Shown piece after piece: positions 1-32,000 of a stretch of 32,000 bases of DNA. Position 1 is the stretch's first letter, and the number at the start of each line of letters is the position of its first letter. The notes beneath the pieces were generated by a model. The model was not told the DNA's origin, ran no database searches, and was given only the letters and a program-made list of their open reading frames with translations. Source of the DNA: Citreicoccus inhibens (GTDB lineage Bacteria; Myxococcota; Myxococcia; Myxococcales; Myxococcaceae). The position numbers and the translations under genes were made by a program. The stretch lies in assembly GCF_019039035.1 (NCBI RefSeq), contig NZ_JAHNZT010000030.1:78099-110098 (forward strand). The letters are read 5' to 3'.

Positions 1-566
1 AGGACGGGGACAAGGTGCAGCGGGGCGGCTACAGCGTGCAGGCCGTGGCGGTGGACCACCGCATCAACGCCCTGGGCTACGTGCTGGCCGAGGAGGAGCG
101 CCCGGGCCGCTTCCACCTGGAGAAGGCGCGCGCGCTGGGCGTCCCGGAGGGTCCCAGCTTCGGCAAGCTCCAGCGCGGCGAGGCGGTGACGCTGCCGGAT
201 GGGCGCACGGTGAAGCCGGAGGACGTGCTGGGGGCGTCACGGCCGGGGCGCAAGCTGGTGCTGTCCGGGGACACGCGGCCCTGCCCGGCGCTGGTGAAGG
301 CCTCGCGCGACGCGGACCTGTTGATCCACGAGTCCACCTTCTCCGATGACGAGCAGGAGCGCGCGCACGAGACGCGGCACTCCACGGCACGGGAGGCGGG
401 GCGGGTGGCGCAGGAGGCGGGCGCCCGGCGCCTCATCCTCACGCACCTCTCCAGCCGCCACGACACCGACCCCACGCGCCTGCTCACGCAGGCACGCGAG
501 GAATTCAAGGGACCGCTGGAGGTGGCCTATGACGGCCTCTCCGTCGAGCTGCCGCTGCGTGACTGA
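1..566 (+). CDS. rnz: Ribonuclease Z (metallo-beta-lactamase-fold tRNA 3' endonuclease), C-terminal part; 5' end lies outside the window
   Basis: The frame is open from the window edge (ORF track 15..566). The translation contains DLLIHESTF and RRLILTHLSSRH, typical C-terminal metal-ligand motifs of RNase Z/ElaC. TGA at 564-566. Confidence 0.8.
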   Translation, partial: DGDKVQRGGYSVQAVAVDHRINALGYVLAEEERPGRFHLEKARALGVPEGPSFGKLQRGEAVTLPDGRTVKPEDVLGASRPGRKLVLSGDTRPCPALVKASRDADLLIHESTFSDDEQERAHETRHSTAREAGRVAQEAGARRLILTHLSSRHDTDPTRLLTQAREEFKGPLEVAYDGLSVELPLRD

Positions 567-585
567 GGGTGCACGGCCCACCCTC
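565..585. terminator. Candidate bidirectional hairpin between convergent genes
   Basis: GAGGGTG (565-571) and CACCCTC (579-585) are perfect reverse complements with a 7-nt loop. The hairpin sits between the rnz stop and the stop of the minus-strand lipoprotein gene. There is no U-tract. Confidence 0.3.
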
Positions 586-608
586 GCACGCGCGGCGCGA
601 CCGCGGGG

Positions 609-1133
609 CTACTGAACCTTCAGCGCCTCGGCCTTGAGGGAGGCGGCGGCGTCAGGGTCCACCTTCTGGAGCAGCTCCCACTCCACCTCCAGGTCGCGCT
701 TGCCCTGCGCGTTGCTCACGCCGCCCGGGGACTCCGACAGGTCCGGGCCTCGGCCCTGGGTGTCCGCCGCCGCGCGCGTCTCGGAGCGCTCGCGCTTCCA
801 GAACTCCACCGAGCACTGGCCCGGACCGTGCTCCTTGCCGCGAATCATGTAGGCGCCGAAGGTGGTGCCCAGCGACGAGGCCGCGCTCAGCTGCAACTCG
901 TGGGTGACCGCCTCGTAGCCCTCCTTGCCCGTCCGGAACGAGTAGCCCCGCGCCTTGAGGATCGCGAGCGCCTCGGGCCAGACCTCGGCGATGGGCTTGC
1001 GGTAGACGTGCGTGCCGGCCTTGTCCTCGAGGAAGGCCTGCTGACGGTGGGCGGCGCAGCCCGACAGGGCGAACGCGAGCGCGGAGACCACCCAGAGGGC
1101 GGCAGCGCGAGACGATGACTTCATGGGGTTCAT
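609..1133 (-). CDS. Lipoprotein, function unknown
   Basis: Signal peptide with lipobox: MNPMKSSSRAAALWVVSALAFALSGC. AGGAGG lies immediately upstream of the ATG at 1133, and a second ATG at 1124 sits 9 nt from the SD, so the start could be either. The upstream 120 codons of ORF 609..1493 overlap the ndh leader and look non-coding. Confidence 0.75.
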   Translation of the reverse strand: MNPMKSSSRAAALWVVSALAFALSGCAAHRQQAFLEDKAGTHVYRKPIAEVWPEALAILKARGYSFRTGKEGYEAVTHELQLSAASSLGTTFGAYMIRGKEHGPGQCSVEFWKRERSETRAAADTQGRGPDLSESPGGVSNAQGKRDLEVEWELLQKVDPDAAASLKAEALKVQ

Positions 1134-1320
1134 CCTCCTGGCTCCCGGTCCGTGGGAGCACGGCTCGGGAACATCCCTCAGCACCCGGGTGGACGCCAAG
1201 TCCGCCCCCTCACCCGGCAAGCACCACCCCGCCCGGTCGCCCGCCTCTTCTCCAGCCCTCCCGAGCGAGGGGGCCACGGGTCGCGCTGCCAGTGCGTCCC
1301 GGCCACCCGAGATTGCCCGC

Positions 1321-2688
1321 ATGAGCGAGCCGGGAATCACGCGGAATGGGAGCAGCAGGCCACTTTCCCGGACGAGGCGCCGACGCGTGCTCATCCTGGG
1401 CGGGGGCTTCGCGGGCATGTACGCCGCGCTGCACCTGGAGAAGCGGCTGGCGCGGCGGGACGACGTGGAGGTGATGCTCGTCAGCCACGACAACTACTTC
1501 CTCTTCACGCCCATGCTGCACGAGGTGGCCGCCAGCGACGTGGACCCCGCGGCCATCGTCGTGGCGCTGCGCAAGGTGCTGCCCCACGTGGCGTTCGTGG
1601 AGGGAGACGCCACGCGCATCGACCTGGGCGCGCGCGAGGTCCGGGTGTCACATGGCGAACAGGGTGGGCACGACCACGTGCTCGCCTATGACGACCTGGT
1701 GATGGCGATGGGCTCGGAGACGAACTTCTTCGGGCAGGAGGGCGCGAAGCGCCACGCGCTCACCATGAAGACGCTGGGCGACGCGGTGCTCCTGCGCAAC
1801 CACCTCATCGACCGGTTGGAGGAGGCGGACACGGCCTGCATCACCCGAGGCGACCGCGACCGCGGGGTCACCTTCGTCGTGGTGGGCGGAGGCTTCGCGG
1901 GCGTGGAGACGGCCGGGGCCGTGAACGACTTCATCCGCGGAGCGCTGCCGTACTACCCGCGCATCCAACCCGCCGACGTGCGCGTGGTCCTGGTGCATGG
2001 CGGCGCGGAGGTGCTGCCCGAGCTGGGGGCGGGCCTGGGCGCGTATGCGCGGAACAAGCTCTCGCGCAACGGCGTGGAGGTGCTCACCCACACGCGCGTG
2101 GTGGAGGTGGATGGGCAGAGCGTGACGCTGTCGGACGGCTCGCGGCGGGCCACGCGGACCGTGGTGTGGGTGGCGGGCGTCACGCCGACGCCGCTCCTGG
2201 AGGACCTGCCGTGTGAGAAGCACCAGGGCCGCCTGCGCGTCACCGAGCGGCTGGAGGTCCCCGGCCATCCCGGCGTGTGGGCCGTGGGTGACTGCGCCTC
2301 CGTGCCCGACGTGACGCGGGGCGGACACCCCACCCCGCCCACCGCGCAGCACGCGCTGCGCCAGGGCGTCGCCGTCGCACGCAATGTGGAGGCGGCCTAC
2401 CAGGGAAAGCCGCCGCGCGTGTTCCGCTACCGGATGGTGGGGCAGCTCGCCGCCATCGGCCGCCGCTCGGGTGTGGCGCGCATCCTCGGCCTGAAGTTCT
2501 CGGGCTTCGTCGCGTGGTTCCTGTGGCGCGGCGTGTACTGGTGGAAGCTGCCGCGCGTGGAGAAGAAGGTGCGCGTGGCGCTGGACTGGGCGCTGGACCT
2601 CTTCTTCCACAAGGACATCGTGCAGCTCATCGGCGCGCGCGAGCTGGAGCGCTTCCCCTTGCCCGTCCGCGAGCTCGTGCTGCCGTGA
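1321..2688 (+). CDS. ndh: Type II NADH dehydrogenase (NDH-2) / FAD-dependent pyridine nucleotide-disulfide oxidoreductase
   Basis: Two dinucleotide-binding folds, RVLILGGGFAGMY and TFVVVGGGFAGVE, plus VWAVGDCA. ATG at 1321. The earlier part of ORF 1123..2688 overlaps the divergent lipoprotein gene and is low-complexity. Confidence 0.9.
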   Translation: MSEPGITRNGSSRPLSRTRRRRVLILGGGFAGMYAALHLEKRLARRDDVEVMLVSHDNYFLFTPMLHEVAASDVDPAAIVVALRKVLPHVAFVEGDATRIDLGAREVRVSHGEQGGHDHVLAYDDLVMAMGSETNFFGQEGAKRHALTMKTLGDAVLLRNHLIDRLEEADTACITRGDRDRGVTFVVVGGGFAGVETAGAVNDFIRGALPYYPRIQPADVRVVLVHGGAEVLPELGAGLGAYARNKLSRNGVEVLTHTRVVEVDGQSVTLSDGSRRATRTVVWVAGVTPTPLLEDLPCEKHQGRLRVTERLEVPGHPGVWAVGDCASVPDVTRGGHPTPPTAQHALRQGVAVARNVEAAYQGKPPRVFRYRMVGQLAAIGRRSGVARILGLKFSGFVAWFLWRGVYWWKLPRVEKKVRVALDWALDLFFHKDIVQLIGARELERFPLPVRELVLP

Positions 2689-2773
2689 GCCCGGCATGGC
2701 CCTCTGGGCTCAGGTGCGCGAAAGTGCCCGGCGCATGGCCCCATGGGACGGGGCCCAGGGAAGGTGCGCGACG

Positions 2774-4474
2774 ATGCGGAGACGTCTGGGTTGGGCCTTC
2801 GGTGCGGTGCTCCTGCTGGCGGGCATGACGGGCTGTGCCCGGCGCTCTCCCGAGACACCCTCGCGAGCGAGCGACGCGCACACCACCACGGTGTACGTGG
2901 CCAGGCAGGTGCGCACGCTGGACCCCGAGAAGCCCCGCGCCCAGGCGCTCGCGGTGCGCGACGGCAAGGTGCTGGCGGTGGGGAGCCGCGAAGAGGTGCT
3001 CGCCGCGGCCGGTCCCGACGCGCGCGTGACGGACCTGGGTGACGCCACGGTGGTCCCGGGCCTCACGGACTCGCACGGCCACCTGGAAGGATTGGGCCGC
3101 TACCTCGCGGGCGTGCAGCTGGTGGGCGCGGCGTCCAGGGCGGAGGCGTTGCAGCGCGTGTCGCGAGCGCCCGCCACGGCGCGCCAGGGCGACTGGCTGA
3201 TGGGCCAGGGCTGGGACCAGAACGACTGGCCCGACAAGGTCTTCCCCACGCGCGCCGAGCTGGACGCCGCCTATCCCACCACGCCCGTGGTGCTCAGCCG
3301 CATCGACGGGCACGCGCTGTGGGTCAACGGCGAGGCGCTGCGCCGCGCGCACATCGACAAGAACACCGTGGACCCCTCCGGCGGGCGCATCCTGCGCGGC
3401 CCGGACGGCGAGCCCACCGGCATCCTGGTGGACAACGCCATGAACCTGGTGGAGGCGGTGATGCCGCCCGGCACCCCGGCGCAGTACGCCACGTGGCTCA
3501 CGGCCGCGTTCGAGTACTGCGCGCGCGTGGGCCTCACCGGCGTGCACGACGCGGGCATGAGCCTGCGCACCTTCCGGTTGCTCCAGCAGTGGGACCAGGA
3601 GGGCCGCCTGCCCCTGCGCGTCTACGCCATGGCGGATGGCCAGGGCGCGGACCGCGAGACGTACCTGCGCGAGGGCCCCTACCAGGGGACGCTGCTCACG
3701 CTGCGCGCGGTGAAGCTCATCACGGACGGCGCGCTCGGCAGCCGCGGCGCCGCGCTGCACGAGGCCTACAGCGACGAGCCGGGACACCGCGGCCTGTTGC
3801 TCTTGCCGCCCGACGAGTATGCCCGGCGCGTGCATGACTTCATGGCGCGCGGCTTCCAGGTGGCCACGCACGCCATTGGAGACCGCGCCAACACGCTCGT
3901 GTTGGACACGCTCACGCGCGAGGTCGCGGCGCAGGGCCAGAAGGACGGCCGGCACCGCGTGGAGCACGCGCAAATCCTGCGGCCCGAGGACATCGAGCGG
4001 CTGGGCAAGGGCGGCTTCGTGGCCAGCATGCAGCCCGTCCACGCCACCAGCGACATGCCCTGGGCCCAGACGCGGTTGGGCGCGGAGCGGCTCCAGGGCG
4101 CGTATGCGTGGCGCAAGCTGAAGAACGCGGGCGCGGTGCTCGCCTTCGGCAGCGACTTCCCGGTGGAGCGCCCGGACGTGCTCGCGGGGCTGTACGCGGC
4201 GCGCACGCGGCAGGACGCGCAAGGCCAGCCGCCCGCGGGCTGGCTGCCCGACCAGCGCCTGAGCGGCGAGGAGGCCCTGGAGGGCTTCACCACCGGCGCG
4301 GCCTGGGCCTCGTTCGCGGAAGCGCGGCGCGGTCGGCTGCAGCCGGGCATGGACGCGGACTTCGTGGCGCTCTCGGTGGACCCCGTGGACGCGCCCCCCG
4401 CGGCGCTGCTCACCGGGCAGGTGCGCCTCACGGTCGTCGCGGGCCGCGAGGTGTACGGCGGTCGCACGCCGTAG
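2774..4474 (+). CDS. Amidohydrolase-family metal-dependent hydrolase (YtcJ-like, amidohydrolase_3), lipoprotein
   Basis: N-terminal MRRRLGWAFGAVLLLAGMTGC is a signal peptide with lipobox. HxH metal motif TDSHGHLEG, and later HAIGD, VEHAQ and FGSDFPVE. ATG at 2774. Confidence 0.9.
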   Translation: MRRRLGWAFGAVLLLAGMTGCARRSPETPSRASDAHTTTVYVARQVRTLDPEKPRAQALAVRDGKVLAVGSREEVLAAAGPDARVTDLGDATVVPGLTDSHGHLEGLGRYLAGVQLVGAASRAEALQRVSRAPATARQGDWLMGQGWDQNDWPDKVFPTRAELDAAYPTTPVVLSRIDGHALWVNGEALRRAHIDKNTVDPSGGRILRGPDGEPTGILVDNAMNLVEAVMPPGTPAQYATWLTAAFEYCARVGLTGVHDAGMSLRTFRLLQQWDQEGRLPLRVYAMADGQGADRETYLREGPYQGTLLTLRAVKLITDGALGSRGAALHEAYSDEPGHRGLLLLPPDEYARRVHDFMARGFQVATHAIGDRANTLVLDTLTREVAAQGQKDGRHRVEHAQILRPEDIERLGKGGFVASMQPVHATSDMPWAQTRLGAERLQGAYAWRKLKNAGAVLAFGSDFPVERPDVLAGLYAARTRQDAQGQPPAGWLPDQRLSGEEALEGFTTGAAWASFAEARRGRLQPGMDADFVALSVDPVDAPPAALLTGQVRLTVVAGREVYGGRTP

Positions 4475-4488
4475 CCCGCACCCCCTCT

Positions 4489-5505
4489 TCAGGAGCGCCG
4501 GGGTCGGGCCGCGTGCGCGGCCCCGGCGAGTGCCGTGGGAATCGACTGCCGCATGAGCGCCACGAACGCGCGCAGCCTCGCGGGGTGGAAGCGCGCGGCC
4601 GGGTAGACGATGGAGATGGGCAACGCGGCCGCTCGCCACTGAGGCGCCACGTGCCACAGGCGGCCTCGCTCCAGCTCCTCTTGGAACACCCAGGACGAGC
4701 CCACGCAGATGCCGACGCCCTTCACCGCGGCGCTGCGGATGGCATAGAGGCTGTCCGTGCTCAGTCGAGGCTGGAAGCTGATGCGCTGGACCTCGCCGGT
4801 GTCCACGTGGGTGAGGGACAGCTCGTTGCGGTAGTACGTGCGCAGTGACAGCCAGGGCAGGCGCGCCAGTTCGTCGGGATGGGTGGGCATGGGACGGCCC
4901 GCGAACAGGGACGGCGCGCCGGTGAGGATGCGAGGCACCTCGGCCACGCGCACCGCGACCACGCTGGGGTCGTGGATCTCGCCCACCTGGATGGCGCAGT
5001 CGATGCCATCCGCGATGAAGTCCACCGCTCGGTCATGCAGCAGCCAGTCGACCGAGACGCGGGCATGGCGATCCAGAAAATCCGTCAGGGGCTCCACCAG
5101 CAACGCCTGGCCGAACGCATGCGGCACGACGACGCGCAGCGTTCCCTCGGGCTCGTCGCTCGCGCCGCGCAGGTCGGCCTCCAAGCGCTCCCAGTTCGCC
5201 ACCCACTCCTTCGCGCGCTCGTAGCAACGCGTTCCGTCCTCAGTGAGCTTCATCGCGTGCGTGGAGCGTTGCAGCAGCCGCAAGCCCAGGGAGCGCTCGA
5301 GCATCTGCAATCGCCGGCTCACGGTGGGCTGCGTGGTGCCCAACTGAGCGGCGGCGGAGGACAAGCTCCCCGCGTCCACGATGCGCAGGAACGTCTGCAT
5401 CAGCTCCAACCGGTCGACGTTGGAGGCCGTGGACGACGGGGGGCGCGGAGCGGTCGCGCGCGGACGGTGGGACTTGGGGCGGTGGGGCATGGGGGCGCGC
5501 TTCAC
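4489..5505 (-). CDS. LysR-family transcriptional regulator
   Basis: N-terminal wHTH LMQTFLRIVDAGSLSSAAAQLGTTQPTVSRRLQMLERSLG followed by a LysR substrate-binding fold. GTG at 5505 (alternative ATG at 5490). Divergent from an MFS gene. Confidence 0.9.
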   Translation of the reverse strand: MKRAPMPHRPKSHRPRATAPRPPSSTASNVDRLELMQTFLRIVDAGSLSSAAAQLGTTQPTVSRRLQMLERSLGLRLLQRSTHAMKLTEDGTRCYERAKEWVANWERLEADLRGASDEPEGTLRVVVPHAFGQALLVEPLTDFLDRHARVSVDWLLHDRAVDFIADGIDCAIQVGEIHDPSVVAVRVAEVPRILTGAPSLFAGRPMPTHPDELARLPWLSLRTYYRNELSLTHVDTGEVQRISFQPRLSTDSLYAIRSAAVKGVGICVGSSWVFQEELERGRLWHVAPQWRAAALPISIVYPAARFHPARLRAFVALMRQSIPTALAGAAHAARPRRS

Positions 5506-5512
5506 TCGGGCC

Positions 5513-5529
5513 TATACGTGAAACGTATA
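5513..5529. promoter_or_regulatory. Candidate LysR box (T-N11-A type palindrome)
   Basis: TATACG-TGAAA-CGTATA is a perfect 6-bp inverted repeat. The inner ATAC-N7-GTAT core fits the T-N11-A rule. It lies in the LysR/MFS divergent intergenic region, 8 nt from the LysR GTG. Confidence 0.55.
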
Positions 5530-5611
5530 ACCGCTGTTCCGCGCGTGCCACTACAGACGCAACACGCTCGGACGCATTGTCACCTCGTCCCGCAGTTCCG
5601 AGGTGAAGACC

Positions 5612-6904
5612 ATGTCGTTCATTCGTCCCATACATGAGGCTGTTGGAACCGGCGCCACGCTCAAGACGGGCCCTGACGCCGTGGAGAGCCCCTTCCGGCT
5701 GGCGTCCGCCCGCCCCAGCGGCGACGTGGGCATGTCGCGCGGCCTGCGGCTCTTGCTCGCCGCGAGCGCGGGCATCTCCGTGGCGTCGCTCTACTACAGC
5801 CAGCCGATGCTGGGGGTGATGGGGGCCACCCTGGGCGCGTCGGAGGCCGCGGTGGGGCTGCTGCCCTCCCTCACCTTGCTGGGCTACGCGCTGGGCATCC
5901 TGTTGCTCGCGCCGCTGGGGGACCGGTTCGACCGGCGCCGCATCATCCTCGCGAAGGTGGGCCTGTTGAGCGTGGCGCTGCTGATGGGAGGGCTCGCGCC
6001 GGGCATCGGCCTGCTGCTCGCGGTGGGCTTCGTCATCGGGCTGATGGCGACGGTGGCGCAGGACATCGTTCCGGCCGCCGCGACGCTGGCCCCCGCGCGT
6101 GAGCGAGGCGCCGTGGTCGGTACGGTGATGACCGGCCTGCTGCTCGGCATCCTGTTGTCCCGCGTCGTCAGCGGCGTGGTGTCGGAGCAGCTCGGCTGGC
6201 GCGCCATGTACCTGATGGCCTCGGGCAGCGTGGCCCTGGTGGGCGTGGCGGCCTGGCGTGGACTGCCCCGCTTCCGCCCCACCAGCGCGCTCTCCTACAC
6301 CGCCCTGCTCGGCTCGCTGACCGAGCTGTGGCGCAAGCACCGAGCCCTGCGCCGCGCGGCGGTGGCCCAGGGGCTGCTCTCGGTCGGGTTCAGCGCGTTC
6401 TGGTCCACGCTCGCGGTGATGCTGCATGGCGCGCCGTTCCACCTGGGCAGCGCGGTGGCGGGAGCCTTTGGACTGGCGGGCGCGGCGGGAGCCCTGGGCG
6501 CGCCGGTGGCGGGGCGCGTGGCGGATCGCTTCGGCTCGGAGGTCGTCACCCGCCTGGGCGCGAGCCTCACCGCCGTCTCGTTCGCCCTGATGTTCGCCCT
6601 GCCCTGGCTGGAGCCGCAGTCACGCCTGTGGCTGATTGGCGTGAGCGCGGTGGGGTTCGACCTGGGCGTGCAAATCACCCTGGTGGCGCATCAGAGCCTC
6701 GTCTTCGGCATCGACCCCGCGGCGCGCAGCCGGCTCAACGCGGTGCTGTTCGTCGGCATGTTCATCGGCATGGCGGTCGGCGCGGCGGGTGGCAGCCTCG
6801 TGTTGGCCCATGGAGGCTGGCTCGCCTTGACGGCGCTGGCGACCACCTCGGCGGTGGCGGCCTTGATGGTGCGCCTCACGTCGGGGACTCACGGCGCGCG
6901 CTGA
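5612..6904 (+). CDS. MFS transporter
   Basis: A hydrophobic profile like 12 TM helices. MFS motif A is present: LAPLGDRFDRRRI. ATG at 5612 is preceded by GAGGTG at a 6-7 nt spacing. An alternative start is ATG 5732 (MSRGLRLLL). Confidence 0.85.
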   Translation: MSFIRPIHEAVGTGATLKTGPDAVESPFRLASARPSGDVGMSRGLRLLLAASAGISVASLYYSQPMLGVMGATLGASEAAVGLLPSLTLLGYALGILLLAPLGDRFDRRRIILAKVGLLSVALLMGGLAPGIGLLLAVGFVIGLMATVAQDIVPAAATLAPARERGAVVGTVMTGLLLGILLSRVVSGVVSEQLGWRAMYLMASGSVALVGVAAWRGLPRFRPTSALSYTALLGSLTELWRKHRALRRAAVAQGLLSVGFSAFWSTLAVMLHGAPFHLGSAVAGAFGLAGAAGALGAPVAGRVADRFGSEVVTRLGASLTAVSFALMFALPWLEPQSRLWLIGVSAVGFDLGVQITLVAHQSLVFGIDPAARSRLNAVLFVGMFIGMAVGAAGGSLVLAHGGWLALTALATTSAVAALMVRLTSGTHGAR

Positions 6905-6920
6905 AGGGAAGGAAGCACCG

Positions 6921-8915
6921 TCACGCGAGGGTGGACTCGTAGCTGAGGGCCTGGATGCGGCGCTGGATCTCCTCCTGGACCCGCTGCCGCTCCTTCTCCA
7001 CCCGCGTCAGCTCCTGGCCAATGGCCTCCAGCCGGTCCTCCTGCTCGGTGAGCTTCGCCACGAAGCGGTCCGTCAGCTCGCGCTGCGAAGCCCCGCTGCG
7101 CAGCGACTCCAGGTTGGAGCGGATGCGCTCCTGGTCGCGGAACAGGTGGTTGCGCTCCTCGGTGAGCTGCTCCTGGGTGCGCGTCAGCTCCGCCCGCTGG
7201 CCACGCAGCGCCACCACGTCGCGCAGCGCCTGCGCCACGCCCTGGTCGATGAAGCGCGAGTCGAGGAAGAAGGCCACCTCGTCCAGGCCCACCTCGCCCA
7301 CGTGGTACTGGCGATGCCCCCGCGTGCGCTCGGCGACGGTGAGCTCCTGGGTGGTGCCCGGGGACAGCTCGCGGCGGAAACGCCAGAAGTCATCCGTGGT
7401 CTCCGCGGGCTCGGGCATGTCCTTGAGCTCCCAGCCCGTGCGCGGGTGCTCCACGAACAACACCTGCGCGCGCGTCGACTTGTTGCGCACCAGGTAGCGC
7501 GCGTGTCGCAGGTGGTAGAACTCCACCATCAACGTGCCCCGGTTCACCACGGCGCGGAACACCGGCCCATCCTCCGAGCGGTCCTCCACCGACACCACGC
7601 ACCCCAGCTCCACCGCGTACGGCACGAAGCGGCGGTCCCCGGGCTTCATCGTGTCGAGCATGGCCTCGCCCACGTACGTCTCCGCCTCCGTCACCGTCAC
7701 CGGGCCACCCTCCAACGTCAGGCCCGTGGTGTTGGTGAACTCGATGCACGCCATGGGGTTCTTCTCGCGCGTGGCGCGGTTGTAGAGCAGCACGCGCCGC
7801 CCCTCGAAGGGCCGCTGGAGGATGGGCACCAGCGCGCTCTGGTTGCGGTGCACCGTCACCGGCTGGTCCACGCGGTACTCGAACAGGTCGCCCACCTCCT
7901 GGGTGAGCGTGGTCACCCGCGCGGTGCCCAGCCGCGCCTCGCGCATCGACCGGCTCGCCTCCGGAGCCTCCGCCCGCGCCCGGGAGCGCTTGGGCATGGG
8001 CGCCGGCGCCGCGGCGGCGGGCCCGCCCATGGACCCGGGCAGGCCCCCATCCATGTCCAGCATGGACGCGGACTCCATCAGCGCCTCCTGCGGAATCACC
8101 GGCGCCGCGGCGGCCTCGGTCCGCACCTCCACCACTGGCCGCTGGAGGTAGCGCGGGTTGTAGAGGTCATGCACGAAGGACACGGGCAGGCCCGCGATGA
8201 GCGACAGCCGGACGTCCACCCAGTCCTCGTCCCCCGTGTTGTCCACCAGCGCCCACCCCTGGAGCAGCGGCGCGTGGCCCTCCTCCAGCAGGATGCGGTA
8301 GCTCGTCTTCCACACCGGGGACTCGAGCACGTAGCTCACGAACAGCTCGCGCTCACCCTCCCCCGACGTGAGGATGGACATCCGCTTGGTGTCCTTCTTG
8401 TACGAGGACAGCACCGTGGCCAGATAGAACTCGAGGTCCTTGCGCACCGCCTCGTCCAGGAACTCCAGCTCGGACAACTCCAGCACGTCGAACGTGCGCA
8501 GGCTCCCGCCCACCAGCAGCGTGAGGAAGGGGCGCGCGAGGCTCGTCTCTCCCGCGGCCACCGCCAGCGTGTCCAGCCCGACGATGGCGCCCTCTATCTT
8601 TCCGCCGCCCACGCGCGCCCGCACGCGCGCGCCCTTCACCTGCCCCAGGAGCGCCGTGAGGCTGCCGTCCTCGGGGATGCGGATGGTGGCCTCCGCCAGG
8701 AGCTGCTCCAGCGGCTTCGTCGAGTCATAGCTCACGGCCGACACCGCGCCGCCGGACAGGTCCAAGACGGTCAGCGACTTGAGGACGTCGTTCATGTCGC
8801 GGGCCTTGAAGTCGAGCAGCAAGGGCTCGCTGCCGCTCACCCGCCCCCGACGTTCGAAGTAGCCCACACCGTGCTTGTAGAGGACGACGCGGCGGATGGT
8901 CAGTGCAGGGGCCAT
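6921..8915 (-). CDS. DUF4139-family protein (MuiA-like) with C-terminal coiled coil
   Basis: Central signature SPVWKTSYRILL...ALVDNTGDEDWVDVRLSLIAG is typical of DUF4139. About 90 aa at the C-terminus form heptad-rich coiled coil. GGAGG lies 10 nt upstream of the ATG at 8915. Confidence 0.85.
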   Translation of the reverse strand: MAPALTIRRVVLYKHGVGYFERRGRVSGSEPLLLDFKARDMNDVLKSLTVLDLSGGAVSAVSYDSTKPLEQLLAEATIRIPEDGSLTALLGQVKGARVRARVGGGKIEGAIVGLDTLAVAAGETSLARPFLTLLVGGSLRTFDVLELSELEFLDEAVRKDLEFYLATVLSSYKKDTKRMSILTSGEGERELFVSYVLESPVWKTSYRILLEEGHAPLLQGWALVDNTGDEDWVDVRLSLIAGLPVSFVHDLYNPRYLQRPVVEVRTEAAAAPVIPQEALMESASMLDMDGGLPGSMGGPAAAAPAPMPKRSRARAEAPEASRSMREARLGTARVTTLTQEVGDLFEYRVDQPVTVHRNQSALVPILQRPFEGRRVLLYNRATREKNPMACIEFTNTTGLTLEGGPVTVTEAETYVGEAMLDTMKPGDRRFVPYAVELGCVVSVEDRSEDGPVFRAVVNRGTLMVEFYHLRHARYLVRNKSTRAQVLFVEHPRTGWELKDMPEPAETTDDFWRFRRELSPGTTQELTVAERTRGHRQYHVGEVGLDEVAFFLDSRFIDQGVAQALRDVVALRGQRAELTRTQEQLTEERNHLFRDQERIRSNLESLRSGASQRELTDRFVAKLTEQEDRLEAIGQELTRVEKERQRVQEEIQRRIQALSYESTLA

Positions 8916-9055
8916 GGCTCAACGACCTCCAGGGGTGCTGGGAAAGGATTGGCGGCTCGGTGTATCAATTCAAAACCCAGCCCGCAGCGCCATCCCTCCC
9001 TCCCCGAGGTCGGTCCCATGCGCAATCCCTCTCCTCGCCGCTCACTCGAGTCCGC

Positions 9056-9379
9056 ATGAGGCCCGCGCTCTACACCATCATCGCGGAAGTGGCCCCGGGC
9101 GTGGAGACCGCCTGGAATCAATGGCAGGAGGAGGTGCATGCCCAACGCGTGCTGCGCGAGCCTGGCTTCATCGCCTGCCGCAAGTGGCGGGACGCGGAGC
9201 CCACCCGCGATGGGTGGACGCGCTATGTCTGCCACTATGAGCTGACGGGGCTGGACGCCATGGAGGAGTACCTGGGCAGCGACACGGCCCGCCAGCTGCG
9301 CATGGACTCCGAGCTGCGCTTCGGCGCGATGATGCGCATCTCCCGGCAGATGCTCACCGAGGTGAAGCGCCTGGGCTGA
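9056..9379 (+). CDS. Small DUF4286/EthD-like (dimeric alpha-beta barrel type) protein
   Basis: 107 aa: MRPALYTIIAEVAPGVETAWNQWQEEVHAQRVLREPGFIACRKW... The size and pattern resemble DUF4286. The first 51 codons of ORF 8903..9379 look non-coding. Confidence 0.65.
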   Translation: MRPALYTIIAEVAPGVETAWNQWQEEVHAQRVLREPGFIACRKWRDAEPTRDGWTRYVCHYELTGLDAMEEYLGSDTARQLRMDSELRFGAMMRISRQMLTEVKRLG

Positions 9380-9387
9380 AAAGGCAC

Positions 9388-9420
9388 GGCCCCTCCCCCG
9401 CGCAAGGCGGAGGAAGGGCC
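9388..9420. terminator. Candidate bidirectional terminator hairpin
   Basis: GGCCCCTCCCCCG / CGGAGGAAGGGCC pairs 11 of 13 positions with a 7-nt loop (CGCAAGG). It lies between the convergent DUF4286 and ohr genes. Confidence 0.4.
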
Positions 9421-9440
9421 GGCACTCCACGACGCGCGGC

Positions 9441-9878
9441 CTACTGCGCGACGGAGAGCTTCACCTCGATGTTGCCCGCCGTGGCGCGCGAGTACGGGCA
9501 CACCGCGTGCGCCGCGTGCATGAGCTGGGTGGCCTCCTCCAGGGGGATGCCCGGCAGGATGCCCTTGAGCTCCACCGCGAGCCCGAAGCCGCCGTCCGGC
9601 GTCTTGCCCAGCGTGGCCGAGGCCGTGATGCCCGCGTCCGCGCCCAGGCGCTTGCCGGCCTTGCCCGCCACCAGCCGCAGCGCGCTCTCGAAGCACGCCG
9701 AGTAGCCCGCCGCGAAGAGCTGCTCGGGGTTCGTCACCGCGCCGCCCTTGCCACCCAGCTCCTTGGGCATGGCGAGCGGCAGGTCGAGGACGCCGTCGGA
9801 CGAGCGGACGTGGCCGTCTCGACCTCCGTGCGTGGTGGCGGTGGCGGTGTACAGCGGGGTGATGGGGGTGGGAGCCAT
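9441..9878 (-). CDS. ohr: Organic hydroperoxide resistance protein (OsmC/Ohr family peroxiredoxin)
   Basis: 145 aa with both catalytic Cys contexts, AAGYSACFESA and HAVCPYSRAT. GAGGAG SD upstream of the ATG at 9878. Confidence 0.95.
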   Translation of the reverse strand: MAPTPITPLYTATATTHGGRDGHVRSSDGVLDLPLAMPKELGGKGGAVTNPEQLFAAGYSACFESALRLVAGKAGKRLGADAGITASATLGKTPDGGFGLAVELKGILPGIPLEEATQLMHAAHAVCPYSRATAGNIEVKLSVAQ

Positions 9879-9904
9879 GGTGTTTCTCCTCGTCGTGAAT
9901 GGGA

Positions 9905-10339
9905 TTACTTCGAGAGCACTTCGAACAAGCGACGCATGTCCCGGCGCAGCCGGGTGACCTCTTCCAAAGACATCCCCAGGCGGCAGGACATCGCCTCGGG
10001 CACGGACGCGGCCTTGCGCTTCAGGGCGCGCCCCGACGTCGTCAGCGACACGCGCACCGAGCGCGCGTCCTCGGTGGACCGCTCGCGCCGCACCCACCCC
10101 TGGGTCTCCAGCCGCTTGAGCAGCGGCGTCAGCGTCCCCGAATCCAGGAACAGCCGCTCCCCCAGCACCTTCACCGACACCCCGTCCTCCTCCCACAGCA
10201 CCAGCATCACCAGGTACTGCGGATAGGTCAGCCCCAGCTTCTCCAGGAGCGGCGCGTAGGCCTGCACCATCGCGCGCGCCGCCGCATAGAGCGGAAAGCA
10301 GAGCTGGCGGTCCAGCCGGAGCGAGTCATCCGTCGACAT
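9905..10339 (-). CDS. ohrR: MarR-family organic hydroperoxide sensor/repressor OhrR (2-Cys type)
   Basis: Sensing Cys in RQLCFPLYAA, and wHTH LTYPQYLVMLVLWEEDGVSVKVLGERLFLDSGTLTPLLKRLETQGWV. A second Cys lies near the C-terminus (AMSCRLG). ATG at 10339 (the ORF-track start at 10345 is TTG). The gene sits 26 nt upstream of ohr on the same strand. Confidence 0.9.
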   Translation of the reverse strand: MSTDDSLRLDRQLCFPLYAAARAMVQAYAPLLEKLGLTYPQYLVMLVLWEEDGVSVKVLGERLFLDSGTLTPLLKRLETQGWVRRERSTEDARSVRVSLTTSGRALKRKAASVPEAMSCRLGMSLEEVTRLRRDMRRLFEVLSK

Positions 10340-10353
10340 GGCCAATACCTAGT

Positions 10354-10370
10354 GCGCAATTAAATTGTGC
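10354..10370. promoter_or_regulatory. Candidate OhrR operator (AT-rich inverted repeat)
   Basis: GCGCAATT-A-AATTGTGC has a perfect CAATT-N-AATTG core, resembling known OhrR boxes. The octamer TGCGCAAT recurs 16 nt downstream (10353-10360 and 10369-10376). The site lies 15 nt upstream of the ohrR ATG, in the only AT-rich patch of the region. Confidence 0.6.
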
Positions 10371-10478
10371 GCAATCAATTTTGGGACTGGACCGTTCGGT
10401 TCTGGACGTTCACCGGGGAAAAGGCGCGTGGTAGAGGTCGCCCCGCTCCGGAGCCGCCGGAGGAGAACCGAGGACGTG

Positions 10479-11261
10479 ATGCTGAGGACGGTCACCGCCA
10501 CCCGCTATGTGACGCCGCTGCGCGAAGGGGGCTCGCTGCCCGCCATCGTGGAAGCGGACGACGCGGGCTTGTACGTCGTGAAGTTCCGGGGCGCCGGCCA
10601 GGGGGCCAAGGCCCTCATCGCCGAGCTGCTGTCGGGCGAGCTGGCGCGCGCCATGGGGCTGCGCATCCCGGAGCTCGTCTTCCTGGAGCTGGACCCGGCC
10701 CTGGGGCGCAACGAGCCGGACGGCGAGATTCGCGAGCTGCTCAAGGCCAGCGCGGGGCTCAACCTGGCCCTGGACTATCTGCCGGGCTCGCTGACGTTCG
10801 ACCCGGTGGCGGACCGCGCGCCCGAGGCCGCGCTCGCGTCCACCATCGTCGCCTTCGATGCGTACGTCACCAACGTGGACCGCACGCCGAAGAACCCCAA
10901 CCTCCTGACGTGGCACCGGGACCTGTGGCTCATCGACCACGGCGCCTCGCTGTATTTCCACCACGCGTGGGAGGGCTGGGAGGAGCGCAGCCAGAGCCGC
11001 TTCGCGCCCATCCGCGACCACGTGCTGCTGCCCTGGGCGCGCGCGCTGCCAGAAGTGGGCGCCGTGCTGCGCGAGCGGCTGACGCGGAACGTGGTGGAGG
11101 CGGCCGTGGCCGCCATTCCGGAGACCTGGCTGGGCACCGAGCCCTGCTTCGACAGCCGGGATGCCCACCGCGCGGCCTATGTCACGTGGTTCATGAAGCG
11201 GCTGGACGCGGCACCCGCGTTTCTCGAGGAGGCGGCGCGTGCCCACACCCAGCTCGTTTGA
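10479..11261 (+). CDS. HipA-like (HipA_2 type) serine/threonine kinase-fold protein
   Basis: 260 aa. Candidate ATP-binding Lys in YVVKFRGAGQG. Catalytic loop TNVDRTPKNPNLL (D134, K138, N139; the GAC codon for D134 is at 10878-10880). Mg-binding LWLIDHGAS (D153). GAGGA lies about 5 nt upstream of the ATG at 10479. Confidence 0.85.
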   Translation: MLRTVTATRYVTPLREGGSLPAIVEADDAGLYVVKFRGAGQGAKALIAELLSGELARAMGLRIPELVFLELDPALGRNEPDGEIRELLKASAGLNLALDYLPGSLTFDPVADRAPEAALASTIVAFDAYVTNVDRTPKNPNLLTWHRDLWLIDHGASLYFHHAWEGWEERSQSRFAPIRDHVLLPWARALPEVGAVLRERLTRNVVEAAVAAIPETWLGTEPCFDSRDAHRAAYVTWFMKRLDAAPAFLEEAARAHTQLV

Positions 11262-11637
11262 CTACGCCATCATCCGCGTGGTGCCTCGCGTGGAGCGCGA
11301 GGAGTTCATCAACGCGGGCGTCGTCCTCTTCTGCGTCAACCACCGCTACCTGGGGGCGCGCACGGCGCTGGACGAGGACCGGCTGCGGGCCCTGGCCCCG
11401 GACGCGGACGTGGAGGCCATCCGAGGCCACCTGGAGAGCTTCCTGCGGGTGTCCACCGGGGGGCGGAACGCGGGCCCCATTGGGCAGCTCCCGCAGAAGG
11501 AGCGCTGGCACTGGCTGGTGGCCCCGCGCAGCACCATCATCCAGACCGGGCCCGTGCACGCCGGCTTGTGTGAGACGCCCGACAAGGCCCTGGAGCACCT
11601 GCTGGACCGCGTGGTCCGCGTGAAGCGCCCCGCCTGA
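11239..11637 (+). CDS. DUF3037 domain protein
   Basis: 132 aa. N-terminal FDYAIIRVVPRVEREEFINAGVVLFC matches the DUF3037 signature. The GTG at 11239 overlaps the kinase 3' end by 23 nt, which suggests translational coupling. Confidence 0.85.
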   Translation: MPTPSSFDYAIIRVVPRVEREEFINAGVVLFCVNHRYLGARTALDEDRLRALAPDADVEAIRGHLESFLRVSTGGRNAGPIGQLPQKERWHWLVAPRSTIIQTGPVHAGLCETPDKALEHLLDRVVRVKRPA

Positions 11638-11674
11638 CGGCGGAGGCGGGGGTGATTAACTTCTCCCCGACGGC

Positions 11675-11695
11675 CTGCCGGTCCAGCGCCGGCAG
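11675..11695. other. Short GC hairpin between DUF3037 and the EEP gene
   Basis: CTGCCGG (11675-11681) and CCGGCAG (11689-11695) form a 7-bp stem with a 7-nt loop, 12 nt upstream of the EEP ATG. No U-tract. It could be a weak terminator or an mRNA structure. Confidence 0.25.
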
Positions 11696-11706
11696 CCCGC
11701 CCGCCC

Positions 11707-12681
11707 ATGAGCGAGTCCGCGCTGCGCATCGTCACGTACAACGTCCGTTACTTCGGCCACATGCTCCGCGGGTTGGCGAGCACGGTGGGCCCGAAGCGGC
11801 GGGTGTCCGCGGCGCTCGCGGCGCTGGAGCCCTTGCCGGACATCGTCTGCCTCCAGGAAGTGGAGACCTCGTCGCTGCGCAGCAACATCGCGGACCGGCC
11901 CTTGAAGCCCGGCGAGACGCAGCTCCAGGTCTTCATGCGGCGCATGGAGGAGACGTTCAGCGCCCAGCGGCGCGACATGCCCTACGAGGCGTTCTACTTC
12001 CGCGCCCACCACTACAAGCTCGGGGAGGTGTCCATCTACACCACGGGGCTGGCGGTGCTCGTCAACACGCGCACGCTCCAGGTGGACACCCACAACGTGG
12101 CCGAGCCCGCGCACATCACCCATCACCACGTCCGCGGGCTGAAGGACCGCAAGCAGAGCCGCATCTGCGCGCACATGCGCCTGTTGCGCCGCGAGGACGC
12201 GCGCCCCTTCCACGTCTTCAACACGCACCTGAGCCTGCCCACGCCCTTCGCCCGTGAGTTCTGGGCCACGCGCGACAAGATGGGCGGCGGCGTCAATCAA
12301 TTGCATGAAGCGCGCAAGCTGACCGAGTTCGTGCGCACGCATGCCCAGGCCGAGCCGTTCATCGTGTGCGGAGACTTCAACTCGCCGCCGGCCTCGCCCG
12401 TCTTCCGCTACCTCACGCAGGACGCGCGCCTCGTGTGCGCGCAGAGCCGCGTGGGACAGATAGACCCGAGCGTGTCCCGGGGCTTCCCCACCGCGGGCTT
12501 CATGCGCCTGCGCATGCACCTGGACCACCTGTTCTCCAGCGAGGACGTGCGCTGGCTGGACACCGACGACACGCGCCCCTTCGGGGACACCACCGGTCGC
12601 TTCCACGGCCTGTCCGACCATGTGCCGCTCGTCGGGCGCTTCACCTTGGAGGGCGTGGCCTCGCGCGACAGCGGGGCCTGA
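11707..12681 (+). CDS. Endonuclease/exonuclease/phosphatase (EEP) family protein
   Basis: LRIVTYNVRYF, DIVCLQEV, FNTHLS, VCGDFNS and LSDHVPL are the canonical EEP catalytic motif series (N/E, D, H). Confidence 0.9.
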   Translation: MSESALRIVTYNVRYFGHMLRGLASTVGPKRRVSAALAALEPLPDIVCLQEVETSSLRSNIADRPLKPGETQLQVFMRRMEETFSAQRRDMPYEAFYFRAHHYKLGEVSIYTTGLAVLVNTRTLQVDTHNVAEPAHITHHHVRGLKDRKQSRICAHMRLLRREDARPFHVFNTHLSLPTPFAREFWATRDKMGGGVNQLHEARKLTEFVRTHAQAEPFIVCGDFNSPPASPVFRYLTQDARLVCAQSRVGQIDPSVSRGFPTAGFMRLRMHLDHLFSSEDVRWLDTDDTRPFGDTTGRFHGLSDHVPLVGRFTLEGVASRDSGA

Positions 12682-12686
12682 GGGCC

Positions 12687-13436
12687 TCAGCCCAGCTCGC
12701 GCTCCACCTCTGCCCATGCGTCGAGAATCTCACGCGTGCGCCGCTCGGCGAGCGCGTGGAACTCGGGGGCCAGGTGCGCCACCTTGTCCGGGTGGTACTG
12801 CGCGATGAGCGCCCGGAAGGCGCGACGGGCCTCGTCCGCGGAGGTGCCTCGCGCGATGCCCAGCACCGTCCACGGGTCGACCTTCCTGGGCTCGGGGGCA
12901 GGAGGCGCGGCGCGTGGGCGAGGGCGAGGAGGGGGCGTGTCCTCGAGGTCCTCCGCCTCGGGCGCGCGCGGGGCGCGGGGCGCGGGCTCCGGGCGTCGCG
13001 CCCCCGGGCGACGGGCCGGGTCGGGTGGAGGAACGCGAGGTGAGAGGCGACTGAGGGCCTCTTGGATGAACCAGAGGTCCTCGGCGGGCGGGCCGTGCTT
13101 GCGCACCACCAGGCGGGGGCGGCCGTCCTGAAGCAGCAGGTAGCCGGTGGACGCCGCGTAGGCCGCCTTCTTGTCGTTCGGGTACAGCCGCTCTCCCAGG
13201 TCGCCCAGCGGATCCCTCCACATGCCGTCCACGCCGCCCTCGTCCGCCACGAGCACCTGGGACAGCACCTCGCCGAAGACGTCCTCGAGCGCGGCGAAGG
13301 GCTCGCGCAGCTCGGGCGAGCGCTGGGTGGGGCCATGGCGCACGCCCGTCACGAGCAGCAGCCCGCGCGTCGCATCCACCCGCCCGAAGAGCTTCTCGCG
13401 CACCTGCTTGTCGGAAAAGAAGAGGACGGACTGCAC
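12687..13436 (-). CDS. J-domain (DnaJ-like) protein with C-terminal J domain, Pro-rich linker and uncharacterised N-terminal domain
   Basis: The C-terminus DPWTVLGIARGTSADEARRAFRALIAQYHPDKV contains the HPD motif. The GTG start at 13436 is supported by a sharp GC3 switch: codons upstream to 13592 are rich in A/T at position 3, and codons downstream are almost all G/C. The rest of ORF 12687..14906 is antisense to the M1 peptidase gene. Confidence 0.8.
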   Translation of the reverse strand: MQSVLFFSDKQVREKLFGRVDATRGLLLVTGVRHGPTQRSPELREPFAALEDVFGEVLSQVLVADEGGVDGMWRDPLGDLGERLYPNDKKAAYAASTGYLLLQDGRPRLVVRKHGPPAEDLWFIQEALSRLSPRVPPPDPARRPGARRPEPAPRAPRAPEAEDLEDTPPPRPRPRAAPPAPEPRKVDPWTVLGIARGTSADEARRAFRALIAQYHPDKVAHLAPEFHALAERRTREILDAWAEVERELG

Positions 13437-13577
13437 GGCGCCCAGGGTAGTCCGAATGCACCCACCAGCGGGAGCATCCCGCGCGGCCCTGGCCCGAGGC
13501 GCCCCTTCTCCAGTGGGAGACAGTCCGTCCCAAGCGGCTCGACGCTGGCGCGGGCTTGAGAAAGAGTCCCAAGCGCC

Positions 13578-16208
13578 ATGCGCTGCTGCCATCGCCACGC
13601 TCCCGCCATCGCCTCTTCCGAGCCGCACCCCTTCAGCCTCCCCGGCGCCACCGAGCACTACGCCGCCGAGCGCCCCGTCCGCGCCGAGCACATCCGCCTG
13701 GAGCTGGACCTGGACTTCGAGGCCCGCGCGCTGACGGGCCGATGCACCACGCGCGTGAGCGCCGTGCGCGCCGTCTCCACCGTGACGTTCGACGCGGTGG
13801 ACATGGACATCACCGAGGCGCGCGTGGACGGCCGGCCCGCGCGCTTCTCCAACTCCGGCGCGCACGCGCGCGTGGAGCTGCCCGAGCCGATGGAGCCCGG
13901 TCAGGCCCGCGACATCACGCTCGCGTACCGCTGCCGGCCGCGCCGCGGGCTGTACTTCTGGGGCCCCGACGCGGGCTATCCCGAGCGCCCGCTCCAGGCC
14001 TGGACCCAGGGGCAGGACATCGACGCGCGCTGCTGGTTCCCCTGCCTGGACACGCCCGCGCAGAAGGCCACCACGGAGGTCATCGCCACGTTCCCCGCGC
14101 GGATGACGTCGCTGTCCAACGGCGTGCTCGTGCGCGACGTCACCGAGGGCGAGCGCCGCACCCAGCACTACCGCATGGAGCAGCCGCACTCGCCCTACCT
14201 CGTCACGCTGGTGGTGGGCGAGTTCGAGGAGGCGACGGACTCCGCCGGCACCGTGCCGCTGCGCTACCTGTACCCGCCCGGCCGCCGCGAGGACGCGCTG
14301 CGCTGCGTGGCGCGCACGCCCCAGATGGTGGCGCTCTATCAGCAGCTCACCGGCGAGCCCTTCCCGTGGAGCGGCTATGCGCAGGTGTTCGTCACCGAGT
14401 TCATCCTCGGCGGCATGGAGCACACCACCGCCACCACGCTGTTGGACAGCGTGCTGCACGACGCGCGCGCCCACGCGGACTACAGCGCCGAGCCGCTCAT
14501 CGCCCACGAACTGGCGCACCAGTGGTTCGGCAACCTGCTCACCTGCCGCGACTGGCCCCACGGCTGGCTCAACGAGGGCTTCGCCACCTACGTGGAGGTG
14601 CTCTGGAAAGAGCACGCCGACGGCGCCGACGAGGCGGACCAGCACCGGCTCACCGACTTGAGCGCGTACCTCACCGAGGTGCGCGAGCGCTACGCCCGGC
14701 CCATTGTCGCGCGCAAGTTCCACGCGCCCATGGACCTGTTCGACCGGCACCTCTACGAGAAGGGCGCGCTCGTGCTCCACGAGCTGCGCCGCCGCGTGGG
14801 TGACGACCTCTTCTTCCGCGCCCTGCGCCACTACGTGTCCCGCCACCGCCACGGCGTGGTGGAGACCGTGGACCTGTCGCGCGCGTTCGAGGAGGCCACC
14901 GGCCACAACCTGGATCGCGTGTTCGACCAGTACGTCTTCTCACCCGGCCACCCCGAGCTGAAGGTGGAGGTCCGATACGACGCGGAAGAGGCGCGCCTGC
15001 GGCTCAAGGTCCGCCAGACGCAGCGGACCGACGCGGGCACGCCCGTGTTCCGCTTGCCGCTGGACGTGCGCGTCACCGTGGACGGCCGCGACACGCTCCA
15101 CCGCCTGGACATCACCGACGCCGAGCACTTCTTCCACCTGCCCTGCCCCACCCCGCCCACGCAGGTGCGCGTGGATCCGCGCCGCGAGGTGCTCGGCGCC
15201 GTGGACGTGGACAAGGCCGTGGGCCTCTGGCTGGAGGAGCTGCGCGCCGCGCCCGAGGCCCGCGCCCGCACCGAGGCCGCGCACGCGCTGGGCAAGGACG
15301 GCGGCTCCCGCGCGGTGGAGGCGCTGGGCCGCGCGCTGGAGGACGACGCGCTGTTCTGGGGCACCCGCGCCGCGTGCGCGAAGGCGCTGGGCCGCATCCG
15401 CTCCCCCGAGGCGCGCGCGCGGCTGCTCGCGGGGCTCCCCGTCGCGCACCCCAAGGTGCGCCGGGCGGTGGTGGCCGCGCTGGGGGAGTTCCGGCGCGAC
15501 GTGGAGGTGGCGGGCCGCCTGCGCGCGCTGCTGGAGGCGGGCGACGCCAGCTACTTCGTGGAGGCCGAGGCCGCGCGCGGCCTGGGGCGCGTGCGCGCCG
15601 TGGACGCGGTGCCGCTGTTGGAGGCGGTGGCCGCGCGGCCGTCGTTCCAGGATGTCATCGGCTCGGGCGCGCTCGACGGGCTCGCGGAGACGCAGGACCC
15701 GTCCGCCTTCCCCGCCGCCGTCGCGCGCACGGCCTACGGCCAGCCCGCGCACATGCGACGCACGGCCGTGTTCGCGGTGGCGAAGCTGGCCCAGGTGGCC
15801 CGGCGTGAGCGCGAGGCCGTGGACCTGCTCTCGGACCTGTTGAGGGATCCGCAGTTCCGCATGCAGTGGACGGCCTGCGAAGCGGCGAAGACGCTGGGGG
15901 ACCGGCGCATGATTGCCGCGCTGGAGGGCACCTCGCTCAATGACCCGCGCACGCGCCGCGCCGCGCGAGAGGCCGTGCGGGCCTTGCGCGAGGGCGAGCC
16001 TCAGGCGCGCGAGGTGGCCTCGCTGCGCGAGGAGGTGGACAAGCTGAAGGAAGAGTCCCGTGCCCTGCGCGAGAAGCTGGAGGCGCTCGCCCTGCGCAGG
16101 CCGGAGCCCCCGCCGCCCACCTCACCGCCGCGGGGACGTGCGGCGGCGAAGCACGCGGCGAGGAAGTCCACGAGCCGGCGCGTCACCGGGCGGGGCCGAA
16201 GGAAGTAG
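13578..16208 (+). CDS. M1-family aminopeptidase (aminopeptidase N-like) fused to C-terminal HEAT repeats, a coiled coil and a basic tail
   Basis: GGMEHT is a variant of the GxMEN exopeptidase motif. Zinc site HELAH (14505-14519) followed by WLNEGFATY. C-terminal repeats AAHALGKDGGSRAVEALGRALEDD..., AACAKALGRIRSPEA... and RRAVVAALGEF are HEAT/PBS-lyase-like. The tail is EVDKLKEESRALREKLEAL followed by Lys/Arg-rich sequence. Confidence 0.9.
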   Translation: MRCCHRHAPAIASSEPHPFSLPGATEHYAAERPVRAEHIRLELDLDFEARALTGRCTTRVSAVRAVSTVTFDAVDMDITEARVDGRPARFSNSGAHARVELPEPMEPGQARDITLAYRCRPRRGLYFWGPDAGYPERPLQAWTQGQDIDARCWFPCLDTPAQKATTEVIATFPARMTSLSNGVLVRDVTEGERRTQHYRMEQPHSPYLVTLVVGEFEEATDSAGTVPLRYLYPPGRREDALRCVARTPQMVALYQQLTGEPFPWSGYAQVFVTEFILGGMEHTTATTLLDSVLHDARAHADYSAEPLIAHELAHQWFGNLLTCRDWPHGWLNEGFATYVEVLWKEHADGADEADQHRLTDLSAYLTEVRERYARPIVARKFHAPMDLFDRHLYEKGALVLHELRRRVGDDLFFRALRHYVSRHRHGVVETVDLSRAFEEATGHNLDRVFDQYVFSPGHPELKVEVRYDAEEARLRLKVRQTQRTDAGTPVFRLPLDVRVTVDGRDTLHRLDITDAEHFFHLPCPTPPTQVRVDPRREVLGAVDVDKAVGLWLEELRAAPEARARTEAAHALGKDGGSRAVEALGRALEDDALFWGTRAACAKALGRIRSPEARARLLAGLPVAHPKVRRAVVAALGEFRRDVEVAGRLRALLEAGDASYFVEAEAARGLGRVRAVDAVPLLEAVAARPSFQDVIGSGALDGLAETQDPSAFPAAVARTAYGQPAHMRRTAVFAVAKLAQVARREREAVDLLSDLLRDPQFRMQWTACEAAKTLGDRRMIAALEGTSLNDPRTRRAAREAVRALREGEPQAREVASLREEVDKLKEESRALREKLEALALRRPEPPPPTSPPRGRAAAKHAARKSTSRRVTGRGRRK

Positions 16209-16235
16209 CCCGCGCCCGAGGTCCGCGTCAGGCGA

Positions 16236-18386
16236 CTACCAGACGCGCACGCGCTGCTCGGGCGTCAGGTACAGCTCCTGGCCCGGCTTCACGTCGAACG
16301 CCTCGTACCAACCGTCCTCGTTGCGCACCGTGGACGCGCGGAACTCGCCGGGCGCGTGGCCATCCGTCATGAGCAGCTGACGCAGCAGCGGCTCGCGGAA
16401 CTTGGTGCGCCACACCTGCGCGAAGCCAAGGAAGAAGCGCTGCTCACCGGTGAAGCCGTCCTTCAGCTGCGCCGGCGTGTTCCCCAGCGACAGCCGGTAG
16501 GCGTCATGCGAGATGGCCAGGCCGGCCACGTCCGCGATGTTCTCGCCCAGGGTCAGCTCACCGTTCACCGCCATGTCCGGCAGCGGCCGGTAGGCGCTGA
16601 ACTGCGCCGCGAGCGCCTGTCCCGCCGCCTTGAAGCGCTGCAGGTCGCTGTCCGTCCACCAGTTGGCCAGCTTGCCGTGCGCGTCGAACTTCGCGCCCAC
16701 GTCGTCGAAGCTGTGGACGATTTCATGGCCAATCACCGTGCCGATACCGCCGTAGTTCACGGCCGGGTCCGCGTTCGGGTCGAAGAACGGCGGCTGGAGG
16801 ATGGCGGCGGGGAAGATGATGGAGTTCTGCTGCGGCGAGTTCAGCGCGTTCACCTCCTGCGGCACCATGAACCACTCGGCGCGGTCCACCGGGCCGTTCA
16901 GCTTCGCCAGGTTGCGCTGGTACTCGAACAGCGAGGCGCGCTGGGCGTTGCCGAACGCGTCGCTCCGGTCCACCTTCAGCGCCGAGTAGTCGCGGAACCG
17001 CACGGGGTGGCCAATGCCCACCTGGAGCGTGGCCAGCTTCTCCTTCGCGCGCGCCTTGGTCTCCGGAGACATCCACGCGAGCGCGTCGATGCGCTTGCCG
17101 AAGGCCGCGATGATGTTGCGCACCATCGTGTCCGCCTGGACCTTGGCCTCCGCCGGGAAGTACTTCTCCACGTAGAGCTTGCCCACCGCCTCGCCCAGCG
17201 CGCCGTTCGTCATGGACACGCCGCGCTTCCACCGCTCGCGCAGCTGCTGCGCGCCGGAGAGCACCTTGCCGTTGAAGGCGAAGTTCTCATCGACGAAGGC
17301 CTTGGAGAGGAACGGCGCGCCGCGCGCGATGGCGCGGAAGGCCAGGTAGTCCTTCCAGCTCTGGAGGGGCTCTGCGCCCACCAGCTTCGCCATGCCCGTG
17401 ATGGCGCTCGGCTGCCACACGAGGATCTGCTTCTGCCCGGACAGGCCCGCGGCCTTGAAGTACGCGGCCCAGTCGAGCCCCGGCGCCTTCTTGGCGAACG
17501 CCTCCTGGGCCCACGGGTTGTTCGTCTTGGTGACGTCCTGCGTGTCCACCTGGGGCCAGTGCGTCGCGGCGATCTTCTTCTCCAGCGCGAACACGCGGCT
17601 GGCGCGCGCCTCCGCGTCGGAGAAGCCCGCCAGCTTCATCATCGCGGCGATGTGGCCCTGGTAGGCCTGCCGCACCTCGCGGAAGCGGGGGCTGTCCACC
17701 AGGTAGAAGTCGCGGTCCGGCAGCCCCAGGCCGCCCTGCATCAGGTACGGGGCGTAGCGCTCGGGGGCGTTCAGGTCCTCGGTCACCCACAGGCCGAAGA
17801 CGCGGTCCGTCGTCACATCGCCCGTGTTGAGCGCGTCGACGTCCGCGCGCAGCGTGGCGCCCAGCTCGGTGGCCAGCGCGCGCCGGTTCGCGATGCCCGC
17901 GATGCGCTCCAGCTCGGGCTTCAGGGGCGCGGCGCCCTTGGCCTCGATGGCCGCCTCATCCATGAAGCTGGCGAAGTAGTCGCCAATCTTGCGGGCCTCG
18001 CTGTCCGCGGGGGCCTCGGTGCGCGCGGCGTCCTCGATCAACGACCGGGTGCGCGCGGCGGCCTGCTCGGCCAGGGCCGTGAACATGCCGAAGTTGGAGC
18101 GGTCCGCCGGAATCTCCGCCGTCTTCATCCAGGTGCCGCTGGCGTACCGGTAGAAGCTGTCACCCGGCTTGACGGTGGCATCCATGCCAGCGGCGTCAAA
18201 GCCGAAGGTGCCGAACATGGGCTTGGGCGCCGGAGCGGGCGCGGCCACCACCGGGGCGGCCTCCGTCACGGGAGGGGCCGGCTTCTCCGCGGGAGTCGTG
18301 GTCGCGCAAGCGGCCAGCAGGGCCGTGGCACAGGCGGAGAGCGTCGCACGCGCGGCGCCCGGCAGTCGTTGAGAGGAGTCGTTCAT
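16236..18386 (-). CDS. M13-family zinc metallopeptidase (PepO/endothelin-converting-enzyme-like), lipoprotein
   Basis: Signal peptide with lipobox: ATLSACATALLAAC. Zinc site VIGHEIVHSFDD and NGELTLGENIADVAGL. ATG at 18386. The upstream part of ORF 16236..18758 is non-coding. Confidence 0.92.
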   Translation of the reverse strand: MNDSSQRLPGAARATLSACATALLAACATTTPAEKPAPPVTEAAPVVAAPAPAPKPMFGTFGFDAAGMDATVKPGDSFYRYASGTWMKTAEIPADRSNFGMFTALAEQAAARTRSLIEDAARTEAPADSEARKIGDYFASFMDEAAIEAKGAAPLKPELERIAGIANRRALATELGATLRADVDALNTGDVTTDRVFGLWVTEDLNAPERYAPYLMQGGLGLPDRDFYLVDSPRFREVRQAYQGHIAAMMKLAGFSDAEARASRVFALEKKIAATHWPQVDTQDVTKTNNPWAQEAFAKKAPGLDWAAYFKAAGLSGQKQILVWQPSAITGMAKLVGAEPLQSWKDYLAFRAIARGAPFLSKAFVDENFAFNGKVLSGAQQLRERWKRGVSMTNGALGEAVGKLYVEKYFPAEAKVQADTMVRNIIAAFGKRIDALAWMSPETKARAKEKLATLQVGIGHPVRFRDYSALKVDRSDAFGNAQRASLFEYQRNLAKLNGPVDRAEWFMVPQEVNALNSPQQNSIIFPAAILQPPFFDPNADPAVNYGGIGTVIGHEIVHSFDDVGAKFDAHGKLANWWTDSDLQRFKAAGQALAAQFSAYRPLPDMAVNGELTLGENIADVAGLAISHDAYRLSLGNTPAQLKDGFTGEQRFFLGFAQVWRTKFREPLLRQLLMTDGHAPGEFRASTVRNEDGWYEAFDVKPGQELYLTPEQRVRVW

Positions 18387-18654
18387 GAAGGGTTCCTGGA
18401 GCGGCCTCAGGGTCGGCCGCGCGCGGATGATGCCATCAGCGCCCGGAAATCCTGACGCTTCCGTCACGAACCGCCCATCCCCGCCCTTATTCGCCACCCT
18501 CCGTCCGGACCTGGGACCGCGCCTCCCTGCCTCCCCCGGAGTTCTCGGCTTCACGGGAGCGCCACCGGGCCTGGGAGTGTCTACCTGTACCGGGAAGGGT
18601 GCGCGGAGCCTCGGGCGGGGGCGACCGAGGGAGCGCCCTGGGGAGACGCACGGC

Positions 18655-20598
18655 ATGGCCCACGCGGCAGGCGAGCTCGAGGTCGTGATGGACGCCGCCG
18701 TGGATCCCCTCGTGGTGTGCGGCACGGACGAGCGCATCCTCCACGTGAACGCCGCCACGGAGCGCCTGCTCGGCTGGAGTCGCGCGCGGCTGTTGGGGCA
18801 GCCCGTGTCGCGGCTCTTCCCCGTCCGGCTGCGGACGTTCGCGGGGCACAGCCTGCCGCGCTACCTGCTGTCGCGGCGCGCCGCGCTCGGGGGCCGGCCC
18901 ATCCGGGTCTTCGCGCTGCGCGAGGACGGCGTGGAGGTGCTGGTGGAGCTGACGGTGGGCACGGCGGGCGAAGGGGAGCACGCGCGCATCGCGCTCACCT
19001 TCCGCGGCTTGCACGAGGTCATCGACACGCTGGAGGACCCGGTGGAGCAAGCAGAGCCCGGCATGTCACGGCACCTGGACGACCGGGCGAGGGACCGCCT
19101 GTACCGGCTGCTGGTGGAGAACGCGCCGCTCGGCATCTTCCACTTCGACCGCACGCCGGTGGTGACCGCGTGCAACGAGCGCTTCGTGGACATGCTCGGC
19201 TCCACGAAGCGGGTCATCGTGGGGCTCAACCTGCTCACGCTGCGCGACGACCGGTTGATGGACGCGGTGCGCGAGACGCTGAAGGGCCACGCCTCGGACT
19301 TCGAGGGGGACTACGTCGCCATGACCAGCGGCAAGGTGACGCCGGTGCGGGTCCGCTTCGCGCCCTGCTACGCGGAGGACGGCCTCACGGTGGAAGGCGG
19401 CGTGGGGCTGGTGGAAGACATCAGCGAGCACCGCCACACCGAGGCGGAGCGCGAGCGCCACCTCGCGCAGCTCGACATGCTCTTTCACAGCGCCCCCATC
19501 GGGCTGGGGTTCGTGGACACGAACCTGCGCTACGCGCGCGTCAACGACGTGCTGGCCCGCATCAACGGCGTGCCCGCCGAGGCGCACCTGGGCCGCCGTC
19601 CGCACGAGGTGCTCGGCCCCGCGGGCGTGCCCATCGAGCGGATGATCCGCCAGGTGATGGAGACCGGCGAGCCCGCGGTGAAGCACGAGGTGCGCACCGA
19701 CGTGGACCTGGGCGCGCCAGGGCCGCGTCGCTACCTGGCGGGCAGCTTCTATCCGGTGCGCGCGCCAGACGGACGCATGCTGGGCGTGGGCATCCTGGTG
19801 GAAGACATCAGCGAGCGCCGCCGCGCGGAGGAGGAGCGCAACCGCCTCTACCGCGAGGCCCAGGAGGCCATCCGCGTGCGCGACGACTTCCTGTCCATCG
19901 CGAGCCATGAGCTGAAGACGCCGCTCACCCCGCTCAGCCTCCGGCTGGAGACCCTGGAGCGGAAGCTGGAGCGAGGCGAGCCCGTGGACGCGTCCGTGCT
20001 GCACCGCGCGCGGCGACAGCTGCTGCGGCTGACGGGGCTCATCAACGACTTGTTGGACGCCTCACGCATCGAGGCGGGGCGGCTGGCCCTGCACCCGGAG
20101 CCCACGCGCTTCGACACGTTGGTGGAGAACGGCGTGCGCGCGATGGAGGCCCAGCGCGAGGACCACCTCATCACCTTCGAACATCCGCGCGAGCCCGTGC
20201 GGGTCCATGGTGACTCGTACCGCTTGGAGCAGGTGGTGACGAACCTGTTGGAGAACGCGCTGAAGTACAGCCCGGACGGCGGCACCATCCGTGTGGCGCT
20301 GACGGTGCGCGGGGACGTGGCGCTGTTGTCGGTGACGGACCCGGGCATCGGGATTCCACCGGACCAGCAGGCGCTCCTGTTCGACCGCTACTTCCGCGCG
20401 CGCAATGTCTCCGCGCGCTCGTATGGCGGCCTGGGGCTGGGGCTGTACATCAGCCGCGACATCGTCGAGCGACACGGCGGTCGCATCTGGGTGGAGAGCG
20501 AGGTGGGGCACGGCTCCACCTTCTACGTGGCGCTGCCGTTGCAGCCCGCGGCGCACGTGTCGCCGGACACTTCGCACGCGGGCCCTCCGGCGCACTGA
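18655..20598 (+). CDS. Cytoplasmic multi-PAS sensor histidine kinase (orphan)
   Basis: About three PAS-like segments. H-box FLSIASHELKTPLTPL, N-box LLENALKYSP, G1 DPGIGIP and G2 GGLGLGLYISR. No TM helix, and no adjacent response regulator. ATG at 18655. Confidence 0.9.
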   Translation: MAHAAGELEVVMDAAVDPLVVCGTDERILHVNAATERLLGWSRARLLGQPVSRLFPVRLRTFAGHSLPRYLLSRRAALGGRPIRVFALREDGVEVLVELTVGTAGEGEHARIALTFRGLHEVIDTLEDPVEQAEPGMSRHLDDRARDRLYRLLVENAPLGIFHFDRTPVVTACNERFVDMLGSTKRVIVGLNLLTLRDDRLMDAVRETLKGHASDFEGDYVAMTSGKVTPVRVRFAPCYAEDGLTVEGGVGLVEDISEHRHTEAERERHLAQLDMLFHSAPIGLGFVDTNLRYARVNDVLARINGVPAEAHLGRRPHEVLGPAGVPIERMIRQVMETGEPAVKHEVRTDVDLGAPGPRRYLAGSFYPVRAPDGRMLGVGILVEDISERRRAEEERNRLYREAQEAIRVRDDFLSIASHELKTPLTPLSLRLETLERKLERGEPVDASVLHRARRQLLRLTGLINDLLDASRIEAGRLALHPEPTRFDTLVENGVRAMEAQREDHLITFEHPREPVRVHGDSYRLEQVVTNLLENALKYSPDGGTIRVALTVRGDVALLSVTDPGIGIPPDQQALLFDRYFRARNVSARSYGGLGLGLYISRDIVERHGGRIWVESEVGHGSTFYVALPLQPAAHVSPDTSHAGPPAH

Positions 20599-20651
20599 AG
20601 CGCGCGCAGGGGGCGTTCCGAAAGAACTTCAGTCCGGGGTGTTGGGCGGTG

Positions 20652-20700
20652 GCCACGCCACCCGGGGGAGCGACAGGAATCACACGCCCCCGGGCGTGGC
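20652..20700. other. Imperfect long inverted repeat (possible terminator of the kinase gene or a regulatory site)
   Basis: GCCACG-cca-CCCGGGGG ... 18-nt loop ... CCCCCGGG-CGTGGC gives 8-bp and 6-bp stems separated by a 3-nt bulge. It lies 54 nt after the HK stop. Confidence 0.35.
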
Positions 20701-20712
20701 ACGCGGGCTGCT
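20697..20712 (+). promoter_or_regulatory. Candidate sigma-54 (-24/-12) promoter
   Basis: TGGCAC-GCGGG-CTGCT compared with consensus TGGCAC-N5-TTGCW: the GG-N10-GC spacing is exact, with one mismatch. It lies about 30 nt upstream of the small ORF starting at 20732/20741. Confidence 0.3.
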
Positions 20713-20740
20713 GTCGGAGTCAGGCGGGAGGATGCAAGCC

Positions 20741-20908
20741 ATGACGACGGACACGCCCGCGCTGACGCGTGACAAGGAAGGATGGATCGTCCGTGTGAAG
20801 TTGGGAGGACGGGTGCAGGAGGTTCGCTGCACCACCGAGAGCCAGGCCCGCTACGTCGCGGCGATGTTCGCCCTCCACGCGGCCCGCCCTCCCACGCTGC
20901 GCAACTGA
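20741..20908 (+). CDS. Small hypothetical protein (55 aa)
   Basis: MTTDTPALTRDKEGWIVRVKLGGRVQEVRCTTESQARYVAAMFALHAARPPTLRN. GGGAGG at 20725-20730 lies 10 nt upstream of the ATG at 20741 (alternative ATG at 20732). GC3 is high. I recognise no family. Confidence 0.45.
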   Translation: MTTDTPALTRDKEGWIVRVKLGGRVQEVRCTTESQARYVAAMFALHAARPPTLRN

Positions 20909-20910
20909 CT

Positions 20911-21561
20911 TCACCACCCGTTCTTCTGGCCGTACTCCTGCGCCTCGGACGTGAACTTGTGGGTGGACGCGGACATGGTCCACACGAAGTTGGCGCGGAG
21001 CTGATCCGGATCATTGATGCCCGGCGTCGGCTTGGGAGGAATTGGCACCTCGGCCTGGACGAAGACCGCCGTGCCGCCGCCGCCGTTGCCCTGGGCGTTG
21101 GGCAGGTTGGACAGCTCGGTGCGGATGGTGGAGAGGAACGAGGTCAGCTCCGTCGCGCGCACGCCCGTGAGGTAGAAGAACGTCTGGAGACTCTGGACGT
21201 CGAAGCCGTACGCGACGAACTGGGACTTGTCGGTGGGGTGGCGGTACACGGACACGTACGCGCTGCGCACCGTCACGGGGATGAACGGCGTGCCCACGGG
21301 CCAGTTGGCGACCTTGGTCGCCGCGGCTGGCAGCGTGGGCAGGGTGGGCACGGAGGTGACGACGCACGTCGCCCCCGCGTCCACGCCGGCGTCCACGCCC
21401 GCGTCCGCCAACGGCAGGTAGATGATGGGCGGCAGCGTGGTGACGGTGGACTGCTGCGTCACCTGCGCGGGCGCCTCCCCAGGCGGGACTTCTCCGGCCT
21501 CCAGGCCACAGGCCACCCACGCCAACGCCGAGCACACTCCGAGCACGAAGGCTCGCTTCAT
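20911..21561 (-). CDS. Lipoprotein, function unknown (last gene of the ECF/anti-sigma-CHAT operon)
   Basis: MKRAFVLGVCSALAWVACG is a signal peptide with lipobox. Contains an (A/G)VDAG tandem repeat. The start is 35 nt downstream of the CHAT gene stop, on the same strand, and is preceded by GGGGGAAG. Confidence 0.75.
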   Translation of the reverse strand: MKRAFVLGVCSALAWVACGLEAGEVPPGEAPAQVTQQSTVTTLPPIIYLPLADAGVDAGVDAGATCVVTSVPTLPTLPAAATKVANWPVGTPFIPVTVRSAYVSVYRHPTDKSQFVAYGFDVQSLQTFFYLTGVRATELTSFLSTIRTELSNLPNAQGNGGGGTAVFVQAEVPIPPKPTPGINDPDQLRANFVWTMSASTHKFTSEAQEYGQKNGW

Positions 21562-21596
21562 GGCACTTCCCCCTCTGTCTGGATGATGAGTTGTGA

Positions 21597-24500
21597 CTAC
21601 TCAAAGACAACGACGGTCTGCACCCAACTTCCCGGGTTCCTCCCGAGAAACTCCATCCGCTCGCGCTTCACGGCGACCGAGGGAGACGCTCCCTCGCGCA
21701 CGCGGCGGCGCACGGCCTCGAAGAACGCACCGGCCTCGGCGTCTGGAATGTCCGACGGCGACGCGATGACGGCGCGCGCGCCCGCCTCCAGGAACGCGAC
21801 CGGCAAGCTCCACGGCTCATGCAGATACGGCGCGGTCTCGGCGGCCCGGCACGACGCCAGGATGACCACCGGGGCGCGCGACAAGTGCTGGCGGCGCACC
21901 TCGCCCGCGGTCAGCGCGTAGCGGCCATCCGCCTGCGCGGACAGCACGATGAGCGACGCATCCGAGATGCCCAGGTTCACCAGCCCGTGCGCGTGGATGT
22001 CGATTTCATCCGCGCTCGGCATCTCGGCCAGGACGCGCTCCGGCGTCGCGGCGGCGCCCGTCAGGTCCACGCGGGGCGCGGTGGGCTCGGTGCCCGGCAG
22101 CCACGCGGACAGCCGCGGCAGCCCCAGCGCGGCGGGCGCGTTCACGTCACTGACCACCAGCCGTCTCGGCGCGCCCGAGGCCGCCACCGCGGGCTTCGAG
22201 TCCCCACGCTGATAGCTCCACGCGAAGTCGGGAGGCAGCAACCCCGCCCGCCCATGCAAGGGATAGCGGGCAAAGACAGACACGTGCTCGCAGGGGCGCA
22301 GCGCCTCCAGCACCGGCGCGGACACCAGCGAGGCGACGTCGAACGCGGGCGCGCCGCGGGTGGTGAGCGTGCCCACGGCCTCGCCCTTCGCGCCGCGCGC
22401 GGCCACCAGCATGCGCTCCTCGGCGATCTCCACGCCCAGCAGACAGCGCGTGGGCGCCGCGACGCCAGACTCACGGGCGAACCAGTCGAGCGCCCCCGCG
22501 AAGTCCCCCGCGCGACCGGCCTCCAGGATGAGCAGGGAGTAGCTCGCGGCCCGCGCCTTCTGCGCCCCCGTGTCCTCGCGCGGCAGCTTCTCCGCCGCCG
22601 CGATGAGGTCCTCCAACTGCCGCCGCCCCGCGACGCGGTCGTGCTCCAGCTCGGCGCGCGCGATGGCGTGGTCGACCATCAACAGCAGCCCGGGCCGCTT
22701 GCCGAGCCCCGGCTGCATACGAGCGGACGCCGCGAGCGCGCGCACCGCCTCCAGGTCTCCCGGCCGGGGCGCGACGCGCGACAGGTCCGCGAGGACGAGC
22801 GGGCTCAGGGCGGAGCGCGGCGACCCACACTCCGGCACCGCGCCCAGCTCGGTCCGCGCGGCGTCGAAGCGCAACTCGGAGGCGTCCAGCATCGCGAGCG
22901 TCTCGTGCAGGAAGACCTGGGCGGCGCAGACATCCGGCTGGCGCAGCGCGGACTCCCGCAGGTAGGCGCGCGTGAGCGCGAACGCGTCCCGGAAGCGGGC
23001 AATCTGCCCCAGGTGCTGGAGGAACTGCGTCTCCTGCTCGGGGTCGTTCGAGGCGCGCGCCCGCTCCAGTCCGCGCAGCGCGTGCTCGCGGGCCTCCACC
23101 AGCCGGTGCTGCGACGTGTAGAGGTACGTGAGCACCGACTCCAGCTCGCCGCAGCGCGCGTCCAGCTTGCGCAGCTCACAGGCGGGCAGGGCCTTCAGCA
23201 GCAGCGCCTCCGCGCTCGCCATCTCGCCAGCCGTCAGCCTGGCCTGCGCGCGCTGCAGCTCCGCGTTGACCTGGAACCATGGGTCGCCCACCGCGTCCGC
23301 CGCCCGAGCGTAGTCGTCCAGCGCCGCGGGCAGCCGCCCCAGCAGCGCGAGCGCGCCCAGCAGGATGTCCGAGTCCCCCGAGGCCCGCAGCGCCCGCACG
23401 AACCCATCCGCGCCCGCCATGTCGAAGGCGCCCGCCAGCACCTGGGCGAACGACGTCGCCAGCGGACCTCGCCGCGCGAAGTCCCGCTTCTGCGTCCGCT
23501 CGATGTAGCGGGCCAGCACGTCGCCGCCGTAGTGCGCGTCCAGCTCGCGCGCCTCGGGGAGCAGCGCGCGCACGCGCTCGGCGGTGGGCGCGGTCCAAGC
23601 CGCCAGATACAGGTACTTGCGCGCGAGCGCCGGGGCCTCGCGCACCAGCGTCGCCGGCAGGGGCGTGCCATCCGCCACCAGCGTCTTGTTCGCGGACCAG
23701 GCCTGGTTCCAGTGGTCCTGCCGCGCCTTCGTCTGGCGCCGCACCGCCTCGGCGCGCTCGCGCGCCTCCTGGCTCCAACCCGGCTCGTTCAGCGCGGCCA
23801 CCTGCTCGAAGCCCTCGGCCGCGAGCAGGTCCAGGCCCAGCTCGCGCAACACGAGGCTGCGGTTCCACATCGCCGCCGCGTGCCGGGGCTCCTTCGCGAG
23901 CACACGCTCCAGCAGGACGAGGGCGTCCTCCAGGTCCCCGCGTTGCAGCGCCACCACGGCCCGGTCGCTGTCCACATCCGGAGAAGCAGGCGCGCGCTTC
24001 AAGTCCTCGCGCGCCTGATCCACTTCGCCGCGAAGCAGGTGTCCCGTGCCCAGCCCGTGCAGGTCCCCCGCCGCCTCCAGCTTCGCCAGCGCCTGGAGCG
24101 GCACCAGCTCGCGCGGACGCTCGTCGCCCGAGCGCTTCACGCCGTAGGGCCGATACCCGCTCGCCCCGGACCAGCTCAGCCGAGCCTCCAACGAGCGCGT
24201 GGGCGCCAGGGCCAGCGCCTCCGGCCCCACCACCTGCTCCGAGCCATCCGTCGAGGGCGAGCGGAACAGCGCCACCGTCAGCGCGGCCGTCAACGAACCG
24301 CTCAGCGCCACCGCCGCCACCCAGCGGCGACGCCCGCTCCACGCCGGACGGAAGGCGCGCGAGGGCTTCGCCTCGCGGGGAGCGTGAGGGGCAGGCGCCG
24401 CGGGGACGTCCGCGTCGCGCGGCGGCGACACCACGCGCAGCGGACGGACCTCCTCCTCGGCGTGGATTGCCTCGCCCGCGGACTTGAGCTCGAGGATGAC

Positions 24501-24644
24501 GTCCAGCGCATCCATGCAGCGCTCGCAAGTGACCAGGTGCTCACGGAAGGACGCGGCCTCCTCCGGCGACAGCTCGTCATCCGCGAACAGGTGAACCTGG
24601 TCGTGGATGTCCAGCATGTCGAGGTCACGCTCGGAGTCGCTCAT
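21597..24644 (-). CDS. Transmembrane zinc anti-sigma factor (zf-HC2) fused to periplasmic TPR repeats and a C-terminal CHAT (caspase-like) protease domain
   Basis: 1015 aa. ZAS motif H36-x3-C40-x2-C43 (FREHLVTCERC, nt 24516-24539). One TM helix, WVAAVALSGSLTAALTVALF (residues 108-127, nt 24264-24323), preceded by RRR. A long Ala/Leu/Arg TPR-like region follows. C-terminal CHAT dyad contexts are EIDIHAHGLV (H886, nt 21987-21989) and PVVILASCRAAE (C932, nt 21849-21851). The ATG is 2 nt after the sigma gene stop. Confidence 0.9.
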   Translation of the reverse strand: MSDSERDLDMLDIHDQVHLFADDELSPEEAASFREHLVTCERCMDALDVILELKSAGEAIHAEEEVRPLRVVSPPRDADVPAAPAPHAPREAKPSRAFRPAWSGRRRWVAAVALSGSLTAALTVALFRSPSTDGSEQVVGPEALALAPTRSLEARLSWSGASGYRPYGVKRSGDERPRELVPLQALAKLEAAGDLHGLGTGHLLRGEVDQAREDLKRAPASPDVDSDRAVVALQRGDLEDALVLLERVLAKEPRHAAAMWNRSLVLRELGLDLLAAEGFEQVAALNEPGWSQEARERAEAVRRQTKARQDHWNQAWSANKTLVADGTPLPATLVREAPALARKYLYLAAWTAPTAERVRALLPEARELDAHYGGDVLARYIERTQKRDFARRGPLATSFAQVLAGAFDMAGADGFVRALRASGDSDILLGALALLGRLPAALDDYARAADAVGDPWFQVNAELQRAQARLTAGEMASAEALLLKALPACELRKLDARCGELESVLTYLYTSQHRLVEAREHALRGLERARASNDPEQETQFLQHLGQIARFRDAFALTRAYLRESALRQPDVCAAQVFLHETLAMLDASELRFDAARTELGAVPECGSPRSALSPLVLADLSRVAPRPGDLEAVRALAASARMQPGLGKRPGLLLMVDHAIARAELEHDRVAGRRQLEDLIAAAEKLPREDTGAQKARAASYSLLILEAGRAGDFAGALDWFARESGVAAPTRCLLGVEIAEERMLVAARGAKGEAVGTLTTRGAPAFDVASLVSAPVLEALRPCEHVSVFARYPLHGRAGLLPPDFAWSYQRGDSKPAVAASGAPRRLVVSDVNAPAALGLPRLSAWLPGTEPTAPRVDLTGAAATPERVLAEMPSADEIDIHAHGLVNLGISDASLIVLSAQADGRYALTAGEVRRQHLSRAPVVILASCRAAETAPYLHEPWSLPVAFLEAGARAVIASPSDIPDAEAGAFFEAVRRRVREGASPSVAVKRERMEFLGRNPGSWVQTVVVFE

Positions 24645-24646
24645 GG

Positions 24647-25294
24647 CTACTCGGTCTCCGGAGGCTGGGGGGTCAACAGCGCGTGGAGCTTCTGCCGCGC
24701 CCGGGCGAGGCGCGTACCCACCGTGTTCTTGTTGAGGCCCAGGTGGTCGGCAATCTCGATGTACGAGCGCCCTTCGATTTCCTTCATCCGGAACACCGTA
24801 CGGAACTCCTCAGGAATCTGCTCCAGCGCCTCGCGAACTTCCGCGGTGCCGAACTTCGCCCACAAGGGCTCGTCCTCGGGCAGCGGCGCGGCGACCGTTT
24901 CCTGCACTTCTTCCGCGGACACCCCGGCCCGGCGCTCGCGCAGCTTCAGGCGGTGTCGATCGAAGAAGAGGTTGCGCTGGACGCGCAGCAGCCAGGCGCG
25001 CGCGTCCCCCTGCGTCTTCAGCTGCTCGCGGTGGCGCCAGGCGCGCTCGTAGGTGTCCTGGATGAGGTCGCCCACATCCGAGGCATTGCCGGCGAGCTGC
25101 ATTCCCCGCGTGCGCAAGAGCGTGTCGTGCTGGCGAATGAAGGCGTCGAACCAGCGGCGGTCCTGCACTTCCAATGAAGGGGGCTCGCTCTCCACGCGGG
25201 ACACAGGCTGGCTGGTCGGTTCGGGAGCAGTCAAGCGCCGCGAGCCCCGGACCGCCGGGAGCCGCCCCATCCACTCCAGCGCGAAAGTATCCAT
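24647..25294 (-). CDS. ECF (group IV) sigma-70 family RNA polymerase sigma factor
   Basis: Region 2 is DVGDLIQDTYERAWRH and RAWLLRVQRNLFFDRHR. Region 4.2 is FRMKEIEGRSYIEIADHLGLNKNTVGTRLARARQKL. ATG at 25294 with GAGGA about 10 nt upstream. There is an N-terminal extension of about 40 aa. Confidence 0.9.
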   Translation of the reverse strand: MDTFALEWMGRLPAVRGSRRLTAPEPTSQPVSRVESEPPSLEVQDRRWFDAFIRQHDTLLRTRGMQLAGNASDVGDLIQDTYERAWRHREQLKTQGDARAWLLRVQRNLFFDRHRLKLRERRAGVSAEEVQETVAAPLPEDEPLWAKFGTAEVREALEQIPEEFRTVFRMKEIEGRSYIEIADHLGLNKNTVGTRLARARQKLHALLTPQPPETE

Positions 25295-25474
25295 GGCGTC
25301 CCCGTCCTCAGGCCCTTGCGGAGAGTCCACCGCACTGCTCCGCTCCGCGCAGCCGTACCCACAACCCCGACGCGTGCATGTCTTCAGTCCCTCCCTGAAC
25401 AAGCGGTCCGGAAGGGAAACGAAGCGTGTGGCCAATCTTCCCAGCGGGGATATTCGCGCCATTTCCTCCCGCGC

Positions 25475-25993
25475 TCAGGAAGGGCGACGCATTCGCGCCG
25501 CGCGCCGCGCGCAGGAGAAGCCCACCCAGCCGAGGACGGGCGCCATCAACAGCGGGGCCCGGGCGTCCACCTGACGCGCGGAGACGGTGTAGGCCACCGC
25601 GCTGCCCAGCCGCAGCGCGCGCTCCACCCTCGCGGCAGGCGCTCGACGCCCCCCGCCCCAGGGCCCGCTGAGATGGAGGCCCAGTTGGGCTCCCCACCAC
25701 ATCAAGGCCCGTGAGCGCGCCGGCCCCGCGGCCGAGCCCCACACGCGCCACGCCGACACGGCGAGCAGCGCGGACATCAGCGTCCACGCGGGCCCCGTCA
25801 CGCCGTCTCGACGCGGCGAGGTCGACCGTCCCACCCCACGCCATGAGCGCGCGGGGGACGTCGTCCAGCGTGCGCCCCAGAGCGAAGCCCCCGCGGTCAG
25901 CGCCCCCATCACCCCGAGCGCCGCGGCCGACTCCCGGTTGAGCGTGGCGTTGCGCTGAAGCCCCGCGGGCGTACCCCATGCGGTCAGGTCCAT
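25475..25993 (-). CDS. TspO/MBR-like (tryptophan-rich sensory protein-like) protein, highly divergent
   Basis: 172 aa. Strong SD GGGAGGA 6 nt upstream of the ATG at 25993. GC3 is about 88% in this frame. Collinear TspO-like blocks: GPAWTLMSALLAVSAWRVW, ALMWWGAQLGL and QVD...LLMAPVLGWVGF. The segments expected to be TM helices carry many Arg/Gly. Confidence 0.5.
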   Translation of the reverse strand: MDLTAWGTPAGLQRNATLNRESAAALGVMGALTAGASLWGARWTTSPARSWRGVGRSTSPRRDGVTGPAWTLMSALLAVSAWRVWGSAAGPARSRALMWWGAQLGLHLSGPWGGGRRAPAARVERALRLGSAVAYTVSARQVDARAPLLMAPVLGWVGFSCARRAARMRRPS

Positions 25994-26109
25994 GTGTCGT
26001 CCTCCCAGCGCCCCACGGGGAAGCTGGGCGCGCGAAACTCCCCGCGCCAGCCGCGCCCGCCCGCCAGTGTTACAAGAGACCTTTCCCGTGCCACGCGGCG
26101 AGGCTGCGC

Positions 26110-26700
26110 ATGACGACTCCGGATGATGTCCTGGGCTTCTGGTTCGGCCAGCCCCCTGACCCCGCCCGAAATCCCACCTGCGCGAGGCCGCGCGCGCTGT
26201 GGTTTCAGCGGGACGCGGCCTTCGACCAGGCGTGTCAGCCATTCCTGGACGCGCACACGCACGCGGCCGCAGGAGACCTGAGGGATTGGGCGGACGAGCC
26301 ACGCAGCGCCCTCGCGCTGGTGCTGCTGTTGGACCAGCTTCCGCGCAACCTCTTCCGAGGCTCCGCGCGCGCCTTCGCTTCGGATGCGCGCGCCCGAGAG
26401 GTCGCCCGGCACGCGCTGGCCCGAGGCCTGGACACCGCGCTGCCCCCGGTGTGGCGCTGGTTCATGTACTTGCCGTTCGAGCACAGCGAGGACGCGCACG
26501 ACCAGCGGCTCTCGGTCTCCTTGTTCGAGCAACTCGCCCTGTCGCGCGGCGCGGACAGCACCTCCGCCATCGAGTCCGCGCGGCAGCACCGAGACATCAT
26601 CGAGCGCTTCGGCCGCTTCCCCCACCGCAACGCGGCGCTGGGCCGCGAGTCCACCCCGGACGAAGTGGCCTTCCTCCAGGAGCCCGGCTCGTCCTTCTGA
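26110..26700 (+). CDS. DUF924 family protein
   Basis: MTTPDDVLGFWFG..., LVLLLDQLPRNLFRGS and IIERFGRFPHRNAALGRESTPDEVAFL are characteristic DUF924 blocks. ATG at 26110. Confidence 0.88.
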   Translation: MTTPDDVLGFWFGQPPDPARNPTCARPRALWFQRDAAFDQACQPFLDAHTHAAAGDLRDWADEPRSALALVLLLDQLPRNLFRGSARAFASDARAREVARHALARGLDTALPPVWRWFMYLPFEHSEDAHDQRLSVSLFEQLALSRGADSTSAIESARQHRDIIERFGRFPHRNAALGRESTPDEVAFLQEPGSSF

Positions 26701-26837
26701 GGCGGCCCGCCTGGTCGCTCGGTCGGGCTGCGTCCGGCCGTGTGGGTTCACCCCGCCGCGCGGAGACGACGCGGGGAGGACTGCCGGGCGGAACGAGCGC
26801 TGGGGTAGCGTGCGCGCACCGTGCTCGCGGAGGGGAC

Positions 26838-29183
26838 GTGGCGGCAGACATCGCGGACATCATCCGGCAGCGCTGGCGCAACCAGTGGAAGCAGATGCTG
26901 GGGGTCGCCCTGGGCGTCACGCTCGTGGCGGCGCTGTGTGGGTGGCGCGGGCTGTTGGATGACGCCGAGCACAGCGCCTACGACAAGGCGCTCACCACGT
27001 ACACCCGCGCGCCCGGCCCGTCCTCGCGCGTGGTGGTGGTGGCCATCGACCAGTCGAGCCTGGATGAGATGGGCCGTGATGAGCAGTACCGCCGCAACTT
27101 CGGCATCTGGCCCTTCAGTCGCAACCTGTGGGCGCGCGTGGTGGAGGAGCTGAAGGCACGCGGCGCGCGCGCGGTCCTCTTCGACGCGGTGATGCAGGAG
27201 GCCTCCACCGACGAGGCCATGGACCTGTCGTTCGCGCAGGTGCTGCGCGACACGCACCTGCCCTTCTACCTGGGCCTCTCCACCCATGGCTCGGCGCTCC
27301 CGCTGCCGCGCGCGGAGGCCACGGCGCCCCAGCCCGTCGCGCCCCCCCCCGCGCCCACCGAGTCCGCGCCCGTCCAGGCCGTACCCGCCGGCGACGAGGA
27401 GTTCACCGACACGCCCGAGCCCACGACGCCCGCCGTAACGCCCGAGGAGCTGGCCCGAGCCCTGGCCTTCCCGGCGCGGCGCGACGACGCGCGGCTCTTG
27501 CCCACGCTGGAGTACGCAGCCAGTGATGGGGCTCGACGCATGCGCTACCCCGTGCCGCCCATCCCCGCCCTGGTCGGCGCGGCGAGCGGCTTCGGCCTGG
27601 TGGACACAGAGGTGGACGCGGACGGCTTCATGCGGCGCACGCGCTTCGCGTACACGGATGGCATCAACACCTACGCCACGCTGCCGACGCGGCTCGCCGC
27701 GGACCTGCTGGGCGCGAAGGAAGTGCGGCTGTCGGGGCGCATGCTCACGCTCGGCGAGCGTCACTTCCGGGTGGACGCGGATGGCAGCGCGGCAATCGAC
27801 TATGGCGGCGCGATGCACGAGCGCTTCCAGTTGGTGCGTCTGGTGGATGTGCTGGAAGACTGGGCGCGACGCCAGCAGGGCCAACCGTCGCGACTGCCTT
27901 CGGACACCTTCACCGGGAAGGTGGTGGTGCTGGGCGGCACCGCGCTGGGCGTCAACGACATCAAGGCCACGCCCTTCTCCGCCGCCGAGCCGGGGCTGGT
28001 GAAGCAAGCCGCCGTGGTGGATGCGCTGCTGGGCGGCGCGTTCATCACCCGCGCGGCGCCCTGGGTGGACCTCACCGTCACCTTCCTGGTGGCACTGGTG
28101 TCCGCGGTGCTGCTGATGACCGCGCGCTGGACGCCGCTGGAGGTGCTCTGGCCCGTGGCCATCTTCTTCGGGCTGCACCTGGTGATGGGGCTCTTCCTGC
28201 GCACCGCGCACACGCACGTGCTCACCGCGATGCCCTCCCTGGCGGGCGTGGGCGCCAGCGTGGGCGCGCTGGCCTTCAATCACTTGCTGGCCAACCGCGA
28301 GGCCGAGTTCATCCGGCAGACGTTCAGCCGCTTCATGGACGCGCGGCTGGTGGACCAGATGCTGAAGGGGCACCAGCTCCCGCGGCTGGACGGCGAGAAC
28401 AAGGAGATCACCGCCTTCTTCAGCGACATCCGCGGCTTCTCCACCTTCAGCGAGCGCTTCAAGGAGGACCCCCGCGCGCTGGCGCGAATCCTCAACACGT
28501 ACCTGACGCGGGTGACGAACGCGCTCCTGCGCGAGGGCGCGTGCCTGGACAAGTACATCGGCGACGCGGTGGTGTGCCTCTTCGGCGCGCCCATGGCGCA
28601 AGCGGACCACGCGGTGCGCGCTTGCCGAGGAGCGCTGGCCGCGAAGGCCGAGGTGGACGCGCTGCGGGAAGAGTTCCGCGCCAGGGGCCTGCCGGACGTC
28701 TACACGCGCATCGGCGTCAACAGCGCGGTCAACTTCGTGGGCAACTTCGGCAGCGAGCAGCACTTCAGCTACACGGCCATTGGTGACGGGATGAACCTGG
28801 CGGCGCGGCTGGAGGGCGCGAACAAGGCCTACGGCTCGCTCATCATGATTGGCCCGCGCACCTATGAGCTGGCGCGCGAGCACATCGAGGTCCGCGAGCT
28901 GGACCGCGTGCGGGTCGCCGGCAAGACCGAAGCCGTCACCGTGTACGAGCTGCTGGCCCTCAAGGGCGGATTGAGCGCGCCGATGCGGCGCACGGTGGAG
29001 GGCTACCACGCGGCGCTCGCGCTCTATCGCGAGGCGCGCTTCGCGGACGCGGTCACCGCGCTCGAGGCGTTGCGGCGCGAGGCCCCCGAGGACGGGCCCA
29101 CGAAAGCGCTGCTGGAGCGCTGCCGCGAGTACTTGGAAAACCCACCCGCGGTGTTCGACGGCGTGGCCAACCTGGAGAAGTGA
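26838..29183 (+). CDS. CHASE2-domain membrane sensor fused to a class III (IIIb-type) adenylate cyclase with a C-terminal TPR-like tail
   Basis: GTG at 26838 with GGAGG 4-5 nt upstream. TM1 is MLGVALGVTLVAALCGW. The CHASE2-like periplasmic region includes VVVVAIDQSSLDE and FDAVM. Three TM helices lie at about 28040-28290. Cyclase motifs are ITAFFSDIRGFS (D530, 28425-28427) and DKYIGDAVV (K572 at 28551-28553, D576). YTAIGDGMNLAARLE places T646 (28773-28775) at the substrate-Asp position. The upstream part of ORF 26199.. overlaps DUF924 and is rejected. Confidence 0.9.
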   Translation: MAADIADIIRQRWRNQWKQMLGVALGVTLVAALCGWRGLLDDAEHSAYDKALTTYTRAPGPSSRVVVVAIDQSSLDEMGRDEQYRRNFGIWPFSRNLWARVVEELKARGARAVLFDAVMQEASTDEAMDLSFAQVLRDTHLPFYLGLSTHGSALPLPRAEATAPQPVAPPPAPTESAPVQAVPAGDEEFTDTPEPTTPAVTPEELARALAFPARRDDARLLPTLEYAASDGARRMRYPVPPIPALVGAASGFGLVDTEVDADGFMRRTRFAYTDGINTYATLPTRLAADLLGAKEVRLSGRMLTLGERHFRVDADGSAAIDYGGAMHERFQLVRLVDVLEDWARRQQGQPSRLPSDTFTGKVVVLGGTALGVNDIKATPFSAAEPGLVKQAAVVDALLGGAFITRAAPWVDLTVTFLVALVSAVLLMTARWTPLEVLWPVAIFFGLHLVMGLFLRTAHTHVLTAMPSLAGVGASVGALAFNHLLANREAEFIRQTFSRFMDARLVDQMLKGHQLPRLDGENKEITAFFSDIRGFSTFSERFKEDPRALARILNTYLTRVTNALLREGACLDKYIGDAVVCLFGAPMAQADHAVRACRGALAAKAEVDALREEFRARGLPDVYTRIGVNSAVNFVGNFGSEQHFSYTAIGDGMNLAARLEGANKAYGSLIMIGPRTYELAREHIEVRELDRVRVAGKTEAVTVYELLALKGGLSAPMRRTVEGYHAALALYREARFADAVTALEALRREAPEDGPTKALLERCREYLENPPAVFDGVANLEK

Positions 29184-29208
29184 CGCCGTCCTGGCGTTGG
29201 GGGTCGTG

Positions 29209-29790
29209 ATGCGGATGCGATGGAAGGCAGGCGTGGTGCTGCTGGCGCTGGGGGCGCCCGCCCTCGCGCTGGCGGTGAGTCCCGGCGGTTCGTTGTACGT
29301 GAAGGCCAAGAACACCCGGGTGATGAAGAGCCCGTCGCCCACGGCCGACGCGGTGGTGGTGCTCCAGCCCGGGCAGCAGGTGGTGTGGAACGGCGCGGAG
29401 CCCTCCAACAAGCAGTGGCACAAGGTGACGGCGCCGGGCGGCAAGCAGGGCTTCGTCTTCCAGACCAACCTGTCCACCACGCCGCCGCGCATGGAGCTGG
29501 TGGCCAAGGACGGCAACGCGCGCCAGGTGGACCCCGCGGCGTTCGTCGCCAGCGGCGCGGCGGTGAAGGCCCTGAGCCCCGGCGCCGAGCAGTACAGCAA
29601 GGAGAAGGGCGGCGACTACGCCCAGTCCGCCGAGCAGCTCAAGCAACTGGAGAAGCTGGCGCGCGACATCAAGCCCGCGGCCATCGCCAGGCACGTGACG
29701 GACGCGGAGCTGTTCCCCGTGGTGGGCGGCAGCGAGGTCGCGGGGGCCTCGGGCAGCTCGGCCGCGAAGAAGAAGGGGGGTGCGCGATGA
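29209..29790 (+). CDS. Secreted bacterial SH3-domain protein
   Basis: Signal peptide MRMRWKAGVVLLALGAPALALA-VS. SH3_3-like segment: LYVKAKNTRVMKSPSPTADAVVVLQPGQQVVWNG...WHKVTAPGGKQGFVFQTNL. The start is 25 nt after the cyclase stop, and the stop overlaps the next start (ATGA). Confidence 0.75.
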   Translation: MRMRWKAGVVLLALGAPALALAVSPGGSLYVKAKNTRVMKSPSPTADAVVVLQPGQQVVWNGAEPSNKQWHKVTAPGGKQGFVFQTNLSTTPPRMELVAKDGNARQVDPAAFVASGAAVKALSPGAEQYSKEKGGDYAQSAEQLKQLEKLARDIKPAAIARHVTDAELFPVVGGSEVAGASGSSAAKKKGGAR

Positions 29791-30791
29791 GTCGCCACCT
29801 GTCGGTCATCGTCGCGGCGGTCCTCGGCGGGGCCTCGGCGGGCTGCGCCAACATCGCGCTCAACTCGAGCGCCCTGTCGAGCGGCAGCGCGTTCGCGGGC
29901 CGCGTGATGGAGAACGGCGCCAAGGCGGTGCACGACGCGAGCAAGTGCAATGCGTTCAAGGTCGAGCCGGCGGTGAAGGAGGAGTACGCGCTGGGCGGCG
30001 CGGTGGCCGTGCATTGGGTGCAGCGAGGCGGTGGGCTGCGCCTCAAGGGCAGCGGAGAGCCCGAGGTGAACGTCTACCTCAACACCGTGGGAAAGAACCT
30101 CGCGGCCCAGTCGGAGCGCCCCACCTTGGAGTGGACCTTCGGCGTGCTGGCGGACTCGAAGAACTTCACCGCGCTGTCCTCGCCCGGCGGCTACGTCTTC
30201 GTCACGCACCGACTCCTGGCCGGCGTGCAGAACGAGGCCGAGCTGGCCGGCGTGCTCTCGCACGAGATTGCCCACATCGTGCTCAAGCACGCCATCCACC
30301 AGTACACGAGTTCGAAGGTGAGCCTGTGCAAGGCGCTCGCGGTGGGCAATGCGGTGGGCGGCGCGCTCCTCCCCCCGGCCGTGGTGAGCACGGTGGTGTC
30401 GGGCGGTGACCACGGCACCCTGGACCTGGATGGCAACACGAGCCTCCTGGGCAAGCTGGCCGAGAAGACCATCGACCTGCTCGACAAGGGCAACAGCAAG
30501 GACGAGGAGTTGGAGGCGGACCGCATGGCCGCCCAGCTCATGATGTCCGCGGGCTACGACCCGCGGGCCTTCGTGAGCCTCCTCAAGCGCACGGACGAGG
30601 GCGGCGGCGTCTTCGCCAACCACCCCAAGCGCGACGACCGGGTGGAGAACATCGAGGACTACCTGAAGCAGGTGCGCGCGACGGAGGGGAAGCAGGAGTT
30701 CGCGGGCCTCACCACGCAGGGACTCAAGAGCCCGCCCCTGCCTCACGAGGTCACCGCCCAGCAGGGCGGGGTCGCGCGAGATACGAAGTAG
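29787..30791 (+). CDS. M48-family zinc metallopeptidase, lipoprotein
   Basis: Lipobox VLGGASAGC. Zinc site LSHEIAHIVLKH (HEIAH at 30261-30275), and the third ligand region EELEADRMAAQLMMSAGYDP. The ATG at 29787 overlaps the upstream TGA. Confidence 0.9.
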   Translation: MSRHLSVIVAAVLGGASAGCANIALNSSALSSGSAFAGRVMENGAKAVHDASKCNAFKVEPAVKEEYALGGAVAVHWVQRGGGLRLKGSGEPEVNVYLNTVGKNLAAQSERPTLEWTFGVLADSKNFTALSSPGGYVFVTHRLLAGVQNEAELAGVLSHEIAHIVLKHAIHQYTSSKVSLCKALAVGNAVGGALLPPAVVSTVVSGGDHGTLDLDGNTSLLGKLAEKTIDLLDKGNSKDEELEADRMAAQLMMSAGYDPRAFVSLLKRTDEGGGVFANHPKRDDRVENIEDYLKQVRATEGKQEFAGLTTQGLKSPPLPHEVTAQQGGVARDTK

Positions 30792-30815
30792 GACGGCCGC
30801 GTCGCCGGGCCGTCC
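30791..30815. terminator. Candidate bidirectional terminator hairpin
   Basis: GGACGGCC (30791-30798) and GGCCGTCC (30808-30815) form a perfect 8-bp stem with a 9-nt loop, between the convergent M48 and coiled-coil genes. Confidence 0.45.
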
Positions 30816-30824
30816 GCGTGCGCG

Positions 30825-32000
30825 TCAGCGCGCGGCGGCCTGGCTGAGCGCCCGGTGCACGGCCTCCAGCGCCTTGCGGGCCTCCAAAAGCTCGGCGCGC
30901 TCGGAGGTGAGCGAGGCCACCTGCTGCGCGAGCACGTCGCGCTCGCCCTGGAGCGTCTCCACGGCGCGGCGCAGGGACGCGGACTCGTCCTTGGCGCCCT
31001 CCAGCTCCGAGGCGAGGCGCTCCTCTTCGGCGAGGCTGTCCGCCAGCGCCTGCTTGCCGCGGACCACCTCGACCTCCAGGCCCTCGTGCTCCTTCGACGC
31101 GGCCTGGAGTGCCTGACGCGACTCCTGGAGGGACAAGAGCGCCTCGTCGCGCTCGCCCTCCAGCGCGGCCAGCTCGCGCTCCAGGTCGGCCAGCAGCTTC
31201 ACGCGGCCTTCCATCTCCGAGGACAACCGGCGCGCCTCGTCCATGCGCAGGCGGGCTTCCTCGGTGGCCTTCTCGGCCTGACGGCGCGAGGCCTCCAGGT
31301 CCTGCGTGAGGGTGAGGTTGAGCGCCTTCACCCGCGTCAGCTCGGCCTGCAGGGTGGTGATGCGCTCCACCGCGCGCTGGCCGGCCTCCGCCACCGTGGC
31401 GGGCAGCGGCTCCGGGCGCGGGTTCTCGCGCACCGCCTTGAGCCGCGCCTTGAGCCGCTCACGCCTCGAGTCCGCGTCCAGGGCCTCCTCGCGCGGCGCG
31501 GCGGGCTGCTGCACCTCCACCTCCGCGGGCGGCGCCTCGGTCCGGGCCACCGTCTCGACACGGGCGGTCACAGCGGTTTGCGCGGGAGCGAAGGTCATCA
31601 TGGGCGCGACCTCGGGGACGGCGGGCGGAGCAGGCACGACCGGATGCGCTTCAGCGGAGCCCCAGGCTGGGGCGGGCGCGGCATACGCCATCGGGGGCTC
31701 GGGCTCGGCCAGCATCGAGGGCGGCGGCGACGCGAACGTGACGGCCATCTCTCGCGCCGGGGCCGCCTCGCGCTCCCAGGTAGGGGCGACGGCGACGGGC
31801 TCCTGCCAGGGCGTCTCGGGGACCTCCCACGACTCGGCGGCCGTGGGCGGAGATACCAGCGCGGACAGCGCGTGGGCCACGGGCGCGGGCATCGTCGGCG
31901 CGGGGGCGGCGGGCTCGGCGGCCCGGGTCAGCAGGGCGGACGGCACGGCCGGCGCGCGCAGGGCGGCCTCCATCGCCTCGGCGGCGGTGGGGCGCGGGGC
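30825..32000 (-). CDS. Coiled-coil protein with Pro/Ala-rich N-terminal region; probably continues past the window end
   Basis: About 200 aa at the C-terminus form continuous heptad-type coiled coil (LQAELTRVKALNLTLTQDLEASRRQAEKATEEARLRMDEARRL...). The first ATG in the window is at 31973, but the frame stays open with high GC3 to position 32000. Confidence 0.7.
   Translation of the reverse strand, partial: APRPTAAEAMEAALRAPAVPSALLTRAAEPAAPAPTMPAPVAHALSALVSPPTAAESWEVPETPWQEPVAVAPTWEREAAPAREMAVTFASPPPSMLAEPEPPMAYAAPAPAWGSAEAHPVVPAPPAVPEVAPMMTFAPAQTAVTARVETVARTEAPPAEVEVQQPAAPREEALDADSRRERLKARLKAVRENPRPEPLPATVAEAGQRAVERITTLQAELTRVKALNLTLTQDLEASRRQAEKATEEARLRMDEARRLSSEMEGRVKLLADLERELAALEGERDEALLSLQESRQALQAASKEHEGLEVEVVRGKQALADSLAEEERLASELEGAKDESASLRRAVETLQGERDVLAQQVASLTSERAELLEARKALEAVHRALSQAAAR

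Follow-up and report, generated by a model that had tools for sequence, protein, structure and literature searches.

A chromosomal HipA_2 kinase and DUF3037 gene pair in Citreicoccus inhibens belongs to a conserved short-partner class distantly related to tested anti-phage modules

The question raised by this locus is whether two overlapping genes of Citreicoccus inhibens, one for a HipA-like kinase and one for a DUF3037 protein, form a module that is already known, and what such a pair might do in the cell. The pair lies in a 32,000-nucleotide stretch of contig NZ_JAHNZT010000030.1, here called the window, and all coordinates below refer to its + strand. An earlier note on this DNA had described the pair as an uncharacterised kinase-based module. 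We followed up that description by comparing the two proteins, their junction and their surroundings with relatives in other bacteria and with characterised systems.

An overlapping and essentially obligatory gene pair

The HipA_2-family Ser/Thr kinase gene (10479..11261) runs from an ATG at 10479 to a TGA at 11259-11261 and encodes 260 aa. The DUF3037 gene (11239..11637) begins with a GTG and encodes a single-domain protein of 132 aa, a putative direct inhibitor of the kinase. The 3′ end of the kinase gene and the 5′ end of the DUF3037 gene share 23 nt (11239..11261), so that the overlap and GTG start described earlier were confirmed exactly. Owing to an upstream in-frame stop, GTG 11239 is the first possible start, and it was taken as the start because later ones would lose the conserved N-terminal motif FDYAIIRVVP. 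The kinase matches Pfam HipA_2 (PF20613) over residues 13-223 with 70.2 bits (E=2e-19; curated cut-off, 27 bits), and the DUF3037 protein matches PF11236 over model positions 1-118 of 118 (154.6 bits, E=1.6e-45). GC3 is 0.93 for the kinase gene and 0.95 for the DUF3037 gene, similar to the neighbouring genes. Given these Pfam matches and GC3 values, both are genuine genes and not chance open reading frames of a genome with 72 % GC.

The overlap is a putative translational-coupling junction. A GAGGAGG Shine-Dalgarno sequence (11226..11232), read directly from the DNA, lies 6 nt 5′ of the GTG, inside the kinase gene, where it is encoded by the invariant Glu-Glu-Ala codons of the kinase. Among 152 related loci, GGAGG stands just 5′ of the DUF3037 start in 142, DUF3037 begins with GTG in 110 and with ATG in 29, and the kinase stop codon is TGA in 145. 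The junction of –23 nt is exact in 66/70 metagenome loci and is also found in most genome loci; the Bacteroides orthologues (WP_004305885 and WP_004305884) retain the 23-nt overlap. Since both the internal Shine-Dalgarno and the overlap are conserved, translational coupling of kinase and DUF3037 is plausible. From the overlap the earlier note had drawn both co-translation and matched stoichiometry; the former thus gains support, and the latter is not something that an overlap shows.

To assess how regularly the two genes occur together, a one-genome-per-species scan was made with a DUF3037 alignment. It returned 581 relatives, and the best 80 loci of the 581 were examined, i.e., loci from Myxococcota, Acidobacteriota, Chloroflexota, Gemmatimonadota, Abditibacteriota and other phyla. 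The kinase was found immediately upstream and on the same strand in 79 of these 80 DUF3037-anchored loci, the remaining one ending at the end of its contig. In the reciprocal test, DUF3037 was present in 70/70 kinase-anchored metagenome loci with enough downstream sequence. Thus, the two genes are adjacent in 149/149 testable loci (79 + 70) from at least five phyla, with no orphan kinase among them, and the pairing is essentially obligatory. The statement of the earlier note that DUF3037 commonly accompanies this type of kinase in diverse phyla was borne out by both counts (79/79 and 70/70 testable loci).

The window's protein consists of the core kinase domain only, without the HipA N-subdomains. 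We aligned it within the short class, i.e., pairs with a partner of the window's type, and also jointly with the long class, which has longer partners. The catalytic loop D134-R-T-P-K-N139-P-N141 (10878..10901) is invariant in the short-class alignment, and its residues D134, R135 and N141 do not vary in the long class either. The LIDHG motif contributes D153-H154 (10935..10940), with the putative Mg-binding Asp, and these two residues are invariant in the short-class as well as the combined alignment; by eye we take this motif and its spacing to resemble D332 of HipA. The intact HipA-type loop and the Asp of IDHG that had been read from the single sequence proved to be general features, the motifs NVD134RTPKN and LID153HG being invariant in 34 homologues. 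After addition of distant relatives, K35, E49, D134, R135, N141 and D153-H154 stayed invariant. With the ATP-binding Lys (K35), the catalytic Asp (D134), the Asn (N141) and the Mg-binding Asp (D153) all present, the kinase looks catalytically intact as judged by alignment. The segment LREGGSLPA (residues 14-22; 10518..10544) is likely to be the Gly-rich nucleotide-binding loop, by analogy with Hip core kinases that have no N-subdomain-1 (PMC8262856). R15, E16, G17, G18, S19, P21 and A22 are invariant in the short class, G17 and P21 are invariant across both classes, and the AF2 model has low pLDDT at residues 13-19. By the same analogy, the invariant S19 is a putative autophosphorylation site.

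The relationship of the kinase fold to solved structures was addressed with the AF2 model (pLDDT 74, pTM 0.79). A Foldseek search of the PDB placed the HipA-like kinase CtkA first (3akk, E=3e-3, probability 0.99), a weak match with a TM of 0.47-0.51, followed by Shewanella HipA (4pu5/4pu3) and then by PI3K/Vps34 and eukaryotic-type kinases. The predicted fold therefore appears closest to CtkA and HipA, if weakly so. A residue-level alignment to canonical HipA was abandoned, as phmmer and profile searches of PDB sequences gave chance matches only, and hhalign detected nothing between the short-class kinase alignment and E. coli HipA. Since there is no profile-level match, the link to HipA is drawn from membership in the Pfam family and clan, from the order of the Foldseek hits and from the spacing of the motifs. 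PF07804 and PF20613, both of Pfam clan CL0016, are treated as one family in KINtaro.

The DUF3037 protein carries the family-wide signature Y9, R13, P16, E22, N25 and G27, of which only Y9, P16 and G27 are invariant in an alignment that includes long-form partners. Its AF2 model is confident (pLDDT 81) and shows a three-stranded sheet followed by four helices, a short strand and a last helix. Foldseek gave no significant match of this model to solved structures (best E-value 1.1), and no sequence relative was found among them. Matches to the HORMA-like proteins Rev7 and ATG13/ATG101 had E >1 and a probability <0.1, and were set aside as noise. A HipS-like fold, i.e., that of HipA N-subdomain-1, was likewise rejected, with hhalign at 0.05 % and no HipS or HipA chain in the Foldseek list. 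The predicted order of elements, β-β-β-helices-β, is superficially HipS-like. The short form predominates: representatives of the 150 nearest DUF3037 clusters, formed at 50 % identity, have a median length of 132 aa, and just 8 of them are longer than 200 aa.

Relationship to Hip modules and to tested anti-phage systems

Canonical HipBA of E. coli K-12 and the window's pair draw on the same kinase superfamily and have the D-x-x-x-K-N ... D pattern in common. However, canonical HipA is a protein of 440 aa with N-subdomains, whereas the window's kinase has 260 aa and lacks them, and the canonical antitoxin HipB is an upstream HTH repressor, of which the window's pair has no counterpart. With neither HipB nor N-subdomains, the pair is not canonical HipBA, and the order described earlier, kinase first and a small non-HTH partner second, holds. 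In the hipJS, hipIN and hipBST modules (Gerdes et al. 2021, PMC8262856), core Hip kinases without N-subdomain-1 have a small non-HTH protein as their neutraliser. The antitoxins of hipBST and hipJS are HipS-like, i.e., related to HipA N-subdomain-1, whereas DUF3037 shows no such similarity, and the window's pair does not belong to the HipS-type modules. The ten Hip organisations set out in that study do not include DUF3037. There, hipJS is proposed to have arisen from hipIN by loss of the DNA-binding HIRAN domain of the antitoxin (PMC8262856), and the relation of hipJS to hipIN parallels that of short to long DUF3037 partners.

The description of the module as uncharacterised does not stand. 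The pairing corresponds to PADLOC PDC-M66, and papers of 2025-26 report that a HipA-like kinase with DUF3037 protects against phage (PMC12548924, PMC13092281). A pair adjoining Retron-Sda1 protects E. coli from phage Bas51 and does not need the retron to do so; deletion of its kinase abolishes defence and deletion of its DUF3037 gene is toxic (PMC12548924). DS-6, renamed HipAD, was found independently in E. coli prophages, where the D139A mutation of DS-6A abolishes defence and AlphaFold3 predicts a complex of DS-6 A and B with an ipTM of 0.76-0.79 (PMC13092281). In these validated relatives, the kinase is the toxin and DUF3037 the neutraliser.

We compared the window's proteins with DS-6 sequences taken from the supplement of PMC13092281 (kinase, WP_000389051; DUF3037 protein, WP_000210934). 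Identity amounts to 27 % between the kinase and DS-6A (E=3e-11; hhalign 96.8 %) and to 23 % between the DUF3037 protein and the N-terminal domain of DS-6B (E=7e-8; hhalign 84 %). K35, D134, N141 and D153 are all kept in the window's kinase, and D134 aligns with D139 of DS-6A, a residue that is essential for defence in this tested relative. The two systems further agree in their Pfam families, in the order kinase then DUF3037, in having overlapping genes and no HTH antitoxin, and in K35, E49, N141 and D153-H154. PDC-M66A matches the window's kinase over its full length (E=4e-26), with DS-6A scoring lower (6e-15). Within HipA_2 the window's kinase clade is peripheral (70.2 bits versus 258 bits for DS-6A).

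The differences lie in the partner and in its carriage. PDC-M66 (PDLC04766, PDLC04767) is a computational candidate defined on two-domain partners, whereas the window's partner has a single domain: PDC-M66B matches it (E=2e-9) over only positions 3-129 of 281, and DS-6B and a Pseudomonas syringae partner span the whole model. The C-terminal domain of about 150 aa in PDC-M66/HipAD partners is missing here. In DS-6B, which has 275 aa, the additional C-terminal domain is DUF1829-like and predicted to bind DNA. Overall, partners in the tested mobile class have about 270-275 aa and genes overlapping by 4 nt, compared with 132 aa and 23 nt in the window. The Retron-Sda1-adjacent pair resembles the window's in its standalone kinase with DUF3037 and in a similar N-terminal kinase motif. 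That locus differs in including a retron next to the pair and an HTH gene upstream of it, and the C-terminal region of its DUF3037 protein resembles a retron-associated DNA-binding protein, a half that the window's partner lacks. DS-6A is prophage-borne, with 45 viral contigs and 3 phage genomes against 0 for the window's class, for which searches of 50,697 phage genomes and of 2.9 million viral contigs (IMG/VR) came back empty. A copy of DS-6 in phage PhiR5_1 is annotated HipA|HipD, and the P. syringae copy lies between IS91 elements on a conjugative plasmid. Thus, the window's pair agrees with HipAD/PDC-M66 in the anatomy examined and departs from it in lacking a two-domain partner and mobile carriage. 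Sequence comparison places it in a distinct class, short-partnered, non-mobile and slowly evolving, that is a distant homologue of the tested systems; the literature searched neither singles out nor assays this class.

Genomic context and evolution

In the window, the pair stands among ordinary genes, those for NDH-2, an amidohydrolase, LysR, MFS, MarR/Ohr, an EEP-family enzyme and aminopeptidase N, together with an M13 peptidase, sensor kinases and an ECF sigma factor. Neither genes for an integrase, a transposase or a tRNA nor phage genes or defence-island neighbours were found there. In Corallococcus and Myxococcus the slot reads Ohr/MarR, then the pair, then EEP and PepN, and the pair is about as diverged as the neighbouring housekeeping genes (75-82 % identity); across Myxococcaceae it is near-core and syntenic. 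In other phyla the flanks are mostly housekeeping genes that are unrelated to each other, and no conserved third gene was found beside the pair. The pair itself is 52-69 % identical across Myxococcota, Chloroflexota, Acidobacteriota, Bacteroidota and Actinomycetota, and in four phyla its GC3 is the same as in the flanking host genes, over a range from 0.39 in Bacteroides to 0.93 in the window. Because the GC3 of the pair follows that of its hosts, its conservation stems from strong purifying selection during a long residence and not from recent transfer. The pair is an old, strongly constrained chromosomal resident and not phage or plasmid cargo.

Several neighbours were considered as further components. 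The MarR gene, the only HTH gene nearby, might have supplied the missing HTH antitoxin and was rejected in this role. It pairs with Ohr, with which it shares its orientation, it carries an OhrR-type operator and it is divergent from the kinase gene, and its adjacency to the pair is lost outside Corallococcus, i.e., in Myxococcus and in all other phyla. The downstream EEP-family gene is linked to the pair only in Myxococcaceae, and it was rejected as a third component; in several species of this family, insertions of 0.8-5.4 kb part the two. These insertions were rejected as a defence hotspot: they contain a DUF2381 paralogue, eukaryotic-like Ser/Thr kinases, a matrixin and a lipoprotein, and their matches to PD-T4-6 are generic kinase-domain matches.

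Possible roles of the short pair

By analogy with the tested relatives, we consider it fairly probable that the pair comprises a growth-arresting kinase that is held inactive by binding of the translationally coupled DUF3037 protein and is released by a trigger. This reading is favoured by the homology to DS-6 with its essential Asp aligned, by the published results on relatives, by a fold closest to CtkA and HipA, and by the regular pairing, the conserved junction and the lack of a constant third gene. The 260-aa protein would be a HipA-type Ser/Thr kinase that is active, consists of the core domain only and arrests growth when free, and the 132-aa protein would bind and neutralise it. Ribosomes finishing the kinase gene would encounter the conserved GGAGG and the GTG start in its 3′ end, and such a junction would have the inhibitor made only along with the kinase, from the same mRNA. 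A signal, possibly phage infection or stress, would then lower the level or the binding of DUF3037, and the freed kinase would phosphorylate an essential target. As the window's partner lacks a C-terminal predicted DNA-binding domain, DUF3037 probably does not autoregulate the operon here. Against this mechanism counts the identity to the tested systems of just 23-27 %, with a partner that lacks half of DS-6B. In addition, a conserved, syntenic and non-mobile profile is unusual for toxin-antitoxin or defence genes, and toxicity and a defence role may for this reason not extend to the short class.

Whether the released kinase would serve defence is where homology and lifestyle point in different directions, the former to defence and the latter to a cellular role. 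The pair might be a bona fide abortive-infection system, in which infection releases the kinase and the infected cell is shut down, as in HipAD. We regard this as possible but doubtful. Homology to DS-6/HipAD, with both PDC-M66 models matching, and the validated defence of two relatives (PMC12548924, PMC13092281) argue for it, as does the occurrence of a self-contained module in unrelated contexts across phyla, in the manner of transferable modules. However, copies of the short class are absent from the phage and viral-contig collections, where DS-6A is represented by 45 viral loci and 3 phage genomes, the pair has no defence-island neighbours, it is near-core and syntenic in Myxococcaceae, and very slow protein evolution and full compositional amelioration also speak against such a role. 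These same features could instead mark a domesticated housekeeping regulator, a growth or stress switch directed at some conserved component of the host, for example part of the translation apparatus; of this regulator the mobile forms would be offshoots or parallel recruits. This proposal, equally tentative, would fit the identity of 52-69 % across five phyla, the agreement of GC3 with host flanks in four phyla, the synteny and neighbour-like divergence in Myxococcus and Corallococcus, the dominance of the short form among the nearest 150 DUF3037 clusters and a partner without the DNA-binding half. Yet no conserved functional neighbour indicates a pathway, the flanks vary between phyla, which implies past horizontal transfer, and every tested relative is a defence toxin.

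A different relation between the two proteins was also weighed, in which DUF3037 is not an inhibitor but the protein that the kinase phosphorylates under physiological conditions, so that the two would work by partner switching. The obligatory pairing would suit a kinase with its substrate, and the short clade has an invariant motif, P96-R-S98-T99..Q102-T103, which is surface-loop-like and of lower model confidence. The Ser/Thr residues are not kept in long-form partners, with K-E-S in DS-6B and the P. syringae protein, and the toxicity of the DUF3037 deletion beside Retron-Sda1 fits an inhibitor (PMC12548924). Since the PRST loop, with the candidate Ser/Thr residues, is confined to the short clade and not shared by long-form partners, it was rejected as a conserved phospho-acceptor of the family, and we hold a kinase-substrate pair to be very improbable.

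The module as such is already known, and its widespread, conserved, chromosomal short class is the new element. The HipA-like/DUF3037 pairs studied so far are mobile versions with two-domain partners, recent entrants to the anti-phage catalogue, and the minimal version is far more conserved, chromosomal and widespread, from Myxococcota to Bacteroides. Matches to the HipA_2 and DUF3037 models alone do not justify the label 'defence' for every such pair. If the short pair is a toxin with its inhibitor, as we favour, it would be the smallest natural system in which to study how DUF3037 inhibits a Hip kinase and what that kinase targets, and it would show how inhibition is released without a DNA-binding autoregulator. 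It is conceivable, though we would not count on it, that the short pair does not serve defence at all but is an ancient, vertically maintained growth or stress kinase with its inhibitor, common to bacteria from soil and from the gut in at least five phyla, from which the mobile HipAD/PDC-M66 systems derive by a partner that gained a DNA-binding domain. The same module would then have a conserved cellular role, and the short class would bear on how immune modules and housekeeping regulators are related.

The divergent region and its MarR and Ohr neighbours

Within the intergenic region that extends from the start of the MarR-family gene (10345) to the start of the kinase gene (10479), the imperfect palindrome GTGCGCAATTAAATTGTGCGC occupies window positions 10352-10372 and contains a perfect CAATT-A-AATTG core. 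This sequence is similar to the OhrR operator, the Bacillus subtilis version of which is TACAATTAAATTGTA. The palindrome lies directly upstream of the MarR-family gene (9905-10345, minus strand), and the next gene is an OsmC/Ohr gene (9441-9875, minus strand). Because an OhrR-operator-like palindrome adjoins the MarR-family gene and the OsmC/Ohr gene follows it, the two genes probably constitute an OhrR-Ohr organic-peroxide unit. A divergent region of 133 bp is common to this unit and the kinase operon, and co-regulation of the two is therefore possible in the window. Beyond Corallococcus, the adjacency of the MarR/Ohr genes to the kinase gene is not kept.

The downstream gap and other genes of the window

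The gap between the DUF3037 and EEP genes differs among Corallococcus and Myxococcus species by insertions of 0.8-5.4 kb, as at the homologous locus L002 (8400-13800), with further cases at L003, L005, L008, L009, L012 and L016. Two eukaryotic-like Ser/Thr kinases are encoded in the C. terminator insertion, together with a DUF2381 paralogue; the insertions of other species encode a small lipoprotein or a metalloprotease of the matrixin type. In the window, a small J-domain protein (12687-13301, minus strand; C-terminal DnaJ match, E=1e-6) is encoded with the EEP gene on one side and the aminopeptidase N gene on the other, at a position masked by a long, spurious minus-strand ORF of 739 aa.

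The ORF at 6921-8915 (minus strand), encoding a 664-aa protein with a C-terminal coiled-coil-like stretch, is clearly coding, given its GC3 of 0.96. This protein had no match among Pfam or PADLOC models, and is conserved (71-86 %) at some Myxococcus and Corallococcus loci. The segment at 21597-25474 (minus strand) holds an ECF sigma factor gene and, after it, the gene of a 1070-aa protein. In this protein, an anti-sigma zf-HC2 motif is joined to TPR repeats and, at the C terminus, to a CHAT protease-like domain, which makes for an unusual anti-sigma architecture.

Annotation of homologues and fit to family models

Many NCBI records of the kinase (homologues P0001, P0011, P0012, P0014, P0052, P0053 and others) bear the label 'aminotransferase class I and II', a propagated misannotation; more recent records read 'HipA family kinase'. 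A Myxococcus-type locus (L010) is present in BNCN01000008.1, titled Comamonas sp. KCTC 72670. Its genes, at 76-79 % identity, keep the order Ohr, MarR, kinase, DUF3037, EEP, PepN; the assembly looks mislabelled or contaminated, its source probably being a Myxococcus. A few close DUF3037 relatives carry unrelated C-terminal extensions, among them P0292 (337 aa), where the extension by eye resembles pyridoxamine-phosphate-oxidase-like sequence, and P0276 (288 aa). Genuine gene fusion is one possible origin of such extensions, and read-through in gene calling is another.

Against Pfam HipA_2, the kinases of the mobile long-form class, which has two-domain partners, scored 258-265 bits, whereas the window kinase scored 70; against Pfam DUF3037, the short-form, single-domain partner scored 155 bits and the long-form partners 80-85. 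The PADLOC kinase model M66A fitted the window kinase better than DS-6A, the kinase of the E. coli prophage system DS-6/HipAD. The Pfam and PADLOC models of this kinase/DUF3037 system are centred on different classes, and automated system calls would therefore be uneven between the short and long classes.

What the first reader, a model, noticed from the sequence alone, without database searches (positions are those of the whole stretch)
20911..25294. ECF sigma, ZAS anti-sigma fused to a TM helix and periplasmic TPR-CHAT protease, and a lipoprotein: a possible built-in proteolytic sigma switch
Seen in sequence:
- Three co-directional genes with a 2-nt and a 35-nt gap.
- The middle protein combines a textbook zinc anti-sigma motif (HLVTCERC), a single TM helix with positive charges on the N-terminal side, about 600 aa of TPR-like repeats, and a C-terminal CHAT domain. 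The caspase-type dyad contexts are intact (IHAHG ... ILASC).

Established knowledge:
- ECF anti-sigma factors are normally inactivated by separate site-1/site-2 proteases.
- CHAT domains are caspase-like proteases recurrent in conflict and signalling systems.
- In type III-E CRISPR loci, a TPR-CHAT protease (Csx29) is functionally coupled to an ECF sigma (RpoE) through cleavage of Csx30.

Inference:
- Here the TPR-CHAT module is covalently part of the anti-sigma itself, with no cas genes in the window. This suggests a CRISPR-independent protease-to-sigma signalling device.
- The device could work by auto-cleavage or by cleaving, or being held in check by, the downstream lipoprotein.
- I am not aware of a characterised anti-sigma with this architecture.
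Basis: partly seen in the sequence, partly recalled or inferred. Interest (0 to 1): 0.8.

Follow-up and report, generated by a model that had tools for sequence, protein, structure and literature searches.

The report
DdvA-like protease-bearing anti-sigma switch operon
This three-gene operon encodes a sigma factor, a membrane anti-sigma factor with a caspase-like protease domain on its periplasmic side, and a small lipoprotein; it is a new paralogue of the structurally solved DdvS/DdvA system of Myxococcus xanthus, not a new architecture, though its conserved lipoprotein partner and predicted second target operon have not been described.

Summary
On the minus strand lie an ECF sigma (24647-25294), a 1015-aa anti-sigma (21597-24644: zf-HC2, one TM helix, helical scaffold/TPR, CHAT with His886/Cys932) and a 216-aa lipoprotein (20911-21561), with 2-nt and 35-nt gaps.

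The architecture is not uncharacterised. It is that of DdvA/DdvS of Myxococcus xanthus (NAR 2018; Sci Adv 2024, cryo-EM 8ROT). The window protein matches DdvA at E=1e-119 (35% identity). Its AlphaFold model superposes on 8ROT (TM 0.87), and the dyad aligns with DdvA H862/C907.

This copy is a distinct paralogue clade in conserved housekeeping synteny (window probably Corallococcus sp. M34). It has no CBASS or CRISPR genes nearby and a different promoter.

Three points appear new:
- The lipoprotein belongs to a small unannotated family almost always found just downstream of TPR-CHAT genes. A signal-less homologue follows DdvA, and the lipoprotein is lost together with CHAT in truncated orthologues.
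- A conserved GGAAGAT-N13-CGT promoter precedes the sigma gene.
- The same promoter precedes ZAS-less TPR-CHAT+lipoprotein operons in the same genomes, which suggests a two-operon regulon.

Verdict: new member of a known kind; moderate interest.

The parts
25419..25441 (-). Predicted autoregulated ECF-type promoter GGAAGATTGGCCACACGCTTCGT (-35 GGAAGAT, -10 CGT(T))
   Evidence: Expected 0.18 matches per window by chance. The sequence is identical in strain JPH2. The same motif lies upstream of the sigma gene in all 17 orthologue loci. In the 79 related loci (2.9 Mb counting both strands), GGAAGAT-N13-CGT occurs 35 times, nearly all at these upstream positions.
24647..25294 (-). ECF sigma-70 family factor (215 aa from ATG 25294; start uncertain, with an in-frame TTG at 25403-25405 and GTG at 25330 as alternatives)
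   Evidence: Pfam Sigma70_r2 and Sigma70_r4_2; NCBIfam sigma70-ECF 1.8e-24. Identity to DdvS is 29%. The N-terminus MDTFALEW aligns from residue 1 in orthologues.
21597..24644 (-). DdvA-like transmembrane anti-sigma factor, 1015 aa
   Evidence: phmmer against PDB 8ROT_B (DdvA): E=1.1e-119. Identity to DdvA is 34.7% over 908 aa. AlphaFold model pLDDT 87.9. Best Foldseek hit is 8ROT_A: E=1.9e-49, TM 0.77/0.87.
24447..24611 (-). Cytoplasmic zinc-binding anti-sigma domain (residues 12-66; putative ligands H14, H36, C40, C43)
   Evidence: Pfam zf-HC2 1.9e-8. H36, C40 and C43 are at least 90% conserved. The model shows a three-helix bundle at 13-21, 27-39 and 41-66. It matches the DdvA N-terminal domain 8RLZ.
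24264..24323 (-). Single transmembrane helix (residues 108-127), N-in
   Evidence: Kyte-Doolittle 2.0, the only such segment. RRR lies on the N-terminal side. It aligns with the DdvA TM helix.
24099..24263 (-). Periplasmic linker (residues 128-182). It contains the conserved motif PTRSLEARLS and a flexible loop at about 165-182, the counterpart of the DdvA loop proposed as the cleavage site
   Evidence: R150, E153 and R155 are invariant or nearly invariant. pLDDT is below 50 at 127-139 and 170-174. The mapping to DdvA 125-143 comes from the alignment. The DdvA loop is described in PMC11506125.
22467..24098 (-). Helical scaffold (including the long helix 290-325, counterpart of the DdvA midrib helix alpha12) and TPR superhelix (residues 183-726)
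   Evidence: Model secondary structure. Pfam TPR_16 and TPR_19. Domain limits are transferred from DdvA.
21600..22466 (-). CHAT caspase-like domain (residues 727-1015); His886 codon at 21987-21989, Cys932 codon at 21849-21851
   Evidence: Pfam CHAT 1.6e-15. H886 and C932 are invariant in 58 sequences and align with DdvA H862/C907. No indel longer than 3 aa relative to DdvA within CHAT.
20911..21561 (-). Lipoprotein of an unannotated family (216 aa; lipobox Cys18 codon at 21508-21510; disordered tether at about 19-70; alpha/beta core at 70-216)
   Evidence: No Pfam, NCBIfam or PADLOC hit. The family has 60 cluster representatives at E<=1e-3 among 1.84 billion. Lipobox and core motifs are conserved. 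AlphaFold pLDDT 79, core above 90. No PDB fold match. The gene always lies next to a TPR-CHAT gene.

Best explanation
Identity. The locus is a DdvS/DdvA-type signalling module: an autoregulated ECF sigma, its translationally coupled transmembrane anti-sigma, and a co-transcribed lipoprotein. The anti-sigma consists of a cytoplasmic zinc-binding anti-sigma domain, one TM helix, and a periplasmic scaffold-TPR-CHAT domain. It is a separate paralogue clade from DdvA, about 35% identical. Family membership is near certain (about 0.95).

How it most likely works, with steps marked as shown or inferred:
1. In the resting state the ZAS three-helix bundle holds the sigma at the membrane. This is shown for DdvA and inferred here.
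2. The bulky periplasmic TPR-CHAT dimer blocks the site-2 protease RseP. This is shown for DdvA truncations and inferred here.
3. A periplasmic protein signal activates the conserved His886/Cys932 dyad, and the CHAT of one protomer cuts the flexible linker loop of the other (here about residues 165-182). This step probably involves the dedicated lipoprotein, as ligand, pseudosubstrate or substrate. It is a published hypothesis for DdvA and is unproven.
4. RseP and cytoplasmic proteases remove the remainder and free the sigma.
5. The sigma transcribes its own operon from GGAAGAT-N13-CGT. It probably also transcribes a second operon elsewhere in the genome that encodes a ZAS-less membrane-anchored TPR-CHAT paralogue and a paralogous lipoprotein. 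This is inferred from shared promoters.

The regulon is not a CBASS/CRISPR island. The physiological signal is unknown.
For: Identity:
- phmmer to DdvA 8ROT, E=1e-119; 34.7% identity over 908 aa.
- The AlphaFold model (pLDDT 87.9) superposes on 8ROT_A: E=2e-49, TM 0.87, rmsd 4.1 A over 921 columns. Separase and craspase follow only at about 1e-8.
- Pfam zf-HC2, TPR, CHAT and ECF sigma domains; TM helix.

Active protease:
- H886 and C932 are invariant in 58 homologues at 35-96% identity and align with DdvA H862/C907.
- CHAT is collinear with DdvA, with no indel longer than 3 aa.

Periplasmic location:
- Positive-inside topology.
- Conserved extracytoplasmic cysteines C734 and C785 (invariant), with C489, C498, C573 and C606 nearly invariant in the 20-sequence alignment.
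- The DdvA cryo-EM topology.

Linker: low-confidence loops at 127-139 and 170-174 correspond to the DdvA flexible linker.

Autoregulation: a conserved promoter in the window, in JPH2 and in 17 of 17 orthologue loci.

Second operon: the same motif lies directly upstream of 13 of 13 ZAS-less group-B TPR-CHAT genes, which have no adjacent sigma. Groups A and B co-occur in at least 10 genomes. Group B's sister ZAS clade lacks the motif.

Lipoprotein link:
- Present downstream in 12 of 13 full-length orthologues and about 40 of 79 loci.
- All 4 informative, independently sampled family members lie next to a TPR-CHAT gene.
- Lost together with CHAT in syntenic truncated orthologues.
- A core homologue follows DdvA (HMM E=1e-11).

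RIP steps and the trans-cleavage model: PMC11506125.
Against: - CHAT cleavage of the anti-sigma has not been observed in any family member. DdvA H862A and C907A still repress DdvS, and phage Mx4 did not induce cleavage.
[quoted passage not shown] By collinearity, this one lacks it too.
- Natural CHAT-less orthologues (about 560-610 aa) exist in Hyalangium and other genera. CHAT is therefore dispensable for an anti-sigma of this clade.
- One full-length orthologue (Archangium violaceum, L004) has no lipoprotein.
- The DdvA-adjacent and group-E homologues of the lipoprotein core lack signal peptides. That is awkward for a universal periplasmic partnership.
- hhalign support for homology between lipoprotein groups A and C/E is weak (53%).
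- The group-B regulon link rests on a shared promoter motif only, and could not be checked in the window's own genome.
- Binding of this sigma to this ZAS domain is inferred, not tested.
Confidence: 0.6

Rival explanations
1. The CHAT protease does not cut the anti-sigma itself. Its true substrate or pseudosubstrate inhibitor is the co-encoded lipoprotein, in a securin-like or Csx30-like relationship. Cleaving or displacing the lipoprotein changes the conformation of the TPR-CHAT dimer and exposes the anti-sigma to a conventional site-1/site-2 cascade.
For: - The lipoprotein and TPR-CHAT genes are tightly adjacent across deep divergence.
- CHAT and the lipoprotein are lost together in syntenic truncated orthologues.
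- The pairing persists in ZAS-less TPR-CHAT operons that have no sigma. The protease-lipoprotein pair is therefore the older unit.
- The lipoprotein has a disordered tether of about 50 residues (pLDDT about 50) that could reach an active site.
- Separase-securin and Csx29-Csx30 are the nearest structural relatives after DdvA.
Against: - No interaction or cleavage data exist.
- No motif shared between the lipoprotein and known CHAT cleavage sites was found.
- L004 lacks the lipoprotein.
- The DdvA-clade homologues lack signal peptides.
- The family has no recognisable fold relatives.
Confidence: 0.25
2. The CHAT domain is only a sensor and steric plug that no longer cleaves anything. The sigma is released by ordinary regulated intramembrane proteolysis, using a separate site-1 protease and then RseP.
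For: - The DdvA CHAT active site is incomplete and was captured in a resting state, and its catalytic mutants behave like wild type.
- CHAT-less orthologues exist and presumably still work as anti-sigmas.
- Truncated DdvA is degraded by RseP.
Against: - The His/Cys dyad is invariant in 58 sequences spanning 35-96% identity, including ZAS-less paralogues. This argues for selection on catalysis.
- No candidate site-1 protease is encoded in the operon.
- The nearby M13, M1 and M48 peptidase genes are simply part of the same conserved chromosomal neighbourhood, with no specific link to the operon.
Confidence: 0.15
3. Like DdvS/DdvA, this pair is a regulator of antiphage defence. Its target defence genes lie outside the 32-kb window.
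For: - The only characterised family member controls a CBASS/CRISPR island.
- CHAT domains recur in conflict systems.
- A PADLOC candidate system (PDC-M66) lies 10 kb away.
Against: - No defence genes are adjacent, and the triad has no PADLOC hits.
- The locus sits in conserved housekeeping synteny (CHASE2 cyclase, DUF924, TspO, PAS kinase) across genera. This is not the pattern of a variable island.
- The DdvS promoter GTAA-N16-CGT is absent from the window. The clade's own promoter motif was found only at its own operon and at the group-B operon.
- The DdvA paper states that only a subset of such pairs lie near defence systems.
Confidence: 0.12
4. The sigma is released by a cytoplasmic redox or zinc-ejection switch in the ZAS domain, as in RsrA. 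The periplasmic domain has an unrelated role.
For: - H-x3-C-x2-C motif with an upstream His.
- A weak NCBIfam match to RsrA (24 bits).
- The DdvA paper shows that zinc-site mutations weaken DdvS binding and discusses reactive oxygen species as a second input.
Against: - The RsrA match is far below the cutoff (62.5 bits).
- Most ZAS domains are not redox sensors (established knowledge).
- A conserved 890-aa periplasmic domain with an invariant dyad would be left unexplained.
Confidence: 0.08

Closest known systems
DdvS/DdvA of Myxococcus xanthus (MXAN_7289/7288; PDB 8ROT, 8RW5, 8RLZ; PMC6061681, PMC11506125)
   Same: - Same gene order and translational coupling of sigma and anti-sigma.
- Same full-length architecture: ZAS, one TM helix, flexible linker, scaffold with a long midrib helix, TPR superhelix, and a CHAT domain collinear with DdvA's, which lacks the three-helix motif.
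- The dyad aligns residue for residue.
- E=1e-119 by sequence and TM 0.87 by structure.
- A homologue of the lipoprotein core follows DdvA.
   Different: - Only about 35% (anti-sigma) and 29% (sigma) identical, and in a separate clade on the tree.
- First zinc ligand is His14 where most of the 58 aligned homologues have Cys; DdvA's zinc centre is CHCC.
- Promoter is GGAAGAT-N13-CGT rather than GTAA-N16-CGT.
- No CBASS, CRISPR or C25 peptidase genes nearby; conserved housekeeping synteny instead.
- The downstream protein is a full lipoprotein of 216 aa, not a signal-less protein of 110 aa.
Type III-E craspase: Cas7-11 with Csx29 (TPR-CHAT), Csx30, RpoE, Csx31
   Same: A TPR-CHAT caspase-like protease is functionally linked to the release of an ECF sigma. 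There is structural similarity (Foldseek about 1e-7 to 7Y84, 8EEY and 8EEX).
   Different: - Csx29 is cytoplasmic, monomeric and RNA-activated through Cas7-11. It cleaves a separate protein, Csx30.
- Here the protease is periplasmic, fused to the anti-sigma, probably dimeric, and has no cas genes nearby.
- TM-score is only 0.2-0.3.
Separase-securin (eukaryotes)
   Same: A helical scaffold/TPR plus a CHAT-type caspase domain, with a possible pseudosubstrate partner. Foldseek E is about 1e-8.
   Different: Separase is eukaryotic, cytoplasmic or nuclear, monomeric, and retains the three-helix motif. There is no sequence similarity beyond the fold.
Self-cleaving anti-sigma factors (RsgI of Firmicutes; FoxR/FpvR-type in Pseudomonas)
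   Same: The concept of an anti-sigma that supplies its own site-1 cleavage ahead of the site-2 protease.
   Different: Those cleavages are constitutive and non-enzymatic (an N-O acyl shift or SEA-like autoproteolysis), not carried out by a caspase-like domain (as discussed in PMC11506125).
RseA-DegS-RseP regulated intramembrane proteolysis (E. coli sigma-E)
   Same: A single-pass anti-sigma whose periplasmic domain blocks the site-2 protease RseP until it is removed.
   Different: Site-1 cleavage is done by a separate PDZ protease, DegS. The periplasmic domain is small and binds RseB. RseA has no ZAS domain and no CHAT domain.

Membership tests
DdvA-like TPR-CHAT transmembrane anti-sigma / DdvS-like ECF sigma pair | N-terminal cytoplasmic zinc-binding anti-sigma domain (three-helix bundle; H/C ... 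H-x3-C-x2-C) | tested here: met
   Pfam zf-HC2 1.9e-8. H14, H36, C40 and C43 are present, and H36, C40 and C43 are at least 90% conserved. The model shows helices at 13-21, 27-39 and 41-66. phmmer to 8RLZ gives 1.6e-4.
DdvA-like TPR-CHAT transmembrane anti-sigma / DdvS-like ECF sigma pair | Single TM helix with N-in/C-out topology | tested here: met
   One segment at 108-127 with Kyte-Doolittle 2.0 and a positive N-flank. It aligns with the DdvA TM helix. This is a prediction only; no experimental topology exists.
DdvA-like TPR-CHAT transmembrane anti-sigma / DdvS-like ECF sigma pair | Periplasmic scaffold + TPR + CHAT domain collinear with DdvA residues 93-991 | tested here: met
   phmmer: residues 105-1015 against DdvA 68-991, E=1e-119. 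Foldseek to 8ROT_A: E=1.9e-49, TM 0.77/0.87.
DdvA-like TPR-CHAT transmembrane anti-sigma / DdvS-like ECF sigma pair | Canonical His-Cys dyad at the positions of DdvA H862/C907 | tested here: met
   H886 and C932 align exactly and are invariant in 58 homologues.
DdvA-like TPR-CHAT transmembrane anti-sigma / DdvS-like ECF sigma pair | CHAT domain lacking the three-alpha-helix motif of separase and craspase | tested here: inconclusive
   No indel longer than 3 aa relative to DdvA within CHAT, so the motif is probably absent here too. No direct superposition on craspase was inspected.
DdvA-like TPR-CHAT transmembrane anti-sigma / DdvS-like ECF sigma pair | Cognate ECF sigma gene immediately upstream, co-transcribed or translationally coupled | tested here: met
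   ECF sigma domains. The junction TAGCCATG leaves a 2-nt gap. A sigma lies upstream in 40 of 79 family loci.
DdvA-like TPR-CHAT transmembrane anti-sigma / DdvS-like ECF sigma pair | Physical sequestration of the sigma by the ZAS domain; dimeric arrow-shaped assembly | not testable with these tools
   Only monomer prediction was available. The long helix at 290-325, corresponding to the DdvA midrib helix alpha12, is present.
DdvS regulon (orthology to the M. xanthus defence-island regulator) | Adjacent CBASS and type III-B CRISPR-Cas genes driven by GTAA-N16-CGT promoters | tested here: not met
   The window has no SMODS, SAVED, Cmr or Cas genes. The pattern has 0 matches in the window. The DdvA locus L083 has all of these features. 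This locus is therefore a paralogue, not the DdvA orthologue.
Type III-E craspase (Csx29-Csx30-RpoE) | Cytoplasmic TPR-CHAT associated with Cas7-11 and a Csx30 substrate | tested here: not met
   No cas genes are present, and the TM helix places CHAT outside the cytoplasm. Foldseek TM-score to craspase is only 0.2-0.3.
RsrA-type redox-sensing ZAS anti-sigma | Match to TIGR03988 above its cutoff; soluble protein | tested here: not met
   24.1 bits against a cutoff of 62.5. The protein is membrane-anchored.
TPR-CHAT-associated lipoprotein family (unnamed, defined here) | Lipobox signal peptide, conserved core (SAYTV..F.AYGFDV..F.V.G), proline-rich segment, C-terminal helix; encoded directly downstream of a TPR-CHAT gene | tested here: met
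   57-sequence alignment. 60 representatives in 1.84 billion proteins. Genomic adjacency. Homology of groups C and E to group A is only weakly supported.

The most novel reading that the evidence does not exclude
The unit under selection is a periplasmic TPR-CHAT protease paired with a dedicated lipoprotein. The ECF sigma of this clade runs a two-operon circuit: its own operon (sigma, ZAS-TPR-CHAT, lipoprotein) and a second, ZAS-less TPR-CHAT+lipoprotein operon with the same GGAAGAT-N13-CGT promoter.

The DdvA model has CHAT cutting the partner protomer in trans. On that model, the sigma-induced ZAS-less paralogue could heterodimerise with the anti-sigma and act as a feedback protease. This would include the natural CHAT-less anti-sigmas of Hyalangium. 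The lipoproteins would serve as the signal-presenting ligand or as a securin-like inhibitor.

That would be a split, paralogue-based proteolytic feedback loop in ECF signalling, which has not been described.
Probability: 0.25. Interest if true: 0.65.

Novelty: new member of a known kind. Interest (0 to 1): 0.35.

Why it matters
The architecture has already been published and solved as DdvA, so the headline claim adds little. Three things give this locus value.

1. It shows the family operating outside defence islands, in a vertically inherited housekeeping context. DdvA-type switches are therefore a general myxobacterial periplasmic signalling device and not only a phage-defence regulator.

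2. It points to a missing component of the DdvA model. A dedicated, unannotated lipoprotein family tracks the CHAT domain and is gained and lost with it. This gives experimenters a concrete candidate for the unknown periplasmic signal, substrate or inhibitor, which the DdvA authors say is the main gap.

3. The shared promoter predicts a small, testable regulon that includes a ZAS-less protease paralogue. Natural CHAT-less orthologues provide a ready-made genetic test of whether cleavage works in trans.

Tried and rejected
- The DdvS promoter pattern GTAA-N16-CGT has no match in the window.
- PADLOC gives nothing for the triad.
- Pfam and NCBIfam give nothing for the lipoprotein.
- A Foldseek search of the lipoprotein model against the PDB found nothing significant: best E=0.14, TM 0.22.
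- The word-based homologue search for the lipoprotein found only 3 relatives. The exhaustive HMMER search was needed.
- Exact-sequence look-ups for the Corallococcus sp. M34 proteins P0080 and P0051 found no contig. I therefore could not check whether the window's own genome carries a group-B operon.
- No supplementary table S7 of the DdvA paper is held.
- The second promoter-like hit at 13597-13619 (-) reads GGAAGAG rather than GGAAGAT. It lies inside the 5' end of the M1 peptidase gene on the opposite strand with no gene downstream, so I treated it as chance.
- I considered a separase-like ExxR site in the conserved linker motif SLEAR and dropped it, because the spacing is E-x-R.
- I considered the neighbouring M13, M1 and M48 peptidases as site-1 protease candidates. 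They have no specific link beyond lying in the same conserved neighbourhood.
- Iterative HMM clustering joined all downstream lipoproteins into one family. Profile-profile tests support only groups A-B (96%) and A-F (98%) firmly, with A-C and A-E at 53%. I do not claim one family for all clades.

Full report
**1. What is there**

The window has about 72% G+C. Between 20911 and 25294 the minus strand carries three ORFs:
- 21597-24644: 1015 aa.
- 20911-21561: 216 aa.

The first two are separated by TAGCCATG, a 2-nt gap, and the last two by 35 nt. No terminator-like hairpin lies between them.

Pfam and NCBIfam identify the first protein as an ECF sigma (Sigma70_r2 7e-11, Sigma70_r4_2 1.2e-14, TIGR02937 1.8e-24). 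The second has zf-HC2 at 12-43 (1.9e-8), TPR matches at 204-283 and CHAT at 859-1000 (1.6e-15). The third matches nothing.

The middle protein has one hydrophobic segment, 108-127 (Kyte-Doolittle 2.0), preceded by SGRRRW.

**2. The architecture is already characterised**

A full-text search for "anti-sigma" plus "CHAT domain" returned two papers on DdvS/DdvA of Myxococcus xanthus.

DdvA is a single-pass anti-sigma. It has a cytoplasmic ZAS domain of about 70 residues and a periplasmic domain of about 900 residues that folds as scaffold, TPR and CHAT. Cryo-EM shows arrow-shaped dimers. The CHAT has the dyad H862/C907 in a resting geometry, and it lacks a three-helix motif present in separase and craspase.

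The authors propose signal-induced autoproteolysis in trans of the flexible linker as a built-in site-1 cut, followed by RseP. They show RseP-dependent degradation of truncated DdvA. However, the H862A and C907A variants still repress DdvS, and phage Mx4 induces no cleavage.

They also state that M. xanthus has two more DdvA-like anti-sigmas. Many Myxococcota have several such pairs, only some of them near defence systems.

**3. The window protein belongs to this family**

- phmmer against all PDB chains gives DdvA (8ROT_B) at E=1.1e-119 over residues 105-1015, and the DdvA N-terminal domain 8RLZ at 1.6e-4.
- I rebuilt DdvA residues 68-948 from that alignment. Identity to the window protein is 34.7% over 908 positions.
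- His886 pairs with H862 and Cys932 with C907. Within CHAT no indel exceeds 3 residues.
- An AlphaFold2 model built on 58 homologues has mean pLDDT 87.9 and pTM 0.81. It shows a three-helix N-terminal bundle, a disordered cytoplasmic tail, the TM helix, low-confidence loops at 127-139 and 170-174, a 36-residue helix at 290-325 (the counterpart of the DdvA midrib alpha12), TPR helices up to 726 and a beta-rich CHAT.
- Foldseek places 8ROT_A first: E=1.9e-49, TM 0.77/0.87, rmsd 4.1 A over 921 columns. Separase and craspase TPR-CHAT proteins follow at about 1e-8 with TM 0.2-0.36.
- His886 and Cys932 are invariant in 58 homologues. So are two periplasmic cysteines, C734 and C785.

**4. It is a paralogue, not the DdvA orthologue**

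- The lipoprotein is 100% identical to a hypothetical protein of Corallococcus sp. M34.
- The anti-sigma is 96% identical to one from Myxococcaceae bacterium JPH2, whose locus is collinear with the window: TspO, sigma, anti-sigma, 217-aa protein, PAS kinase, M13 and M1 peptidases.
- A pattern scan of GTDB species genomes confirmed 184 loci, all in Myxococcota, often six or more per genome.
- An orthologue clade at 55-62% identity occurs in Archangium, Vitiosangium, Hyalangium, Pyxidicoccus, several Myxococcus species and Corallococcus. It sits in the same neighbourhood (CHASE2 cyclase, DUF924, TspO, PAS kinase).
- On an NJ tree of the periplasmic domains, DdvA lies in a different super-clade.
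- The sigma is 29% identical to DdvS.
- The window contains no CBASS, cas or other PADLOC-recognised genes near the operon.
- By contrast, the real DdvA locus fetched for comparison shows SMODS, CHAT-SAVED, DdvS, DdvA, a 110-aa protein, a C25 peptidase, a type II CBASS and Cmr genes.

**5. Promoter and predicted regulon**

DdvS promoters are GTAA-N16-CGT. None occurs in the window.

Upstream of the sigma gene I found GGAAGATTGGCCACACGCTTCGT at 25441-25419. The window-wide chance expectation for GGAAGA-N14-CGT is 0.18. The sequence is identical in JPH2. The same GGAAGA(T/A)-N13-CGT(T) element sits upstream of the sigma gene in all 17 orthologue loci.

Unexpectedly, the same element lies directly upstream of all 13 "group B" genes. 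These encode TPR-CHAT paralogues that lack the ZAS domain. They have a short N-terminus and a membrane anchor, and no sigma gene next to them. Over the 79 loci (2.9 Mb counting both strands), GGAAGAT-N13-CGT occurs 35 times, almost all at these positions.

Group A and group B loci co-occur in at least 10 genomes. The ZAS-bearing sister clade of group B lacks the motif.

My inference is that this clade's sigma autoregulates and also drives the group-B operon. I could not test this in the window's own genome.

**6. The lipoprotein**

- It has a conserved lipobox (V-A-C18-G).
- tblastn finds it right after the anti-sigma in 12 of 13 full-length orthologue loci. The exception is Archangium violaceum L004.
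- An iterative HMM over the genes downstream of all 79 loci collects 40 of them. hhalign supports homology firmly for group A versus B (96%) and A versus F (98%), and only weakly for A versus C or E (53%).
- An exhaustive HMMER search of 1.84 billion cluster representatives finds just 60 members at E<=1e-3. All are 110-230 aa and almost all have a lipobox. They share the core SAYTV..P.D..F.AYGFDV...F.V.G, a proline-rich stretch and a C-terminal helix.
- Of five members sampled from that independent list, four had informative contigs. All four lie immediately downstream of a TPR-CHAT gene, three of them with zf-HC2 and a sigma or partial upstream gene.
- The 110-aa "protein of unknown function" after DdvA matches the family profile (31.9 bits, E=1e-11) but has no signal peptide. 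Group E proteins, next to the closest relatives of DdvA, are tandem duplications of the core, also without a signal peptide.
- In Hyalangium and some other genomes the orthologous anti-sigma is truncated to about 560-610 aa. It sits in the same synteny and has the same promoter, but has lost the CHAT domain and the lipoprotein together.
- The AlphaFold model (pLDDT 79, core above 90) shows a disordered tether of about 50 residues and a small alpha/beta core. It has no significant match in the PDB.

**7. Mechanism**

Family membership is secure. The working model is the one published for DdvA:
- the ZAS domain sequesters the sigma;
- the TPR-CHAT dimer blocks RseP;
- a periplasmic signal activates the dyad;
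- the dyad cuts the linker loop of the partner protomer (here about residues 165-182);
- RseP and cytoplasmic proteases then free the sigma.

Only the ZAS-sigma binding and the RseP step have experimental support, and only for DdvA. Everything here is inferred by homology.

The invariant dyad argues that the protease is active. The incomplete active site, the silent catalytic mutants in DdvA and the natural CHAT-less orthologues argue for caution.

The lipoprotein data favour a model in which the lipoprotein is the ligand, inhibitor or substrate of the CHAT domain. The signal-less homologues in the DdvA clade do not fit this simply.

**8. Verdict**

This is a new member of a known kind, a paralogue of DdvS/DdvA, with moderate interest.

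The parts that look new are the lipoprotein family, its co-loss with CHAT, and the promoter shared with ZAS-less paralogue operons. All are computational inferences that can be tested directly.

Noticed in passing
window 10479-11261 (+) and 11239-11637 (+): A HipA_2-like kinase followed by an overlapping DUF3037 protein. Both match the PADLOC candidate defence pair PDC-M66A/B (E=3.8e-26 and 2.2e-9). A MarR regulator lies divergently upstream at 9905-10339 (-).
   Followed up: partly
window 25475-25996 (-): A TspO/MBR family gene (Pfam 8e-13) lies directly upstream of the sigma gene on the same strand. This adjacency is kept in JPH2 and in about eight orthologue loci. It could be a functional link or simple synteny.
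   Followed up: partly
window 25295-25418 (-): In the window and in JPH2, about 105 nt separate the predicted -10 element from the ATG at 25294. Orthologues have only about 10-20 nt. An in-frame TTG at 25403-25405 lies 17 nt after the -10 and could be an alternative start, but GC3 of that stretch is only about 75% by hand count. The JPH2 annotation calls a shorter, 195-aa sigma.
   Followed up: partly
L052, L056, L062, L064; proteins P0041, P0044, P0045, P0056, P0065, P0073: Natural CHAT-less orthologues of the anti-sigma (about 560-610 aa: ZAS, TM, scaffold and part of the TPR) occur in Hyalangium, an Archangium MAG and others. They have the same promoter and, in Hyalangium, the same synteny. 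The lipoprotein gene is missing too.
   Followed up: partly
L013, L017, L018, L020, L022, L023, L025, L035, L040, L048, L057, L058, L067: These are ZAS-less, membrane-anchored TPR-CHAT paralogues, each with a downstream lipoprotein. They have no adjacent sigma but carry the same GGAAGAT-N13-CGT motif just upstream. The start codons lie only 5-12 nt after the -10, which suggests leaderless mRNAs.
   Followed up: yes
L042, L049, L059-L061, L065, L066, L068-L072, L076, L079: A further large ZAS-less TPR-CHAT clade, including the hit in M. xanthus AM003, has neither a sigma, nor a lipoprotein, nor the promoter motif. Periplasmic TPR-CHAT proteins in Myxococcaceae are therefore a much larger family than the anti-sigma subset.
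   Followed up: no
L083 10967-11299 (+) (DdvA locus of Myxococcus sp. MxC21-1): The 110-aa "protein of unknown function" downstream of DdvA is a signal-less homologue of the lipoprotein core (HMM E=1e-11). The reading frame is closed 15 nt upstream of its ATG, so no signal peptide is possible.
   Followed up: yes
L051, L055, L077 (downstream genes): The downstream proteins next to the closest relatives of DdvA in the set are tandem duplications of the lipoprotein-family core without signal peptides. Their assignment to the family is only weakly supported (hhalign 53%).
   Followed up: partly
window 13597-13619 (-): A second GGAAGA-N14-CGT match (GGAAGAGGCGATGGCGGGAGCGT) lies inside the 5' end of the M1 aminopeptidase gene on the opposite strand. 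It lacks the conserved T of GGAAGAT and has no gene downstream, so it is probably chance.
   Followed up: partly
protein P0076 (1100 aa): One metagenomic homologue carries Sigma70_r2/r4 Pfam domains on the same polypeptide as the TPR-CHAT region. It is either a genuine sigma/anti-sigma fusion or a gene-calling merge.
   Followed up: no
window 6921-8915 (-): A 664-aa ORF with strong coding signal (GC3 0.96) has no Pfam or PADLOC match.
   Followed up: no
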